A stretch of DNA of 62,473 bases, the filler included, from Deltaproteobacteria bacterium (GTDB lineage Bacteria > JAUYMQ01): the NCBI GenBank assembly GCA_030698575.1. It is 11 parts of 11 records of this genome, joined end to end, with 100 filler letters (N's around TTAATTAATTAA, not from the genome) between each part and the next. Parts side by side here need not be neighbours in the genome. Positions count along the whole stretch, not along the records: positions 59,822 to 62,473 come from JAUYMQ010000326.1; 10 more parts are not named here. The stretch is one strand, 5' to 3'. The notes beneath the pieces were generated by a model that saw only the letters and a list, made by a program, of their open reading frames with translations, did no database searches and had not been told where the DNA came from. Below, one piece after another: positions 1-62,473 of this stretch. Position numbers and translations under genes: made by a program. Position 1 is the stretch's first letter; the number at the start of each line of letters is the position of its first letter.

Positions 1-2
1 TC

Positions 3-395
3 GCGCTCATCGTCTACGCGCTGCTGCCGATCGTGCGGAACACCCACGCGGGGCTGCTCGCCATGCCGCCCGCCCTCAGGGAGTCGGCCGAGGCGCTCGG
101 CCTGCCGCCCTTGGCGCGGCTGCGGCTGGTGGAGCTGCCCATGGCCTCGCCCGCCATCCTGGCCGGCATCAAGACTTCCGCCGTCATCAACAAAGGCACC
201 GCGACCCTCGGCGCGCTCATCGGCGCCGGCGGATACGGCCAGCCCATCCTGACGGGTATCCGGCTCGACGACGTGGGGCTCATCCTGCAGGGCGCCGTGC
301 CGGCGGCGGCGCTGGCGCTGCTCGTCCAGGGGCTCTTCGAGGTGGCGGAGCGGACGCTCGTGCCGAAGGGGCTCCGGATCGATCCGATGGCGTAG
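3..395 (+). CDS. Osmoprotectant (glycine betaine/choline) ABC transporter permease, C-terminal part (5' truncated by window)
   Basis: [13 protein letters not shown]-like loop [38 protein letters not shown]: ProW/OpuBB-type permease motifs. Confidence 0.85.
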
Positions 396-428
396 TGAAA
401 AGGTCCTGCGAAAGTAACAGAGCGCGTT

Positions 429-1949
429 TCAGCGCGTCCAGGCGAGCCAGCGCGCGAACAGCCCTTTCACGAAGGGCGTGAGGCGAGTGCGGTTGTAGGC
501 GTCGCCGAGCTGGCGGATGGCCTCGGCCTGGGTCGGATAGGGATGAATCACGGCCGCGATCTTCCCGAGCCCGATCTTCCCCACCATGGCGAGCGTCAGT
601 TCGCTGATCATCTCCCCCGCGTGACGCGCGACAATGGTGGCGCCCACGATCTCGTCACTCCCCTTCCTGACGTGGATCTTCACGAAGCCTTCTTCTTCGC
701 CCTCCGCGATGGCGCGGTCGACCTCCTTGAAGGGCCGGATGAAGGTATCCAGGGCGATTCCCTTCTCCCTGGCGTCACGCTCGTACAGGCCCACGTGCGC
801 GATCTCCGGATCGGTGTAGGTGCACCAGGGAATGGTCAGGCTCGACAAACTCTTGGAGCCCGGGAAAAGCGCGTTCTGGATAACGATGCGCGCCGCGAAG
901 TCCGCCGTATGGGTGAACTTGTACCGGAGGCAGATGTCGCCCGCGGCGAAGATGCGCGGGTTCGTGGTCTGAAGCTTGTCGTTCACTTCGACGCCGTTCC
1001 GGTCGAATTTCACGCCGACGGCCTCCAGGCCGAGGCCCTCGACGTTCGGCGCCCGCCCGACCCCCACGAGAATCTCGTCGACCTCCAGCGTCTCGGCCTG
1101 CCCCATTCTGTCGAGCGTGAGCCGCTTGGCTCCCCCCGCGCTTTCAACCTTCTTCAACGCCGTCTCGAGCAGCACCCGCACGCCGTCGCGCTCGAAGGAT
1201 TCGAGGAGTATCCGGGCCGCATCGGGGTCCTCGCGCGCGAGAAACTGCGCACCCATCTCGATGAGCGTCACCTCGGACCCCAGCCGCCGGAATGCCTGGG
1301 CAAGCTCGCAGCCGATCGGGCCGCCGCCGATAACCGCCAGGCGCGCGGGCCGCTCGGTGAGCGAGAAAACCGTCTCGTTGGTTAGGTAGCCCGTTTCCTC
1401 GAGCCCCTCGACGGGCGGCCGCGTGGCGCGCGCGCCGGTGGCGATGACGGCCTTCCTGAAGCGCAGCACCTGGCCGTCCACTTCGACAGTGTCCGGACCG
1501 GTGAAGCGTCCGTCGCCGAGAAAGACGTCGATGCCCAGCTCCTCCTGAAACCGCTTCGCGGAATCGTGGTGGCTTATGCGGGCGCGGATCTTTCGCATGC
1601 GCTCCATCACCCGCGCGAAGTCCGCCTGACTTCCGGGCGGAACGCGCACGCCGAGCGCCTCGGCCTCACGGATGTCGCCCAGCACGCGGGAGGAGCGGAT
1701 GATGCACTTGGAGGGAACGCAGCCGACGTTCAGGCAATCGCCTCCCATCAGGCGCCGTTCCACCAGCGCAACCTTCGCTCCCAGGCCCGCCGCTCCGGCT
1801 GCTGTGACGAGGCCCGCGGTGCCCGCACCGAGCACCACCAGGTTGTAGCGCGAGGCAGGCTCAGGGTTCTTCCAGTTTTCGGGATGGACGTTGCCGACCA
1901 GCTCGGCGTTGTGGTCGTCCGCCGGCAGCACCGGCTCGGAGAGGGCCAT
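429..1949 (-). CDS. FAD-dependent pyridine nucleotide-disulfide oxidoreductase (mercuric reductase/lipoamide dehydrogenase-like)
   Basis: GAGTAG FAD motif, GGDCLNVGCVPSK redox disulfide, GGGPIG NAD(P) motif, HPYPT; no C-terminal CC pair. Confidence 0.9.
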   Translation of the reverse strand: MALSEPVLPADDHNAELVGNVHPENWKNPEPASRYNLVVLGAGTAGLVTAAGAAGLGAKVALVERRLMGGDCLNVGCVPSKCIIRSSRVLGDIREAEALGVRVPPGSQADFARVMERMRKIRARISHHDSAKRFQEELGIDVFLGDGRFTGPDTVEVDGQVLRFRKAVIATGARATRPPVEGLEETGYLTNETVFSLTERPARLAVIGGGPIGCELAQAFRRLGSEVTLIEMGAQFLAREDPDAARILLESFERDGVRVLLETALKKVESAGGAKRLTLDRMGQAETLEVDEILVGVGRAPNVEGLGLEAVGVKFDRNGVEVNDKLQTTNPRIFAAGDICLRYKFTHTADFAARIVIQNALFPGSKSLSSLTIPWCTYTDPEIAHVGLYERDAREKGIALDTFIRPFKEVDRAIAEGEEEGFVKIHVRKGSDEIVGATIVARHAGEMISELTLAMVGKIGLGKIAAVIHPYPTQAEAIRQLGDAYNRTRLTPFVKGLFARWLAWTR

Positions 1950-2009
1950 GGGTCTAACCTCCGGATGATCCAGTTCGCCCGGACGGCTCCGGGCTTAGAA
2001 TGACGGGCG

Positions 2010-2759
2010 CTACTTCCCGGTCGCTTCGTCGAGCGCCTTCCGGGCCAGCCGTGTCACGAAGATGGTGACGGCGAGAGTCGCCACGAGGCCGATGCCGAGG
2101 ACGGCGTAGTATTCCGCGCCGCGCTCCGTGGCGGCGCCTCCGGCGAGGGCCGCCACGTCACCCGCGAGCTTTCCATAGTAAACATAAAGGAGCGTGCCCG
2201 GAATCATGCCGAAGGATGCGAGCGCGTAGTCCGCCAGGCGAACCTTTGTGAGGCCGAGCGCGTAGTTGAGAAGATTGAAGGGGAAGACCGGAGACAGGCG
2301 CAGCAGGAAGACGATCCGCCGTCCCTGGGCGCCTACGGCGTCGTCAATCGCGGCGAAGCGCCGATCGCCGGCCAGCTTTCGCTCGATCGCACTCCGGGCA
2401 AGGTATCGGGAGACGAGAAAGGCGCCTGTCGCTCCGAGGGTGGCCGCGATGAACACGTAGACCGTTCCCTCGAGAATTCCGAAGATGGCGCCTGCGGCGA
2501 GCGTCAGCACCGAACCTGGCGCGAAGCCGACCACGGCGGCGGCGTAGCCGGCGATGAACACCACCGGACCCCAGAAACCGAGACCGTCCACCCAGGCGGC
2601 AAAGCGGGGCACGTATGCGCCGGCCTCGCGGCCGAAGTAGATGAGCCCCGCCAAAGCTGCAAGACCGATGACGATCTTCCCCGCGGGGAGCCCCTTGCGC
2701 GCGCCGCCGGTCTCCGGCGCGGCCGCCGTCGTATCCGCAGATGACGTATTCGTGCCCAT
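2010..2759 (-). CDS. TVP38/TMEM64 (DedA/SNARE-associated) membrane protein
   Basis: PGSVLTLAAGAIFG, LLRLSPVFPFNLLNYALG, GMIPGTLLYVYYG; AAAGGAGG RBS before ATG at 2759. Confidence 0.9.
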   Translation of the reverse strand: MGTNTSSADTTAAAPETGGARKGLPAGKIVIGLAALAGLIYFGREAGAYVPRFAAWVDGLGFWGPVVFIAGYAAAVVGFAPGSVLTLAAGAIFGILEGTVYVFIAATLGATGAFLVSRYLARSAIERKLAGDRRFAAIDDAVGAQGRRIVFLLRLSPVFPFNLLNYALGLTKVRLADYALASFGMIPGTLLYVYYGKLAGDVAALAGGAATERGAEYYAVLGIGLVATLAVTIFVTRLARKALDEATGK

Positions 2760-2907
2760 GCCATGGCCTCCTTTGTGGGGTTCCGATGCCTGAACCCCCC
2801 GCGAGGTTCCAGACTTTCTCGGCGGCCGTTTCGCCACCCTCACCGCGCAAGCCAATACAGGCCAATTCCGGCTTGATGGCCGGCCCTTGATCGGCTTCAA
2901 TGAGGGC

Positions 2908-3402
2908 ATGAAGATCCGCGATGCGTCCCCCGCCGACCATCCTTTCGTCATGGAGATCTATCACGACGAGGTGCTGAACGGCGTGGGGACTTTCGACCTG
3001 GAACCGCTCTCCGATGAGAAGCAGCGCGCATGGCTTGCGCCTCACACGGCGTCTCGCTACCCGCTAACGGTGGCCGAAGAGGGGGGGCGGATCGCGGGGT
3101 GGGGGAGCCTGAAGCCCTGGTCGGATCGGCGCGCCTACGCCCGCTCCGCCGAAATCTCCGTCTACGTGCACCGGGATTGCCGGGGCCGCGGAGTCGCCCG
3201 CAGTCTCCTGATGGATCTTCTGGAGCGCGCACGCGAGGGGGGCATCGTCGTGCTCATCGCCCGCATCGCCGCCGAGAACAAGGCGAGCCGGGCGCTGTTC
3301 GGCAGGGCGGGATTTCAATCGATCGGAATGATGCGGCGGGTGGGCGAGAAGTTCGGACGCGTCCTCGACGTGGAGCTGCTCGATCTGCATCTCGACAGCT
3401 AG
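2908..3402 (+). CDS. GNAT N-acetyltransferase (phosphinothricin/YncA-MnaT-like)
   Basis: AYARSAEISVYV, RGRGVA acetyl-CoA motif, NKAS, VGEKFGRVLDV. Confidence 0.88.
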   Translation: MKIRDASPADHPFVMEIYHDEVLNGVGTFDLEPLSDEKQRAWLAPHTASRYPLTVAEEGGRIAGWGSLKPWSDRRAYARSAEISVYVHRDCRGRGVARSLLMDLLERAREGGIVVLIARIAAENKASRALFGRAGFQSIGMMRRVGEKFGRVLDVELLDLHLDS

Positions 3403-4565
3403 TGTTCGCCCGCCAGCCACCCTCGCGCATGCAGATCCGCCAGGATGAGTTCGGCAGCAAGCCGGTGCCCCGCTGCCGTCCAGTGGTGATCGCTGGGAAA
3501 GTAGAGGTCCCCGCCCCTGGCTGCGGCCTCCCTGAATGCCGGAAGCAGATCGAGCACGGCAATCCCCTCTCGCTCGCAGTAAGCCGCCACGCGCCGGTTC
3601 GGCGCTTCGACGTCGAAGCGCGCAGTTCCAAGATCGAGCTTGTTCGAGTCGTTCTTCCACCGATCCGGCATGACCTGCAGCTCGGGCGGCAGGAGCACGA
3701 CGACAAGCCGTTTCCCGCGCGCGCCGACGTCATCCCGCAGGCGCAGGAGCAGCTGCTCGGCCAGCGCCCACTCGCGCACCATCTCCTCGGGGGGCGGCAC
3801 CTGGAAGGCCAGGAGATTGCGGTACTGGATCTTCGATTCCCGCGGCTTGTGCTTGAAGGGCCGCGTGAGCTTGTACCAGGTGCGCCGCATCCGGTAGCTC
3901 GACAGGTATTTCACCTTGAGCCACACGTAGGCCTGGCTGTTGGTCTCGAGCCAGACGGACAGCGCGCCCTCCTCCTTCTTCGGCTTCGTGCCGCTGCGCT
4001 TCGCCTCGATCCACTCCTCGGTCGACACGTTCTCCGAGAAATCGTTCTGCACGAAGGCGTCCATCAGCACGATGTCCGGATCGACCGCCCACCCCTTCTT
4101 CTCGAGCGCCAGAACCGATTGATAAAGGTTGTAGCCCGGCACTCCCGCATTGATCACCTCGAGCGGCGGCCCTCCTCCGCGCGCCGCGCGCGCTCCGGCC
4201 TCGATCACCTCCATCTGGTGCTCGAAGGTCTGATCCTGCTCGACCCCCCAGCCGAAGGTGAAGGAATCGCCCAGCGCGAGGATACGGATCGCCTCCCCTT
4301 TTGCCCCGCGGTCCGGATCCCGGAAGCCCAGCGCGTTCGAGCGCACGGTGATGCTGAAGCCCTTCCGGGCGAGGACCGTCTCGGCGCCGGGCCGGATGGC
4401 GAACTGGAGATCTGGGTCGCCGGGGAAGAAGGATTCCTTCCCCCTCATGAGCAGGGCCTGGGGCTGGATGAAGCGTATTGCGGGCTCGAGAGCCAGAGCG
4501 AGGAGAGCCAGTCCGAGGACGAGCTGGATCAGCAGGAAGCCGAGTATCCGGAACAGCCGCCTCAT
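3399..4565 (-). CDS. SGNH/GDSL hydrolase-family protein (AlgX/AlgJ-like), membrane anchored
   Basis: N-terminal TM, NALGFRD, GDSFTFG, INAGVPGY, QNDF, DHHWTAAGH. Confidence 0.85.
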   Translation of the reverse strand: MRRLFRILGFLLIQLVLGLALLALALEPAIRFIQPQALLMRGKESFFPGDPDLQFAIRPGAETVLARKGFSITVRSNALGFRDPDRGAKGEAIRILALGDSFTFGWGVEQDQTFEHQMEVIEAGARAARGGGPPLEVINAGVPGYNLYQSVLALEKKGWAVDPDIVLMDAFVQNDFSENVSTEEWIEAKRSGTKPKKEEGALSVWLETNSQAYVWLKVKYLSSYRMRRTWYKLTRPFKHKPRESKIQYRNLLAFQVPPPEEMVREWALAEQLLLRLRDDVGARGKRLVVVLLPPELQVMPDRWKNDSNKLDLGTARFDVEAPNRRVAAYCEREGIAVLDLLPAFREAAARGGDLYFPSDHHWTAAGHRLAAELILADLHARGWLAGEH

Positions 4566-4579
4566 TGATTACTCCCGCC

Positions 4580-5359
4580 TCAGTGCGGCTTGCCGATCTT
4601 CTCCAGAACCTTCCTCATGTCTTCCCAGACGTCGCCCCGGTTCTTCGGAGTGTACTGGCGCAGAACGAAGGCCGGATGATACGTGGGCATGAGGGGGATT
4701 CCGTAGAACTCCTGCCACTGCCCCCGCAGCCGGGTAATCTGCACGCTCCGGCCGAGCAGCAGTGATGTCGCAGGCCGTCCGAGTGTCACGATGACCTTCG
4801 GGCCGATCGCGCGGATCTGTTTCATAAGGAACGGCTGGCAGGCGGCGATCTCGTCCTTCTCGGGGTCGCGGTTTCCGGGAGGGCGGCACTTGACGATGTT
4901 GGCGATGTACACGTCCTCGCGGCGGAGCTTCATCCCCTTCTGGATGATGTCCGTCAGAAGCTTTCCCGCCCGCCCGACGAACGGGCGGGCCTGCTTGTCC
5001 TCTTCTTCGCCCGGCCCCTCGCCGATGAACAGGATCTCGGCTTTCGGGTTTCCCTCGCCGAAGACGATGTGCGTGCGCCCGGCGTGCAGCTTGCAGCGCG
5101 TGCAATCGCCGAGCTCCCGGCTGACCTCCTCGAGCGTGAGGGGAAGGCCCTCGTCCGCGGGCGGGGTGGACAGACCGCCAGAATCCGCTGCGATGGACGG
5201 GAGGGGCGCGGGCGCAGCGCGCCCGGCAGGCGCAGCCGGTCCGGATGGAGAGGGCCGCGCGACGGCGCGGACGCCGCTGGCCGCCAGAAAGCCGATGTAG
5301 TCCGCCACGCTCCGGCGAAGCGCGCGCAGCGCCTCTGCTCTAACTTGCTCGTTGTCCAA
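4580..5359 (-). CDS. Uracil-DNA glycosylase family 4 (Fe-S)
   Basis: [40 protein letters not shown]; start inferred at TTG 5359. Confidence 0.9.
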
Positions 5360-5488
5360 GGCCCATCCCCCGCTTCGTTGCGGCCGATCCTGCCGCCGGA
5401 CCCGGCAAGTGTCAAGGCGAAGCCGCGCGGGTTGAGCCACGAACGGCCGGCGCGTAAGATGGCCTCCACTCTTCACTCCCGGTGGCGC

Positions 5489-6184
5489 ATGTCGACGTGG
5501 ATACTGTGGTTCATCACGAGCATGATCCTGGGCAACCCCTTGCTCGCCCTGGTGATCGTGCTGGCGGTCGTGTACCTCGGCCGCGCGGAATATACCGGAC
5601 GCTACTGGAACCCGCTCAGCTACTTCCAGTTACAACGCCAGATTGCGGATCTCAGGAACACCGTCGAGACCAATCCCGAAAACGCCGCCGCTCACAACGA
5701 CCTCGGGCGGATCCTCGCGCTCCAGGGAAAGTACGCCGAGGCGCTCCCGCACATGGAGAAGGCCTTCGAGCGCTCACCGGAGTCGGCCGAAACGGCGTTC
5801 TTCTACGGCTACACGCTCCTCGCGTCCGGCAAGGAGCAAGAAGCTCTCCCTCACATTCGCGAGGCTCTCGAGGCCAAGCCCTCGCTACGCTACGGCGAGC
5901 CTTACCTGCTCACGGGGAACTTCTATTTCAAGGAAGGGCGCCACGACGACGCGATCGCCTGGTTCGAGAAATTCACGGAGATGAACACCGATTCGGTCGA
6001 AGGGTATTACAAGCTCGGCCGGTCCTGCGCCGAGGCGGGACGGAAGGACGACGCCCGCAAGGCGCTGGAAGACGCTGAGCTGGCCTACCGCCACGCCCCC
6101 CGCTTCATCCGCCGCGCGCAGCGCCCCTGGAACCGGAAGGCGAAGTGGTTCCTGCGAACGACGTTGCGGGGAGACGCCGGCTAG
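5489..6184 (+). CDS. Membrane-anchored tetratricopeptide repeat protein
   Basis: Hydrophobic N-terminus followed by TPR units (AAAHNDLGRIL, EGYYKLGRS). Confidence 0.8.
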   Translation: MSTWILWFITSMILGNPLLALVIVLAVVYLGRAEYTGRYWNPLSYFQLQRQIADLRNTVETNPENAAAHNDLGRILALQGKYAEALPHMEKAFERSPESAETAFFYGYTLLASGKEQEALPHIREALEAKPSLRYGEPYLLTGNFYFKEGRHDDAIAWFEKFTEMNTDSVEGYYKLGRSCAEAGRKDDARKALEDAELAYRHAPRFIRRAQRPWNRKAKWFLRTTLRGDAG

Positions 6185-6191
6185 GGCACGG

Positions 6192-6846
6192 CTAGAGAGA
6201 TGTCCGCCGGAGGCGAAGCGCGTTGAGGATGACCGACACTGAGCTGAGGCTCATCGCGGCGCTGGCGATCATGGGATTGAGCAGGATGCCGAAGAACGGA
6301 AAGAGAACGCCTGCCGCAACCGGCACACCCAGCGCGTTGTAGATAAAGGCGAAGAAGAGATTCTGGCGGATGTTGCGCATGGTCGCCCGGCTGAGCCGCC
6401 TGGCCCGCGCAATGCCGCGCAGATCTCCACGCACCAGCGTCACGCCCGCCGATTCCATCGCCACGTCGGTGCCGGTTCCCATCGCGATGCCCACGTCGGC
6501 CTGCGCAAGCGCCGGCGCGTCGTTGATCCCGTCGCCCGCCATGGCAACCACCGCGCCTTCCGCCTGAAACCGTTTCACGATATCGATCTTCCGCTCCGGC
6601 AGCACCTCGGCCTCGACCTCCTTGATGCCGAGCTTCCGCGCTACGGCCTCGGCGGCGGAGCGGCTGTCGCCCGTCACCATGACGATCCGCATCCCCTCCG
6701 CCTTGAGCGCCCGCACGGCTTCGGGCGTCGTCTGCTTCACCGGATCGGCCACCGCCAGAAGCGCCGCCGGCTTCCCGTCGAGGGCCAGGAAGATCACCGT
6801 CTGGCCCTCGCGCCGGTGCGTCTCCGCATCCCGCACGAGGGGCCCC
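6192..6846 (-). CDS. copA: Heavy-metal (Cu+) P1B-type ATPase, C-terminal fragment (5' cut by contig end)
   Basis: [40 protein letters not shown] (YN and MxxSS Cu+ ligands). Confidence 0.85.
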
Positions 6847-6946
6847 NNNNNNNNNNNNNNNNNNNNNNNNNNNNNNNNNNNNNNNNNNNNTTAATTAATT
6901 AANNNNNNNNNNNNNNNNNNNNNNNNNNNNNNNNNNNNNNNNNNNN

Positions 6947-7488
6947 TCGGCCTCCCCATCTGCAAGGCGCTTGTGGAGATGCACGGCGGGACCATCGGCG
7001 TCAGAAGTGAGCCCGGAAAAGGCGCGGAGTTCATCTTCACGCTCCCGCGCATCACCGCGCGGCGCGCGCTGGTCGACCACGTCACCAGGCTGATAGAGCG
7101 CGCCCGCCGGGAGGAGCAGCATGTGGGTCTTCTCGGGCTGCTCCTAAGAGGGACGGGGAACGGAGGGGGGCGCGACCCACTTCTTTTCGAGCGGGTGAGA
7201 ACGGTTATCGAGAAGGGGCTTTACAAGGCCCAGGACCGGATCTTCGGCCGGGACAGCCGGGCCCTGATCCTGGTGCTGCCGGAATCCGACGCCGCGGGGC
7301 TGGGCGCCGTGGCCAAGCGGCTGGACGGGATGCTCCGGAAGGAGCTGGGCGAAAGGTACGAAACCGCCCGTTTCCGCTGGCGAATGGCCGTATACCCGGC
7401 CCACGCGCACACGGCCCGGGATCTCCTCCGGGCGCTCTCCCGCGGCAGGGAAGACCCCCTCTCCATGGAGGCCGGACCGGCGGCCTAA
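6947..7488 (+). CDS. Histidine kinase C-terminus (end of HATPase_c) plus degenerate GGDEF-like domain, 5' truncated
   Basis: [33 protein letters not shown], then a GGDEF-fold-like pattern (LILVLPESD...AVYP) without the GGDEF motif. Confidence 0.7.
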
Positions 7489-7512
7489 ACCCGCCCTGGT
7501 AGCTGCCGATAA
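7486..7512 (+). promoter_or_regulatory. Putative sigma-28 (FliA) promoter
   Basis: Exact TAAA-N15-GCCGATAA, ending 67 bp upstream of the response regulator ATG. Confidence 0.65.
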
Positions 7513-7579
7513 GCCTAATCGAAGCTCCAGAACCGGATGCGGGAGGGCTCCCGCCCGCCTGGAGCCCGGCGAGGAACAG

Positions 7580-7957
7580 ATGACGAAGAAGCGAATCCTG
7601 AGCGTCGAGGACGAACCGGCTATCCAGAAGACCCTGAAGCTGCGGCTCGAGGCGTCCGGCTACGAAGTTCTCTGCGCCACCGACGGCGCGGAGGGGCTCG
7701 AGCTTGCCCGCCAGGAAAAGCCCGATCTGATCATTCTCGACCTCATGCTTCCCAAGCGGGACGGGAACAGCGTCTGCCGACTGCTGAAGTTCGATCAGCG
7801 CTATCGCGAAATTCCCATCCTCATGCTGACCGCGCGGGGCCTCCAGAAGGACCGTGAGACCGGCGTGAAGATGGGCGCCGACGCCTACCTGACCAAGCCC
7901 TACGACTCCGTGGAACTAATCGCGACTGTCCGGAAGCTTCTGGGAGAGGCCCCATGA
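7580..7957 (+). CDS. Single-domain response regulator (CheY-like)
   Basis: VEDE, LIILDLMLPKRDG, MLTA, YLTKPY. Confidence 0.92.
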   Translation: MTKKRILSVEDEPAIQKTLKLRLEASGYEVLCATDGAEGLELARQEKPDLIILDLMLPKRDGNSVCRLLKFDQRYREIPILMLTARGLQKDRETGVKMGADAYLTKPYDSVELIATVRKLLGEAP

Positions 7958-9636
7958 CCCAGCCTCAGGCCCGGCTGCGCATCGGCGAGATCCTCGTCCA
8001 GAAGGGGTATCTGACCGAGGCGCAGCTCCAGAAAGTCCTGGAGCGGCAGAAGGAGTGCGGCGGAAAGCTGGGCGACACCTGCGTCAAGATGGGTGTCATC
8101 ACCGACGACCAGAAGACCGACGGGCTGGCGCTTCAGCTCGGAATTGCGCGTGTCCAGCTCGCCAGTTATCTCATCGAGCCCGAAGTGCTCAGCCTTGTGA
8201 CCCCGTCAATGGCGTCGCGAAACAAGCTCGTGCCGCTCTTCCGGATAGAAGACACGCTCACCGTCGCGATGGCGGACCCGCTGAACATCTACGCCATAGA
8301 TGAGCTGCGGCGCCAGACCGGACTGGAGATCGACTCGACCATCACGACGCTGAAGGAAATCGACGAAGCACTACGCCAGCACTACGGGGTGGGGGCCGGC
8401 TTTCAGAAGGAGATCGCCGAGCTGGGGCGGGAGCAAGGCGTCGATCTGAACGAATCGGGGAGGACGGAGGAATCCCGATCCCAGGACGCGCCGATCATCA
8501 AGCTCGTCAATACGGTGCTCGCGCAGGCCGTGGGCGAATCGGCAAGCGATATCCACATCGAGCCCATGTCGAAGGCGCTTCGTGTCAGGTACCGCGTCGA
8601 CGGGATCCTTCATGAGGCCTCCTCGATTCCGGCCGGCGCGCACGGCGCCGTCGTCTCCAGGCTGAAAGTCATGGCCGGCCTCGACATCTCCGAACGAAGG
8701 ATCCCCCAGGACGGCCGGTTCCAGGTGGCCGCCGGCGGCCGCAACGTGGACATGCGCATGAGCACCTACCCGTCAATCCTGGGCGAGAAGGTCGTCATCC
8801 GCGTCCTCGACAAGACCAAGATGGGGATCGCTCTTGAAGGCCTCGGCATGGACGCCGAGGTGCTCGCCGCGCTTGAGGGCGCGATCCTGCGGCCTTCCGG
8901 GATCCTCCTGCTCACCGGTCCAACCGGCAGCGGCAAGACGACCACCCTTTACGCGGCGCTGCAGCGAATAGCTTCGATTGAAAAGAACGTCATGACCATC
9001 GAGGACCCCGTCGAGTACGACCTCGAGACCGTCACGCAGTCGCAGGTCAACCAGAAGGCCGGCCTCACCTTCGCGACAGGGCTCCGCTCGATCCTCCGGC
9101 AGGATCCGGACGTCATCATGGTGGGAGAGATTCGTGACCGCGAGACCGCGGAGATTGCCGTCCGGGCCGCGATGACGGGACATCTGGTTCTATCGACGCT
9201 CCATACGAATGACGCTCCGAGCGCCGTGCCGAGGCTGGTGGAGCTGGGCCTGGAGCGCTTCGTGGTGGCCTCTTCGCTGAATGCGGTGCTTGCGCAGCGC
9301 CTGGTGCGAAAAGTGTGCGGGGAGTGCGCGGAGCCCTGTCGCCCATCTGACGAGACCCTTGCGAGGCTGGGGCCCGGTATCGAACTGCCGCTCGAGGATT
9401 TACGCCGAGGCGCCGGCTGCACTGGCTGCCAGGGAACCGGTTTCCGCGGGCGAACAGGGCTTTTCGAAATGTTCGAGATGACCGAGTCGATGCAGGACTT
9501 TGTGGGTCGTGACGTGAGCGCCGTTTCGCTTCGAAAAGAGGCTTCCGAGAATGGCATGCGCTTGCTTCGTCAGGACGGGATCGACAAGGCGGTCCGCGGA
9601 ACCACCACCATCGAGGAAGTTCTCAGGGTGACTTGA
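7954..9636 (+). CDS. gspE: GspE/PilB-family assembly ATPase with N-terminal MshEN-like motif
   Basis: RLRIGEILVQKG MshEN-like start, ASDIHIEP, GPTGSGKT, LRQDPDVIMVGEIRD, GHLVLSTLH, tetra-Cys motif. Confidence 0.92.
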   Translation: MTQPQARLRIGEILVQKGYLTEAQLQKVLERQKECGGKLGDTCVKMGVITDDQKTDGLALQLGIARVQLASYLIEPEVLSLVTPSMASRNKLVPLFRIEDTLTVAMADPLNIYAIDELRRQTGLEIDSTITTLKEIDEALRQHYGVGAGFQKEIAELGREQGVDLNESGRTEESRSQDAPIIKLVNTVLAQAVGESASDIHIEPMSKALRVRYRVDGILHEASSIPAGAHGAVVSRLKVMAGLDISERRIPQDGRFQVAAGGRNVDMRMSTYPSILGEKVVIRVLDKTKMGIALEGLGMDAEVLAALEGAILRPSGILLLTGPTGSGKTTTLYAALQRIASIEKNVMTIEDPVEYDLETVTQSQVNQKAGLTFATGLRSILRQDPDVIMVGEIRDRETAEIAVRAAMTGHLVLSTLHTNDAPSAVPRLVELGLERFVVASSLNAVLAQRLVRKVCGECAEPCRPSDETLARLGPGIELPLEDLRRGAGCTGCQGTGFRGRTGLFEMFEMTESMQDFVGRDVSAVSLRKEASENGMRLLRQDGIDKAVRGTTTIEEVLRVT

Positions 9637-9637
9637 G

Positions 9638-10846
9638 ATGCGCAGTTTTGCCTACGTGGCAAGAGACGACAGGGGAGAGCGGGTGAAAGGTCTTCTGGAG
9701 GCGATCGATCAGGACGCCCTCATCGAAAGCCTCACCCGACGGGGCTACACCGTCACCAGCGTTCTGGAGCGGTCTGAAACGCCGGGGTACTCCGCGGCGC
9801 TCAACTGGTTGCTGAAGGTTGATCGCCGGGAGCTGATCGATCTCTACCTCTCGATCGGGACGATGCTGAAGTCCGGCATTCCGCTCACGGTGAGTCTGAT
9901 CGATGTCGCCGCATCCTCGGACAATCCACGGGTCGCCTCGGCCCTCACGGCGGTCAGTCGTCGCATCGAGGCCGGATCGACGCTCTCGGCAGCCCTCAGG
10001 TCGCAGCCGATCGTCTTTCCGTCGCTGGCCTGTGATCTCATCGAGGCGGCGGAATCCATCGGCCGGCTCGATGAGGTCTTCCTGAGGCTCGCATCCTACG
10101 CCGACCGGGACATGCAGACCATGGATCAGATCAAGAGCGCGCTGCAGTATCCGGCCTTCGTGTTCGCCGCCGCCGTGGCGGTCGTTGTGGCCACCCTCGT
10201 CTTCGTGCTTCCGAACTTCGCAGCGGTCTTCGGCCGAATGGACGCGGAACTGCCTCTGCCCACGCGCGTCATCCTGCAAGCCGGCGACTGGATCCACACC
10301 TATATGAACGCGCTTCTCCTCGGAGTCGCGGGCCTCGGCATTACCACGCTCTGGCTCTCGGGCAAGGAGGCGGTGGCGGCCCGGCTGGAGGACGCGCGCA
10401 TGAAGATACCGGCAGTGGGGCGGCTCGAGCGGCACCTGGCGATCGGGCGCTTCGCGCGGACGCTGGGGCTTCTCCTGTCGGGCGGCGTGCCGATTCTGCA
10501 GGCCCTGCCCACGTCGGCGCGCGTCACGGGCAACCGGCGGATGCGGGCCGCGATCGAGGCGGCGGCGGAAAGCATCCGGCAGGGGAGCACCCTGACCGAG
10601 TCGCTCGCGGCCTCGGGGCAGTTCCCGCGGCCGGTCATGCGAATAATTGAGGTGGGTGAGAAGACCAGCAGGCTCGACGATCTGCTTCAGACCTTGAGCG
10701 ATCAGTTCGATCGCCAGATTCTTTACAAGGTGAAACGGCTCACGACATTTCTCGAAGTCACCATGATCATCGGTGTGGGCGGACTGGTCGCTCTCATCGC
10801 TTTTGCTCTGCTCATGCCCATGGCAGCAGTCCTGGACCTCCTGTAA
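9638..10846 (+). CDS. gspF: GspF/PilC inner-membrane platform protein
   Basis: KSALQYPAFV, LPLPTRV, RFARTLGLLLSGGVP, VGEKTSRL; directly follows gspE. Confidence 0.9.
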   Translation: MRSFAYVARDDRGERVKGLLEAIDQDALIESLTRRGYTVTSVLERSETPGYSAALNWLLKVDRRELIDLYLSIGTMLKSGIPLTVSLIDVAASSDNPRVASALTAVSRRIEAGSTLSAALRSQPIVFPSLACDLIEAAESIGRLDEVFLRLASYADRDMQTMDQIKSALQYPAFVFAAAVAVVVATLVFVLPNFAAVFGRMDAELPLPTRVILQAGDWIHTYMNALLLGVAGLGITTLWLSGKEAVAARLEDARMKIPAVGRLERHLAIGRFARTLGLLLSGGVPILQALPTSARVTGNRRMRAAIEAAAESIRQGSTLTESLAASGQFPRPVMRIIEVGEKTSRLDDLLQTLSDQFDRQILYKVKRLTTFLEVTMIIGVGGLVALIAFALLMPMAAVLDLL

Positions 10847-10872
10847 GGAGGCCAAACCAAGAGGTAAACACC

Positions 10873-11388
10873 ATGCGATCAGCAACCCGGTACAACTCGG
10901 AACGGGGGTTCACGCTTATCGAGCTCATCATTGTCATCGCGATCATCACCGCGCTGGCCTCGATGTTCCTCCCCAAGTATCTCGATGCCCAGCGGCGATC
11001 CGACCTCGCGATCGCCCAGGCGGCGCTGGCGACGCTGCGGACGGCCGTCGTGATCTACAGGCAGGACACCGGCGTCTATCCTAACGGCACGGCGGACCTC
11101 ACCACCACCGCAAACTGGAACAACTTCCTGCTGACGGATCCGGGGGTGGCCGGGTGGAAGGGTGCCTACACCGACAGGATCACCAATGACCCCTGGGGCA
11201 ATGCCTATGTCTTCGGCAACCACTTCGACGAAACGGCGGATGGCGATCCCATTTCGCATCTTTTCAGCGGGGGGCCGAACGGCGTGGTCGATACGGTTGA
11301 CTTCAGCGTCGACGCCCCCGGCGGTGACGACCTCGTCCTCTATCTCGAGGGTCAGAAGGGCGCTGGTGGCGGCGGTGGCGGCCTGTAG
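10873..11388 (+). CDS. gspG: Major pseudopilin GspG-like
   Basis: Class III signal GFTLIELIIV, DTGVYP, WKGAY, DPWGNAY, SGGPNG. Confidence 0.85.
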   Translation: MRSATRYNSERGFTLIELIIVIAIITALASMFLPKYLDAQRRSDLAIAQAALATLRTAVVIYRQDTGVYPNGTADLTTTANWNNFLLTDPGVAGWKGAYTDRITNDPWGNAYVFGNHFDETADGDPISHLFSGGPNGVVDTVDFSVDAPGGDDLVLYLEGQKGAGGGGGGL

Positions 11389-11803
11389 GAGCGGAAGTGA
11401 GGGCTTCTCCCTGCTCGAGCTGCTCGCCGTGCTCTCCATCCTGGCGGGCGGGGCGACTTTGCTTCTGCCGCGCATAGCCGATCGGCAGGCGGATCTCGTC
11501 CTTCGCGCTGAAACGAAGCGCGTGGGACGGCTGATTCGTTTGACGCAGGCCGAAGCGCTGGCAAGGCACGCCGACGCCTCGGTCGCAGCCGACGTGGTGG
11601 AGGACACCCTCGTCATCGGGCAGGACAAGCTCGTCGAGAAGTTGCGGGTCGACCTGGTCGCGGTCGATCCGCCTGGCGCTCTGGTCTTCTCCTTCGACGG
11701 GGGGCCTTCGGCCGAGACCACGTACACCCTCTCCGATCCCGAGGGAAGGACGACCACGGTGAAGGTGTCGGCAGGCACCGGTCACGTGGTCTACGGCCCA
11801 TGA
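11366..11803 (+). CDS. Minor pseudopilin (GspH/FimT-like)
   Basis: GFSLLELLAVL prepilin motif, FSFDG; start uncertain (GTG). Confidence 0.75.
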   Translation: MAAVAACRSGSEGFSLLELLAVLSILAGGATLLLPRIADRQADLVLRAETKRVGRLIRLTQAEALARHADASVAADVVEDTLVIGQDKLVEKLRVDLVAVDPPGALVFSFDGGPSAETTYTLSDPEGRTTTVKVSAGTGHVVYGP

Positions 11804-12174
11804 CGGCTCGCCCCGCGGGGTTCGCACTGCTGGACGTCCTGATCGCCCTCGCCATCCTCGGGGGGGCGCTCGTGACCATTCAGCTGGCCATGACCGGCGC
11901 GCTCGTTCATCAAACGGTGCGCCAGCAGGAGGCGATCGCGCTCGGACTGTCGCAGGAGACAGTGGAGCGCGTTCTTCCCACGCCGCCCGCGCCCATGCCG
12001 GTCGATGAGGCGGAAGCACCTTTTCCTGAGCCCTTCGAGAGGTTCACGGGGGAAGTCCTGGTGGCCGACTGGGAGGGCAAGCCCGATTTGAAGGAAGTAA
12101 CCGTCATCATCCGCTGGAAGGGGGTGCGCGGTGACGAGTCCTACCGCCTCCACACGCTTGCCGCGTCCTACTGA
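11800..12174 (+). CDS. Minor pseudopilin (GspI/PilV-like)
   Basis: GFALLDVLIALAIL prepilin motif, EVTVIIRW; ATGA overlap with the previous gene. Confidence 0.75.
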   Translation: MTARPAGFALLDVLIALAILGGALVTIQLAMTGALVHQTVRQQEAIALGLSQETVERVLPTPPAPMPVDEAEAPFPEPFERFTGEVLVADWEGKPDLKEVTVIIRWKGVRGDESYRLHTLAASY

Positions 12175-12205
12175 GAGATCGCGCGCCGCCACCCTTCGAA
12201 CCCGG

Positions 12206-12411
12206 ATGGGTCGTGACGCCGGTTTCACGCTGCTGGAAGTGGTGATTGCAGGCGCGCTCACGGCGACGCTGCTCATCGTGCTCGCGCAAGCGCTCGTGAA
12301 GGGAATGGCCACCTACAATCAGCAGGAGATCAGGGCCGAGCTTTACCAGATGGGGCGCGTGGCGCTCGATCGGACCACGCGGGATCTGCGCGCCGGAGGG
12401 CTGCCGGTGGT
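12206..12411 (+). CDS. Minor pseudopilin (GspJ/PilW-like), 3' truncated
   Basis: GFTLLEVVIA ... RVALDRTTRDLRAG. Confidence 0.75.
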
Positions 12412-12511
12412 NNNNNNNNNNNNNNNNNNNNNNNNNNNNNNNNNNNNNNNNNNNNTTAATTAATTAANNNNNNNNNNNNNNNNNNNNNNNNNNNNNNNNN
12501 NNNNNNNNNNN

Positions 12512-15493
12512 GTGGCCCTGAAAGAAGCGGGGCTCGGCTTCAGCGCGACCGGGCGGAACGCTTCGACGGCCATCGCCTGGTTGCCCACCGCGGGCAACGA
12601 GGCCGTGGCGTCGAGCCCGCTCGTGGCAGAACCACCCAAAGCCCGGTCCACAATCACGATCGCTCCCTGGAGGATCACGGCGTACCGGCTCTCGCCCGAA
12701 CGAACCGTCGATCTTCTCTGCGCCTGCGTGGGAAGGGAAACGCTGGCGCCCGGCGTCGTCGTCGGGGCGGACCTGGCGTTCTGGGCGACCGCCATGCGTT
12801 TGGCGGGCGCGACGGTCGCGCGGCAGAAGTTCCTGCCCGACGTGGTGATGGAAAACGGCACCTGCTACGCCCGCTGGAAGCCCGTTCTCGCCGGTCCCGG
12901 CGCGCAGGCGTTGGGAAAGCTCGCCGGAGCCATGCCGGCCGTCGCGCGGGCGCTCACGCTCGAAGGGGCCTCGCCGCCGGACCTGGCGCCGGCCGCCGTG
13001 GCATCAGAATTCATCGCCTGCATCGTTGACTCCCTCGTCCGGGCGACGACCTTGCCGCGCCCCGGAGCCGTCCGGCCCGTGCGCCCTCGAAAGCCGCAAC
13101 GCACGCGGGCCGGCTTCGAGAGCATCCACGATCAGTGGCTGCATGCCTTGTGTGCCGCGGACGGCACCCTGGAGGGCGATCCCAAAGCGCTGGCCGATTT
13201 CGCTCTCCAGGTTCGGGAATGGCAGCGCCCCGTCGCCGTCTCCACGGCCGCGCCCTTCCGGCTTTCCTTCCGCCTCGAGGAACCGGCGGATGAGGGAGAT
13301 CCCCGCGGAAGCGTCCACCCCGGGCAAGAGCCCTGGTACGTCCGCTACCTGATGCAGGCCACGGACGATCCGAGCCTGCTCATCGCAGCCGAGGAAGTAT
13401 GGAACGCCAGGGGAGTAAATGCCTCGGTCCTTAAACGGAAGGGATTCGACGCGAAGGAATACCTGCTGCTGTCGCTGGGCCAGGCGTCGGGGATCTGCCC
13501 TCGGATCGAAACCAGTCTCGAGACCGCCGCGCCGGGAGGCTACGAGGTCGACGCAACCGGCGCACACGAGTTCTTGACCGACAGAGCCGCGGCGCTGGAG
13601 CAGGCCGGTTTCGGCGTCATGCTGCCGTCCTGGTGGACGCGCAAGGGAACGAAGCTTCGCCTGAGCACGCGGGCCAATGTGAAAAGCCCCAAGATGCAGG
13701 GGGGCGACGGGTTGTCCCTGAACGAGCTGGTCCGGTTCGATTATGAGGTGGCCCTCGGCGATGAGAGACTCTCGTACGAAGAGCTTCAGATGCTGGCAAA
13801 GCTCAAAACGCCCCTGGTCAACGTGCGCGGCCAGTGGGTGCAGATGAGCGCCGGGGAGATCCAGGCGACCCTCGACTTGTGGAAGAAGAAGGGCGTCGGT
13901 CAAACCACCGTGCGCGAGGTCATCCAGATGGCTTTGGGGGCCGCGCCGGGACCGGTCGCCTTCGACGGCGTCACCGCCGAAGGTTGGATCGCCGATCTGC
14001 TCGCCCAGCTTGACGGACGTGATGCCTTCGAGGAGATCGCTCCGCCGGAACAATTCAGCGGCGTGCTGCGCCCCTACCAGGCGCGAGGTTACTCGTGGCT
14101 CTCCTTCCTGCGAAGGTGGGGCCTGGGTGCCTGCCTGGCCGACGACATGGGGCTGGGAAAAACCGTTCAGACGTTGGCGCTCGTTCAGCGCGATTGGCAT
14201 GCGAACGGCAGGCGGCCGGTGCTGCTCATCTGTCCCATGTCCGTCGTCGGCAACTGGCAGAAGGAGGCAGCCCGCTTCACGCCCGAGCTGCCGGTCATGG
14301 TGCACCACGGCGTGACCCGAGCGAAGGGCGCGGCCTTCAAGAAGGAGGCGCGCAAGCAGGCTATGGTCATCTCCAGTTACGCACTGATGCACCGGGATTT
14401 CGAGATCCTGAAAGGCGTCCGCTGGGCCGGCGTCGTGCTCGACGAGGCACAGAACGTCAAGAACCCGGAGACCAAGCAGGCCAGGGTGGCTCGGGCGATC
14501 GAGGCGGACTACCGCATCGCGCTGACCGGCACGCCGGTAGAGAACAACGTGGGCGATCTATGGTCGATCATGGAATTCCTGAACCCCGGGTTCCTCGGCA
14601 CGCAGGCCGAGTTCAAGAGAACGTTCTTTGTTCCCATCCAGGCGAATCGTGACGCCGAAGCGGCCCGCCGGCTCAAGCGTATCACCGGGCCGTTCATTCT
14701 CCGCCGGCTCAAGACGGACAAATCCGTCATCGCCGATCTGCCCGATAAGCTCGAGATGAAGGTTTTCTGCACGCTCACGAAGGAGCAGGCCTCGCTCTAT
14801 GCCGCCGTGGTCGCGGAAGCGGAGAAGACCCTGGATTCCGCGATGGGCATTCAGCGCAAGGGGATTGTCCTGGCCACGCTGTCGAAGCTCAAGCAGGTAT
14901 GCAATCACCCGGCCCAGTTCCTGGGTGACAACTCCCCCCTCGACGGCCGCTCGGGCAAGCTCGCCCGCCTCTCCGAGATGCTGGATGAGATCATCGCGGC
15001 CGGTGACCGCGCGCTGGTGTTCACGCAATTCGCCGAGATGGGTGAGCTCCTCCGGCGCCACCTGCAGGAGACGTTCGGCCGCGAAGTCTTGTTCCTGTAC
15101 GGCGGCACACCGAAACAGCAACGGGACCGCATGGTCGAACGCTTCCAGGCCGAAGGCCGGGGACCGAGCACCTTCATTCTATCCCTCAAGGCCGGGGGGA
15201 CGGGACTGAACCTGACCCGGGCGAACCACGTGTTCCATTTCGACCGCTGGTGGAACCCGGCCGTGGAGAACCAGGCCACGGACCGGGCGTTTCGAATCGG
15301 CCAGACGAGGAACGTTCAGGTTCACAAGTTCCTGTGCGTGGGCACGCTGGAAGAACGAATCGACGAGATGATCGAGCGCAAGAAGGAGCTGGCCGAGAAG
15401 GTGGTCGGCACCGGCGAGGGCTGGCTGACCGAGCTTTCGACGGCCGAGCTGAAGGAGCTATTAAAGCTCAGCAAGGAAGCGGTGGCGGCGTAG
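12512..15493 (+). CDS. SNF2-family helicase (DUF3670-type N-terminus), 5' truncated
   Basis: LRPYQ, LADDMGLGKT, LDEAQNVKN, LTGTPVEN, SLKAGGTGLNL, WWNPAVENQATDRAFRIGQ. Confidence 0.93.
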   Translation: MALKEAGLGFSATGRNASTAIAWLPTAGNEAVASSPLVAEPPKARSTITIAPWRITAYRLSPERTVDLLCACVGRETLAPGVVVGADLAFWATAMRLAGATVARQKFLPDVVMENGTCYARWKPVLAGPGAQALGKLAGAMPAVARALTLEGASPPDLAPAAVASEFIACIVDSLVRATTLPRPGAVRPVRPRKPQRTRAGFESIHDQWLHALCAADGTLEGDPKALADFALQVREWQRPVAVSTAAPFRLSFRLEEPADEGDPRGSVHPGQEPWYVRYLMQATDDPSLLIAAEEVWNARGVNASVLKRKGFDAKEYLLLSLGQASGICPRIETSLETAAPGGYEVDATGAHEFLTDRAAALEQAGFGVMLPSWWTRKGTKLRLSTRANVKSPKMQGGDGLSLNELVRFDYEVALGDERLSYEELQMLAKLKTPLVNVRGQWVQMSAGEIQATLDLWKKKGVGQTTVREVIQMALGAAPGPVAFDGVTAEGWIADLLAQLDGRDAFEEIAPPEQFSGVLRPYQARGYSWLSFLRRWGLGACLADDMGLGKTVQTLALVQRDWHANGRRPVLLICPMSVVGNWQKEAARFTPELPVMVHHGVTRAKGAAFKKEARKQAMVISSYALMHRDFEILKGVRWAGVVLDEAQNVKNPETKQARVARAIEADYRIALTGTPVENNVGDLWSIMEFLNPGFLGTQAEFKRTFFVPIQANRDAEAARRLKRITGPFILRRLKTDKSVIADLPDKLEMKVFCTLTKEQASLYAAVVAEAEKTLDSAMGIQRKGIVLATLSKLKQVCNHPAQFLGDNSPLDGRSGKLARLSEMLDEIIAAGDRALVFTQFAEMGELLRRHLQETFGREVLFLYGGTPKQQRDRMVERFQAEGRGPSTFILSLKAGGTGLNLTRANHVFHFDRWWNPAVENQATDRAFRIGQTRNVQVHKFLCVGTLEERIDEMIERKKELAEKVVGTGEGWLTELSTAELKELLKLSKEAVAA

Positions 15494-15494
15494 C

Positions 15495-15830
15495 ATGGCG
15501 AAGAAGCAAAAGACAGAGCGAGACGCCCGATGGGCTGAGGCGAAGCGCAAGTGCCGCCTCGACGGAGTCGGCCCCTCGCAAACCATACCCGCATCGCGGG
15601 CGGAACCGCGGGACGATTTCATCCCGTGCGCCCCTGATGCGCGCTTTCAAGATCAGCGTCCGATGTCCTTCTCGGAGGAGGTGCCTCCCGGCGATTTCGG
15701 TGAGGACACGTTCCGGGATCTCGGAGGAGGCGGCCGCTTCGACGAGACCACGCCGGGTGCGGAGCAGATCGCCGAGGAAAATCGCCTCCTGGTTCGGCGC
15801 CGGAACGACTTTCGGCTGGCGGCCGACCGG
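15495..15830 (+). CDS. Hypothetical protein, 3' truncated
   Basis: ATG 1 bp after the SNF2 stop; open to the contig end. Confidence 0.55.
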
Positions 15831-15930
15831 NNNNNNNNNNNNNNNNNNNNNNNNNNNNNNNNNNNNNNNNNNNNTTAATTAATTAANNNNNNNNNNNNNN
15901 NNNNNNNNNNNNNNNNNNNNNNNNNNNNNN

Positions 15931-18258
15931 CGGGCCAAAGCCGAGAGAGCCCTTGCAGAAAACGAGATGCGCCTTCGTGCCATCTTCGCATCGGCGCTCG
16001 ACCCCGTGATCACCACTAACGCGGACGGGATCGTCCAGGCGGCCAGCGACTCGGTCGAACGGTGCTTCGGCTGGCATCCGCGGGAGACCTTTGGGAAGAG
16101 CATCGATCGTCTCTTCTACGAAGGGTTCCACCGCGAGTATCAGCAGGACCCCGATTCCCCTCTGCCTGCGGAGGAGAGCGGGCTCCTGGGCCATACACGG
16201 GAGATCGTCGCGCTCCGGAACGACGGCTCCAGCTTTCCGTGCGAGATCTCGGTCTCCAGGGTCACGCTGCCGGGCCAGGCGGGCACCCTCTTCACGACCA
16301 TCATCCGCGACATCACCGAGCGCCGTCGGTCGGAGGAGCAGCGCCGGCAGCTCGTCGAGCTGATCGAGCACAGCCCGGATCTCATCGGGCTCGCGTCGAT
16401 CGAGGGCAAGGCGCTTTACGTCAACCGTGCAGGTCGGGAAATGGTCGGACTGGGGCCAGCCGCAGAGGTGAAACGGACCACACTGTCCGACTATATCCTT
16501 CCGGAGGATCGTAGCGAGTTCAGCAATTCCGTTCTCTCTCGGGTAATCTCCGGCGGCGGCTACGTAGAGAAGGAATTCCGATTGCGTAATTTCATGACCG
16601 GAGAAGCCATACCGGCGCAGGGAAAGTTGTTTCTCATCAAAGACAGCGCGACGGGGGAGCCGGTCGCCCTCGCCACGGTCACCTCCGACATCCGGAGCCG
16701 CAAGAAGGCGGAAGCGGATCTTCGAGCGTCCGAGGCGCTGTTCCGGCAGTTCGTGGAGAGCCTGCCCCTGGGAATCGTCGTCCACTGTGACGGCCAGATC
16801 GTCTACGCCAACCTCTCGGCCGCGAGGCTGGTCGGCGAGGCGCGCGCCGAGGATCTTCTGGGCCGGGCGGTCATCGAATTCATCCATCCCGAGGACCACC
16901 ATCGCTCCAGGGCGAGGATACGCGCCATGCTGGAGAGCGGAGCGGCTGCGCCGCTTGCCGAGATCACGCTGCTGGCCCGAGACGGACGGCAGTTCACGGC
17001 CGAGATGCACACCCGCCTGATCGATTTCGAGGGACAGCGGGCCATCCTGGGCGTGTTCATGGACGTGACCGAGCGGAGGCAGATGCAGGCGCGGCTCCTC
17101 CAGGCCGACCGGCTCGCTTCCGTTGGCCTGCTTGCCGCGGGCGTCGCCCACGAGATGAACAACCCGCTCAGCTACGTGATCGCCAACCTCGACTTCGTGA
17201 CCGAGCACCTGTCGCGTCGGAAGGCCCGGGATCCGGAATCGGCGGAGCCCCCGGTGGATGCCGCCTCCCTGGAGGAACTGGAAGAGATCCTGCGCGAGGC
17301 CCGCAGCGGGGCGGAGCGCGTGAAGGTCATTGTCAAGGATCTCAGGACCTTTTCGAGAACGGACGAGGAGACGGGCACCCCCACCGATCTGCACCCGGTG
17401 CTCGAGTCGACCGTCAACATGGCCTTCAAGGCCATCCGGACCGAGGCGCGGATCGTCAAGGACTACGGGAAGACCCCGCTCGTGGCGGGCAACGAGGCCC
17501 GTCTCGGGCAGGTCTTCATGAACCTGCTCCAGAACGCGGCCCAGGCGCTCGACAGCGCGAGGCCCGGGGGGAACGAGATCCGGCTGTCGACCCGCACGGA
17601 CGACAGCGGGCGGGCCTGCATCGAGATCAGCGACACGGGACAGGGGATCGACGAGATGACCCTTCCCCGCGTCTTCGACCCGTTCTTCACGACGAAGCCG
17701 GTGGGGCTCGGCACCGGGCTGGGCCTTTCGATCTGCCGGAACCTGCTAGAAGCGCTCGGCGGGGAGATCTCGATCACCAGCCGCCCCGGCGAGGGGACGA
17801 CCGTCCGCGTGCTCCTGCCTGCGGCGGAGGCCGTGGCGCCCGCCCGATCCCGGCCCGGAGAAGCGCCCTCCGGCGCCCCCCTCCCGCGGTCCCGCGTGCT
17901 CGTCGTGGACGATGATCCTGCGCTGGGCGCCAGCCTGAAACGGGGACTCGCGGAATTTCACGACGTCGACGTCGTCGTGGGGGGCGACGAGGCCATCGCG
18001 CTTCTGCGGGAGAATCCGGCTTTCGATGTGATTCTCTGCGACGTCATGATGCCCGGCAGAAGCGGCGGCGAGGTATACGAGACGCTTCGCGCGGAAAAGC
18101 CGGAGCTGGCTCAGCGATTCGTCTTCATGACCGGCGGCGCGTTCACCGAGAAAGCCCGGCTGTTCCTCGAACGGGTGGACAACCCCGTCATCGAGAAGCC
18201 CTTCGACCTCGCGCACATCCGCACCTTCCTCGGCACCTTCGCGCGGCACCGGGCCTGA
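15931..18258 (+). CDS. Hybrid sensor kinase (3 PAS, HisKA, HATPase, REC), 5' truncated
   Basis: PAS/PAC ends (RDITE, SDIRS, MDVTE), AHEMNNPL, QVFMNLLQNA, FFTTKPVGLGTGLGL, C-terminal receiver. Confidence 0.92.
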   Translation, partial: RAKAERALAENEMRLRAIFASALDPVITTNADGIVQAASDSVERCFGWHPRETFGKSIDRLFYEGFHREYQQDPDSPLPAEESGLLGHTREIVALRNDGSSFPCEISVSRVTLPGQAGTLFTTIIRDITERRRSEEQRRQLVELIEHSPDLIGLASIEGKALYVNRAGREMVGLGPAAEVKRTTLSDYILPEDRSEFSNSVLSRVISGGGYVEKEFRLRNFMTGEAIPAQGKLFLIKDSATGEPVALATVTSDIRSRKKAEADLRASEALFRQFVESLPLGIVVHCDGQIVYANLSAARLVGEARAEDLLGRAVIEFIHPEDHHRSRARIRAMLESGAAAPLAEITLLARDGRQFTAEMHTRLIDFEGQRAILGVFMDVTERRQMQARLLQADRLASVGLLAAGVAHEMNNPLSYVIANLDFVTEHLSRRKARDPESAEPPVDAASLEELEEILREARSGAERVKVIVKDLRTFSRTDEETGTPTDLHPVLESTVNMAFKAIRTEARIVKDYGKTPLVAGNEARLGQVFMNLLQNAAQALDSARPGGNEIRLSTRTDDSGRACIEISDTGQGIDEMTLPRVFDPFFTTKPVGLGTGLGLSICRNLLEALGGEISITSRPGEGTTVRVLLPAAEAVAPARSRPGEAPSGAPLPRSRVLVVDDDPALGASLKRGLAEFHDVDVVVGGDEAIALLRENPAFDVILCDVMMPGRSGGEVYETLRAEKPELAQRFVFMTGGAFTEKARLFLERVDNPVIEKPFDLAHIRTFLGTFARHRA

Positions 18259-18443
18259 CGCCCCATCCCGCCCGCTCCCGCGGGGGCTGATTCGGGAAGG
18301 GCCCTGCCTCTGATCGCGCTTGCGACCCCGCGCCGCGGGGTGCTATAGCTCCCCCGACCCGCGCGCCCTGATCACGCATCGGCGGACCGGCCCCCAGGGC
18401 AGGCCCGCCTTCACCTCTCCCTTTGATTCCAAAGGTTTACGCC

Positions 18444-20159
18444 ATGCGGGGGACATCCCTGCCCAAGCGAGTGACCAGCCTGGTCGGCCTCGTCGCGTTC
18501 TTGAACGCGCTCATCGTGGCCCCCCTCGCGCATGCATCCCTCACCGGCGATCTCATCACGCTCGGCAACCGCCACTATCTCAGCGGCGAGATGCCCGAGG
18601 CAGAGGAGTCCTACCAGAAGGCGCTCGGCGTCCGGCGCGAAGATCCCGTTGCTCACTACAACCTGGGCGTGGTTCTCTTCGAGACGGGAAACCTCGACGG
18701 GGCGCTGACACACTTCGAGCGATCCGCCTTCGCGGACCCCGCCCGCCCCGAAGCCTGGAACAACCTCGCAATCGTGCTCTGCGCGAAGGGGTATCTCGAT
18801 CAGGCGGAGAGCGCGGCCAGGCGGGCACTCGAGAGCGATCCCGCGTTTGCCCCGGCCTACAACAATCTGGGCCTTGTGCTGGATGCCCTCAAACGACTGC
18901 CGGAGGCGCGGGAGTCGTTCGTGAACGCCGTGGGCATCGAACCGGGCCTGGCGGAAGCACAGAACAACCTTGGTGCCGCCCTGGCGCGCTCCGGTGAACT
19001 CGAGACAGCCCGGGCCGCTTTCGACCGCGGGATCCTCGCGGACGACCGGGTTGCCTACCTCTATTTCAACCGCGGGCTCCTCTCCCTCCGGAATGGCGAC
19101 TACCGGGAGGCCCTGCGGGACTGGGAGCGCGCGCGACGGCTCGACCCGAACGCCGCGCCGGATTTCGTGATCGCCAGCGTGGCGCTGCAGGGGGGCGACT
19201 ACGAGAAGGCCATCAGCCACTTCGAATCGGTCGACCCCGGGGGGCCGAAGCCCTCGACCCCCGTCGACCTCGACGACTTCAAGCCGCTCTTCGCTCCCTC
19301 CGGGATCGATGACCCCCGCATCCGGAAGGCCCTCGGCCAGAAGCACCGGGACGGGCGCGGGGCGCCTCCGGCGGCCGCTGCGGAAAAGCCGGTGGATCCC
19401 AAACGGCTCTCGAAGGACTATGCGGATCTGGGCCAGGTGAGCTTCGATCGCGGCCTGGATGAGCGCGCGGAGGAGCTGCTCGCCGACGCAATCCGGCTGG
19501 ATCCGGACAACCTCGCGGCGCGGGAGGCGCTGGGAAGCGTGTACCTCAAGCGGGGGCGAGCCGAGGAGGCTGTCATCGTCCTCGAGCCGCTCGCAGAGCT
19601 ACCCGATGTCCGGGCCGACCAGCTCGTGCTGCTCGCCGACGCCCGCTCTGAGGCCAATCAGTTGCCGGAGGCGATGCGGCTCTACGAGCGCGCCGCCCTG
19701 CTCGATCCCGGCAACGCCAAGGCGCGCATCGGCCTGGGATGGATCCAGTTCCGCGCCAACCAGAGAGAGGTGGGGATTAAGACGATCCGCCAGGGCGTCG
19801 CTCTCGCACCCAAGGACTCCTACGGACGCGTGATGCTCGCCGATACGCTGCAAATCGCCGACAAGCCGGAGCCGGCCGAGCGCGAATACCGGCGGGCGCT
19901 GCGCGCTAACCCGCGGGACGCTCGGGCGCATGCCCACTATGCAAGTTTCCTCGTCTCCCAGTCGCGCTTCAGCGAGGCCCAGGAGCACTACGGAAAGGCC
20001 CTCGAGTTCGATCCGGACGCGGACGACGTGGCCGAGGAGATGGAGCGCCTCCGCACACGCAAGAAGGCCAAAATCAGCAACATCTGGGAAGGGATCGTGA
20101 TCATGCCGCTGCTGCCGTTCATCGGGATTGCAGGCCTGATGCACAAGGTGTCGAAGTGA
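18444..20159 (+). CDS. Secreted/periplasmic TPR-repeat protein
   Basis: Signal peptide (AHA) and many AxxNLG TPR units. Confidence 0.85.
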   Translation: MRGTSLPKRVTSLVGLVAFLNALIVAPLAHASLTGDLITLGNRHYLSGEMPEAEESYQKALGVRREDPVAHYNLGVVLFETGNLDGALTHFERSAFADPARPEAWNNLAIVLCAKGYLDQAESAARRALESDPAFAPAYNNLGLVLDALKRLPEARESFVNAVGIEPGLAEAQNNLGAALARSGELETARAAFDRGILADDRVAYLYFNRGLLSLRNGDYREALRDWERARRLDPNAAPDFVIASVALQGGDYEKAISHFESVDPGGPKPSTPVDLDDFKPLFAPSGIDDPRIRKALGQKHRDGRGAPPAAAAEKPVDPKRLSKDYADLGQVSFDRGLDERAEELLADAIRLDPDNLAAREALGSVYLKRGRAEEAVIVLEPLAELPDVRADQLVLLADARSEANQLPEAMRLYERAALLDPGNAKARIGLGWIQFRANQREVGIKTIRQGVALAPKDSYGRVMLADTLQIADKPEPAEREYRRALRANPRDARAHAHYASFLVSQSRFSEAQEHYGKALEFDPDADDVAEEMERLRTRKKAKISNIWEGIVIMPLLPFIGIAGLMHKVSK

Positions 20160-20749
20160 CCTCATTCTCACGCCTCATGCCGGGCCCCCTGGCGCTGATT
20201 CTCTGTGCGTTGGTAGCGCTCACAGGGTGCAAGACGTTCTTCCACCTGGATCCGCTCCGTTCTCCGGATGATTTCTATCCGCTGGCCATCGGAAACCGGT
20301 GGATCTACCAGGACTCGACGGGAACCGAGATCGAAGAGGTCATCACGGATCACATCGGTGAGTATTTCTACAACGGGAAGACTCGCCTGGGCACCGCGCA
20401 CGTGACGACGGGTGTCATGCAGGCAAACTTTCACAAGGGCATCGCCCGCTCCCCTCGCCATCTCATCAAGCTGCCTCTCACGATTGGCGCAATATGGACC
20501 GCAGAGGACCTGATCTACGAGGTCAGCGACACGAAGAAGCGCGTTCAGGTCCCAGCCGGAATCTTCGAGAACTGCCTCGAGATTCGTGTAAGGCACCGCC
20601 GGGAATTCGTCACGAACCGCGAGAAGGGGGCGATCGAGACCTACGTGACAGTCACCTTCGCCCCTGGCGTGGGCCCCGTCGAATGGGCGACGCGGCAGGG
20701 CAACCGCATCATCTACCGCAAACAGCTTCTGAGCTACTACCTCGCCTGA
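20156..20749 (+). CDS. Hypothetical lipoprotein
   Basis: LTGC lipobox; YPLAIGNRWIY, VQVPAGIFENC, FAPGVGPV pattern; GTGA overlap with the TPR gene. Confidence 0.7.
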   Translation: MTSFSRLMPGPLALILCALVALTGCKTFFHLDPLRSPDDFYPLAIGNRWIYQDSTGTEIEEVITDHIGEYFYNGKTRLGTAHVTTGVMQANFHKGIARSPRHLIKLPLTIGAIWTAEDLIYEVSDTKKRVQVPAGIFENCLEIRVRHRREFVTNREKGAIETYVTVTFAPGVGPVEWATRQGNRIIYRKQLLSYYLA

Positions 20750-20797
20750 CGCCGGGCACGGGCGCTTCGGCGTCAGCCGCGCGGTGCCCCTCCCGGG

Positions 20798-20851
20798 AAA
20801 AAGAAAAGCGCGCGGCACCGGGATCGACCGGCGCCGCGCGCTCTGTTTTTT
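20798..20851. terminator. Putative bidirectional intrinsic terminator
   Basis: GCGCGCGGCACCGG/CCGGCGCCGCGCGC hairpin flanked by an A-tract and a T-tract between convergent genes. Confidence 0.6.
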
Positions 20852-20882
20852 CCAGGACTCCGGCCTGCCGGCGCCCTCGGTG

Positions 20883-21161
20883 CTAGTGCATGTTCTCGAG
20901 ACTGTCGGGCGGCGTACGGGTGCTCATCTCGTCGTGCCCCGTGACCGTCTCGAGCGGCTCGTTGTTGAGCATCCAGTGAAACGGCCGGAAGACCAGCTGA
21001 TCCGCCACGAAGCCGGCGGCGTAGACGGGAATCGCCGCGAGCTTGAATGGATGAGTATTGAGGGAATCCTCGTAGTCGTCATGCGCCAGCGCCCCGACGG
21101 GGCTCACAACAACCGCCAGCAGGGCAACCGCCGCCAGAAATCCTATTCGCTTCCAGTTCAT
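20883..21161 (-). CDS. Small secreted hypothetical protein
   Basis: GGAGGA RBS, signal peptide ending ALA, HPFK...VFRPFHW core. Confidence 0.7.
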   Translation of the reverse strand: MNWKRIGFLAAVALLAVVVSPVGALAHDDYEDSLNTHPFKLAAIPVYAAGFVADQLVFRPFHWMLNNEPLETVTGHDEMSTRTPPDSLENMH

Positions 21162-21458
21162 CCGACTCCTCCCATTTTCCGCGGGGCCGGGGCCGCCGCC
21201 TCGAGGCCGGCCTGCACCGCTCTCAATCCTAGCTCATCGGCTGGGGAAAGACGTAACTTGACCCCCATTTCCACGGCCCGTTTCAACCCCCTTCCGTGGG
21301 TCAGCCGGGGCCAGCGGGGGGGGCCGCAACCTGCCGGGCCCCCAAAAAAAGGCAGGAACCTCCGAAGAAGTTCCTGCCCTCCCCTGTGAAACAGCCTGCA
21401 TTCGCAGGTCATGGTGTACGTGGCCCACCGAGGTGGAAAGTGTCAGTTTATTTTCACC

Positions 21459-22061
21459 TCAGGGGTGTCCGCCGATGTAGAGATCCAGCTCGGGGAGCCG
21501 CACCTCAGGCCCGTAGACCCGCTCCAGAACTTCCTTGTCGTGCCAGTTCACCTCGGTCTCGACGGGGACGGGGTTACGAAGGAAGAACCGCTGCCCGTCG
21601 ATGTAGACAACCCGCTCGGTCCCCGTATGATCGCTCGGGGAGTGACCGGTCGCCTCTTCGACGTAGCCGAGGTTCGGGACGTAGGCCCAGCGCTCCGAGC
21701 TGTTCTTGAAGCCCCGATGCTGTCGGGCGCTCGTGTCGCGCTGCGCTGCGCGGTTCACCTTGCCACTCTGGAGGTGGCCCGGAATAACGATGGGATCGAG
21801 GTCGGCCGGCATCATCCCCTGGATGGGAACGCGCCGGGCAAGCTCGGTCTCCGACATCGTCGTGGCGGAACTGCGGTAATCCGCCGGGACCTTGTCGATC
21901 TCGTCGGTAAATCCGACATTGCCCTGCCCGTCGATCCATCGGTAGATGGTCGCCGTTGCGGGGGGCGCGCACAGTGCCAGGATCGCAAGACTGAAGAGCG
22001 CTTCGCCAAATATGCGAAGCGCACTCGCCCGCGCGGTGCTGCCGCTTGCGAGGTTGGCCAT
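21459..22061 (-). CDS. DUF4124 domain protein
   Basis: AAGGAGG RBS, signal peptide, IYRWIDGQGNVGFTD..KVPADYR. Confidence 0.75.
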   Translation of the reverse strand: MANLASGSTARASALRIFGEALFSLAILALCAPPATATIYRWIDGQGNVGFTDEIDKVPADYRSSATTMSETELARRVPIQGMMPADLDPIVIPGHLQSGKVNRAAQRDTSARQHRGFKNSSERWAYVPNLGYVEEATGHSPSDHTGTERVVYIDGQRFFLRNPVPVETEVNWHDKEVLERVYGPEVRLPELDLYIGGHP

Positions 22062-22196
22062 GGGGGAATCCTCCTTTTCCGGCCAGTCGGCGGGAGCCGG
22101 GATGCTGCCAGGGTATGGGTTTTTCACCTCACCTTTTAAGTGGCAGGCAATCCGGTCCGGTGGCAGCGGGAGGCGGGAAAAAGAGGAGAATCAGGT

Positions 22197-23543
22197 TCAG
22201 AAACGCTTGTCGAGCGCTTCGAAGATGGCCCGGCGTACAGAATCGTAATCCGGCGGGAGGACGATGGGCAGATTCGCGTGCGCGGGCGTTACACCGTCGA
22301 GCTGCCCCTCGTGGTACTGGATCTTGAATTCGGGGAACTTCAGGCCGTTGGCCGTCGAGATGAGCACGACCTTCTGGTAATTCTTGATCACGCCCTGATC
22401 GATGAGCTTGATGAGCCCGGCGAGCGCGACGCCGGTGTGCGGACAGGTGAACATCCCCGCGCGATCGGCCCGGGCGGAGGCGTTCGCAAGCTCGTCCTCG
22501 GTCGCCTCCTCGACAACCCCGTCGAACTCCTTCAGGACCTTCACGGCCTTCTCGAAACTGACCGGATTCCCGATCTGGATGGCGCTGGCGAGGGTCTTCT
22601 CCGCCTGGATCGGCTCTAAATCCTTGAAGCCCTTCTTGAAGCTCCGGTAGAGGGGATTGGCGGCATGCGCCTGGGCGACGGCTATCCGCGGAAGCTTCGA
22701 CACGAGGCCGAGGTCACGCATCATGAGGAACCCCTTCCCCAGCGCGCTCACGTTCCCGAGGTTTCCTCCCGGAATCACCACCCAGTCGGGCACGACCCAG
22801 TCGAACTGCTGCGCCACCTCGATGCTGACGGTCTTCTGCCCTTCCACACGAAGGGAGTTCATCGAGTTGGCCAGGTAGAGATCGTTCTCGGTGCAGACCT
22901 TCTGGACAATCTCCATGCAGCCGTCGAAGTCGGTCTCGAGCGCGAGCACGAGGGCGCCGTTGGCCAGCGGCTGGACGAGCTGGGCGTTCGACACCTTCCC
23001 CTTCGGGAGGAAGACGATGGACTGAATGCCGGCCGATGCGCAGTAGGCGGCCAGGGCCGCCGAAGTATCCCCCGTGGAAGCGCATGCGACAGCGGGAATT
23101 TTCTTGCCCTGGGCGATCATCTGCTTCACGGCCGAGACCAGCACGGTCATTCCCAGATCCTTGAAGGACCCGGTGTGGCTGTTGCCGCAATGCTTGACCC
23201 AGAAGTCCTCGAGACCCAGCTCTCGCCCGAATCGTTCGGCCCAGAACAGATTCGTATGGCCCTCGAACATGGAGACGATATTCCCGTTATCGATGTTCGG
23301 AAGCACCCATTCCTTCTTCCCCCAGACACCCGATCCGAAGGGCCACTCGGTGCTGTGAGACCGTTCCTCGAAGATCTTCATCCAGGAAGCCGCGCTGCGG
23401 TTGCCAAGTTTCTCGAAGTCATGAACGACCTCGAGGAGCCCGCCACAGCGGCGGCACCGATAGACGATCTCATCGAGCGGATACCGCTCGCCGCAACGCC
23501 TGAAGCACTCGAACCAGGCGTTGTATTCGGTCGGGCTGTCCAT
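22197..23543 (-). CDS. thrC: Threonine synthase
   Basis: [13 protein letters not shown] lysine, [36 protein letters not shown]. Confidence 0.95.
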
Positions 23544-23666
23544 GGCTCACTCCAAGGCGGGCGGCGCCTGTGACAAGCTCCGCGGAGGTTGCACTCGAGG
23601 TCCCGGTGGCGCGCCGGCCGGGTGGATCAACCCGCCCGCCGGAGGCGAAAATGGCCCCTTCAGGAG

Positions 23667-23696
23667 ATATTAGGGAGTGCGTCCGAGCGCTGTCAA
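23667..23696 (-). promoter_or_regulatory. Putative sigma-70 promoter of thrC
   Basis: TTGACA-N18-TAATAT on the minus strand, about 125 bp upstream of the ATG. Confidence 0.5.
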
Positions 23697-23813
23697 CGGA
23701 CATTCGACTTTGGTTGTCAGCCTGAACCCTTCGTGATATACATTGCCACTCCTGCGGCCCCTCCAGCGCGCCTCCGGGCAGCACCGTGGCAGTGAGATCC
23801 GACTAGCAATATC

Positions 23814-25019
23814 ATGACGCCAATCTTCCCCCTTCGGATACCTCAGTCTATGCGCGCCTTGTTCCTGATCCTGGCCATTGTCGCACTGCTCTCTCTACTG
23901 CCCGCCTGCGGCGAGAAACCTCCCGGGGGCGCCGAGTCGCCCGCCGCGAGCGCCGAATCCCAGAAGAGCCCCGAAGATCAGGCCTTCGAATCCGTCGTGA
24001 ACGGATTCGAGACGGGGAATTTTGCGGGCGCGATCCGGGCAGCGCAGGATTTCTCGGACCGCTATCCCGAGAGCCCCCGCCTTCCGCAGGTGCTCTACCT
24101 TTCCGGACGCGCGTCCATAAGCCGGGGCGAGTTCGAAGCGGGTGAAGCCACGCTTCAGACAATGCTCGACCGGTTTCCGGACAACGAGAACGCGGCCTTC
24201 GCCGGCTTCTACCGCGCGCAGGCGATCTACCTGAAGACGCACGCCCCGGTGAAGGAGTACAAGCTCGAGCGAGAGGCCGCCATGCCGGGTTATGAGCAAG
24301 CCCTCGCGGCCTTCGAGGAAGTGGGGGAAAAGCACAAGGGAGACGCCGAGGTCGCGGCACGTTCCCGGCTCATGGCGGCCCAGATCCTTTACGACATGGG
24401 GCGTCGGGAGGAGTCGCTCAAGGAGTTTCAGGCATACCAGGACGAGCAGCCGGAAGGCGACTACGCTGACCAGGCGCTCTTTCAGATCGGCTGCCTTCTC
24501 ATGGATCTCGAGCGCTACGAGGAGGCGACCAAGATATTCGATCGGCTGACCCGCGAGTATCCCGGGAACCCGAACTCCGGTGCGGCCATCGATCGTATTC
24601 GCGAGATGACCCTCATCGGACGTCCAATGCCGCCCCTCGATAATGCAAACTGGGTCACGAAGGCCAAGAAACAGGACACCAGCGGAAAGGTCGTTCTCAT
24701 CGTCTTTTTCAATACCTGGTGCCCGCACTGCCAGCACGAGGTGCCGCGCCTCGAGAAGGTCTATCGCGACCTGAAAGACCGGGGTCTCGTCGTGCTCGCG
24801 CTCACAAGCCATTCGAAGGAGCAGACCGACGAAACGGTCAGAGGGTTCGCTTCGAAGCACGGCCTCACGTTTCCCATCGGGGTCGAGCCGGGAAAGACGG
24901 CCGACGCCTACGCAGTCGGACGGATACCCGCTGCGGCCATCATCGACCGCGCTGGGGTCGTGCGGTGGCGGAACGCAGGCGATCTGGTAAACGAATCGCT
25001 CGTGGAGAGGTTCCTCTGA
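23814..25019 (+). CDS. Lipoprotein with BamD/YbgF-like TPR repeats fused to a TlpA-like redoxin domain
   Basis: LPAC lipobox-like, TPRs ending YP/FP, FFNTWCPHC, GRIP cis-Pro; alternative start 23850. Confidence 0.82.
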   Translation: MTPIFPLRIPQSMRALFLILAIVALLSLLPACGEKPPGGAESPAASAESQKSPEDQAFESVVNGFETGNFAGAIRAAQDFSDRYPESPRLPQVLYLSGRASISRGEFEAGEATLQTMLDRFPDNENAAFAGFYRAQAIYLKTHAPVKEYKLEREAAMPGYEQALAAFEEVGEKHKGDAEVAARSRLMAAQILYDMGRREESLKEFQAYQDEQPEGDYADQALFQIGCLLMDLERYEEATKIFDRLTREYPGNPNSGAAIDRIREMTLIGRPMPPLDNANWVTKAKKQDTSGKVVLIVFFNTWCPHCQHEVPRLEKVYRDLKDRGLVVLALTSHSKEQTDETVRGFASKHGLTFPIGVEPGKTADAYAVGRIPAAAIIDRAGVVRWRNAGDLVNESLVERFL

Positions 25020-25086
25020 CCTCCGGCCGGATGGGCAATTCGGGCGGCGCATTCCGCTACAGGGGACCCGTGATCACAGGAGAGAG

Positions 25087-25809
25087 ATGATGAGAGCTTG
25101 GGGCGAAGCCCGTCGCGGCCTTCCAGCGCTTCTCCTTGCACTGGCCATCGCGGGGATCGGTATGCCTGGCGCCGCACAGGGCGAGATCTTCAAGTGGATC
25201 GACGACAAGGAGGTGGCTCACTACACCTCCAACCGCGCCAGCATCCCGATCAAGTACCAGGATACCGTCAAGCTCGTGGAAACACGGGCTGACCCCGGCC
25301 TCTACCGGACCCTCGATATTGCGCTGCCGGAAGGCCCCGTCCCCGGCTTCGAGGAAGAGCCCCTGGCGCCCGAAGGCGACGCGCCGCGAAGGACGGGCGG
25401 CACGGACGTGGTCGGCGACATCCTTCAGGGAGAGGCTGCGGGGGCGCCCGCCGCAAGCGCCGCCCGGCAGGCGGCCCCTCGCCCGGCAATCCGGCGCACG
25501 GCACGCCTCGGGTTGCGCGAGTACGTCGGGAAGGGAGAGGCCTGGTGGCAGGCCCAGTTCGCCCAGGCGAACGCGCTCGTGAGCAAGCAGCAGCAAATCG
25601 TTGACGCCCACCGCAACCAGCTCAGGAAGATCATCAAGTCGCACTCGAGCGGCAACGAGGTGCTCCCCCTCGAGGACAACCCGGATTTTCAGAAGCTCTC
25701 CCGGATCCTCCCGCGTGAGGAGAGTCGGCTGAATCAGCACAAGCGCGACCTTCGCAGGCTCGATGCGCGCGCCACGGAGTTGCGCGTCCCGGAATCCTGG
25801 AGAGAATGA
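25087..25809 (+). CDS. DUF4124 domain protein with C-terminal coiled coil
   Basis: Signal peptide, EIFKWIDDKEVAHYTS..IPIKY, GEAWW, VPESWRE. Confidence 0.75.
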   Translation: MMRAWGEARRGLPALLLALAIAGIGMPGAAQGEIFKWIDDKEVAHYTSNRASIPIKYQDTVKLVETRADPGLYRTLDIALPEGPVPGFEEEPLAPEGDAPRRTGGTDVVGDILQGEAAGAPAASAARQAAPRPAIRRTARLGLREYVGKGEAWWQAQFAQANALVSKQQQIVDAHRNQLRKIIKSHSSGNEVLPLEDNPDFQKLSRILPREESRLNQHKRDLRRLDARATELRVPESWRE

Positions 25810-25821
25810 CCCCGCCGGAGG

Positions 25822-25898
25822 GCAGGGCCCCAAGAACATGGGCCCAGAGGATATAGGCCGGAAGAGATGGGCCCGAGGATCTGGGCCCGAGGATCTGG
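25822..25898 (+). repeat. Degenerate ~14-bp tandem repeat (TGGGCCCGAGGATC), about 5 copies
   Basis: Two exact and three degenerate copies directly upstream of ATG 25900. Confidence 0.55.
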
Positions 25899-25899
25899 A

Positions 25900-26187
25900 A
25901 TGGATCGACTCATCGACATCACGGACTACCTGACGGGCAGCCAGCTGGTCGAGGACCTCTCCAATCCCTGGGTCCAGGGAGCAGTGCTCGCGATCATCGT
26001 CATCACGATTCTGAAGCGGTGGCGCGCGCTGTTCACGTTCATTGTCATGACCCTCGTCGTCGTCACCATCGTCCGCGTGGGATTCGGCGGCGGGAGCACC
26101 GGGGTCATCGAGCAGGCCCCCGTTTTCCTCGCGGGGCTCGGGTTGAGCATCCTGGTCGCCGTCTACCTCTTCTACGTGCGCCGCTAG
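25900..26187 (+). CDS. Small membrane protein (3 TM)
   Basis: Three hydrophobic segments, GC3-rich codons. Confidence 0.7.
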   Translation: MDRLIDITDYLTGSQLVEDLSNPWVQGAVLAIIVITILKRWRALFTFIVMTLVVVTIVRVGFGGGSTGVIEQAPVFLAGLGLSILVAVYLFYVRR

Positions 26188-26324
26188 GCGCCGGCGCGTG
26201 ACGTCCCCCTCGATATTGTAGATAGCTGACGACCCCGGGAATCCCGTCTCCGCTGCGCCACCATTCTTTGCCTCGACACTCGCCGCCCCAGACCGCTCGC
26301 GCAGACCACGGGAGGAACTGTTTC

Positions 26325-26753
26325 TTGAACTGGGACAGGTTCAGCGAGGAAGAGAGGGAGATTCTTGAACGGCTCGATCACCACGCCCGGCTGCTGGCTG
26401 GCAGGTTCGGGTTGCCACTCGCCCATCTCACCAGGGAAAGCGGCCGGGTCAAGCGCCGGTACGGCAGCTGTGACGTGAATGGCGTGATCCGGCTCCGGCT
26501 TCATGACCGGCGGAACGGGGCATTCCTGAAGTACTCGTCGCTCATCGCCACCCTCTGTCACGAACTCGCTCACCTGAAGCATCTCAACCACGGAATACGC
26601 TTCCGCGCGCTCTACATGCAGATCCTCGAGTACGCTCGCGCCGCCGGGATCTACCGCCCGCGGGCCGTCATCTCCCCGGGGAAGGACGACCCCGGGAGAG
26701 AGGCCCGGGAAGCGACGCCCGGGGGGAGTCCCCCGGCGGCCGCTCGGCGCTGA
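26325..26753 (+). CDS. Zn-metallopeptidase (WLM/YgjP-like, HExxH)
   Basis: RYGSC, IRLRL, TLCHELAHLKHLNHGIRF; GGAGG RBS then TTG. Confidence 0.78.
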   Translation: MNWDRFSEEEREILERLDHHARLLAGRFGLPLAHLTRESGRVKRRYGSCDVNGVIRLRLHDRRNGAFLKYSSLIATLCHELAHLKHLNHGIRFRALYMQILEYARAAGIYRPRAVISPGKDDPGREAREATPGGSPPAAARR

Positions 26754-26940
26754 ACCCTCCGAGGAGCCAGCCGACGCCACGTTCGCGAGAAATCCAGCCG
26801 CGTTGATCCACCCCCCGCGCCCCGCCTATACTCGCGCTCGGAAAGCCGCCGCCTCTGCCGGGCCGGCGAGTGCGGCGAACCACATCCCTCTGCCGTTCCG
26901 GGCCGGCCCGCCGAGCGGGGAGTCGACGCGCGTGAAGACA

Positions 26941-27870
26941 ATGAAGCTCGCGGTCCTCGCCGGAGGTGTGGGGGCGGCCCGTTTTCTGAGGGGACTCTCG
27001 GGCGTGACCGACCCGCAAAGCCTCACCGCCATCGTCAATACTGCGGATGATTTCCTCCATTTCGGCCTCCACATATCGCCCGACATCGACACCGTCTGTT
27101 ACACGCTCGCCGGAATCGTGGACGAGGCAAGAGGCTGGGGCGTGGGTGGAGACGGAACGGCATGCCTCGAGATGCTCAGCCGCCTCGGCGAGGAGACATG
27201 GTTTCAACTGGGCGACCGTGACCTGGCGTTGCATCTGACCCGCACGCGCCGGCTCGGCGAGGGAGCGCCACTCTCGGCGGTCACGGAGGAGATCCGGTCC
27301 GCCCTCGGCGTTCCCGTCGCCATCCTTCCCGTCACGGATGATCCCGTCGCCACCGAAATCGAAACGCCCGAGGGCACCCTTCCCTTCCAGGAATACTTCG
27401 TGCGCCGCGCGTGCCGTGACAAGGTCCTCGGTGTCAGCTTTCGCGGCGCCGAGCAGGCGCGCCCGGCCCCCGGGGTGCGGGAAGCCCTCGCCTCGGCCGC
27501 CGGCATCGTTATCTCCCCTTCGAACCCGGTTGTGAGCATCGCGCCAATCCTGGCGGTACCGGGGCTGCTTGACGCCATCGCCGAGAGCGGGGCGCCCGTC
27601 GTGGCCATCTCGCCCATCATTGGCGGAAGGACCGTGAAGGGGCCGGCGGCGAACATGCTCCGCGATCTCGGACACGAGGCGAGCGCCCTGGGGGTGGCGC
27701 GGCTCTACGAAAAGCTGGCGACCACCTTCGTGCTCGACACGGTCGACGCGCCGCTCGCGCCGGCAATCGAGTCGCTCGGCATGAGGGTCCTCGTGTGCGA
27801 CACGCTCATGGCCGACGCCGAACGGGCAAGGCGCCTGGCCACGGCGGTCGTCGGGCTCATCCGGCCATGA
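26941..27870 (+). CDS. cofD: 2-phospho-L-lactate transferase (F420 biosynthesis)
   Basis: LAGGVGAARFL, HISPDIDT, WFQLGDRDLA, FQEYFV, PSNPVVSI, VKGPA. Confidence 0.95.
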   Translation: MKLAVLAGGVGAARFLRGLSGVTDPQSLTAIVNTADDFLHFGLHISPDIDTVCYTLAGIVDEARGWGVGGDGTACLEMLSRLGEETWFQLGDRDLALHLTRTRRLGEGAPLSAVTEEIRSALGVPVAILPVTDDPVATEIETPEGTLPFQEYFVRRACRDKVLGVSFRGAEQARPAPGVREALASAAGIVISPSNPVVSIAPILAVPGLLDAIAESGAPVVAISPIIGGRTVKGPAANMLRDLGHEASALGVARLYEKLATTFVLDTVDAPLAPAIESLGMRVLVCDTLMADAERARRLATAVVGLIRP

Positions 27871-28529
27871 AGCGCCCGCCCGTGCACGTCCTGATCCCCG
27901 TGAAGACCCCCCAACGCGCCAAGGGGCGCCTGGCCGAGCTACTTTCCCCGGCGGCACGCGGGGAGCTGGCGCGCGCGATGCTCCGCGACGTTCTGCGCGC
28001 GGCGAAGGCGGCCCGCGGCGTCCCGGAAGTGTGGGTGGTGAGTCACGACCGGTCGGTGCTGGCGGAAGCAGCCGGATGGGGAGCCCGATGCCTCGAAGAG
28101 AAGACCGATATGGGCCTCAATCCGGCGCTGCGGTTCGCCACGCGCATGGTCAGGGAAGCGGGAGCGCCCGCCCTGCTCATCCTGCCGTCCGACATCCCGC
28201 TTGTCCGACCCGGGGATATCGAGCGCCTGCTCACCTCCCTCAACCGGCGACCAGCCGATGGCCGGCTGGTTGTCGGAGTTCCCTCCAAGGAGGGAACCGG
28301 GACCAACGCGCTGCTCCGCGTGCCGCCGGACGTCATACCGCCGAGCTTCGGAAAGCAGAGTTTCGAGCGGCACGAGCGCCAGGCCGCCCGCCGCAACACG
28401 CCCTTCCGCAAGCGGCGAATCGCCCGCATCGCCCTCGACGTCGACACGCCTCGGGATCTGCTTTCGCTCCTGTCCCTCGAGCGGAGGGGCCACACGGCCC
28501 GCGTTCTCGGCCAGCTGGGGCTTATCTAG
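27867..28529 (+). CDS. cofC: 2-phospho-L-lactate/PEP guanylyltransferase (F420 biosynthesis)
   Basis: IPVK...AKGRL, GLNPAL, PSDIP, GTNAL, SFERH, LDVDTPRDL; ATGA overlap with cofD. Confidence 0.93.
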   Translation: MKRPPVHVLIPVKTPQRAKGRLAELLSPAARGELARAMLRDVLRAAKAARGVPEVWVVSHDRSVLAEAAGWGARCLEEKTDMGLNPALRFATRMVREAGAPALLILPSDIPLVRPGDIERLLTSLNRRPADGRLVVGVPSKEGTGTNALLRVPPDVIPPSFGKQSFERHERQAARRNTPFRKRRIARIALDVDTPRDLLSLLSLERRGHTARVLGQLGLI

Positions 28530-28530
28530 C

Positions 28531-28578
28531 ATGAAAGAACTGCGTGTCTTCGCCGTGACCGGCGTCCCCCCCATCCTG
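28531..28578 (+). CDS. cofE: Probable F420-0:gamma-glutamyl ligase N-terminus (truncated)
   Basis: MKELRVFAVTGVPPIL, 1 bp after cofC, resembles the CofE start; only 16 codons visible. Confidence 0.55.
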
Positions 28579-28678
28579 NNNNNNNNNNNNNNNNNNNNNN
28601 NNNNNNNNNNNNNNNNNNNNNNTTAATTAATTAANNNNNNNNNNNNNNNNNNNNNNNNNNNNNNNNNNNNNNNNNNNN

Positions 28679-30904
28679 TACTGGCTCTGGTTCTCTTGCA
28701 ATATCTTTTTCGGCTGGAGTCACAACTTCCTTCGGCTCTCGTGCTTTGAGGGCCGCCAGCGCTGCAGCCACGTTGGCAAACCGTTGCTCCGGTTCCGGAT
28801 GTGTCGCCTTGTCGAGGAAATCCGCCAGGATTGGGTACTGCGAGCGGTCCACTCCATCCCAGTTCAGCCCTCGCTCCTTGGCTTGCGCACCGCCGTACCA
28901 GAAGGGCTCTTTCTCGAAAATGACATGGAAGAAACTGGCAGCCAAAGCGTAGATGTCGTCCATAGGAGAAGCGGGTCGCTGTTTTTGAAATGAGGGAGAG
29001 CAATACAGAATGGTGCCGGGAGCCAAAATCGGAACGTGGATCTTGCTGACGAAATCGTAGTCAGTCAGCACCAGATCGCCTCCCGAAGCGATCATATTGC
29101 GCGGGCTCACGTCGCCGTGGACAAGGCCATTGCGATGAAGCACGTCAAGCGCTTCGCTGATGACGCGCAGCCAGCGCAAGCCCAACGCTTCGCTAGATCT
29201 CTCCTGCTGCTCGTCCGCCAGAAGAGGAAACACGCCGGCAAACTCGCCAAGCGGCGCTCCTTCGATCCATGTCATCAGCGCGATGAAGTCGTTCTCTTGC
29301 CATTCCCTGGCCACTTCGAAGATCGTGGACAGCGCCGCGTGGCGACCGAGATGAGATCGCGCGAGGCTATAGGCTTTCAAAACACGCTGCCCAGTTTCGC
29401 CCTCACGGGCGACTTTAGCGACGTAAGTCCCGAGATCCTCTCCTGTAGACCGGTCGATCTCCACCACCTTGAAAGCCGTCCCAACGCCGCCCGAACCGAG
29501 ACGTGCAACGATCCGATAGTCGCGATCGTGAAAGCGAACGACTTGATCCTCGGTCCAGAATCTTGCAGGCGGCGCAGCCGGCAGCGGCACTGATTCGCCA
29601 AGTAATTCGGAGATCGCTTCCTCTAGGTCCTTCAGCGTGCCACGTTGCTCCGGCTCATTAGTTAGGCCTTGCGCGAACACTGACACCGCCCGCTGGCATA
29701 GATCATCCTCTTTTGTATGAAACAGATGGGTGAGGCATGCGCAGAGCGAATACAGGTCAGAACGATGATCTGCCGCGGCCCGGCCCTGTGCCTGAACTTC
29801 CGGCGCAACCGTGGTCTGGTCCTTCTCCGTCGGCAGGTTGCTGGAAGCCACGCTGACTTCCGAAGGAATTCTGGTGTGCTCAAAACCTGTGAGGATAACT
29901 TTGTCGTCGTGCTTAACAAGAATCGTGCGTAAAGTGAGATTCCGATGAATCATCGGCTCGTCCGGCGTCCCCGCCGCATGTAATTCGCTCAGCGTTCTAA
30001 CGGCGTCTTGCGCAAACGCCAGCCGGTTGCTCGTATTCCACGTCGCGTCCGTAGCTCTATCTTCGATGCAAGGCGCCGCCGGATCAACGACCGTAAAGAA
30101 AAACATTTCCCCTGCGTATCCGGGCGTCTCTTGATAGGAATCTAGAATCCTTGGCGCCCAAGGGTGGAGTTGCAAACGGTGAAGCGCTTCGAATCCCCGT
30201 CTAGCCTTGGCTTCGGCGTTCTTGTCGTCACTCGCCGACAAGTCATAGAGATGCAGGACAATCCGATCCTGCCGTGCAGGGTGGCTGCCCTTGTAAACGC
30301 GATGAAAACTTTCCTCTTTTTGCGACTTCAATTCCAGATTGACGTATCCGGCCAGCCTCCGCATTGAGCCATCGATGGCAACAGAGCTCTGTGGCTCCAA
30401 CTTCCGGCTAAGATCTTTAACCTGCTGAGGCAACAGAACCTCGGGTGAGTTGAAGCCAATCGCACTCTTCCAATCGTTCAGCGTATGAAACCGGACGCCC
30501 CGTACTTCCTTTTGGGCAAGCCGCTTCACTTTCGAGGTTGCCTGCGTAACAAGGAATGCACTATCTACATACGGAAGGTCGCGGACAATCCGTTGGAGGG
30601 TTGTTCCGATCTTGCGAGCCTTGCTGGTCACCCGATCCGCCTCCTTACGGACACGGTCAACGTGCGAGTCCACCCACTGCGCCTCCCAGTGTTTTACCTC
30701 GATGACCCGAACACCCGGGGGGCCGATCGCGACGATATCGATCTCATCCGACTGCAACTGGTGCGTGACGGAAAACAGAAGGTTCGTCAGAAGAACCCAC
30801 TCTCCGTCCCCCGGTTCGGACTGCAGACGGGTCCTTAAATGCTCGAAGGCCATCCGTTCACTCTCATTTGCAACCGGTCCGCAGGGGAAGATGGTCACTT
30901 TCAT
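28679..30904 (-). CDS. NERD nuclease-like domain, pseudokinase and Ser/Thr kinase (PglW-like N-terminus), 3' truncated
   Basis: NESE...DEIDIVAIGPPGVRVIEVKHW (NERD); HRNLT/TGF degenerate kinase; GSGGVG, VAK, HGDVSPRN, TDY second kinase. Confidence 0.88.
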
Positions 30905-31263
30905 ATTGTTAGCTCCGTTGCTTCAATTCCCGTTTGTCGCATGACATCTTTGGCTTCTCCGCAGGTGGTAATGTTCTTGCTCCAGTTGGCGAAAACGAAG
31001 CCGGCCACGCCCTCGACCTGGTCAACCGCTACAAGATATTGCATCCGAACGTCTCTGAATGTGAAACCCCTCCACCCACCTTCTCTCCTCCCACCGAACT
31101 CCAAGCGTTCAGCCCAGGCCACCCCCTCGTCGGTCATTTGCACGGCCGCCCACGCCCCGCTCAGACCCTCTGCGTCCCCTACGAACGCCCCACACTGGTC
31201 CTGCACCTCTAGGTCCTTCCACACGTCTGCCGTGCCGATAGCCAACGCGTCCGACTCAGGCAC
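30901..31263 (-). CDS. Hypothetical protein or remnant, coupled to the NERD kinase
   Basis: ATGA stop/start overlap with the kinase; no recognisable motif. Confidence 0.3.
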   Translation of the reverse strand: MPESDALAIGTADVWKDLEVQDQCGAFVGDAEGLSGAWAAVQMTDEGVAWAERLEFGGRREGGWRGFTFRDVRMQYLVAVDQVEGVAGFVFANWSKNITTCGEAKDVMRQTGIEATELTI

Positions 31264-31506
31264 GGTCTCAGCACCGGATAGCGGCCCGATTGGTCGACCC
31301 GGGCACGCACGGAGGCCTTCTCTATCGACACGGCTCCGGCGAAGAACCGGAGATGGGGCGCGGGGTTGCCGGCCGACTTGGGAGACGTGAGATGGGTGCC
31401 AGGGCTTCGTGTCATGGGGGGTCCCGCACTCCCCTGCGCGGGCCCGCGGGGGTACGTCGACGTTGGAAAAATGCCTTTCCTGTGTACGCCTTTTGGGCGC
31501 TGGAGG

Positions 31507-32214
31507 TCAAGCAGAGCGCGGAACCCCGGGGACAGTCCCACTTTTCGGGGATGCCCTCGGGCTGGTCAACGCCTGGGTGAAAAGTGGGACTGAAAAGTGG
31601 GACAGTCCCCCGGGAGCGGTGGGCCGGTAGCCCGCCGCCAGGGTTTGAACCGTGCATGCCGGCGTGAGCACCGTGACGGGCATGGCTCCCGGTCGATCCA
31701 CCGAAGCGACGTAGCCAGCGAACGACCACTGGTAGAGACGGTCGCCCCAGACGAGCCACGCGTGCGTCTGATCCTCAGACCGAAGAATCATCGCACCGTC
31801 CGGCAGGCCGGCCAGATCGGCGGCATGGCGGCGCTGGGTCTTGCCCTCCAGGCGATCCTTGTGGAGCTGAACATTCAATTGTGTTGCTGACGGCCTGGCG
31901 CCACGCGCCTTCTGCCAGGCTTCCAGAAACCGGTTGTAATCCGCCCGCCGGCACTCCGCGCACGGCCGGTGCCCTGCAGCGAGTGCCGTGGGCTCGTCCA
32001 GGAAGAAAAGCTCGGTGTACGATTTCGGGGTCATGACTTGACGCTTGCGGCCCTTGAATTCGAGCAGGCAGCAAACCCAGCAATTCGTATTCCAGCGCCT
32101 CTTTAGAAGCCGGCGGTGTTCGTCATGCAGCCCGCCCCGATTCCCCAGGAAGGCGCCCCTCTCGGGGGTGGCCACAATCTCGCCGAACGGTGAAACGCGA
32201 TTCTGGAGAGGCAT
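31507..32214 (-). CDS. Conserved hypothetical protein with Ada-type Zn-binding motif; C-terminus extended by a repeat element
   Basis: LQNRVSPFG, GNRG, WVCC, YTELFFLDEPTALAAGHRPCAECRR; GAAGGGG RBS. Confidence 0.8.
   Translation of the reverse strand: MPLQNRVSPFGEIVATPERGAFLGNRGGLHDEHRRLLKRRWNTNCWVCCLLEFKGRKRQVMTPKSYTELFFLDEPTALAAGHRPCAECRRADYNRFLEAWQKARGARPSATQLNVQLHKDRLEGKTQRRHAADLAGLPDGAMILRSEDQTHAWLVWGDRLYQWSFAGYVASVDRPGAMPVTVLTPACTVQTLAAGYRPTAPGGLSHFSVPLFTQALTSPRASPKSGTVPGVPRSA
31518..31614. repeat. REP/MITE-like palindromic element (GGGACAGTCCC family), copy 1
   Basis: GGGACAGTCCCACTTTTC ... GAAAAGTGGGAC(AGTCCC) inverted ends. Confidence 0.7.
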
Positions 32215-32348
32215 GTCCGTTACCCCTTCTCCCCGGGTGGAGGACTTCCTTTCACGCTTATCGCTTCACGTGCGTGGGGGTCAAGTGGAGCGGATCACGG
32301 GTATCGGTTAAGCTCGGACCTCTTGGATGTGAAGCGGGGGAGAGAAAT

Positions 32349-34119
32349 TTGCGAAGACTCCGAACGATAGTAGCGTTGCTCGTGACAGCGCTCGTCTTCG
32401 GTTGCCCTTCGGCCGCGGAGAAGCCGGACGGCGAGCCATCACCTGCCGTTAAGGAGAGCACCGACGCGGCACCGTCGAAGGAGACCGCGGAAGCCCCGGC
32501 ACCTGAAACATCGCCCGACGACACCCTCCGCACCATCGTCCTCGTCATCGACGGACTCCAGCCCGGCGACGTACGCCCCGGCCTGGCCCCGGAACTGTGC
32601 CGCGCGGCCCACTGCCCCGGCACGACCACGCCCGACCCCGCGAGCCACGCCACCCTCTACACCCAGGCGCGCGCCGCGATGCCGACGCAGACCAACCCGA
32701 ACCACGTCGCCATGATGACCGGCGAGTACGGCGCGCGGTCGGGCCTCGTCGGCAACGCGTTCTACAACCGCACCCTCCAGCAGGCCCAGCGGATGGAGGA
32801 CCCGGCGCTGATCGGGGTGCCGACGATCTTTGACCTCTTTGCTGCGGAACCTCGGGGACAGTCCCCGCCCCATCCGACGAAGAAGGGACAGTCCCCCTTT
32901 TCGGAAACGCCGTCTGGTGACGGAACGCCGCGGAGAAAAGTGGGACAGTCCCTTACGGCAGCGGTGTTCGGCAAGGAGAAGCTCCGCAAGCTGTTCGACT
33001 GCACGCGGCGGGGCGATGGGTGCGGGACGAGCAACGCGAATCCCGAAGAGATCTTCGTCACGCACGTGGCGCCCGACATCCTGAAGGGCTCGGCCGAGTC
33101 GCCCGCGCCCGAGGGCGACGACTGCCCGGCCGATCCGGCGGCGAGCTACGGCGTGGCGCAGGATGCGTGCATCATGGATCGCGTGATCGAGATCATCGAT
33201 CGCGACGACCCGGCCTTCGTCTTTGTGAACCTGGGCCGTGTCGATTTCGAGCAGCACGCCCACGGGCCGGGGAGCCCGGAGGCCGACGACGCCATCAAGG
33301 AGGCCGATCGGCAGGTGGGGCGCCTCGTTGCGCATCTGAAGGAGAAGGGCCTCTGGGTGCGCACGGTGCTCTTCGTGCTGAGCGACCACTCGTTCTCGCG
33401 GCAGTCTGCCGAGGCGCCGCACGTGATCGATCTCGACGCGCTCTTCGAGGCAGACCGCAAGAAGCGGCCGCGCGCCTGGGGCACGCATGGCGGGCTCGAG
33501 CAGCCTTACAGCGTGATCACCGGCGGTGGCGCGGCGACGGTGGTGCTGACCGACCTCCGGGCCGACGCGCGGTATCTGAGCCCCGCGAACGCCGAGGCGC
33601 TGAAACGCATGCGCGAGGTGGCACTGTTTGCGAGGCAGGGAAGGCCGCGGGCGGGCGTGTCGGAAGCGCTCTACCGCATCGAGAACCCGCGCGACAAGGG
33701 GCACACGCTCAGCGAGGTGCGCCCGGCGTGGCGCATCGACTCGCCGCGGCTGGGCGAGCTGCTGGTGACGGCGGAGGCGGGGAAAGGCGACGGCAAGCCC
33801 GGCTACGTCTTCGCGCAGCGCGACTCGTTTGCGGCGAGGGCGCCGGGGAACCACGGGCATCCCGGCACGCGGCACATTCCGTTCGTCGTCGTGAGCGGGG
33901 GCGATTTCGTGGTCGATCAGATCGTCGAGGCGTCAAACCCCGCGGCCATCAACGAGGCGGACGACACGGCGGCGCTTCCGGAGCAGGCCGAAGTGGTCGA
34001 CGTGGCGCCGACGGTGCTCTGGTTGCACGGGCTGCTGCCGCCGGAAGCGAACGATGCGACCGCGCTCTTGCCGATGGCGGAGGGGCGCGTGCTCAGGGAG
34101 GCGTTCAAGGAGGGGTGGG
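32349..34119 (+). CDS. Alkaline phosphatase/nucleotide pyrophosphatase-family lipoprotein (runs to contig end)
   Basis: VFGC lipobox-like, VLVIDGL, catalytic Thr in PTQTNPNH, LSDH, GNHGH, VVDVAPT. Confidence 0.85.
32844..32952. repeat. REP/MITE-like palindromic element (GGGACAGTCCC family), copy 2, in frame inside the CDS
   Basis: Three GGGACAGTCCC units; shares GCGGAACCYCGGGGACAGTCCC and GAAAAGTGGGACAGTCCC with copy 1. Confidence 0.7.
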
Positions 34120-34219
34120 NNNNNNNNNNNNNNNNNNNNNNNNNNNNNNNNNNNNNNNNNNNNTTAATTAATTAANNNNNNNNNNNNNNNNNNNNNNNNN
34201 NNNNNNNNNNNNNNNNNNN

Positions 34220-34499
34220 GCAGCGTGGTGGTCGCCTGTCCGTTGCGACTCACCGACCGCAGCTCCACGAGGCCGGGCGTCGCGGCGATGGCAGCTTCGA
34301 GCGGTTCCGCGACGAACCGCGACACCTCGGGCGCTGCGGCGCCGGGGTAGTTGGTGCGGATCGTGAGGATGGGGAGGGTGACGTCGGGGAGCAGGGAGAC
34401 GGGGAGGCGGCCGAGGCTCACCGCGCCGAGGAGGACCAAGGCGAGCGTGGCGGCCACGGTGGTGACCGGGCGGCGGAGGGCGTGAGCGGGGAGGGACAT
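34220..34499 (-). CDS. RND efflux permease (AcrB/AcrD/AcrF family) N-terminus, truncated
   Basis: RRPVTT, LPVSLLPDVTLPILTIRTNYPGAAAPEV...EPLE, LRSVS. Confidence 0.88.
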
Positions 34500-34739
34500 G
34501 CGTACTGCCCGCTAGGGTACACCCGGCCGATGAAAAGGGGAACCTGGAGGCCTACAGCCCATCGGGCAGCGGCACCGCCACCAGAACCGCCACCGCGGGA
34601 ACGGTGAGATACAGGTTACCACGCGAGCGATCCAGCGCGAACCTAGCGCCGCGCACGTGGGGCAGGATGACCCGCGCGCGGATCTCACCACCGCGCCCAA
34701 CACGACGAGTACCGACGAATCGCTCCCATTACAAACGCC

Positions 34740-34773
34740 GAGCGGCGGGGCTGGTTCCTCGCCCCCGCCGCTC
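34740..34773 (-). terminator. Hairpin downstream of the Cys-rich peptide gene
   Basis: Perfect 11-bp stem GAGCGGCGGGG/CCCCGCCGCTC, weak U-tract. Confidence 0.45.
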
Positions 34774-34816
34774 CGCGTGGCTGACGTCAAGAGTGAGCGC
34801 GCTGTGCACTACCGCC

Positions 34817-35020
34817 CTATGGGAATGTGCAAAGGTAGCAGCAACCGGAGCCGCCTTGGCACTCGAATCCACACCAATCGTAGTGCGGTTCGCAGGCTAC
34901 CTTCGCGGCCTGCGCCACGCTTGGAGTGAAAGCAACGAGCGAGAATCCCAGAATGGCGCCGGCGCCGCCGACCAGCAGGCAGGTCACCAGCGAACGGACT
35001 TGCGTTTTGATGGCATTCAT
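34817..35020 (-). CDS. Small secreted Cys-rich peptide A (67 aa precursor)
   Basis: GGAGGT RBS 7 nt before ATG; signal ending PSVAQA; predicted mature AKVACEPHYDWCGFECQGGSGCCYLCTFP (6 Cys). Confidence 0.75.
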   Translation of the reverse strand: MNAIKTQVRSLVTCLLVGGAGAILGFSLVAFTPSVAQAAKVACEPHYDWCGFECQGGSGCCYLCTFP

Positions 35021-35115
35021 AGCACTCACCTCCCTTCAAGGCACGGACACCCCGTGCTGGATAGCACGTCACATGCACGGCATACAGCGCGCTCTCTCAC
35101 CGCCGCGACGCGTCG

Positions 35116-35703
35116 TTAGTGGGCACTTTGGATGGTTTGCCGACAGCCACCCAAGACGTCGGACAAAACCAGTAGCTGCTGCGGGGATGGATTACTGGCT
35201 TCCACAGCGCCCGTCACGAGCACTACCCTAGACGCCGAGTCCACCAGTACCACCAGCGGGGTGGTGGCGCCCGCCAGGCCAACGTCCTCCAGCGCACTGA
35301 TCGCGTGAACCGATCCAGGGAATCGATACCGCCCTGCGAAGCTGCTAACGGTGGCTGTATCCTTCCCGACGCCGAACACGGCAAGAGCGAGCGCACCAGG
35401 TCCGCCGCACTCCTCCGCCAGGCGCCGCCAGTACCCGAGTTGCTGGGCGGCACAGGCGGTGCAATCCACGCCCGAGAGAATCCACGCGGCGGCGCCGCGG
35501 CGCGGCGAGGTGCCGCCAAGGAGCGACCCCTTCCCACAGCACAGCTTCCCGCCGTCAGGAGTCGAGAGGATGCGACCCACGAGCCACCTTGCGCCGGACG
35601 GGCTAGTAGATCCGCCCCCACGGTTGTGGCCCACGTACGCACCGGCGGCCCCCCCGGTCACCAAGATTATTCCCAACGCGACAGCATAGCTGCGTGCGTT
35701 CAT
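35116..35703 (-). CDS. Membrane-anchored thioredoxin-fold (redoxin) protein
   Basis: N-terminal TM, DCTAC (CxxC), TTPLVVLVD cis-Pro loop; ATGA overlap with the propeller gene. Confidence 0.72.
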   Translation of the reverse strand: MNARSYAVALGIILVTGGAAGAYVGHNRGGGSTSPSGARWLVGRILSTPDGGKLCCGKGSLLGGTSPRRGAAAWILSGVDCTACAAQQLGYWRRLAEECGGPGALALAVFGVGKDTATVSSFAGRYRFPGSVHAISALEDVGLAGATTPLVVLVDSASRVVLVTGAVEASNPSPQQLLVLSDVLGGCRQTIQSAH

Positions 35704-36803
35704 TGGCGAGCCCACCCCCGACAGACGATGACTGTATTAGCCGGCTCGTCCGCGGAGTTCAGAAAGACCACAGTGTCACCGCGAGAACGGACCGGCCGAA
35801 ACGGGATTTCCTCGACGGACACCAATCGCTTGCTCTCCCGGGAATAGAGGCCTAGGTAATAGTGGCGAGTGTCATCCACGAAGGTCTCCCAGCCCAGCAG
35901 CGCCGCTGACGAGTCGGGCACCCCGACGAAGAACAAGTGGCTAAAGGATCTCGCCCACTGGTAGAAACTCCCCTGACCTGCGAATCGCGCGGGCGGCAAG
36001 ACGGGTCGGCGATACGCCGCCGCTTGACCCTCCCAGGAGTCCACGAGTCTCCCATCGGGAGCATAGAACTGCACGCCGAGCGCGTACGGGACCACGACGG
36101 CGATGAATGAGCCTGTTGGATCCGCCGCCAGGCTGACGTCGCGAACAAAGCGGATGCGAAACGTGGCTCTGCGGTCCTCGGGCGCGAAGCCCAGCGGCTG
36201 CTCGCCGGACTCAATGTTCACCATCCGCGCCATGTGCGGGAACGCCGGCGCAACAGAGGACGCGGTGTGATCCAAGACGCCGAGGAGCACGGAAGCGTCG
36301 TCGAGTCTGCTCAAACGAGTTCCGCCGGAGAATCGTGGGCCATGGGGATCGCGAATCACCGTGCCGCTGGCCCCAAAAAGCACGATTCCCTTGTACCGAT
36401 CGAGAACGAGCAACTGCCCCTCGCTCACCCACACGGCATCGATTGGATCTCGAAACTCACCCGGACCGCTGCCGGGTGCGCCGAATACACGCGTCGGCCG
36501 ACCGAGGGTGTCGAACTGAAAAACCCGCTTTTCGATCGGATCGGCGATCGCGACGCCCCACCGGACGTCAAAGTCGATCGAGCGAATCGTTCCCACGACT
36601 GGAGAGTCCGACGGCAACCGGATCACGAGCGGCACGCGGCACTGCGCCCAGAAGCGGTCCAGGCCTCCAAGTGCCTCCTCTACCGGCGGCGGTACATACG
36701 CCGCGCCATCAGCACGTGCTTCACACGAGGCGCACGCTGCGGTCACCGCGAGCGCGAACAGACTGGCCGGCATGCGACGCCACGGGCAAGAGTTGGACGG
36801 CAC
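35700..36803 (-). CDS. 6-bladed beta-propeller protein (NHL-like), probably exported or lipoprotein
   Basis: IAD...RVFQFDTLG...FGAPGSGPGEFRDP, LLVLD, VQFYAPDG repeats; signal-like N-terminus with Cys. Confidence 0.8.
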   Translation of the reverse strand: MPSNSCPWRRMPASLFALAVTAACASCEARADGAAYVPPPVEEALGGLDRFWAQCRVPLVIRLPSDSPVVGTIRSIDFDVRWGVAIADPIEKRVFQFDTLGRPTRVFGAPGSGPGEFRDPIDAVWVSEGQLLVLDRYKGIVLFGASGTVIRDPHGPRFSGGTRLSRLDDASVLLGVLDHTASSVAPAFPHMARMVNIESGEQPLGFAPEDRRATFRIRFVRDVSLAADPTGSFIAVVVPYALGVQFYAPDGRLVDSWEGQAAAYRRPVLPPARFAGQGSFYQWARSFSHLFFVGVPDSSAALLGWETFVDDTRHYYLGLYSRESKRLVSVEEIPFRPVRSRGDTVVFLNSADEPANTVIVCRGWARQ

Positions 36804-37256
36804 AAGCCAATATGTAGAGCGCCCCGGTGCAAGTGGATAGAGTACGAACAGGGATTCCGTGGTACGAAACCGAGGCAGGGGGACCCTACTTCACGTCACG
36901 CCGTGTTCTGCCTACCTACCGTCGCGAGGGTACTCAATGTGCGCGAGTTCCCGTTGCGCGATAGGCTCGCGTCCTCCCTCCGTGCGCCGCTTGAGCAGTT
37001 TCCCGCCGGGTCCCGGGCCTGAGTGGCGCTTGATCCGGTGGCGGGTCTACGGCACGGGGGGCAGCGCTCGCCTATGATAGATGAGCTCGGAGTTCGTTGG
37101 CGGTCCGCGCTCCAGGCGGGGTCTCCCTTCGACGCCATCGGCACCGAAGCCGTGGAATTCGACTCGACGGCAGTTTCGGCAAGTTCCCTCAGCCGACCAG
37201 GAGTCACACGCGGCACGGTCGCTGTTACGTCACCTGTTAACCCCACGGGAGGTCCT

Positions 37257-37447
37257 ATGCATACGGTTCTTGACAAGGCTTCAAGTCTTGGGTTACTCGC
37301 CAGCGCTTTGCTGTCTGTCGCCGTGGTGGTGGTGACCCCGACCGTCGGCCTCGCTGCCACGTGCTCTATCACGTGCGAGAGGTGCACATTGGACCTGAAC
37401 ACGAGCATCACGACCTGCACGAACTGTACGATCACTGCAGGTCCTGA
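37257..37447 (+). CDS. Small secreted Cys-rich peptide B (probable 1-bp deletion near the C-terminus)
   Basis: GGAGG RBS; signal ending PTVGLA; ATCSITCERCTLDLNTSITTCTNCTIT; TGC AGG TCC TGA lies one base out of frame. Confidence 0.65.
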
Positions 37448-38754
37448 GGGGCGGGACAACCGAAAGGAGGAGTTGTATGCGCAGCATCCGTTTGGCGCTG
37501 CCCGGTTTGCAGCACTAGTGCGGCAGCCGCGATCGCCTTCTCACCGTCACCTGCGCGGGCCGCGCGGCAGTGCTGGTGACAGTGTGACGAGTGGACGTGC
37601 AATTTATAAGCCGGCACTTGCACGTGCAAGAACTGCACTATTTTCCTGCCCCGCGGGGCCGGGGCAGACACGAGCTGCGAGTTTGCTTCCCGCACCGCCA
37701 GATCGAAGGGACGCGGGTCGAATCGCACGAGTACCGCGCCGCTGTCCACCCGATCGCCGGGCCGTACGATCACCGCATCGACCGTTCCCTGCGCCTCGCC
37801 CTTCAAACTCACTTGGCGCTCCGCCCGTACCTGGCCGGTAGTGCGAATAGTCAGCACCAGATCGCCCCGCCGCACCACGGCACCCACGACGGGGAGAGCG
37901 ATGGCGCTGTCCGTCCCGGCGGTAGCCGCGACCGCCACCGACCCAGCACCCTGCCCCGCAGCTTTGTCACGGCATGCCGCCCCGGCGAGCGGGACCAGCA
38001 GAATCGCGAGCGACGCACCGAGCGCCTTCAGCCGCCGCAGCGCGCGCGCCGACCCGCGCTGTGCCCGCTCCATCTGGCGGCGCAGATTCGACGGATCGCC
38101 AATCCCGGCGAGCCGCCGGGCCAGCGGAACGCGCAGCCGGTGGACTCTGACGAGCTGCTCGAAGACCACCCAGCGCACGTACGTGATGAAATGCTCGACG
38201 CGGCCGAACCCGAGCGCCTCGAGCGTCCGCTTGACCGTCGCGAGCGAGATTGCGGCGGCGGCGGCGAGCTGAGCGGGATGCCGGACCTCCCACGACCCTT
38301 CGCACACAGCTCGCACCAGCGGCTCCACCTCTTCGAGGCCAGGCTCCCGCGCCAACACCAGCGCCGCGATTTCCGCTGAGCTCGGTCCCGCGACGCGCTG
38401 CAGCAGTGATGCCGTCAGCGACTGCAAGCCCGCCGCGCGCTCCTTTTCGCCGCAGTAAACGAAGTGCACGTTGGGCCAGCGCGCGGCGTCGAGCCAGTGG
38501 GCCGACACTGTGCAGTCCCCGTACACGAGCCAGACTTCGAGACGAGCGAGGACGGGAAGCAGCTGACGGGGGTCGCGGGAGTGAGGCCCGTCGTCGAGGT
38601 CGACCACCAACAGATCTGCAGAGCCCAGCGTGCGGACAGGGGGCGGTCTGGCGTGGTGCCGCACCCGCGTGTGCCGACCCAAGCGCTCCTCCAGCACGGC
38701 AACCAGCGCGGAGCGATCGGGCGCGACGACGTGGAGCGACGGCTCAAGGCCCAC
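37432..38754 (-). CDS. AraC-like HTH regulator fused to an RND periplasmic adaptor (MFP) N-terminus; adaptor similarity ends near 37684
   Basis: PAQLAAAAAISLATVKR...LAGIGDPSNLRR, then a TM, then LPVVGAVVRRGDLVLTIRTTGQV..GTVDAVIVRPGDRVDSGAVLVRFDP; start uncertain. Confidence 0.65.
   Translation of the reverse strand: MGLEPSLHVVAPDRSALVAVLEERLGRHTRVRHHARPPPVRTLGSADLLVVDLDDGPHSRDPRQLLPVLARLEVWLVYGDCTVSAHWLDAARWPNVHFVYCGEKERAAGLQSLTASLLQRVAGPSSAEIAALVLAREPGLEEVEPLVRAVCEGSWEVRHPAQLAAAAAISLATVKRTLEALGFGRVEHFITYVRWVVFEQLVRVHRLRVPLARRLAGIGDPSNLRRQMERAQRGSARALRRLKALGASLAILLVPLAGAACRDKAAGQGAGSVAVAATAGTDSAIALPVVGAVVRRGDLVLTIRTTGQVRAERQVSLKGEAQGTVDAVIVRPGDRVDSGAVLVRFDPRPFDLAVREANSQLVSAPAPRGRKIVQFLHVQVPAYKLHVHSSHCHQHCRAARAGDGEKAIAAAALVLQTGQRQTDAAHTTPPFGCPAPQDLQ
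37477..37655 (+). pseudogene. Degenerate paralog of peptide B (peptide C)
   Basis: AAGGAGG RBS; MRSIRLALPGL(fs)AAAAIAFSPSPARAARQCW*QCDEWTCNL*AGTCTCKNCTI; aligns to B without gaps in the Cys region. Confidence 0.65.
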
Positions 38755-38879
38755 AGCGATACCCGCGTGGCGGGAGAGGGCAACCTGGAGCCTGAAGAGT
38801 ATGAGTGCCCGCGAGACGGGGCAAGATTCCAACGGAGGGGCCAGGGAGCACAAAAGGTTTGGGTGAAGTGTGAACGCCC

Positions 38880-39400
38880 TCACATCCGCTTGTACCTGGG
38901 ACCGCTCCCACCCTCGCGCGGCGTCCAGCGGGGTCCGAGCACGTCGGTCGCCTTGCAATCCACGCAGTTCGGCGCATTGACCCGCAGGCCGCCTTCCACC
39001 GCTTCATAAACCCCCGCCGGGCACATGTGCGCGTAGAATCGCGCGACATCGGCCGAAACACCCTGGCCCACGACGAGATGGCTGGGAATCGTGTCCCGCG
39101 TCGCGTTCCCGGACTTGAAGGCCGCATCCACCTTGCTGAACGTTAGCCTACCATCCGGGGTGAATGGCGGTCCCGGGCAAGACGGGCGCGGGGCCTCGGC
39201 GTCGGCAGCATCCGATACTTCCCATTGGGAAACCGGCCGCCGGTGAGCGTCATCAGCGCCGCCTGCAGCCCGCCGAGGTAGAATCCGTCGCGGAACGCAA
39301 GCCGCATGTTGCGTGTCCGGTAGAGATCCGCAGCGATGTAGGATTCGTTCACCATGCGGTCATACTCGCCAAGCGCCGTCCCCGCCCCTTCCCCACCCTT
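38880..39400 (-). pseudogene. ETF-ubiquinone oxidoreductase C-terminal fragment (4Fe-4S), frameshifted
   Basis: DLYRTRNMRLAF; SGNATRDTIPSHL, CPAGVYE, NCVDCKA, WTPREGGSGPRY in different frames. Confidence 0.75.
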
Positions 39401-39408
39401 CAGCGCCC

Positions 39409-39525
39409 GGCGTGCGGATCGTGAGGACGGGGAGCGTGACGTCGGGCAGCAGGGAGACCGGGAGGCGGCCTAGGCTCACCGCGCCGAGGAGGACCAGGGC
39501 GAGTGGCGGCCACGGTCGTGACCGG
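39409..39525 (-). repeat. Diverged second copy of the RND permease 5' end (direct repeat of ~34353-34469)
   Basis: Near-identical DNA with mostly synonymous differences and a 2-bp deletion; fused to the ETF-QO fragment. Confidence 0.8.
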
Positions 39526-39691
39526 NNNNNNNNNNNNNNNNNNNNNNNNNNNNNNNNNNNNNNNNNNNNTTAATTAATTAANNNNNNNNNNNNNNNNNNN
39601 NNNNNNNNNNNNNNNNNNNNNNNNNCGATGCCGGCCGAAGGGATCCTGGGTCCCCTCGACTGGCTCCGCATGGGCACGCTCGGGGGCGCGC

Positions 39692-40816
39692 TCATTTGGT
39701 CAATCCTCTCCTCTCCAGCTCTTCCTTCGCCCGGGGCACCGCGTCCGACGCAAGCTGGGTCCGCACCCAGCCGACGAGATCCCCGACGCCTTCCTCGAAG
39801 CCGATGCGCGGCGACCAGCCCAGGAGTCGGCGGATCTTCTCCACGTCGGCGTAGCAGTGGCGGATGTCGCCCTCGCGGAACCTGTTCTCGATCTCGGGTT
39901 TCTCCCCGGATCCGAGCTTATCGGCCAGCAGTCCACATAGCTCCAGCACTGACAGCGCCCGTCCCGTCCCGACGTTCAGCACCTCGCCGTCCACATTATC
40001 GGCGTCGAGCGCGGTTTGCATGGCGGAAACCACGTCGGATACATGGATGAAGTCGCGGCTCTGCCTCCCATCCTCGAAGATGAGGGGCGGGCGGCCGTTC
40101 AGCAGCCGGGAGGAGAAGATGGCGGCCACGCCGGTGTAGGGGTTCGAGAGCGCCTGTCGCGGCCCGTAGATGTTGAAGAAGCGCAGCGCGGTCGTCTTGA
40201 TCCCGTAGGCCCGCCCCACCGAGAGAAACATCTCCTCGTGATCGCGCTTCGTGATGGCGTAGATCGAAGTCGGGAAGAGGGGCTTCTCCTCGTCCGTCGG
40301 AACGGGGCGGGCGGGCTTGCCGCAGGCCGGGCAGTGCATTTCCCAGTCGCGCGCCGCGAGCTGCGCGGCGGGGCGGAGCTTCGGGAAGATGGGCCCGCAA
40401 GCGTCGCAGGCGTACTTCCCCTCGCCGTAGCAGGACATGCTGGAAGCCACCAGCATCCGTCCCACGGTGTGTTTCTCGTTCGCCAGGAGATCGAGCAACA
40501 GGGCCCCGCCGAGGCTGTTCACGTCGACGTACCGGGCCACGTCGTACATCGACTGGCCCACGCCGACGGCCGCGGCGAGGTGGACGACGGCGTCGACGTC
40601 GCGAAGCGCCTCGCGGACCGCCTCGCGTTCGCGCACGTCCCCCCGGATGAACTCGGCGGCGCTGTTCAGGTAGTCCGGAAGCGCCCCCTCGGGATGAACC
40701 TGCGGATCGAGGCTGTCCAGGATCCGGACACGGTGCCCCGCGGCCACCAGCGCGTCCACCAGATGGGATCCGACGAAGCCGGCGCCGCCTGTCACGAGTA
40801 CGTGCATGGGCGTCAT
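39692..40816 (-). CDS. NAD-dependent epimerase/dehydratase (extended SDR)
   Basis: TGGAGFVGS, HLAAAVGVGQSMY, YAITK, FNIYGPRQALSNPYTGV. Confidence 0.92.
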   Translation of the reverse strand: MTPMHVLVTGGAGFVGSHLVDALVAAGHRVRILDSLDPQVHPEGALPDYLNSAAEFIRGDVREREAVREALRDVDAVVHLAAAVGVGQSMYDVARYVDVNSLGGALLLDLLANEKHTVGRMLVASSMSCYGEGKYACDACGPIFPKLRPAAQLAARDWEMHCPACGKPARPVPTDEEKPLFPTSIYAITKRDHEEMFLSVGRAYGIKTTALRFFNIYGPRQALSNPYTGVAAIFSSRLLNGRPPLIFEDGRQSRDFIHVSDVVSAMQTALDADNVDGEVLNVGTGRALSVLELCGLLADKLGSGEKPEIENRFREGDIRHCYADVEKIRRLLGWSPRIGFEEGVGDLVGWVRTQLASDAVPRAKEELERRGLTK

Positions 40817-41766
40817 TGCGGGCCATCCGGCGGCTTGCTGCCGGCCAGCGACACCCGGTAAGGAAGAACCCGGATCTTCTCGAGCCCTTCTTCCTCGTAC
40901 CAGGCGAACACCTCCTCGACGGTATGCGCCCACTGGAATTTCGGGGCGTACCAGTCGAAGGTGTTCAGCACCCGCCAGCGCGGGTCCTCGTAGACGGCCG
41001 CGGTGGGGAGCAGGATTCCCACGACCCGCCCGATGACAGGAATCTTCTCCACGTAGTGGAGCGGGATCGCGATCTTGCAGAGCTGGTAGAGCAGGCGCGC
41101 TGGCAGCCGCGTCGTGACATTGCGGTAGAGGTTCGTCAGGAAGCGGTACAGGCGGTCGTAGGAAGGATAGACGTAGATGCTGATCCGTCCCTCCGGCGCG
41201 AGCTTCGGAACCAGGCGCCGGAAGGCCTTCCGCGTGTCCGGCGTGTGATGAAGGACGCCCACGCTGTAGATGTAGTCGAAGACGCCGTCTTTCAGCGGAA
41301 GCTTGAAGAGATCCGCCTGTATCATGTGGATGTTCGGAAAGGCCGAGAGATTCTCGTGGGCGACGTCAATGGCCTGGCTGTAATCCACGCAGACGATCTC
41401 GGCGCCGGATTCCTTGAGGACGTCGGCGTATCGCCCCGTGCCACAGCCCGCGTCGAGAACGAGCTTGCCCGCGAGGCCGGTGGTGGGCATGTCGACCTTC
41501 TTTCCGAAGTCTTCCAGCGACGCGCGCCGCGTCTCGCTGTCGAACTGGGTGCGCCGGTGGATCTGCCACTCGTAGGAAAAGGCGTCGACGTAGGCGTCGG
41601 CCTCGACGAAGCGGGGCACCCCCCGCAAGACAGGATAGGCCTGATCGCAACGCTCGCAGGCCAGGCTCCCCTCCAGGATCTCCTCGCCGTCGGCCTGCTC
41701 GGCCTTCAGGCGGAGCCCCGCGCCGCAGCAGGGAGACTGGAGATGGCGCAGCAGCGTTGATCTCAT
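40813..41766 (-). CDS. Class I SAM methyltransferase with Trm112-like N-terminus
   Basis: PCC...CERC..YPVLRGVPRF; VLDAGCGTGRY; GVLHHTPD. Confidence 0.88.
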   Translation of the reverse strand: MRSTLLRHLQSPCCGAGLRLKAEQADGEEILEGSLACERCDQAYPVLRGVPRFVEADAYVDAFSYEWQIHRRTQFDSETRRASLEDFGKKVDMPTTGLAGKLVLDAGCGTGRYADVLKESGAEIVCVDYSQAIDVAHENLSAFPNIHMIQADLFKLPLKDGVFDYIYSVGVLHHTPDTRKAFRRLVPKLAPEGRISIYVYPSYDRLYRFLTNLYRNVTTRLPARLLYQLCKIAIPLHYVEKIPVIGRVVGILLPTAAVYEDPRWRVLNTFDWYAPKFQWAHTVEEVFAWYEEEGLEKIRVLPYRVSLAGSKPPDGPQ

Positions 41767-41944
41767 TCAGACTCCACGAGGAGTGGGATTGCCGGCCGGA
41801 AGCCGGCGCGGCGGCCTTCGGTCCCAAGGTAGCAGACGAATTTCCGGGAAGGCAATGATTCCCCCGGTGGGGCGCCGGGTGTGGCGGAGCACCCGGGGCG
41901 CCGCTACACTGGGGCCGCTTACGGAACTCCGCCCGCGGGCAACA

Positions 41945-42955
41945 ATGTCAGATCACCGACTCTCGAGACCGATGCCTCCTGAAGCGCCCATTTCCGCTCC
42001 CGCAGAGTCCAGCCGTATCGATCTCTCGATCATCATCGTCAGCTACAACACGCGGGAGCTGTTGGCGCGGTGCATCACCTCCGTCGTCGAGAATACCGCC
42101 GGCATCTCCTATCGCATCTACGTGGTCGACAACGCCTCGTCGGACGGGAGCGCGGAGATGGTGCGCGCCCGGTACCCGGAGGTCATTCTCGAGAAGAACC
42201 GGGAGAACCTGGGCTTCGCGCAGGCCAATTCCCAGGTCATGGGGAAGATCGATAGCCGGTACGTGGTGCTCCTGAACAGTGACACGGCGTGCCCCCCCGG
42301 GAGTCGCGTCCTCGAGCGCATGGTCGGCCACCTCGACGCGCATCCTGAAATCGGGGCGCTGGGGCCGAGAATCGTCTATCCCGACGGCAGGATCCAGCTC
42401 CACTGCGCCCGGAGCTTTCCCACCCTCTGGACCGTCTTCTGCATGTTCTCGAGCCTCGCCCAGCGCTTCCCGAACAACCGCTTCACCGGCGGCTACCTCA
42501 TGAGCTACTGGGATCACAAGACCTCGCGCGAGGTCGACCTGCTCCTCGGCGCCTGCATGATGGTGCGGGAGGAGGTGATCGAGCAGGTCGGCCCCCTGGA
42601 CGGGCAGTTCTTTCTCGGCGGCGAGGACGTCGACTGGTGCCGGCGGATCAAGGACGCGGGGTGGAAAATCTACTACCTCTCCGACCTGACTCTCGAGCAC
42701 GAGGGGGGCGCATCCAAGGCGCTTCTTCCAGTCCACGAATCCACCGAGACCCATAAGGCCTGGTTCCTCTACTTCAGGAAGCACCACGGGCTGGCCTACG
42801 CCGTGGCCGGCCGTTTGATAACCGCGGGTTTCCTGCTCTTCTGGGTATCTTTCTACAGCATCCGGTATGCGTTCACTCCCGGGCAGCGCGAAGCGCTCGC
42901 GCAGACCATCAAGATCCGGGTGGAATTGCTGACCTGGTGCCTGTCCGGCCGCTAG
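41945..42955 (+). CDS. Glycosyltransferase family 2
   Basis: SIIIVSYNT, VVDNASSDGS, NLGFA, LLNSD, GACMM, EDVDWC. Confidence 0.92.
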   Translation: MSDHRLSRPMPPEAPISAPAESSRIDLSIIIVSYNTRELLARCITSVVENTAGISYRIYVVDNASSDGSAEMVRARYPEVILEKNRENLGFAQANSQVMGKIDSRYVVLLNSDTACPPGSRVLERMVGHLDAHPEIGALGPRIVYPDGRIQLHCARSFPTLWTVFCMFSSLAQRFPNNRFTGGYLMSYWDHKTSREVDLLLGACMMVREEVIEQVGPLDGQFFLGGEDVDWCRRIKDAGWKIYYLSDLTLEHEGGASKALLPVHESTETHKAWFLYFRKHHGLAYAVAGRLITAGFLLFWVSFYSIRYAFTPGQREALAQTIKIRVELLTWCLSGR

Positions 42956-42998
42956 GGTTTGACTTCGCGCCCGTTTACAAGAATGATCGCCGGCAGCC

Positions 42999-44060
42999 AT
43001 GTCGACCAGGGAACCGCTCCGCAGCAGGCTTAGAAACTGGATCCTGATAACCGCCTCCCGTCTCGGGTATTTCCGCATCTTCGCCTTCTTCAACCGGCAC
43101 AAGATCAACATCCTCTACTATCACGGGGTGAGCGCGCGGGAAGCTTTCCCCGGCATCGAGAACTACCAGGGGAAGCACGTGCGGGCGTCGCTGTTCTGGC
43201 GACATCTCGCGTTCCTCGCCAGGCGCTACAACATTCTGCCGCTCCCTGACGTCCTGCACGCGATGAAGAACGGCGTGCCGCTCCCGCCCTACACGGCCGT
43301 CATCACCTTCGATGACGGCTACGAGAACAACGCGACGGTGGCCCTCCCCTCCCTTCTGGACGCCGGCCTCACGGCGAGTTTCTTCCTGACCACCGATCTC
43401 ATCGGAACGGATGAATGCCTCTGGGTCGATCAGCTCGAGATGGTCCTGAACGATGACCAGCGGATGAAGATGTTCGTGCGATTCGGGACCACGCGGGAAA
43501 CCGTTCCGCTGGAGACAGCCGCCGATCGACGCGAGGACGACCGATTGGTGCGATGGTTCTGCAAGCAGCTCACCGAGGCGGAAAAATCGGAATGGCTCCG
43601 GGCCTTCTTCGCCGAGAACGGCATCGACGCACCGAAGGCGCGCGGAGATCATCGCTTCATGAGCTGGGACCAGGCGCGCGAGCTTCACGCCCGCGGAATG
43701 ACAGTGGGCTCTCACACCCTCACTCACGCGATTATCACGCGGCTCACACCCAGCGAGATGGAGCGGGAGATCGGAGAAGCGAAGGCCGCCTGCGAGGCCC
43801 GGCTGAAAGTTCGTTGCGATACCTTTGCCTATCCGAACGGAAGGCTGGGGGATTTCAGCAAGGCGAGCACCGACGTGCTGCGGCGACTCGGGATCACCTG
43901 CGGGCTGACGACGATTCACGGCCTCAACGGGCGCGACGCGAATGTCTACACCATGAAGCGTATCGGAGTGGGTGATCGAACGAGCCTGGAGGAGCTCGAG
44001 GCGCACCTCTCCGGACTCACGGGCTTTGCGATTCGCCTCCGGCGGACGCTCTTCGGCTGA
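42999..44060 (+). CDS. Polysaccharide deacetylase (CE4)
   Basis: ILYYH, ITFDDGY, GSHTLTH, FAYPNG. Confidence 0.9.
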   Translation: MSTREPLRSRLRNWILITASRLGYFRIFAFFNRHKINILYYHGVSAREAFPGIENYQGKHVRASLFWRHLAFLARRYNILPLPDVLHAMKNGVPLPPYTAVITFDDGYENNATVALPSLLDAGLTASFFLTTDLIGTDECLWVDQLEMVLNDDQRMKMFVRFGTTRETVPLETAADRREDDRLVRWFCKQLTEAEKSEWLRAFFAENGIDAPKARGDHRFMSWDQARELHARGMTVGSHTLTHAIITRLTPSEMEREIGEAKAACEARLKVRCDTFAYPNGRLGDFSKASTDVLRRLGITCGLTTIHGLNGRDANVYTMKRIGVGDRTSLEELEAHLSGLTGFAIRLRRTLFG

Positions 44061-44715
44061 TCCCCGGGAACGACCCCAGCAGTTCCTCGTAGCGGGCCGC
44101 GACTACCTCGGGCGAGTGATTCGCCTCGACGTAGGCCCGGGCTCGCTCACCCATGGCCTCCCGCGCCGGGGCGTCCGGCAACAGTCGCCGGATGGCCGCC
44201 GCCGTTTCCTCGAGCGAATCCGTGCAGACACCCAGCCCGTGCCTCTCAATCACGCCGTCCGGATCGATGCCGTAGGAGATCACCGGCGTACGGCTCGCCC
44301 AGGCCTCCAGGAAAACGTTTGCGAACCCCTCCGCCGAGGAGGTGCTGACGACGAGCGCGGCCTTCCGGTAGTGCCCGGGCATGTCGATGTAGGGCACCCG
44401 GCCGAGCCGGTGGAGGTTGGAAGCCTTCTCCAGCGCCGCGAGAACCTCCCGCACATAGTCGCTGTCCCCAAGCGGCGGCACGATCATGGTGAAGCTCACT
44501 TCGGGGAGCATGGACGAAAGCTCGGCCATGAGCTGGGGGCGCTTCTTGGGGAGCATGTTTCCCACCCAGAGAACCTCCTGGCGGGCCGAGGCCGGAGGGA
44601 GCGGATCGGCGGGGAGCGCGCAGGCGCTGGCGACGAGCACGCCCTCCCTCCCCCACCGCTCGGCAAGGAGCTTTTCCTGCTTTCGCGTCTGCACGATCAC
44701 GCGGGTCGCCAAGCG
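44017..44715 (-). CDS. Glycosyltransferase family 4, 5' truncated
   Basis: VLWVGN...KRP, EGFANVFLEAWA..PVIS. Confidence 0.85.
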   Translation of the reverse strand, partial: RLATRVIVQTRKQEKLLAERWGREGVLVASACALPADPLPPASARQEVLWVGNMLPKKRPQLMAELSSMLPEVSFTMIVPPLGDSDYVREVLAALEKASNLHRLGRVPYIDMPGHYRKAALVVSTSSAEGFANVFLEAWASRTPVISYGIDPDGVIERHGLGVCTDSLEETAAAIRRLLPDAPAREAMGERARAYVEANHSPEVVAARYEELLGSFPGISRRASAGGESQSP

Positions 44716-44815
44716 NNNNNNNNNNNNNNNNNNNNNNNNNNNNNNNNNNNNNNNNNNNNTTAATTAATTAANNNNNNNNNNNNNNNNNNNNNNNNNNNNN
44801 NNNNNNNNNNNNNNN

Positions 44816-47688
44816 GGGGCAAACTGGAGCACCACGCCGTCCTCCCTCGCCGCGACGCAGTCTTTGCCGAGCCCGCCCTGCCGCTCCCCTCCCCTGTTCG
44901 CAGCGCGCTGGCCGATCACGGCATCACCCGGCTCTATTCCCACCAGGCGCGGGCCCTCGACACCGTCCGCCGGGGCGAGAACGCCGTGCTGGCCACCTCC
45001 ACGGCCAGCGGCAAGAGCCTCGCCTACCAGCTCCCGCTCCTCGAGGCGGTGCTCGACGATCCCCGCGCCTGCGCGCTCGGCCTTTACCCGCTGAAAGCAC
45101 TCGAGCAGGACCAGCACCGGGCTGCCGAGGCGCTCGCGGCGAGCCTCGGCCGGCACGCGCCGGGCTGCAATCCCCGGGCGGCCATCTACGACGGTGACAC
45201 CACCCCCCACCGCCGCCGGAAGATCCGCGACGATCATCCGAACTTTCTCATCACCAACCCCGACATGCTTCATCTCGGGATCCTCCCGCATCACCCAGGC
45301 TGGGAGGGTTTATTCCGAAAGCTCCGCTACGTCGTGATCGACGAACTGCACGCCTACCGGGGCATCTTCGGCTCTCACATCGCCCAGGTGCTCCGCCGGC
45401 TCATCCGCGTGGCGCGCTACTACGGCGCATCGCCGCAGTTCATCGCCTGCTCCGCGACCATCCAGAACCCGGGCGAGCTGGCGGCCGCGCTCACGGGGCT
45501 TCCCTTCACCGTCGTCGACGCCGATGGCGCAGCGGCCGCCGAGCGGCACCTGGCCTTCGTCAATCCCGAGGGGAGCCCCACGCTGGCCGCCGCGCGGCTG
45601 TTCAGTCATGCGGTGCGCGCCGGCCACAAGACGATCGCGTTCACAAAGTCACGGAAGGTGACGGAACTGATGCACGCATGGACGCTCGAGGAAGATCCGG
45701 AGCTTGCGGGGCGGATCAGCGCATACCGGAGCGGCTACCTGCGTGAAGAGCGCCGGGAGATCGAGGCGCGGCTCAAGTCCGGGGATCTCTGGGGCGTCAT
45801 CTCGACTTCGGCTCTGGAGCTGGGTATCGACATCGGGGAACTCGACGTCTGCATCCTCGTCGGTTACCCCGGCAGCATCGTCAACACCTGGCAGCGCGGC
45901 GGGCGCGTGGGCCGCTCCGGGAGGGCGTCGGCCGTTCTCATGGTGGCGCAGCCCGATGCGCTCGATCAGTACCTCGTGCGCCATCCCGAGGAGTTTCTCC
46001 GGCGAACCTTCGAGAGAGCCGTGATCGATCCCGAGAACATCGAGATCCTCGGACCGCACCTGGTGTGCGCCGCCGCCGAGGCGCCGCTTCGCTCGGACGA
46101 ACCGCTGCTGCGATCGGCGCGGGCGGCCGAGGCCGTCGCCTCGCTCGAGCAGGAAGGCCGCCTCCTGCGCTCCGCCACCGGCCGCGAGTGGTTCGCCACG
46201 GCGCGCCGTCCTCACGCCGGCGTCGACATCCGGGGCGCGGGCGAGAGGTATGCGATCCTCGATGAGCGCGCGGGCGATCCGATCGGCACGGTGGCGGGGC
46301 CCCGCGTGCTCGCGGAGTGTCACGAGGGGGCCATCTATCTGCATCGCGGGCGTCAATACCGCGTGGGGCGCCTCGATCTCGACGCCCGCGAGGTGCACGC
46401 GCGCCCCGCGGAAGTCTCCTACTACACCCGGCCGCGCGGGCGCGAGGAAACCGAAATCCTCTCGGTCGACCGCTCGATCCGTCTTCGCAACTTCATCGTC
46501 CGCCTGGGACGCCTGAAGGTCACCTCCTGGGTCACGGGTTACGAGAAGCGGCGGATCCTGGGCCAGGCGCTGCTCTCCACGCACCCTCTGTCGCTTCCAC
46601 CGAGCATCTTCGAGACCGTCGGCGCATGGATCGACATCCCGGAAGACATCGAGCGGCTCGCATCGGACGAGGGCTTCCACTTTCTCGGCTCGCTCCATGC
46701 CATGGAGCATGCGGCCATTTCGCTCTTCCCGATCTTCGCCCTCTGCGATCCCGACGACATCGGCGGCCTCTCCTACCCGCGCCACCCGCAGCTCGGGCGG
46801 TCGGCGGTCTTCTTTTATGACGGGCAGGCGGGGGGCGTGGGACTCTGCGCGTCGGTTTTCGAGCGGCTCGACGCGACGCTCGAGGCCACCCTCGAGCTGG
46901 TCGGAGGGTGCCCCTGCGAGTCAGGCTGTCCCTCCTGCGTGCAGTCGGCTCGCTGCGGCTCGGGGAACCGCCCGATGGACAAGGCGGGGGCGGGGGCGGT
47001 GCTCGAGCTTCTCCTGGGACGCCGGGCGCAAAGCATCCGGGTCTTCGACCAGCCGCCGCAGTTGCATAACGGGGAGACGGCGGCGCCGCAGAATGCTATC
47101 CCCACGGCCCCGCCGGAGGGACGGCGCGTGATCTTCTTCGATCTCGAGACCCAGCTCAGCGCCGAGGAAGTGGGGGGCTGGGAGAAGGCGCACCTCATGC
47201 GGCTGGCCGTGGGCGTCATCTACGACAGTCGCGAGGGGCGCTATGAGCACTACGGCGAGGCCGAGGTGCAGCGCTTGCTCGATCGCCTGCGGGAAGCAGA
47301 CCTCGTCGTGGGGTTCAACGTGCTGCGATTCGACTACGCCGTGCTGGGGGCTTACGCGGGCGAGACCCTTTCAGGGCTTCCAACATTCGACATTCTGGGC
47401 GATATTCACCGGACGCTCGGCTTCCGGCTGAGCCTGGGGCACCTGGCCGAGCAAACTCTGGGAACGGCGAAGGCAGCCGACGGACTCGATTCGCTGCGCT
47501 GGTGGCGCGAGGGGCGCGTGGAAGAAGTGGCGGCCTACTGCGAGCAGGACGTTGAGATCACGCGCCGTTTGTTCGAGCACGGCGCGCGGGAGCATCATGT
47601 GATCTTCGAACGCCGCGACGGACAACGCGTGAAACTTCCGGTCAGCTGGGACGTCGAGTCGATCCTTCGCGCGCGGGCCGCGACGTGA
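44816..47688 (+). CDS. DEAH helicase with DUF1998 Zn domain fused to a C-terminal RNase H-like (YprB/MrfB-type) exonuclease, 5' truncated
   Basis: TASGKSL, IDELH, STSALELGIDIG, QRGGRVGR, CPCESGCPSC; FFDLET, GFN..FD, YCEQDV. Confidence 0.92.
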
Positions 47689-48305
47689 ACCTGCCCCCGA
47701 ATCTGGCAATGACCCCCATCGACATCGGAATTCTCGCCGTCGTCGGACTGTCGGCGCTGCTGGGCCTGGCGAGGGGCGCCGTGCGGGAGATTTTCGGCCT
47801 CGCGGCGCTCATCCTGGGATTCGCACTCGCCCTCGGTCAGTACGCCGAGGGCGCACTGTTGCTCGCCCCCTGGATTGCCGATTCCCTGGCGGCGCAGGCG
47901 GCAGCCTTCTTCGCAATCTTCATCGCCGCATGGATCCTCTTCTCGCTTGCGGGCGCGCTGGTGCGGCGCGTGATGAAGCTTCTCGCGCTCGGCTGGCTCG
48001 ACCGCCTGGGTGGACTCGTCTTCGGCCTGGCCCGGGGCTCGCTTCTCGTGGCACTGGTCGCCTGGTCATTCATAGCCTTCGGCATCCAGCCGGAGCAGCT
48101 GGTCAGCTCCGAGATGTCGAGGAAGATCCTGTCGGGGGGCGAGGCGATTACCGATCTCTTCCCCCCGACATTCGCCTCCCGATTTGACGCGGGGCTACGG
48201 TCGGCGCGCGAGACGTTCGTGTCGCCTGAGGGGCGTGACCCGGAAGGAAGGCAGCGTGATACCCAATCGCCCCCCGGGCGCGCCCGCCCGGAGGATCAGT
48301 TCTAG
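47685..48305 (+). CDS. cvpA: CvpA family membrane protein
   Basis: IDIGIL..G..RGAVREIF, LDRLGGLVFGLARG. Confidence 0.88.
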   Translation: MNLPPNLAMTPIDIGILAVVGLSALLGLARGAVREIFGLAALILGFALALGQYAEGALLLAPWIADSLAAQAAAFFAIFIAAWILFSLAGALVRRVMKLLALGWLDRLGGLVFGLARGSLLVALVAWSFIAFGIQPEQLVSSEMSRKILSGGEAITDLFPPTFASRFDAGLRSARETFVSPEGRDPEGRQRDTQSPPGRARPEDQF

Positions 48306-48449
48306 ACACAACCTCAGTTGACCGGCTCGTTCCCNNNNNNNNNNNNNNNNNNNNNNNNNNNNNNNNNNNNNNNNNNNNTTAATTAATTAANNNNNNNNNN
48401 NNNNNNNNNNNNNNNNNNNNNNNNNNNNNNNNNNTGAAAGGAGCAGGCG

Positions 48450-49337
48450 ATGGAACTCAAGCAGGTCATCGGAAACCGGCGATCGATGCGCTTCCTGCGC
48501 AATTACGCGCCGGTCGAGCGCGAGAAGATTCAGAAGATGCTCGAGGCGGCGCGGCTCGCGTCGCATTGGGGCAACGTGCAGGCCCTGCGGGCGGTCGTCA
48601 TCGAGCGCGCATCGGCGCCCGAAGAGGTCATCAAGGCGCTGCCCGTCGGCACGGCCATCGCGGGGTTCCAGTTCCGCTCCGCCCCGGTCGTCATCGTCTG
48701 GTATATCGACTGGACCGCGCTCCCCAAGCAGGGCGACCGGCTGCATGAACTGGTCGACGCAGGCGCCATGGGCGTCAATCGGGAGAAGACCCACAAGTAT
48801 CTCGATGAGACGCTCATCCCGTTCTTCGACGGCGCCATGGATCAGATCAAGGTGAGCGGCATCAACGAGCTCGACGCCGGCCAGGCCATCGCGCAGGCCA
48901 CGCTCGTGGCCTTCGACGAGGGGCTCGGCACCTGCTGCCTCGGCCTCCCCTCCGACCGCAAGCTCCGCCGCGCGCTGAAGCTTCCCCCCGACACAAAGAT
49001 TGTCCTCTTGCAAACGGTGGGCTACCCGGCCGAGGACGCGCGCGCCGGCGGCCAGCGCCCGCGCATTCCGTTCGACGAAGCCTTCAAGCTCAACACGGCC
49101 GACAACCCGTTCCCGCGCGACCCCGCCGTGGTCGAGGAGCTGCGCGCGGCCGGCATGATCCAGGCCGCCGGGCGGCTGCCCTATCGCGACGCCGAGTTGC
49201 GCTGGCTGCAGGAGCAGTACGGGCTGTCGGAAGTGTTCGGCGACCCCGAGGAGATCGGGAACATCATGACCGAGATGATGGAGGCCATGCAGGAGGAGCA
49301 GGCGGCCGCGGAGCAGAAGCAGGCCGCCAACAAGTAA
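48450..49337 (+). CDS. Nitroreductase-family protein
   Basis: VIGNRRSMRF, AARLASHWGNVQ, EGLGTCC, TVGYP; AAAGGAG RBS. Confidence 0.85.
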   Translation: MELKQVIGNRRSMRFLRNYAPVEREKIQKMLEAARLASHWGNVQALRAVVIERASAPEEVIKALPVGTAIAGFQFRSAPVVIVWYIDWTALPKQGDRLHELVDAGAMGVNREKTHKYLDETLIPFFDGAMDQIKVSGINELDAGQAIAQATLVAFDEGLGTCCLGLPSDRKLRRALKLPPDTKIVLLQTVGYPAEDARAGGQRPRIPFDEAFKLNTADNPFPRDPAVVEELRAAGMIQAAGRLPYRDAELRWLQEQYGLSEVFGDPEEIGNIMTEMMEAMQEEQAAAEQKQAANK

Positions 49338-49342
49338 AATAA

Positions 49343-49365
49343 CGGGGTCAGACCCCTTTATTTAA
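49343..49365. repeat. REP-like palindrome GGGGTCAGACCCC-TTTATTTAAG (second copy at ~50971-50993)
   Basis: Both copies lie just after a stop codon. Confidence 0.6.
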
Positions 49366-49612
49366 GGGGACTCGCCCCGACGAAATGGAAGGTGAAGCCG
49401 CCAGTCCGCGGGTTCGCTAGGGGGTGAAGCCCCGGACTGCCTTCCGCCGGAACGCCCGTCCTTTCTCGCAACCGCGACGCCGGAGTTGCCCGCATGCCGA
49501 GCGAGCAACCCTCTTCCTCCACCGGCGTATAAGGACGGCACCCCGGTGCGGCGCCTGCGCCCCTGCCTCCCTCCGTGGTGGGGGCGCAGCATTTTCTGAA
49601 TAAGGCCACCCA

Positions 49613-49647
49613 GGTCAAATTCCCGGGGTCAGGTCTAAAATTTGACC
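49613..49647. repeat. REP-like element GGTCAAATTCCCGGGGTCAGGTCTAAAATTTGACC (inverted copy at 51741-51773; partial copy at ~49726-49746)
   Basis: Near-exact reverse-complement copies 2.1 kb apart; terminal GGTCAAATT/AATTTGACC inverted repeat. Confidence 0.7.
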
Positions 49648-49772
49648 AACCGCGGGCCCGCCGCTCCGGATTCGTGTCCCGCGCCCTGCTAGGCTAAGCT
49701 TGGCGTCAGGGGTAACCGATGGCACTAAAATTTAAGACCTGACCCCATGCATTTTGGGAGGGAGAAGCGGCC

Positions 49773-50969
49773 ATGATCACCTATCCGTCGGAGCGGGTCG
49801 AGACCATCATCGGGATGATCCGGGAGTTCATGAAGAAGGAGGTCTACCCGATCGAGGGCGAGTTTGCGCACAAGAAGTTCGGTGAACTCCTGCCGCTCTT
49901 GAACGAGAAGCGTGCCAAGGTGAAGCAGATGGGGCTCTGGGCGCCGCAGGTGCCCGAGGAGTTCGGCGGCGCGGGGCTTTCCTTCATCGAGCACGCCTAC
50001 GTGAGCGAGGAGCTGGGCCGCAGCCCGCTCGGCCACTTCATCTTCGGCGCGCAGGCGCCCGACGCCGGCAACATCGAAATCCTGATCAAGTACGGCAGCA
50101 AAGAGCAGAAGGCGCGCTACCTCCGCCCGCTGGTCGCCGGCCAAATTCGCAGCTGCTTCTCGATGACCGAGCCCGAGAAGCCCGGCTCGAATCCCACCTG
50201 GATGGAGACGACCGCCAAGAAAGACGGCGACGATTACGTCATCAACGGGCAGAAGTGGTTCACTTCGTCCGCCGAGGGGTCGGCATTCGCCATCGTCATG
50301 GCCGTCACGAACCCCGATGCCGAGCCGCACATGCGCGCGTCGCAGATCATCGTGCCGACCGACACCGAGGGCTTCAACCTCGTCAGAAACATTTCGGTGA
50401 TGGGGCACGTGGGCGACAACTACGCGAGCCACGCCGAGGTGCTCTACCAGAGCTGCCGCGTGCCACAGGCGAACCTGCTGGGGCCCGAGGGGTCTGGCTT
50501 CGTCATCGCGCAGGAGCGGCTCGGGCCCGGGCGCATTCACCACTGCATGCGCTGGATGGGGATTGCCGAGCGCGCCTTCGAGCTGATGTGCGAGCGCGCC
50601 GCCACGCGCGACGTGGCGCCGGGGCGCAAGCTGGGGACGCGGCAGATAATCCAGGCCTGGATCGCCGAGTGCCGCGCCGAGATCAACGCCGCGCGGCTCA
50701 TGGTCATCGACGCCGCGCAGAAGATCGACAAGGTGGGCGCCTATGAGGCGCGCGAGGAAATTTCGCTCATCAAGTTCTACGGCGCGGGGGTGCTGTCGAA
50801 GGTGCTCGACCGCGCCATCCAGGTGCACGGCGCGCTGGGCGTCACCGACGACACGCCGCTGGCGACCTTCTTCCGCCACGAGCGGGCCGCTCACATCTAC
50901 GACGGCCCCGACGAGGTCCACAAGGTCGCCGTGGCCCGCCGCATCCTCCGCAAGTACGGCCTTAATTAA
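49773..50969 (+). CDS. Acyl-CoA dehydrogenase
   Basis: APDAGNIE, FSMTEP, INGQKWF, RLGPGRIHHCMR, AIQVHG, IYDGPDEVH. Confidence 0.93.
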   Translation: MITYPSERVETIIGMIREFMKKEVYPIEGEFAHKKFGELLPLLNEKRAKVKQMGLWAPQVPEEFGGAGLSFIEHAYVSEELGRSPLGHFIFGAQAPDAGNIEILIKYGSKEQKARYLRPLVAGQIRSCFSMTEPEKPGSNPTWMETTAKKDGDDYVINGQKWFTSSAEGSAFAIVMAVTNPDAEPHMRASQIIVPTDTEGFNLVRNISVMGHVGDNYASHAEVLYQSCRVPQANLLGPEGSGFVIAQERLGPGRIHHCMRWMGIAERAFELMCERAATRDVAPGRKLGTRQIIQAWIAECRAEINAARLMVIDAAQKIDKVGAYEAREEISLIKFYGAGVLSKVLDRAIQVHGALGVTDDTPLATFFRHERAAHIYDGPDEVHKVAVARRILRKYGLN

Positions 50970-51138
50970 TGGGGTCAGACCCCTTTATTTAAGTCCGGCC
51001 CACCCCCTGACCCCGGGCGGGCGGTTTGCTAAACTCCCGGCTCGCTGCGATTTCGACGGCCGGCCATCCCGGCAGCACCAAGCCCAATCGAACAGCTACC
51101 CGAGGGGAACTCCCCCTCCATCCGGAGGTAACGTCACA

Positions 51139-51675
51139 ATGCTCCAGGTAGGAAAGCCCGCCCCCGACTTTACGACCGAGGCCTACGTCAACGGCAAGTT
51201 CAAGAAGGTTTCTCTCAAGGACTACAAGGGCAAGTGGCTCGTCCTCTTTTTCTACCCGCTCGACTTCACCTTCGTCTGCCCGACCGAGATCCTGGCCTTC
51301 AGCGATCATCTGAAGGACTTCCAGGGCGTCGACTGCGAGGTGGTGACGTGCAGCACCGACAGCGTTCACTCGCACAAGGCGTGGGCGAAGACCCCGCGTG
51401 CGCAGAGCGGTGTCGAGGGCGTGAAGATCCCCATGCTCGAGGACACGAACCACCGGATCAGCAGCGACTTCGGCGTGCTGATTGAAGGCAAGGGTATCGC
51501 GCTTCGCGGCACGTTCATCATCGACCCGAAGGGCATCCTCCAGTACCAGGTGGTCCACAGCCTGAACATCGGCCGGAGCGTCACGGAGACGCTGCGCGTG
51601 GTCGAGGCGCTGCAGTCGGGCGGCCTCTGCGCGATCGAGTGGAAGCCCGGAGACAAGCACCTGAAGGCCGGCTGA
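51139..51675 (+). CDS. 2-Cys peroxiredoxin (AhpC/TSA; YkuU/AhpA-like)
   Basis: FYPLDFTFVCPTE, ALRGTFIIDP, ALQSGGLCAIEWKPG; GGAGGT RBS. Confidence 0.93.
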   Translation: MLQVGKPAPDFTTEAYVNGKFKKVSLKDYKGKWLVLFFYPLDFTFVCPTEILAFSDHLKDFQGVDCEVVTCSTDSVHSHKAWAKTPRAQSGVEGVKIPMLEDTNHRISSDFGVLIEGKGIALRGTFIIDPKGILQYQVVHSLNIGRSVTETLRVVEALQSGGLCAIEWKPGDKHLKAG

Positions 51676-51774
51676 CACGCGGCCCCGGAGCCGATTGCGA
51701 AAGCGGCCGCCCCACCCGGGCGGCCGCGTCGTTCGGCGAAGTCAAATTTTAGACCTGACCCCGGGAATTTGATC

Positions 51775-52070
51775 ATGAAGATGGGGGACAAGCTGCCGTT
51801 GCTCAACGGACCGGGGGTAACCTGGCTCGATGACACGGCCGCGCGCGACACGGCGCTTGCGCCCGCGCCCGGCACGGTGCTCCTCGTGCATTTTTTCGCG
51901 GTGAGCTGCGAGCAGTGCAAGTCGCAGCTCCCGAGGCTCGTCGAGTGGCGCGACAAGACCTACGCGGGCCGGCTCCAGCTCGTCGGCGTCCACATGCCCC
52001 GCTTCCCCGAAGACGTCGATCTCCCGCGCGTGAAGTCCGTTGTCGCCGAGTACGGCCTCGCGCACCCCGT
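51775..52070 (+). CDS. Thiol-disulfide oxidoreductase (YkuV/AhpT-like), 3' truncated
   Basis: HFFAVSCEQCK, VGVHMPR..ED.D. Confidence 0.8.
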
Positions 52071-52280
52071 NNNNNNNNNNNNNNNNNNNNNNNNNNNNNN
52101 NNNNNNNNNNNNNNTTAATTAATTAANNNNNNNNNNNNNNNNNNNNNNNNNNNNNNNNNNNNNNNNNNNNGCGCCCCGTCGTGACCCAAACAATCGTGAC
52201 CTGGACAGTCGTGACCTTTCAAGGAAGGCCTTTCGAGCCGCCGCCGGCGGCTCCGGAGGCCACCGTCGGGGAGAATTCCA

Positions 52281-52850
52281 ATGATCGCGCGAACAACGAT
52301 TTCGGCGCCCACTGCGGAGACGCCCTTCGCAACGCAGCGCCCTTCACGTGCACCGCGCCGGGCGGGCCTCTTCCTGCTCGCCCTGGCGATCGCTCTGTTC
52401 CCTGCCTGCGAGGGCTCCTTCGCCAAGTATTCGACCTCTGCCCGGGTCAAGCAGCTGCACACCGCCGTGGCGGACTTCAACAAGTTCATCCGCTGGCAGG
52501 AGTGGGAACGCGCGAGCGACTTCGTGACGGAGGAAGACCAGGCGGAGTTCAAGAACAAGTTCCAGGAGATCGAAGAGGAGTTCCGGATCACGGATTTCGA
52601 GATCAGGGACACCGACGTGGAAGAGCCCGAATCCAAGTTCGCGGAGACGATCGTGCTGTATCACTACTACCTGCTCCCCTCCGTGACCGAAAAGAAGGTC
52701 CGCGCGACCCAGAACTGGGTCTGGTCTGAAACCGAGAAGAAGTGGGAAGTCAAATCCCCCCTCGACTTCCTGAAGCTGGTCGAGCGACCGGACAAGAACC
52801 AGCCCGGCGCCAGAGCCGCGCGCCTCGCCGTGGCGGATTCGGATCGATGA
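52281..52850 (+). CDS. Hypothetical lipoprotein
   Basis: Signal ending FPAC; FNKFIRWQEWERAS; ATGA overlap with the next gene. Confidence 0.7.
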   Translation: MIARTTISAPTAETPFATQRPSRAPRRAGLFLLALAIALFPACEGSFAKYSTSARVKQLHTAVADFNKFIRWQEWERASDFVTEEDQAEFKNKFQEIEEEFRITDFEIRDTDVEEPESKFAETIVLYHYYLLPSVTEKKVRATQNWVWSETEKKWEVKSPLDFLKLVERPDKNQPGARAARLAVADSDR

Positions 52851-53548
52851 GTCAGCAACCCGTCCGGATTCTTCTCGTTGACGACGTCCGGGTCTTCAGG
52901 GAGCTGGAACGCACCTTTCTCCAGAGGAGCGCCTACGAGATCTTCACCGCCGCCTCGGGCACCGAGGCGCTGGAGAAGGCGCTCCGGGTGCGCCCCCATC
53001 TCATCCTGCTCGATTGCAACATGCCGGGAATGGACGGCTTCGAGTGCTGCCGGCGCATCAAGGCCGACCCGATCCTGAAGGGGGTGAAGGTCATCATGGT
53101 CACCACTCACGGGCGGGAACAGGACCGTGAACGCTGCCTCGAGGCCGGATGCGACGATTTCCTCACGAAACCCGTCAACCGGAGAGCCTTTCTCTCCTCC
53201 GTCGAGCAAACCCTCTCACTCACGGTCCGCGTCTCCGATCGCCTCGCGATGTCGGCCAAGGTTCATTACACGCCCGGCGACGGGGCCGGGGAGCCGAGCG
53301 TCACGGCCAACGTTTCGGTTGGCGGCGTTTTCATCCTTTCGGAAAAGCCGCCGGCCGAGGGAACGCCGCTTCATCTTCGCATCGATCTTCCGGGGCTGGA
53401 TTCACCGATCGAGGTTGAGGGGGAAGTGGTCTGGAACACTTCCGAGCAGCAGCCGAAAACGGCAGAGGGCTTCGGCGTCAAGTTCACCAAGATAGACCTT
53501 GACACCGCCCGGCTCATCGAGCGCTTCGTCGCGGCACGCGTCGAATAG
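52847..53548 (+). CDS. Response regulator with C-terminal PilZ domain
   Basis: LVDD, LLDCNMPGMDG, TKP; RxxxR and NVSVGGVF, GEVVW, GFGVKF. Confidence 0.9.
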   Translation: MSQQPVRILLVDDVRVFRELERTFLQRSAYEIFTAASGTEALEKALRVRPHLILLDCNMPGMDGFECCRRIKADPILKGVKVIMVTTHGREQDRERCLEAGCDDFLTKPVNRRAFLSSVEQTLSLTVRVSDRLAMSAKVHYTPGDGAGEPSVTANVSVGGVFILSEKPPAEGTPLHLRIDLPGLDSPIEVEGEVVWNTSEQQPKTAEGFGVKFTKIDLDTARLIERFVAARVE

Positions 53549-53557
53549 GGGATCGCG

Positions 53558-54214
53558 ATGCTACCGAGAACCCTCCTTCGAAATTTCTTCCCGGCAGGGG
53601 CGGCCCTGGTGCTGCTTCTTATCGCCTCTACGCCCGTGACGGCGTCGGCGGGCGTCTACCAATGGGTCGATGACGCGGGCACCGCTCACTTCACCGACGA
53701 TCCGGGCCAGGTGCCCGATGCCCACCGGGCGGCCGCCACGGAGGCCCGGCGCAGGGATGCAGCCCGGCTGACGGAGGAGGCCGTTGAAGGCCAGCCGCCC
53801 GGAGAGACGGCGCCGGCACCCCCGGTGGTATCCCCTGCCCCGGAGGACGAGGCCGGGAAATCGACGGCCGGGAACGGGGAGGAAGACGAACCCGCCCTCA
53901 CGCCCCTCCAGGAAGCCGTCGCGGAAACGGGGGGTGACGTCGACAACCACGGGCACGACAAGCAGTACTGGCAGGATCGGCGCCAGTTCTGGGAGCAGCG
54001 GCTGGAGGTCAGCCAGAACCTCCTCGATGAGACGCGCCGCGAGTTCAATCTCACCAATCAGCGTTATGACAGGCGGGAGTACAAGAAGTTGAAGGCGCTC
54101 CGTGAGCGCATGGCCGAACTCGAAACCGACGTGGTGCAGGCCCAGGCCATGCTCGACGGCGGCCTGGCGAAGGACGCCCGGCGGGCAGGCGCGCAACCGG
54201 GCTGGATTCGCTGA
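53558..54214 (+). CDS. DUF4124 domain protein with coiled coil
   Basis: Signal peptide, VYQWVDDAGTAHFTDD..VP, GHDKQYW, ARRAGAQPGWIR. Confidence 0.78.
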   Translation: MLPRTLLRNFFPAGAALVLLLIASTPVTASAGVYQWVDDAGTAHFTDDPGQVPDAHRAAATEARRRDAARLTEEAVEGQPPGETAPAPPVVSPAPEDEAGKSTAGNGEEDEPALTPLQEAVAETGGDVDNHGHDKQYWQDRRQFWEQRLEVSQNLLDETRREFNLTNQRYDRREYKKLKALRERMAELETDVVQAQAMLDGGLAKDARRAGAQPGWIR

Positions 54215-54288
54215 GCGCCCTTCCGCGCGGGGAAACGTCGTTCCACGAACGATTGAACAATTAAAGGCCTTTTGTTAGGCTCGCCGCC

Positions 54289-55035
54289 ATGCGTTACCTC
54301 GCCATGGCGGCCTTCTTCTTCTGCCTTACCGGCTGCGCGGAAAAGATCCCGCCCACCACCCTCGCCGCCACTGAGCCCTCCCCTCCCGCAGCCTCTCGCC
54401 CGACGCTCGGAGTAGCGGCGTTGCAGGACATGCGATCGACGGACGAACGCGCCGGCAAACGCCCGGGCCTGCTCGTCCTCGGCGTCTGGAACGCGCGGCG
54501 CGGAGACTACGTCACCGGCGATGGGGATCTGGGCGGACGGGTGCCCGGCGAGGTAACTGAAGCCGTTGCGCGGGCCATGAGCGGCGGGCGGTTCGGGCAT
54601 GCGCAAGTCGTGGGCGGGGTGGCGGAGACCGATGCGCCGGCTTTGCGACGGGCCTGCGGCGAGCATGACCTGACCTGGATCGCCACGGGTTCGCTCCGGC
54701 ACCTCTACGGCACGCTGCACCAGAACGCCTACCTTCTCCTGATCCCGGCCATATACGTGAACGCCGTCGGATGGGACAACGAGAAGACCGATCCGCTGGG
54801 CGTCGCGCATATTGCGATCGACGTTCACGACTGTGCAACGGCGAGTCCCGTTTTCCACAGGGAATTCGCAGTGGAGAACCGCTACCCGGGCGTCGCGCTC
54901 TCCGAGGCGGCCAGGTTCGCGTTCGAGGATCTCCTGCAGCAGCTGCGCAACGAGACCGCCGCCCACCCTATCCTCCGGGCCGCCCCGGTCACGCCCGGCA
55001 TGGCCGACAAGCCCGAAGCACCCGGCTCGCGGTAA
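54289..55035 (+). CDS. Hypothetical lipoprotein
   Basis: MRYL...LTGC lipobox. Confidence 0.65.
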   Translation: MRYLAMAAFFFCLTGCAEKIPPTTLAATEPSPPAASRPTLGVAALQDMRSTDERAGKRPGLLVLGVWNARRGDYVTGDGDLGGRVPGEVTEAVARAMSGGRFGHAQVVGGVAETDAPALRRACGEHDLTWIATGSLRHLYGTLHQNAYLLLIPAIYVNAVGWDNEKTDPLGVAHIAIDVHDCATASPVFHREFAVENRYPGVALSEAARFAFEDLLQQLRNETAAHPILRAAPVTPGMADKPEAPGSR

Positions 55036-55114
55036 AGCGCCGCGAGGGCTCCCGCCCTGCCCTGCGCCGGCGATTCTTGCGGTTCCCTGCTCATATTGGA
55101 TAGATTGTCGCGCC

Positions 55115-55825
55115 ATGGAGGCAATTCTCTTGGTGGGCGGCCTTGCCACGCGCCTTGGCGAGATGGCGAAGGACACGCCGAAAGCACTCATGCCGGTGGC
55201 CGGCAGGCCCGTCATCGCTCACCAGGTGGATCTGCTCGCCTCGGCCGGCGTGTCCCGCGTGATTCTCGCCAGCGGGCATCTGCACGAGAAACTCAAGACG
55301 CACGTCGGGACGCGCTTCCGGGGCGTCGACATCGGATTCGCGGTGGAGGACAAACGCCTCGACACGGGGGGCGCCATCGCCAACGCCATGAAGTCGCTCA
55401 CCACGGAAGATCCTTTCTTCGTGCTGAACGGCGACGTCCTCAGCGATGCCGATCTGGGCCAGATGCAGCGAGGGCTGGTTCCCACCGCCACCGGTGTGCT
55501 ACTCGGCGTTCGCGTGGATGATATCTCCGCCTACGGAGAGATCCTGGCCGACGGCGATCGGGTGCTCTCGTTCGTCGAGAAGCGGCCGGAGAAGCGCGAG
55601 GGAATCATCAACGCCGGCGTGTACCTCTTTCGGGAAAGCATTCGCGCCTATTTTCCGAAGCGGGAAGTTTTCAGCATCGAGCGTGACGTATTCCCCTTCG
55701 TGCCCGAACTGCGCGTGTCCACGCAACGGCCGCGATGGATCGACGTGGGCACACCGGAGCGACTGGCTGAAGCTTCGACGCTCTTCGCCGACCGCAAAGA
55801 GGAGAAAACGTGCGAGCCCTCATAA
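55115..55825 (+). CDS. Sugar-phosphate nucleotidyltransferase (mannose/heptose-1-P guanylyltransferase-like)
   Basis: [45 protein letters not shown]. Confidence 0.88.
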
Positions 55826-56766
55826 CCGGGATCACGGGGCAGGACGGGTCCTATCTCGCCGAGTTCCTTCTCGACAGGGGTTACGAGGTCTTCGGCATGG
55901 TCCGGCGGGCCAGCACGGAGAACTTCGAGCGGATCTCCCACATTCGCGAGCGAATCAAGCTGGCGCAGGGGGATCTTCTCGACCCCTCGTCGCTCATCTC
56001 GGTGGTGCGCGACGTCCGGCCCGATGAGATCTACAACCTCGCCGCGCAGTCCTTCGTTCCCACATCCTGGGCCCAGCCGGCGCTGACAGGCGAGTTCGAC
56101 GCCCTGGGGGTCACGCGGCTCCTTGAAGCAGTGCGAAACGTCGACCTTCCCTGCAAGTTCTACCAGGCCAGCTCGAGCGAGATGTTCGGGAAGGTGAAGC
56201 AGGTCCCCCAGAACGAGGACACCCCCTTCCATCCCCGCAGCCCTTACGGGGTCGCCAAGGTCTACGGCCACTTCATCACCGTCAACTACCGCGAGAGCTA
56301 CGGCATGTTCGCCGTCAGCGGAATCCTCTTCAACCATGAATCGCCCCGCCGGGGGCGCGAGTTCGTCTCGCGGAAGATCAGCTACGGGGTCGCGCGCATC
56401 AAGCTGGGACTCGACCGCGAGCTCCTCATGGGCAACCTCGACGCGTCCCGCGACTGGGGCTACGCCGGCGACTACGTGCGGGCCATGTGGATGATGCTGC
56501 AGCAGCCCGAGCCTGAGGATTTCGTCATCGCCACGGGGCGGTCGCACACGGTTCGGGAAATGCTCGACATCGCCTTCCGTGCCGCTGACCTCCGCTGGGA
56601 GGACCATGTGCGCAGCGACCCCTCCCTGCTCCGGCCCGCCGAGGTGGATCACCTCGTCGGAGACGCCACCAAAGCCAGGACCGGGCTGGGCTGGAAGCCG
56701 GAGGTCAGCTTCGAAGAACTGATCGAGATGATGGTCAGCGAAGATCTTCGCAGACTCGGCGGGTGA
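55810..56766 (+). CDS. gmd: GDP-mannose 4,6-dehydratase
   Basis: [51 protein letters not shown]. Confidence 0.96.
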
Positions 56767-56770
56767 CCCC

Positions 56771-57727
56771 TTGCGATCCCTGATCACCGGAATAGGCGGG
56801 TTCGCCGGGAGCCATCTGGCGGAGCTTCTGGTCTCGCGGGGCGAGACCGTTCATGGAACGGTCAAGGATCCTTCGGACACCGGGCTGATCGGGCACCTCC
56901 TCGATCGAAAGCAGATTGAAGTGCACGCGATCGACATCCGGGAGAGCCGGGCCATGGTGGATCTCCTGGCGCAGGAGCGTTACGACCGCATCTACCACCT
57001 GGCGGGTATTACATTCATTCTCGACAGCGTGGCGTCGCCCGAGGAAACGCTCGACGTGAACCTCGGCGGGACGCGCGCCTTGTTCGAGGCGGCGCGCCTG
57101 TCGGCGCCGGGAGCGCGCATCCTCTGCGTCTCGAGCGCCGCCGCTTACGGCGATCTCGACGATCCCGGGCTCCCGGTGGAGGAAAGCACCCCCTTCCGCC
57201 CCAACAACCCCTACGGCTTCAGCAAGGCCGCCGGCGATCTCCTGGCCTACCAGTACGTGAGCCAGCACGGTCTCCACATTGTGCGGGCTCGGCCCTTCAA
57301 CCACACGGGGCCCCGGCAGGCGCCCGTGTTCGTCTGCTCTGAGTTCGCGAAGGCAGTAGCAGAGATAGAGGCGGGCCGTCGCACCGGGGAGTTGAAGGTG
57401 GGCAACCTGGAAGTCGGCCGCGACTTCAGCGACGTGCGCGACATCGTCCGGGGTTATGCGCTGCTGCTCGAAAAGGGCGCCGCCGGAAGCGCCTACAACC
57501 TCTCGAGCGGGAAGAGTGTGAAGATCGGTGAAATCCTGGAAACTCTCGCCGGAATGGCGAGGGCCGAGATCCGGATCCGCCAGGATCCGGGCAAGCTGCG
57601 CCCCGGCGAGGTGCTGTCGATCGCCGGATCTTCCGGGAAAGCCCTCCGCGAGACGGGCTGGCGCCCGAACATCCCCTTCGAGCAGACCCTTCGCGACCTC
57701 CTCGACTGGTGGCGCGCGCGGGTCTGA
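56771..57727 (+). CDS. rmd: GDP-4-keto-6-deoxy-mannose reductase (Rmd-like; GDP-D-rhamnose)
   Basis: ITGIGGFAG, PYGFSK, RPFNHTGPRQ, RDFSDVRD; directly after gmd. Confidence 0.8.
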   Translation: MRSLITGIGGFAGSHLAELLVSRGETVHGTVKDPSDTGLIGHLLDRKQIEVHAIDIRESRAMVDLLAQERYDRIYHLAGITFILDSVASPEETLDVNLGGTRALFEAARLSAPGARILCVSSAAAYGDLDDPGLPVEESTPFRPNNPYGFSKAAGDLLAYQYVSQHGLHIVRARPFNHTGPRQAPVFVCSEFAKAVAEIEAGRRTGELKVGNLEVGRDFSDVRDIVRGYALLLEKGAAGSAYNLSSGKSVKIGEILETLAGMARAEIRIRQDPGKLRPGEVLSIAGSSGKALRETGWRPNIPFEQTLRDLLDWWRARV

Positions 57728-57805
57728 TCTTCGCCTGCACGGAAATTCCCCTGTACAGCCTGAATTTATCGCTGCCGGCATCCTCTCCAAGCCCCCTGAT
57801 CTGAC

Positions 57806-57832
57806 ACAAGTTTATGACGGCCCGGCCGATAA
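57806..57832 (+). promoter_or_regulatory. Putative sigma-28-type promoter
   Basis: ACAAGTTT-N11-GCCGATAA versus consensus TAAAGTTT-N11-GCCGATAA, upstream of the sensor gene. Confidence 0.5.
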
Positions 57833-57952
57833 ACCCAACGAAGTGACGGTCGGCCGAGGGGACCCGATCCCGCCTGCGCACGCCCCTCGAGAGCCAGCGC
57901 TCTCCGCCTCGACCACCGCCGCACTTCCAGAACCAACGGGGCGTATCGCTCG

Positions 57953-59721
57953 ATGCCGGCAACCAGTTCACAGCGAAATGAATCCCGGAACAGCCCGGAG
58001 CGCCTCCAGCGCACCTTCCTTCTCTACTCCGTGTTCGCCGTCCTCATCGCGTGCCTGGTCGTCTCGGCCGCCGCCGTTTTCCCGGTGGTGAACCAATACG
58101 CCGCGCACGAAGAGGACGAGATCCTCCACGCGCTCCAGCTTCGCACCCTCGCCATCAGGGAATTCCTTACCGGGGCAAGGGAGATCGCCAACCAGATCGG
58201 GAGCCGGACGAAGGCGCGGCAGGCGCTCGATGCCTACGAACGGGGCGAGACGGATCTTGATACTCTGCGCGCCTTCACGCGACCCATCCTGGCGGACGCG
58301 ATCGAACGATCGGCTCAGGTGGCGGGCATCACGCGCCTGGATGCGCGCGGCGCGATCGTCGTGAGTCTGGGGGTTGCAGTTCCCGGCGAATTGCATTACC
58401 GCGCTCTCCCGGCATCAGATTCACCCGAGTTCCGCGGCCCGACTACGATCAACGGCCGGCCCTACACGCTGGTCGCGAACCCGATCTTCGAAACAGCCGG
58501 CCGGCGGCTGGGAGCCGACCTCCTCCTCATCGACGCAACCGCGCTCAAGCGCATCGTGGAGGACCCCATCGGGCTTCGCCGTACGGGGGCGAGCGCCCTC
58601 GGGGCGCTGCGCGGCGGGAAGATGGAGATTTTCTGCGCCTACGATTCCACGACCAGCTCCCTCTCCGCCGCCGTCCTCGCCACCGAAAGCGGGTTAGGCG
58701 CGGGCCTGGAAGGGAATCCGGACAGCAATAGCGGCACTTCAAGCACGGAAGACGCCAACGGGCGATCCGTTGTGGTGACCTATTCCCGTATTCCAGATAC
58801 CGACTGGATCGCCATCGTCAGCATTGACAAGTCGGAGCTCTACGAGGGCCTCTCGCAGCAGCTGCGCCTGATGGGCTTCGTGGTGATCCCGCTCGTCGTC
58901 ATCGGGCTGCTAGTGATGCTCCGGATACTCAAGCCGCTCATCGCCAGAATGAACGCGCACGCCGCCGTGCTTCGCGGCGAGATCGAGGAACGGAAGCGCG
59001 CCGAGGCGGAAGCCCTCCTCCGGGCGGACCAGCAGGCCGTCGTTGCGGAGCTGGGGCAGCATGCGTTCAGGGGCCTGCCGAAATCCGAGATGATGGACAG
59101 AGTCGTCGCGGCGCTCGCCAGCACCCTGAATGTGGAGTTCGTCAAGGTCCTGGAGCTCATGGCCGACGGACAGTCCCTTCTCCTGCGGGCGGGCGTGGGC
59201 TGGCGTGAGGGCCTGGTGGGGAGGGCCCGAGTGGCCACAGCCAGGGATTCGCAGGCGGGTTACACGCTTCTCTCGGACGGCCCTGTCGTCGTCGAGGATC
59301 ACGCCAGCGAAAAACGGTTCTCCGGCCCTCTGCTCTTGCAGGAACACGGCATCAGGAGCGGCGCCAGCGTGCTCATCCGGGGCCGGAAGGGCCCGTTCGG
59401 CGTTCTGGGCGTGCATTCCCGGGGACTGCGGCGCTTCACGAGCCACGATCTCAATTTCATCCAGACCGTCGCGAACCTGCTCGGCGAAACGGTCGAGCGC
59501 ACCGAAGCTGAGAGCGCCCTTGCGGAGAATGAGATGCGCCTCCGCGCCGTTTTCGCATCGGCGCTCGATCCGATCATCATCACCAACGCGGACGGGATCG
59601 TCCAGGCAGCCAGCGACTCGGTCGAACGGTGCTTCGGCTGGCATCCGCGGGAGACCCTCGGAAAGAGCATCGATCGTCTCTTCTACGAAGGGTTCCACCG
59701 CGAGTATCAGCAGGACCCCGA
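57953..59721 (+). CDS. Membrane sensor protein N-terminal half (TM, Cache-like, TM, GAF, PAS), 3' truncated
   Basis: Two TMs, GAF (LRAGVGW..SQAGYTL..GVLGVH..FIQTVAN), PAS start. Confidence 0.85.
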
Positions 59722-59821
59722 NNNNNNNNNNNNNNNNNNNNNNNNNNNNNNNNNNNNNNNNNNNNTTAATTAATTAANNNNNNNNNNNNNNNNNNNNNNN
59801 NNNNNNNNNNNNNNNNNNNNN

Positions 59822-60103
59822 CTCAAGCCCGTAGCCGCGGTATTGCCGTTCCTGCATCCCTTGAGGGCTGGCGTTCCGGAAGTTGTCACCAGAGACCAGA
59901 AAATAGTTCTGCCTGGGGGCGATGTGGATCGTGTAAATGCCACCGATCTCTCCCGAGTCGACGAGGACCACCTTGCACTCGAACTGCCACCCACTGAGCG
60001 GGAATGCGCCGGACTCCAATCGACCGGTCACCTTATCCTTCACGCGCGAGTACTGGTCGGTGTTGTAGGAACGTTCGGAGATAGAAACGATTTCCAGAAT
60101 CAA
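59822..60103 (-). CDS. Hypothetical protein fragment next to the IS110 right end
   Basis: Open frame to the contig end; no motif recognised. Confidence 0.3.
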
Positions 60104-60119
60104 CTGCGCGTTGACTTTC

Positions 60120-61487
60120 CTAAGAAACTCCTTCCGTCGCTGTTGCAGCGGTTACCAGGGTGAACCCCAGACTCTTTGCGCGGCGATGCAGGTTGTGGAT
60201 GACGCGCTGCCGGTAGCGCTCTTCATAGGAGGACACGCCGGGGTCGACGTAGGTCATGCCGAATCGCAGGGCGTTGTAGAACAAAATCGCGAGCTTGCGA
60301 GCCGTGGCGGTCACCGCCTTGGCTTTGCCCGTGCGGGCGGCGAGGCGTCGGTAGAAGGCGCCGAGCGCCGTTTGCGTCCTCCCGATATTGACCGCCGCGA
60401 TGCGCAACACGGCGGTCGCGCGATTCGACGACCGGCGGGTCTTGGAGCTGAGGAGGCGACCGCCCGAGATCTTGTTGCCGGGGGCCAGGCTCAGCCACGA
60501 GGTGAAGTGTTTGGCGGTGGGCCATTTGGTCATGTCGTCGCCGCACTCAGCTACGAGCCGCAAGACCGTGTACGGACCGAAGCCATGGATCTGGCTCAGG
60601 TCGGCGCCCAACAGCGTATACAGGGCGGGCCGCACCTCGAACGCCGGCTCGTTCCGGCCCTTCGCGTGACGCACGGACGGGAGCGGGGCGTCAGGGGTCA
60701 CACGCTGTTCGTTCAGCCCGCCCAAGACCGCTTCGATCTCGACGTCGCACTCGGCCACCTTCGCCTGATGAAAGTCGTACAGCTCCAGGGCCTGCCGCAA
60801 CGCGAAGACGTGCTCAGGACGGTAGTTGCCGATGAGCGCCTCGCGGATGGTGTCCTCCGAGGCGTGGCACCGGCGGTCGCGGAACGCGGCCAACTGCTCG
60901 GGCGCGTGATTGCCGGAGACGATCGCCCGGATGATGCGCATCCCGGTGAGCCCCGTAATGTCCGTAACCACGTGGTGCAGCTGCACATTCATCTGCATGA
61001 GCGCCTTCTGCATGTGTTGAATGTGCGCGGCGGCATAGTCGACCAGCCGCTCGCGATGGCGCAGGTACGCGCGCAGACGCACGACGCTGTCGCGGGGCCG
61101 GAAGCTCCCGCGCAGCAGCCCGTGCTGGTGGAGCTGCTGCAACCACTGCGCATCGTTCACATCCGACTTTCGGCCGGGGACGTGCTTGACATCGCGTGCG
61201 TTGACTAGCAGTACTTCGAACCCCCGCGCTTCGAGAATCTCGAAGACCGGAATCCAGTAGACGCCGGTCGACTCCATCGCGACCGTCGTGATACCCACCT
61301 CCGTGAGCCAATCCGCCAACTGGTGCAGATCGCTACTGAAGGTGCGGAAGGTACGGACTGGCCGGTCATCTCGGTCGCTCGGCACCGCGACCACGTGAAA
61401 GGTCGCGCCGATGTCGATCCCGGCGGCGTGTGGATTGATGGTGGAAAGGCGTCCTGCTGATGTCCCACGCGTCCTTTTCCCTGGCAT
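60120..61487 (-). CDS. IS110 transposase (DEDD recombinase)
   Basis: AGIDIG, AMESTGVYW, GRKSDVNDA, KISGG, TATARKLA; GGAGG RBS. Confidence 0.95.
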   Translation of the reverse strand: MPGKRTRGTSAGRLSTINPHAAGIDIGATFHVVAVPSDRDDRPVRTFRTFSSDLHQLADWLTEVGITTVAMESTGVYWIPVFEILEARGFEVLLVNARDVKHVPGRKSDVNDAQWLQQLHQHGLLRGSFRPRDSVVRLRAYLRHRERLVDYAAAHIQHMQKALMQMNVQLHHVVTDITGLTGMRIIRAIVSGNHAPEQLAAFRDRRCHASEDTIREALIGNYRPEHVFALRQALELYDFHQAKVAECDVEIEAVLGGLNEQRVTPDAPLPSVRHAKGRNEPAFEVRPALYTLLGADLSQIHGFGPYTVLRLVAECGDDMTKWPTAKHFTSWLSLAPGNKISGGRLLSSKTRRSSNRATAVLRIAAVNIGRTQTALGAFYRRLAARTGKAKAVTATARKLAILFYNALRFGMTYVDPGVSSYEERYRQRVIHNLHRRAKSLGFTLVTAATATEGVS

Positions 61488-61504
61488 CTGAACCTCCTGT
61501 CGAG

Positions 61505-61700
61505 GAAGCCCGGGAGCAGGGGTGGCGCATCAGATCACTTTCCTAAACGGGATCGCCCGCAGGCGTCACCAATATCAAGTGCGCAAGCCACCCCCGGACC
61601 ATGTTTTTTTACGGGTTCGCGGCGTCACCAAAAAGCAAACGGCCATTCCTCCCGGGGTGCCGCGACGATAGCCCCACTGGGAGTTTCTGGTCCAGCAGGT
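61505..61700 (-). ncRNA. Putative IS110 bridge RNA (target- and donor-binding loops)
   Basis: Two parallel TTGGTGACGCC...CCCGT modules closed by a CCCGGGAG/CTCCCGGG stem; loop sequences match the element end and flanks. Confidence 0.7.
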
Positions 61701-61728
61701 AGCACGGCACCCGCCGAGCCCGATGGTT

Positions 61729-62055
61729 TTTTAGGATGTCGCGCTCCATCCGCAGTTCGCGATTCTCTTTGCGCAGCGTGGCCAACTCGGCGCGCTCCTC
61801 GGTCGTCAGGCCCGTCTTGCCCTTCGTCCGATCAGCCCGCGCGTGCCTGACCCAATTGGCCAGCGACGAGGGCGTCAGATCCAGCTCGCGGGCGACGGCG
61901 CCGATCGTCTTGCCCTCGTCCAATACCAGCCGGACCGCGCCGACCATGAACTCGTCAGAAAACTGCCGGCGTGGCCGCCGACTCGCGCTGCGCTTGGCCA
62001 TTCGGGACATCGTATCCACCTTTCGGAAGATGTCCACGAAACCGGATCAAGCCCA
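61729..62055 (-). mobile_element. IS3-family remnant: left IR and orfA, cut at the frameshift site
   Basis: TGGGCTTGATCCGGTTTCGTGGACA IR-like start; orfA from 62010: RRQFSDEF..AVRLV..VARELDL..SLANWV..LRKENRELRMERDILK. Confidence 0.85.
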
Positions 62056-62277
62056 ATGTGCCCCTGCATCCATTCGAAGGAGCGATTGCCAACTCACACT
62101 CGCGCTCTGAATCGAACGTGCGAGGTGCCCACTCAGGCTCACTGATGTCATTTTCCCACTGGACGCCATTCACGCCCCGTCGTTCTGCTGAACGCTTACT
62201 GCGCCATGACGGATTTGTGATCGTGGTGATGGTCGTCTGAAGCTTTCTGGTACCCGGGTTGAAATGATGGTCGGTGC

Positions 62278-62473
62278 ATGCAGACGCTATCCATCCTTGA
62301 ATGTCTCACCTGCGGAAGCGCACGCGTGGAACGATTGCCTCGAGTTATGAGCGACGACCTCGAAGAGTGGTTCGAATGCGACTCCTGCGGCCGCGTGTTC
62401 GCCGTGCCGGTTGCCGAAGGAGACCAGGAGGTTCCAGAAGGTATTCTGGAGATGTTCAGTTGTTCTGACCTGA
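62278..62473 (+). CDS. Small zinc-ribbon protein (runs off the window; absent from the ORF track)
   Basis: MQTLSILECLTCGS...EWFECDSCGRVF (two CxxC). Confidence 0.55.
   Translation, partial: MQTLSILECLTCGSARVERLPRVMSDDLEEWFECDSCGRVFAVPVAEGDQEVPEGILEMFSCSDL

Follow-up and report, generated by a model that had tools for sequence, protein, structure and literature searches.

The minus strand of the window, i.e., of the whole 62,473-base stretch of DNA that was analysed, harbors an IS110-family element of 1,608 bp (60119..61726), which, with a probability of roughly 85%, is a member of the IS110 group moving by RNA-guided recombination, its predicted bridge RNA being aimed at the slippery run of IS3-family elements. 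This reading builds on sequence comparison, from which the correspondence of the guides to the flanks, the insertion site, the core, and the RNA structure emerge. The boundaries of the element are given by ends conserved in 73 relatives and by the empty and occupied sites found in one genome (G001, see below): the left end begins with 61726 (C), and the right end finishes with 60119 (..TTAGG). All features described here are located on the same strand. Self-comparison revealed no second copy of the element's contig elsewhere in the window, and the intact target CTAAAAAAAGC was absent from the window at ≤1 mismatch.

The recombinase (transposase) gene (60120..61487, 455 aa), identified by Pfam and NCBIfam profile matches, ends with a TAG stop codon situated within the terminal TTAGG of the right end. 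Its product displays the architecture of the IS110 family, i.e., an N-terminal RuvC-like DEDD domain (DEDD_Tnp_IS110, PF01548, residues 22-166, E 9e-23) and a C-terminal Tnp domain (Transposase_20, PF02371, residues 297-379, E 1e-11), and matches the NCBIfam equivalog “IS110 family RNA-guided transposase” (NF033542) with 257 bits vs. a cut-off of 140. In a phmmer alignment to the chain 8wt6_A (two tag residues subtracted to obtain the IS621 residue numbering), the motifs MESTG, KSDVNDA, and ISGG correspond to E60, D102 + D105, and S241, respectively, marking a DEDD/Ser-type enzyme. The residue D11 of IS621 lies beyond the aligned stretch; GIDIG (residues 22-26) falls within the Pfam match, which covers it as a part of the domain and not by an individual residue-level alignment.

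The combination of a long RNA-carrying left end (~240 nt, exactly 239 nt, 61488-61726) with a right end extending 0 nt past the stop codon is the arrangement by which the IS110 group is delimited in passages of PMC11208160. The hallmarks of the IS1111 group, i.e., an RNA region past the end of the gene and subterminal inverted repeats of 7-17 bp close to both tips, are lacking: the RNA region is located upstream of the gene, and the left arm of a 9-nt inverted repeat sits 38 nt inside the left end. The left arm (AGAAACUCC, 61680..61688) and the right arm (GGAGUUUCU, 60123..60131, 4 nt from the right end) emerged from a complementarity test, being complementary at 7.91 of 9 positions on average vs. 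7.41 upon shuffling, with 3 of 5000 shuffles as high (23 unique pairs). Only 2 nt are common to both junctions, in line with the IS110 family, whose members insert site-specifically at a short core and lack both terminal inverted repeats and long target duplications. In a further locus (L027), five A's at a contig end link the right end to the left one, which does not fit a simple two-A circle junction; its possible causes include a slipped register, a tandem copy, or an assembly-graph overlap.

The non-coding left end hosts a predicted bridge RNA gene (61512..61726) comprising a 5' hairpin region, a target-binding loop, and a donor-binding loop. It is outlined by a covarying consensus structure of 54 sequences with 27 pairs, 15 of which display compensatory changes; paired cells made up 95.2% vs. 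88.4% upon shuffling (0 of 500 shuffles as high). Four of the six helices in the consensus show compensatory changes in at least one pair, and the transcribed strand is fixed by the invariant G-U pairs. The two parallel loop modules (..TTGGTGACGCC..CCCGT..) pointed out in the preliminary description are real and retained in the relatives: each of these internal loops has a flanking stem and a closing hairpin, and their conservation with covariation suggests a bridge RNA of the IS621 type. A search of Rfam at E up to 1 returned no relevant match, the sole two hits being weak, at the level of chance, and within the coding region, and the fold of the single sequence was no stabler than that of its shuffles (z -0.36; 71 of 200 shuffles at least as stable).

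Within the target loop (loop 1), the 3' strand (UAAAAAAA, 61604..61611) runs in the sense of the 6-nt left target followed by the AA core, and the 5' strand (61632..61638) contains UUGCU (61634-61638), which pairs with the first five nucleotides of the right target, as well as UU (61632-61633) opposite the core. The left copy of the AA core (61727..61728) forms the final two A's of the left flank CTAAAAAA (61727-61734), and the right copy (60117..60118) is followed by the right flank AGTCAACG.. from 60116 downwards. The 3' strand of the donor loop (loop 2; UUUAGGAA, 61540..61547) likewise runs in the sense of the right end (..CTTAGG), followed by the core. The 5' strand of this loop (GCGCACUUGAUAUU, 61571..61584) is a putative guide to the beginning of the left end: its CUUGA is complementary to TCGGG at left-end positions 4-8 if two G-U pairs are allowed, the per-position pairing of this strand with the left-end start being only 0.40 to 0.85 (53 unique pairs), with no consistent register. 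In the copy from the window, the left guide matches the left flank at only 6 of 8 positions (U-A7 vs. C-T-A6), the right guide pairs with AGTCA at 4 of 5 positions, one G:T included, and the donor guide matches the right end and core at 7 of 8.

Some of these matches had been noticed earlier and turned out to be guides in part of their length. The shared TTTTTTA was indeed found in the target loop (61605-61611) and in the IS3-side flank (61727-61733). The identity ACTTTCCTAA, ascribed to the donor loop and the right-end junction, occurs at 61537-61546 and 60114-60123 and nowhere else in the window (two matches; 0.01 expected, 100 shuffles); as a donor guide, it is supported for TTAGG-AA, i.e., the right end and the core, but the three bases at its end (AGT) belong to the flank and do not covary. 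The handshake-like positions after the donor guide showed no covariation with the right flank, their value being attained in 843 of 5000 shuffles. GTTTGCTTT, the reverse complement of 61632-61640, agrees with GTTGACTTT (60110-60118) at 7 of 9 positions plus one G:T wobble, exactly as described, but the two outermost bases of this supposed 9-nt guide belong to the invariant GGCCG stem.

The left flank of the element (61727..62055) is a fragment of an IS3-family element. Its orfA starts at 62037, matches HTH_Tnp_1 (PF01527, E 2e-15) and positions 1-77 of the NCBIfam profile transpos_IS3 (NF033516; 46.7 bits, short of the cut-off set for the whole protein, as the match is to a fragment), and ends at the junction with ..RMERDILK-K, i.e., with the leucine-zipper ..ILKK at an A-rich slippery run which is a mark of IS3. 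The left tip of this IS3 lies at ~62055, the point of divergence of the contigs of two sequencing runs (X2 and X7), and the depth is high over 61958-62046. The right flank (59822..60116) is a fragment of a host gene of unassigned family: the stretch 59822-60118 displayed no Pfam match and no IS3, rve, or HTH_21 signal, and it is 100% identical over 297 nt to the metagenome contig L093, where the sequence continues upstream as ..ATTCAAGAAAAAGTCAACG.. (..ATTCAAGAAAAAGTC..) in an unbroken host gene. Contigs of the runs X2, X4, and X7 (out of four DNA sequencing runs, compared as contigs only) continue from 60118 into the same host sequence, representing the empty host site. The listed sequencing runs numbered 22, each of them DNA and not one recorded as RNA. 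A homologue of this flank in L094 (61% identical) belongs to a 237-aa protein with a lipoprotein-like N-terminus. The flanks are thus chimeric, since IS3 orfA on the left is combined with a gene on the right that is uninterrupted elsewhere. The host site (CAAGAAAAAGTC; CAAGAAAA-AGTCA) agrees with the left guide at 6 of 8 positions and with the right guide at 4 of 5. This copy combines a cognate left half-site in IS3 orfA with a near-cognate host site on the right.

Since the flanks originate from two sites, two copies have either recombined or been merged by the assembler. There is an even chance that the chimera is real, i.e., that a copy in IS3 and an off-target copy in the host gene recombined and rearranged the chromosome, either homologously or by means of the recombinase acting at half-matching sites. 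The resemblance of the host site to the target argues for this scenario, along with the half-match recombination reported for IS621 (bioRxiv 10.64898/2026.08.31.748434) and with a precedent in a relative, where a reciprocal chimeric pair (L036 and L038) resides on a single 7.28-Mb contig; at the same time, neither reciprocal junction (the 5' part of the host gene with the left end, or the right end with IS3 orfB) was seen in the contig data.

An assembly artefact, in which copies in IS3 and in the host gene formed a 1.6-kb repeat with one contig threaded through it, is a serious contender at somewhat under even odds. The window consists of contigs joined by N44-TTAATTAATTAA-N44 linkers, with a contig end 297 nt from the junction, and the run X1 covers the element by seven short unitigs; of these, the unitig spanning the left-end/IS3 junction differs from the window at six letters and two indels, suggesting the existence of at least two variants in the sample. 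This explanation is opposed by the truly chimeric reciprocal flanks of L036 and L038, by L001, which may represent another such case, and by the X1 unitig over the right junction, which is identical to the window, though with only 23 nt on the flank side.

The relationship of guides and flanks was followed in 73 relatives parsed from 80 fetched, gathered through recombinase similarity; the hits as a whole amount to 258 in genomes, besides 437 plasmid records. Guides were extracted by regular expressions, the mis-extracted 5' donor strand of L016 being left out of the pairing counts of the 5' strands. At 21 loci, the left-end boundary was set by comparing copies or by how closely the first 8 nt resemble those of near relatives, and at the others by the end of the A-run; the start of the left end as placed by an HMM or a position matrix is imprecise where left-end lengths differ. 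The 3' strand of loop 1 and the terminal 8 nt of the left flank agree at 8 of 8 positions in 16 loci, 7 in 37, 6 in 19, and 5 in one, i.e., at 6 or more in 72 of the 73 relatives. The preliminary description had named insertions at sites unrelated to the loops as the outcome contrary to its proposal; the flanks of the relatives follow the loops.

The guide-target covariation proposed as a check was also recovered: the match of the left guide averaged 6.78 vs. 5.09 upon shuffling (27 unique pairs), and that of the right guide 3.47 of 5 paired positions vs. 2.74 (55 unique pairs), with 0 of 5000 shuffles as high in both cases, bearing in mind that tests of this kind overstate independence, since the relatives share ancestry. 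The pairing of the right guide is weak (≤2 of 5) in 16 of 62 relatives. For the donor guide and the right end, the mean was 6.8 vs. 5.81 upon shuffling (31 of 5000 as high; 10 unique pairs), with a match of 6 to 8 out of 8 in 64 relatives and covariation in L015, L073/L074, and L050; in the latter, an AC core is present alike in both loops and at both junctions. In retargeted relatives, the guides to both halves of the target and to the donor (right end plus core) covary with their DNA.

It is highly improbable that the association with A-runs and IS3 stems from a preference of the protein for A-tracts, or from the survival of harmless insertions, instead of the RNA. The left junction does feature at least five A's in 51 of 70 contexts, and most of the signal comes from one repeated motif among related elements, but differing loops pair with correspondingly different sites (seven retargeted sequences: TTGTCAAA, TTTGACAA, CAGGGAAA, CCAAGAAA, GTGGCAAA, ATACCTAA, and ACTTCTAC), and the right guide shifts among GC, GT, and CT targets. 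Left guides other than the A-run type match their own differing flanks at 6.91 of 8 positions on average vs. 4.26 upon shuffling (0 of 5000 as high; 11 unique pairs).

At least 45 of the 70 distinct insertions are situated in an IS3-like orfA/orfB A-run which, together with the covariation of the guides, upholds the original idea of a bridge RNA programmed against the IS3 frameshift site. The enrichment of orfA/orfB junctions expected from it was found as well: HTH_Tnp_1 (the IS3 orfA type) is present in 37 of 54 left-flank ORFs and rve in 24 of 52 right-flank ORFs, e.g., the right ORF of L004 matches transpos_IS3 with 377 bits at profile positions 84-369 vs. positions 1-77 for the orfA from the window. 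In a peptide tally, the IS3 motif ..ILK / K-x3-[FWY]FA was recorded on at least one side in 28 of 70 contexts and on both sides in 16, and a second IS3-like type, ..QK / KVAEILG, in 17 and 11, respectively. The remaining 25 contexts, not classed as IS3-like, include IS630-type and DDE_Tnp_1_4 genes, repeats, and ordinary DNA.

The genome G001 offers empty and occupied sites side by side: the 12 loci examined out of its 42 matches comprise two intact sites (CT-A7-GCC), four occupied ones, and six unoccupied variant sites GGCAAAAGC. Since the empty site has A7 and the occupied junctions read A6|LE on the left and TTAGG|A3-GCC on the right, the core amounts to 2 nt, AA; the TT/AA core suggested earlier is borne out by this empty site and by the AC core of L050. 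Three IS3-type copies (L042, L051, and L095) have a right junction one A short of the AA-core prediction. The guide GUGGCAAA matches IS3 variants with the run changed to GGCAAAAG, and such variants may stay unoccupied where only the A7 guide is present.

The orfB (rve) in the -1 frame past the slippery run is present in relatives and absent from the copy in the window. A single insertion into one intact IS3, whose removal would restore the A7G window with orfB downstream, is thereby the least credible explanation of the flanks, next to impossible: the joined flanks do read ATC CTA AAA AAA G with an open orfA frame, as the preliminary description stated, but this joining is purely formal, as the right flank is a host gene without IS3, rve, or HTH_21 signal which runs on upstream as host DNA in L093 and in the contigs of X2, X4, and X7 extending from 60118.

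Under RNA-guided targeting of the IS3 run, the target guides of loop 1 would jointly specify 5'-T-A7-G-C-3', i.e., CTA AAA AAA GCx (Leu-Lys-Lys-Ala), the slippery run for the orfA -> orfB shift in the IS3 family, and the 3' strand of loop 2 (UUUAGG-AA) would recognize the right end and the core as they are present in the excised circle. Recombination at the AA core would then place the element, always in the orfA orientation, so that A6 of the run lies on one side of it and the final A preceding G on the other, thereby splitting orfA from orfB. The circle intermediate, the chemistry, and the production and binding of the RNA are taken over from the work on IS621 and ISEc21 and would operate here by analogy. 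A putative read-through into the element from the IS3 promoter is possible.

That an IS110 element can target IS3 transposase genes has already been published for ISEc21 (Siddiquee et al. 2024, PMC11187229). The literature search retrieved no paper on the targeting of the frameshift site, though the target logos of Siddiquee et al. or the orthologue tables of Durrant et al. might list it. Relatives at 63-96% identity come from Acidobacteriota, Pseudomonadota, Actinomycetota, Chloroflexota, and others, and 242 plasmid records match at 60-80%. A tentative proposal, somewhat doubtful at present, is that a widespread bridge-RNA clade consists of specialised hyperparasites of insertion sequences, homing on the frameshift A-run of IS3-like (in some lineages, IS630-like) elements, with guides tracking the changes of the motif and with a guide order that mirrors IS621. 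If true, with guides following the changes of the IS3 motif, two families of mobile elements would be locked in an arms race.

The target would be one short sequence which is hard for IS3-family elements to change because their transposase depends on it; moreover, this run is multi-copy, harmless to the host, and carried across genomes by IS3 itself, so the choice of such a target would explain the spread of one clade across phyla. Each insertion would disable an IS3 copy through the separation of orfA and orfB. The natural retargeting series (A7G, A8G, GGCAAAAG, TTGTCAAA, TTTGACAA, CAGGGAAA, and the AC core) provides candidate guide-target pairs for a recombinase distant from IS621 and, with its differing core and guide order, could interest the engineers of bridge recombinases. 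Annotation calls for caution, as copies of IS110 elements can carry the flanks of two different sites.

Among the known systems, IS621, as characterized by Durrant et al. 2024 (PMC11208160) and Hiraizumi et al. 2024 (PMC11208158), shares with this element a DEDD/Ser recombinase (with E60, D102, D105, and S241 aligned), a long left end with almost no right end and without long terminal repeats, the succession of a target loop and a donor loop, each arranged as stem-guide-hairpin-guide, a 2-nt core covered by both loop strands, and the direction of one guide to the bottom strand (left) and of the other to the top strand (right). The differences include a distant protein (phmmer E 1.4e-4; 455 aa here vs. 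326 aa in native IS621, or 328 in the PDB chain), the core (AA vs. CT in IS621), and the target (the IS3 frameshift run vs. a REP element). The guide order appears to be swapped as well: in this element, the 5' strand carries the right (top-strand) guide and the 3' strand the left (bottom-strand) one, whereas in IS621 the LTG (A50-U58) is 5' of the RTG (G77-G80), a comparison which assumes that the left target of IS621 abuts the left end. This reversal was found in 74 of 74 sequences.

According to sections of PMC11187229, the natural target of ISEc21, a seekRNA system, is a conserved stretch within the transposase genes of the IS3 family. ISEc21 is likewise of the IS110 type, has an upstream non-coding region, and exemplifies one insertion sequence homing on another, but its site within the IS3 genes is a different one, and its top-strand match is 3' of the bottom-strand match, whereas here it is 5'. 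In the IS1111-family members tested in the same work, the top-strand match is 5', as in the element described here. Finally, IS4321/IS5075, as cited in PMC11208160 (its reference 10), are also site-specific DEDD elements residing in a conserved sequence of another mobile element; they differ in being members of the IS1111 group, in which the RNA region follows the gene and the subterminal repeats are long, and in targeting the non-coding terminal repeat of Tn21-family transposons.

The proposal of the preliminary description that this IS110-family element is guided by a bridge RNA to the frameshift run of IS3 insertion sequences is supported at the clade level, by comparing guides with flanks and open reading frames among relatives. 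The observation behind it is real, except that the IS3 site would not be restored as claimed. All strings quoted there are present in the window, and the 10-mer ACTTTCCTAA, noted in the donor-binding loop and at the right end, occurs just at these two positions within 62 kb.

The element (60119–61726, minus strand) resides on the last contig of the window (59822 to the window end). Its recombinase ORF of 455 aa (60120–61487, minus strand) harbors the Pfam domains DEDD_Tnp_IS110 and Transposase_20 and reaches 257 bits (cut-off 140) with the NCBIfam model NF033542, “IS110 family RNA-guided transposase”. Its alignment with the IS621 recombinase (PDB 8wt6) is weak (E 1.4e-4) and places its E, D, D and S onto E60, D102, D105 and S241, the roles of which are described in passages of PMC11208158. 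Since the stop codon sits within the terminal TTAGG, there is no sequence downstream of the gene; the non-coding region of 239 bases (61488–61726) lies upstream. Elsewhere in the window, identical artificial linkers (N44-TTAATTAATTAA-N44) join at least ten contigs (6847–59821), so genes on either side of a linker are not genomic neighbors.

A scan with one genome per species yielded 258 relatives, the best 80 of which (63–96% identity) were taken with their flanks; 73 of them were parsed for both ends and the non-coding region, and L005, L053, L064, L071, L075, L076 and L077 were excluded as truncated or too divergent. One architecture is common to all 73: a 5′ region, the target-binding loop 1 (GGCCG, a 10-nt strand, a GGUG..CCC hairpin, an 8-nt strand, C(A/G)UGG) and the donor-binding loop 2 (GCG(G/C)A.., a strand, a GGUGACGCC..GGCGAUCCCG hairpin, an 8-nt strand, a closing stem). 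RNAalifold predicted 27 pairs from 54 distinct sequences, 15 of them with compensatory changes; 95.2% of cells were paired vs. 88.4% in shuffles and at most 54% with partners slid, and 0/500 shuffles reached any of five measures. The invariant G-U pairs indicate that the folding strand is that of the recombinase gene. The stability of the window RNA folded alone was not unusual (z −0.36), and no Rfam family matched it. The excluded L005 (2300–2501) is a decayed relative in which unrelated sequence takes the place of the initial ~110 nt at the left end; its loop 2 is devoid of the UUUAGGAA strand.

The loops co-vary with the flanks. In loop 1, the 8-nt 3′ strand ahead of C(A/G)UGG reproduces the final 8 nt of the left flank, matching at 8/8 in 16, 7/8 in 37, 6/8 in 19 and 5/8 in one of the 73 relatives. 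This guide is mostly U-A7 or UU-A6; others (e.g., TTGTCAAA, TTTGACAA, CAGGGAAA, CCAAGAAA, TAAGAAAA, GTGGCAAA and ACTTCTAC) match their own, different flanks, with a mean of 6.9 vs. 4.3 when shuffled (0/5000 as high; 11 unique pairs). On the 5′ strand, five bases (UUGCU in the window) pair antiparallel with the first five right-flank bases past the core, and the next U is opposite the core; the mean match is 3.47/5 vs. 2.74 in shuffles (0/5000 as high; 55 unique pairs), the right guides GC, AC and AG corresponding to flanks GC, GT and CT, respectively. Together, the window guides would specify T-A7-G-C. In loop 2, the 3′ strand (UUUAGGAA) repeats the sequence of the right end and core, with 6–8 of 8 bases matching in 64 relatives, and both change together in L015 (CATAGG), L073/L074 (CTCAGG) and L050 (CTCGAG). 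L050 has an AC core, present in its two loops and at its two junctions alike; the other relatives have AA, with a single AG in the loop of L067 as the exception. Positions following the donor guide (AGU in the window) displayed no co-variation with the right flank, so, of the reported 10-nt donor-loop identity, the seven bases TTAGG-AA are supported as guide. The 5′ strand of loop 2 is a candidate guide for where the left end begins: pairing of CUUGA with TCGGG is possible via two G-U pairs, and no fixed register was found.

The ends also carry a 9-nt inverted repeat, AGAAACUCC (61680–61688, 38 nt from the left tip) with GGAGUUUCU (60123–60131, 4 nt from the right tip), kept across the clade with compensatory changes in six relatives (L016, L026, L032, L042, L066, L070) and equaled in 3/5000 shuffles (23 unique pairs). 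Such a repeat might be bound by a protein or, in a transcript crossing the circle junction, form a stem. At a contig end, L027 (3860–3927) has its right end joined to a left end via five A’s (TTAGG-AAAAA-CAGTCC), a number at odds with a simple junction over a two-A core; the joint is either a circle junction or a tandem copy, or else an overlap in the assembly graph.

HTH_Tnp_1 was detected in 37/54 left-flank ORFs (window counted) and rve in 24/52 right-flank ORFs, 13 of them also with HTH_21. The window orfA covers positions 1–77 of the transpos_IS3 profile and the right ORF of L004 covers positions 84–369 (377 bits), placing the insertion point at the orfA/orfB junction. The peptide motif ..ILK / K-x3-[FWY]FA (KAAAFFAKE and the like) is found on at least one side in 28/70 distinct contexts and on both sides in 16. 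A second type, ..QK / KVAEILG (17/70, both sides in 11), also features HTH_Tnp_1 and rve, and its orfB has an open −1 frame. Other domains include DDE_3 (IS630 type) in four right ORFs, DDE_Tnp_1_4 in six left ORFs and a Mu-transposase C-terminal domain in one right ORF; L028 is flanked on each side by IS630-type domains. The insertions L028, L062, L065 and L068 occupy an A-run of IS630-type transposase genes that separates the DNA-binding portion from the DDE_3 portion, the latter in the −1 frame; this A-run may be a further target at which frameshifting occurs. The clade is also present in cultured bacteria, e.g., on the Dinoroseobacter shibae plasmid pDSHI01 (at ..RDILKK / ATQFFAS) and on a Rhizobium leguminosarum plasmid, where guide and flank are both ATACCTAA.

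Empty and occupied sites were compared in the genome G001 (12 loci fetched out of 42 matches). Among these, two IS3 copies are intact (..ATCCT-A7-GCCGCGG..) and four are occupied, with A6 ahead of the left end and TTAGG-A3-GCC past the right end; thus, 4/6 fetched A7 copies are occupied, and two A’s are shared, in agreement with the AA core proposed earlier. Six fetched copies of a variant IS3 (L087–L092), reading ..CTGGCAAAAGC.. with GGCAAAAGC in place of the A7 run, bear no IS110 element. Their motif is the one matched, in another genome, by the guide GUGGCAAA of a ten-copy element on a 7.28-Mb contig (L034–L041, L052), the IS3-type flanks of which (L036 left, L038 right) encode ..EILA / KATAWFARE. 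This element also sits repeatedly (L034, L035, L037, L041, L052) inside a DDE_Tnp_1_4 transposase gene at ..TKFWA/NQLRVLL (TGGGCAAA/CCAGCTG), where pairing of the right guide is shifted by two bases. In the IS3-type insertions L042, L051 and L095, two A’s rather than three follow TTAGG, one below the prediction from an A7 target and an AA core.

The left flank of the window copy is a cognate half-site, IS3 orfA ending ..RMERDILK-K with CTAAAAAA at the junction; as a result of the insertion, its frame stays open for ~41 codons into the left end (61609–62037), over the 5′ hairpin region and into a portion of loop 1. The right flank had no family match and is not IS3. It equals the metagenome contig L093 at 100% over 297 nt, which continues upstream (..CTGATTCAAGAAAAAGTCAACG..) as an unbroken ORF, and a 61%-identical homolog (L094) encodes a 237-aa protein with a lipoprotein-like start. 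Contigs from three other runs pass from 60118 into the same host sequence. The two flanks thus stem from two different sites, and removal of the element would not restore IS3, contrary to what had been suggested. With 6/8 and 4/5 (one wobble) matches to the guides, the host site (CAAGAAAA followed by AGTCA) resembles an off-target site. That the window copy is a real recombinant of two copies has roughly an even chance (about 0.5): such recombinants exist in the clade, since L036 and L038, on one 7.28-Mb contig, have reciprocally mixed flanks (IS3-like orfA left with DDE_Tnp_1_4 right, and the reverse) in the same orientation, an arrangement that one inversion alone would not produce. Threading of the contig through a repeat during assembly is a serious possibility, a little short of even odds. 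In X1, the run with most of the stretch, one unitig is identical to the window across the right junction, reaching only 23 nt into the flank, and the unitig over the left junction, joined to the same IS3 orfA, differs by six substitutions and two one-base indels in loop 2 (61529–61561). Hence, at least two element versions occur in that sample, and the rest of the element is covered in pieces only; both points favor threading.

One IS110-family sequence homing on IS3 transposase genes is already published: according to passages of Siddiquee et al. (PMC11187229), ISEc21 is directed to codons surrounding the second D of DDE. Full-text searches found no paper on IS110-family targeting of the IS3 frameshift run, and the word “frameshift” does not appear in either founding paper's main text (PMC11208160, PMC11208158). 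As described in parts of the latter two, IS621 resembles the window clade in its two loops, in the 2-nt core that a loop spans with its two strands, and in pairing with the bottom strand on the left and with the top strand on the right. The clade differs in core (AA), target, its distantly related protein and guide order: in IS621, the left guide is on the 5′ strand and the right guide on the 3′ strand, whereas the order is reversed in 74/74 clade sequences. In the passages of PMC11187229, ISEc21 has the IS621-like order and the tested IS1111-family members the opposite one. On the definitions of left and top in these texts, this points to a clade combining an upstream RNA of the IS110 type with an IS1111-like guide order.
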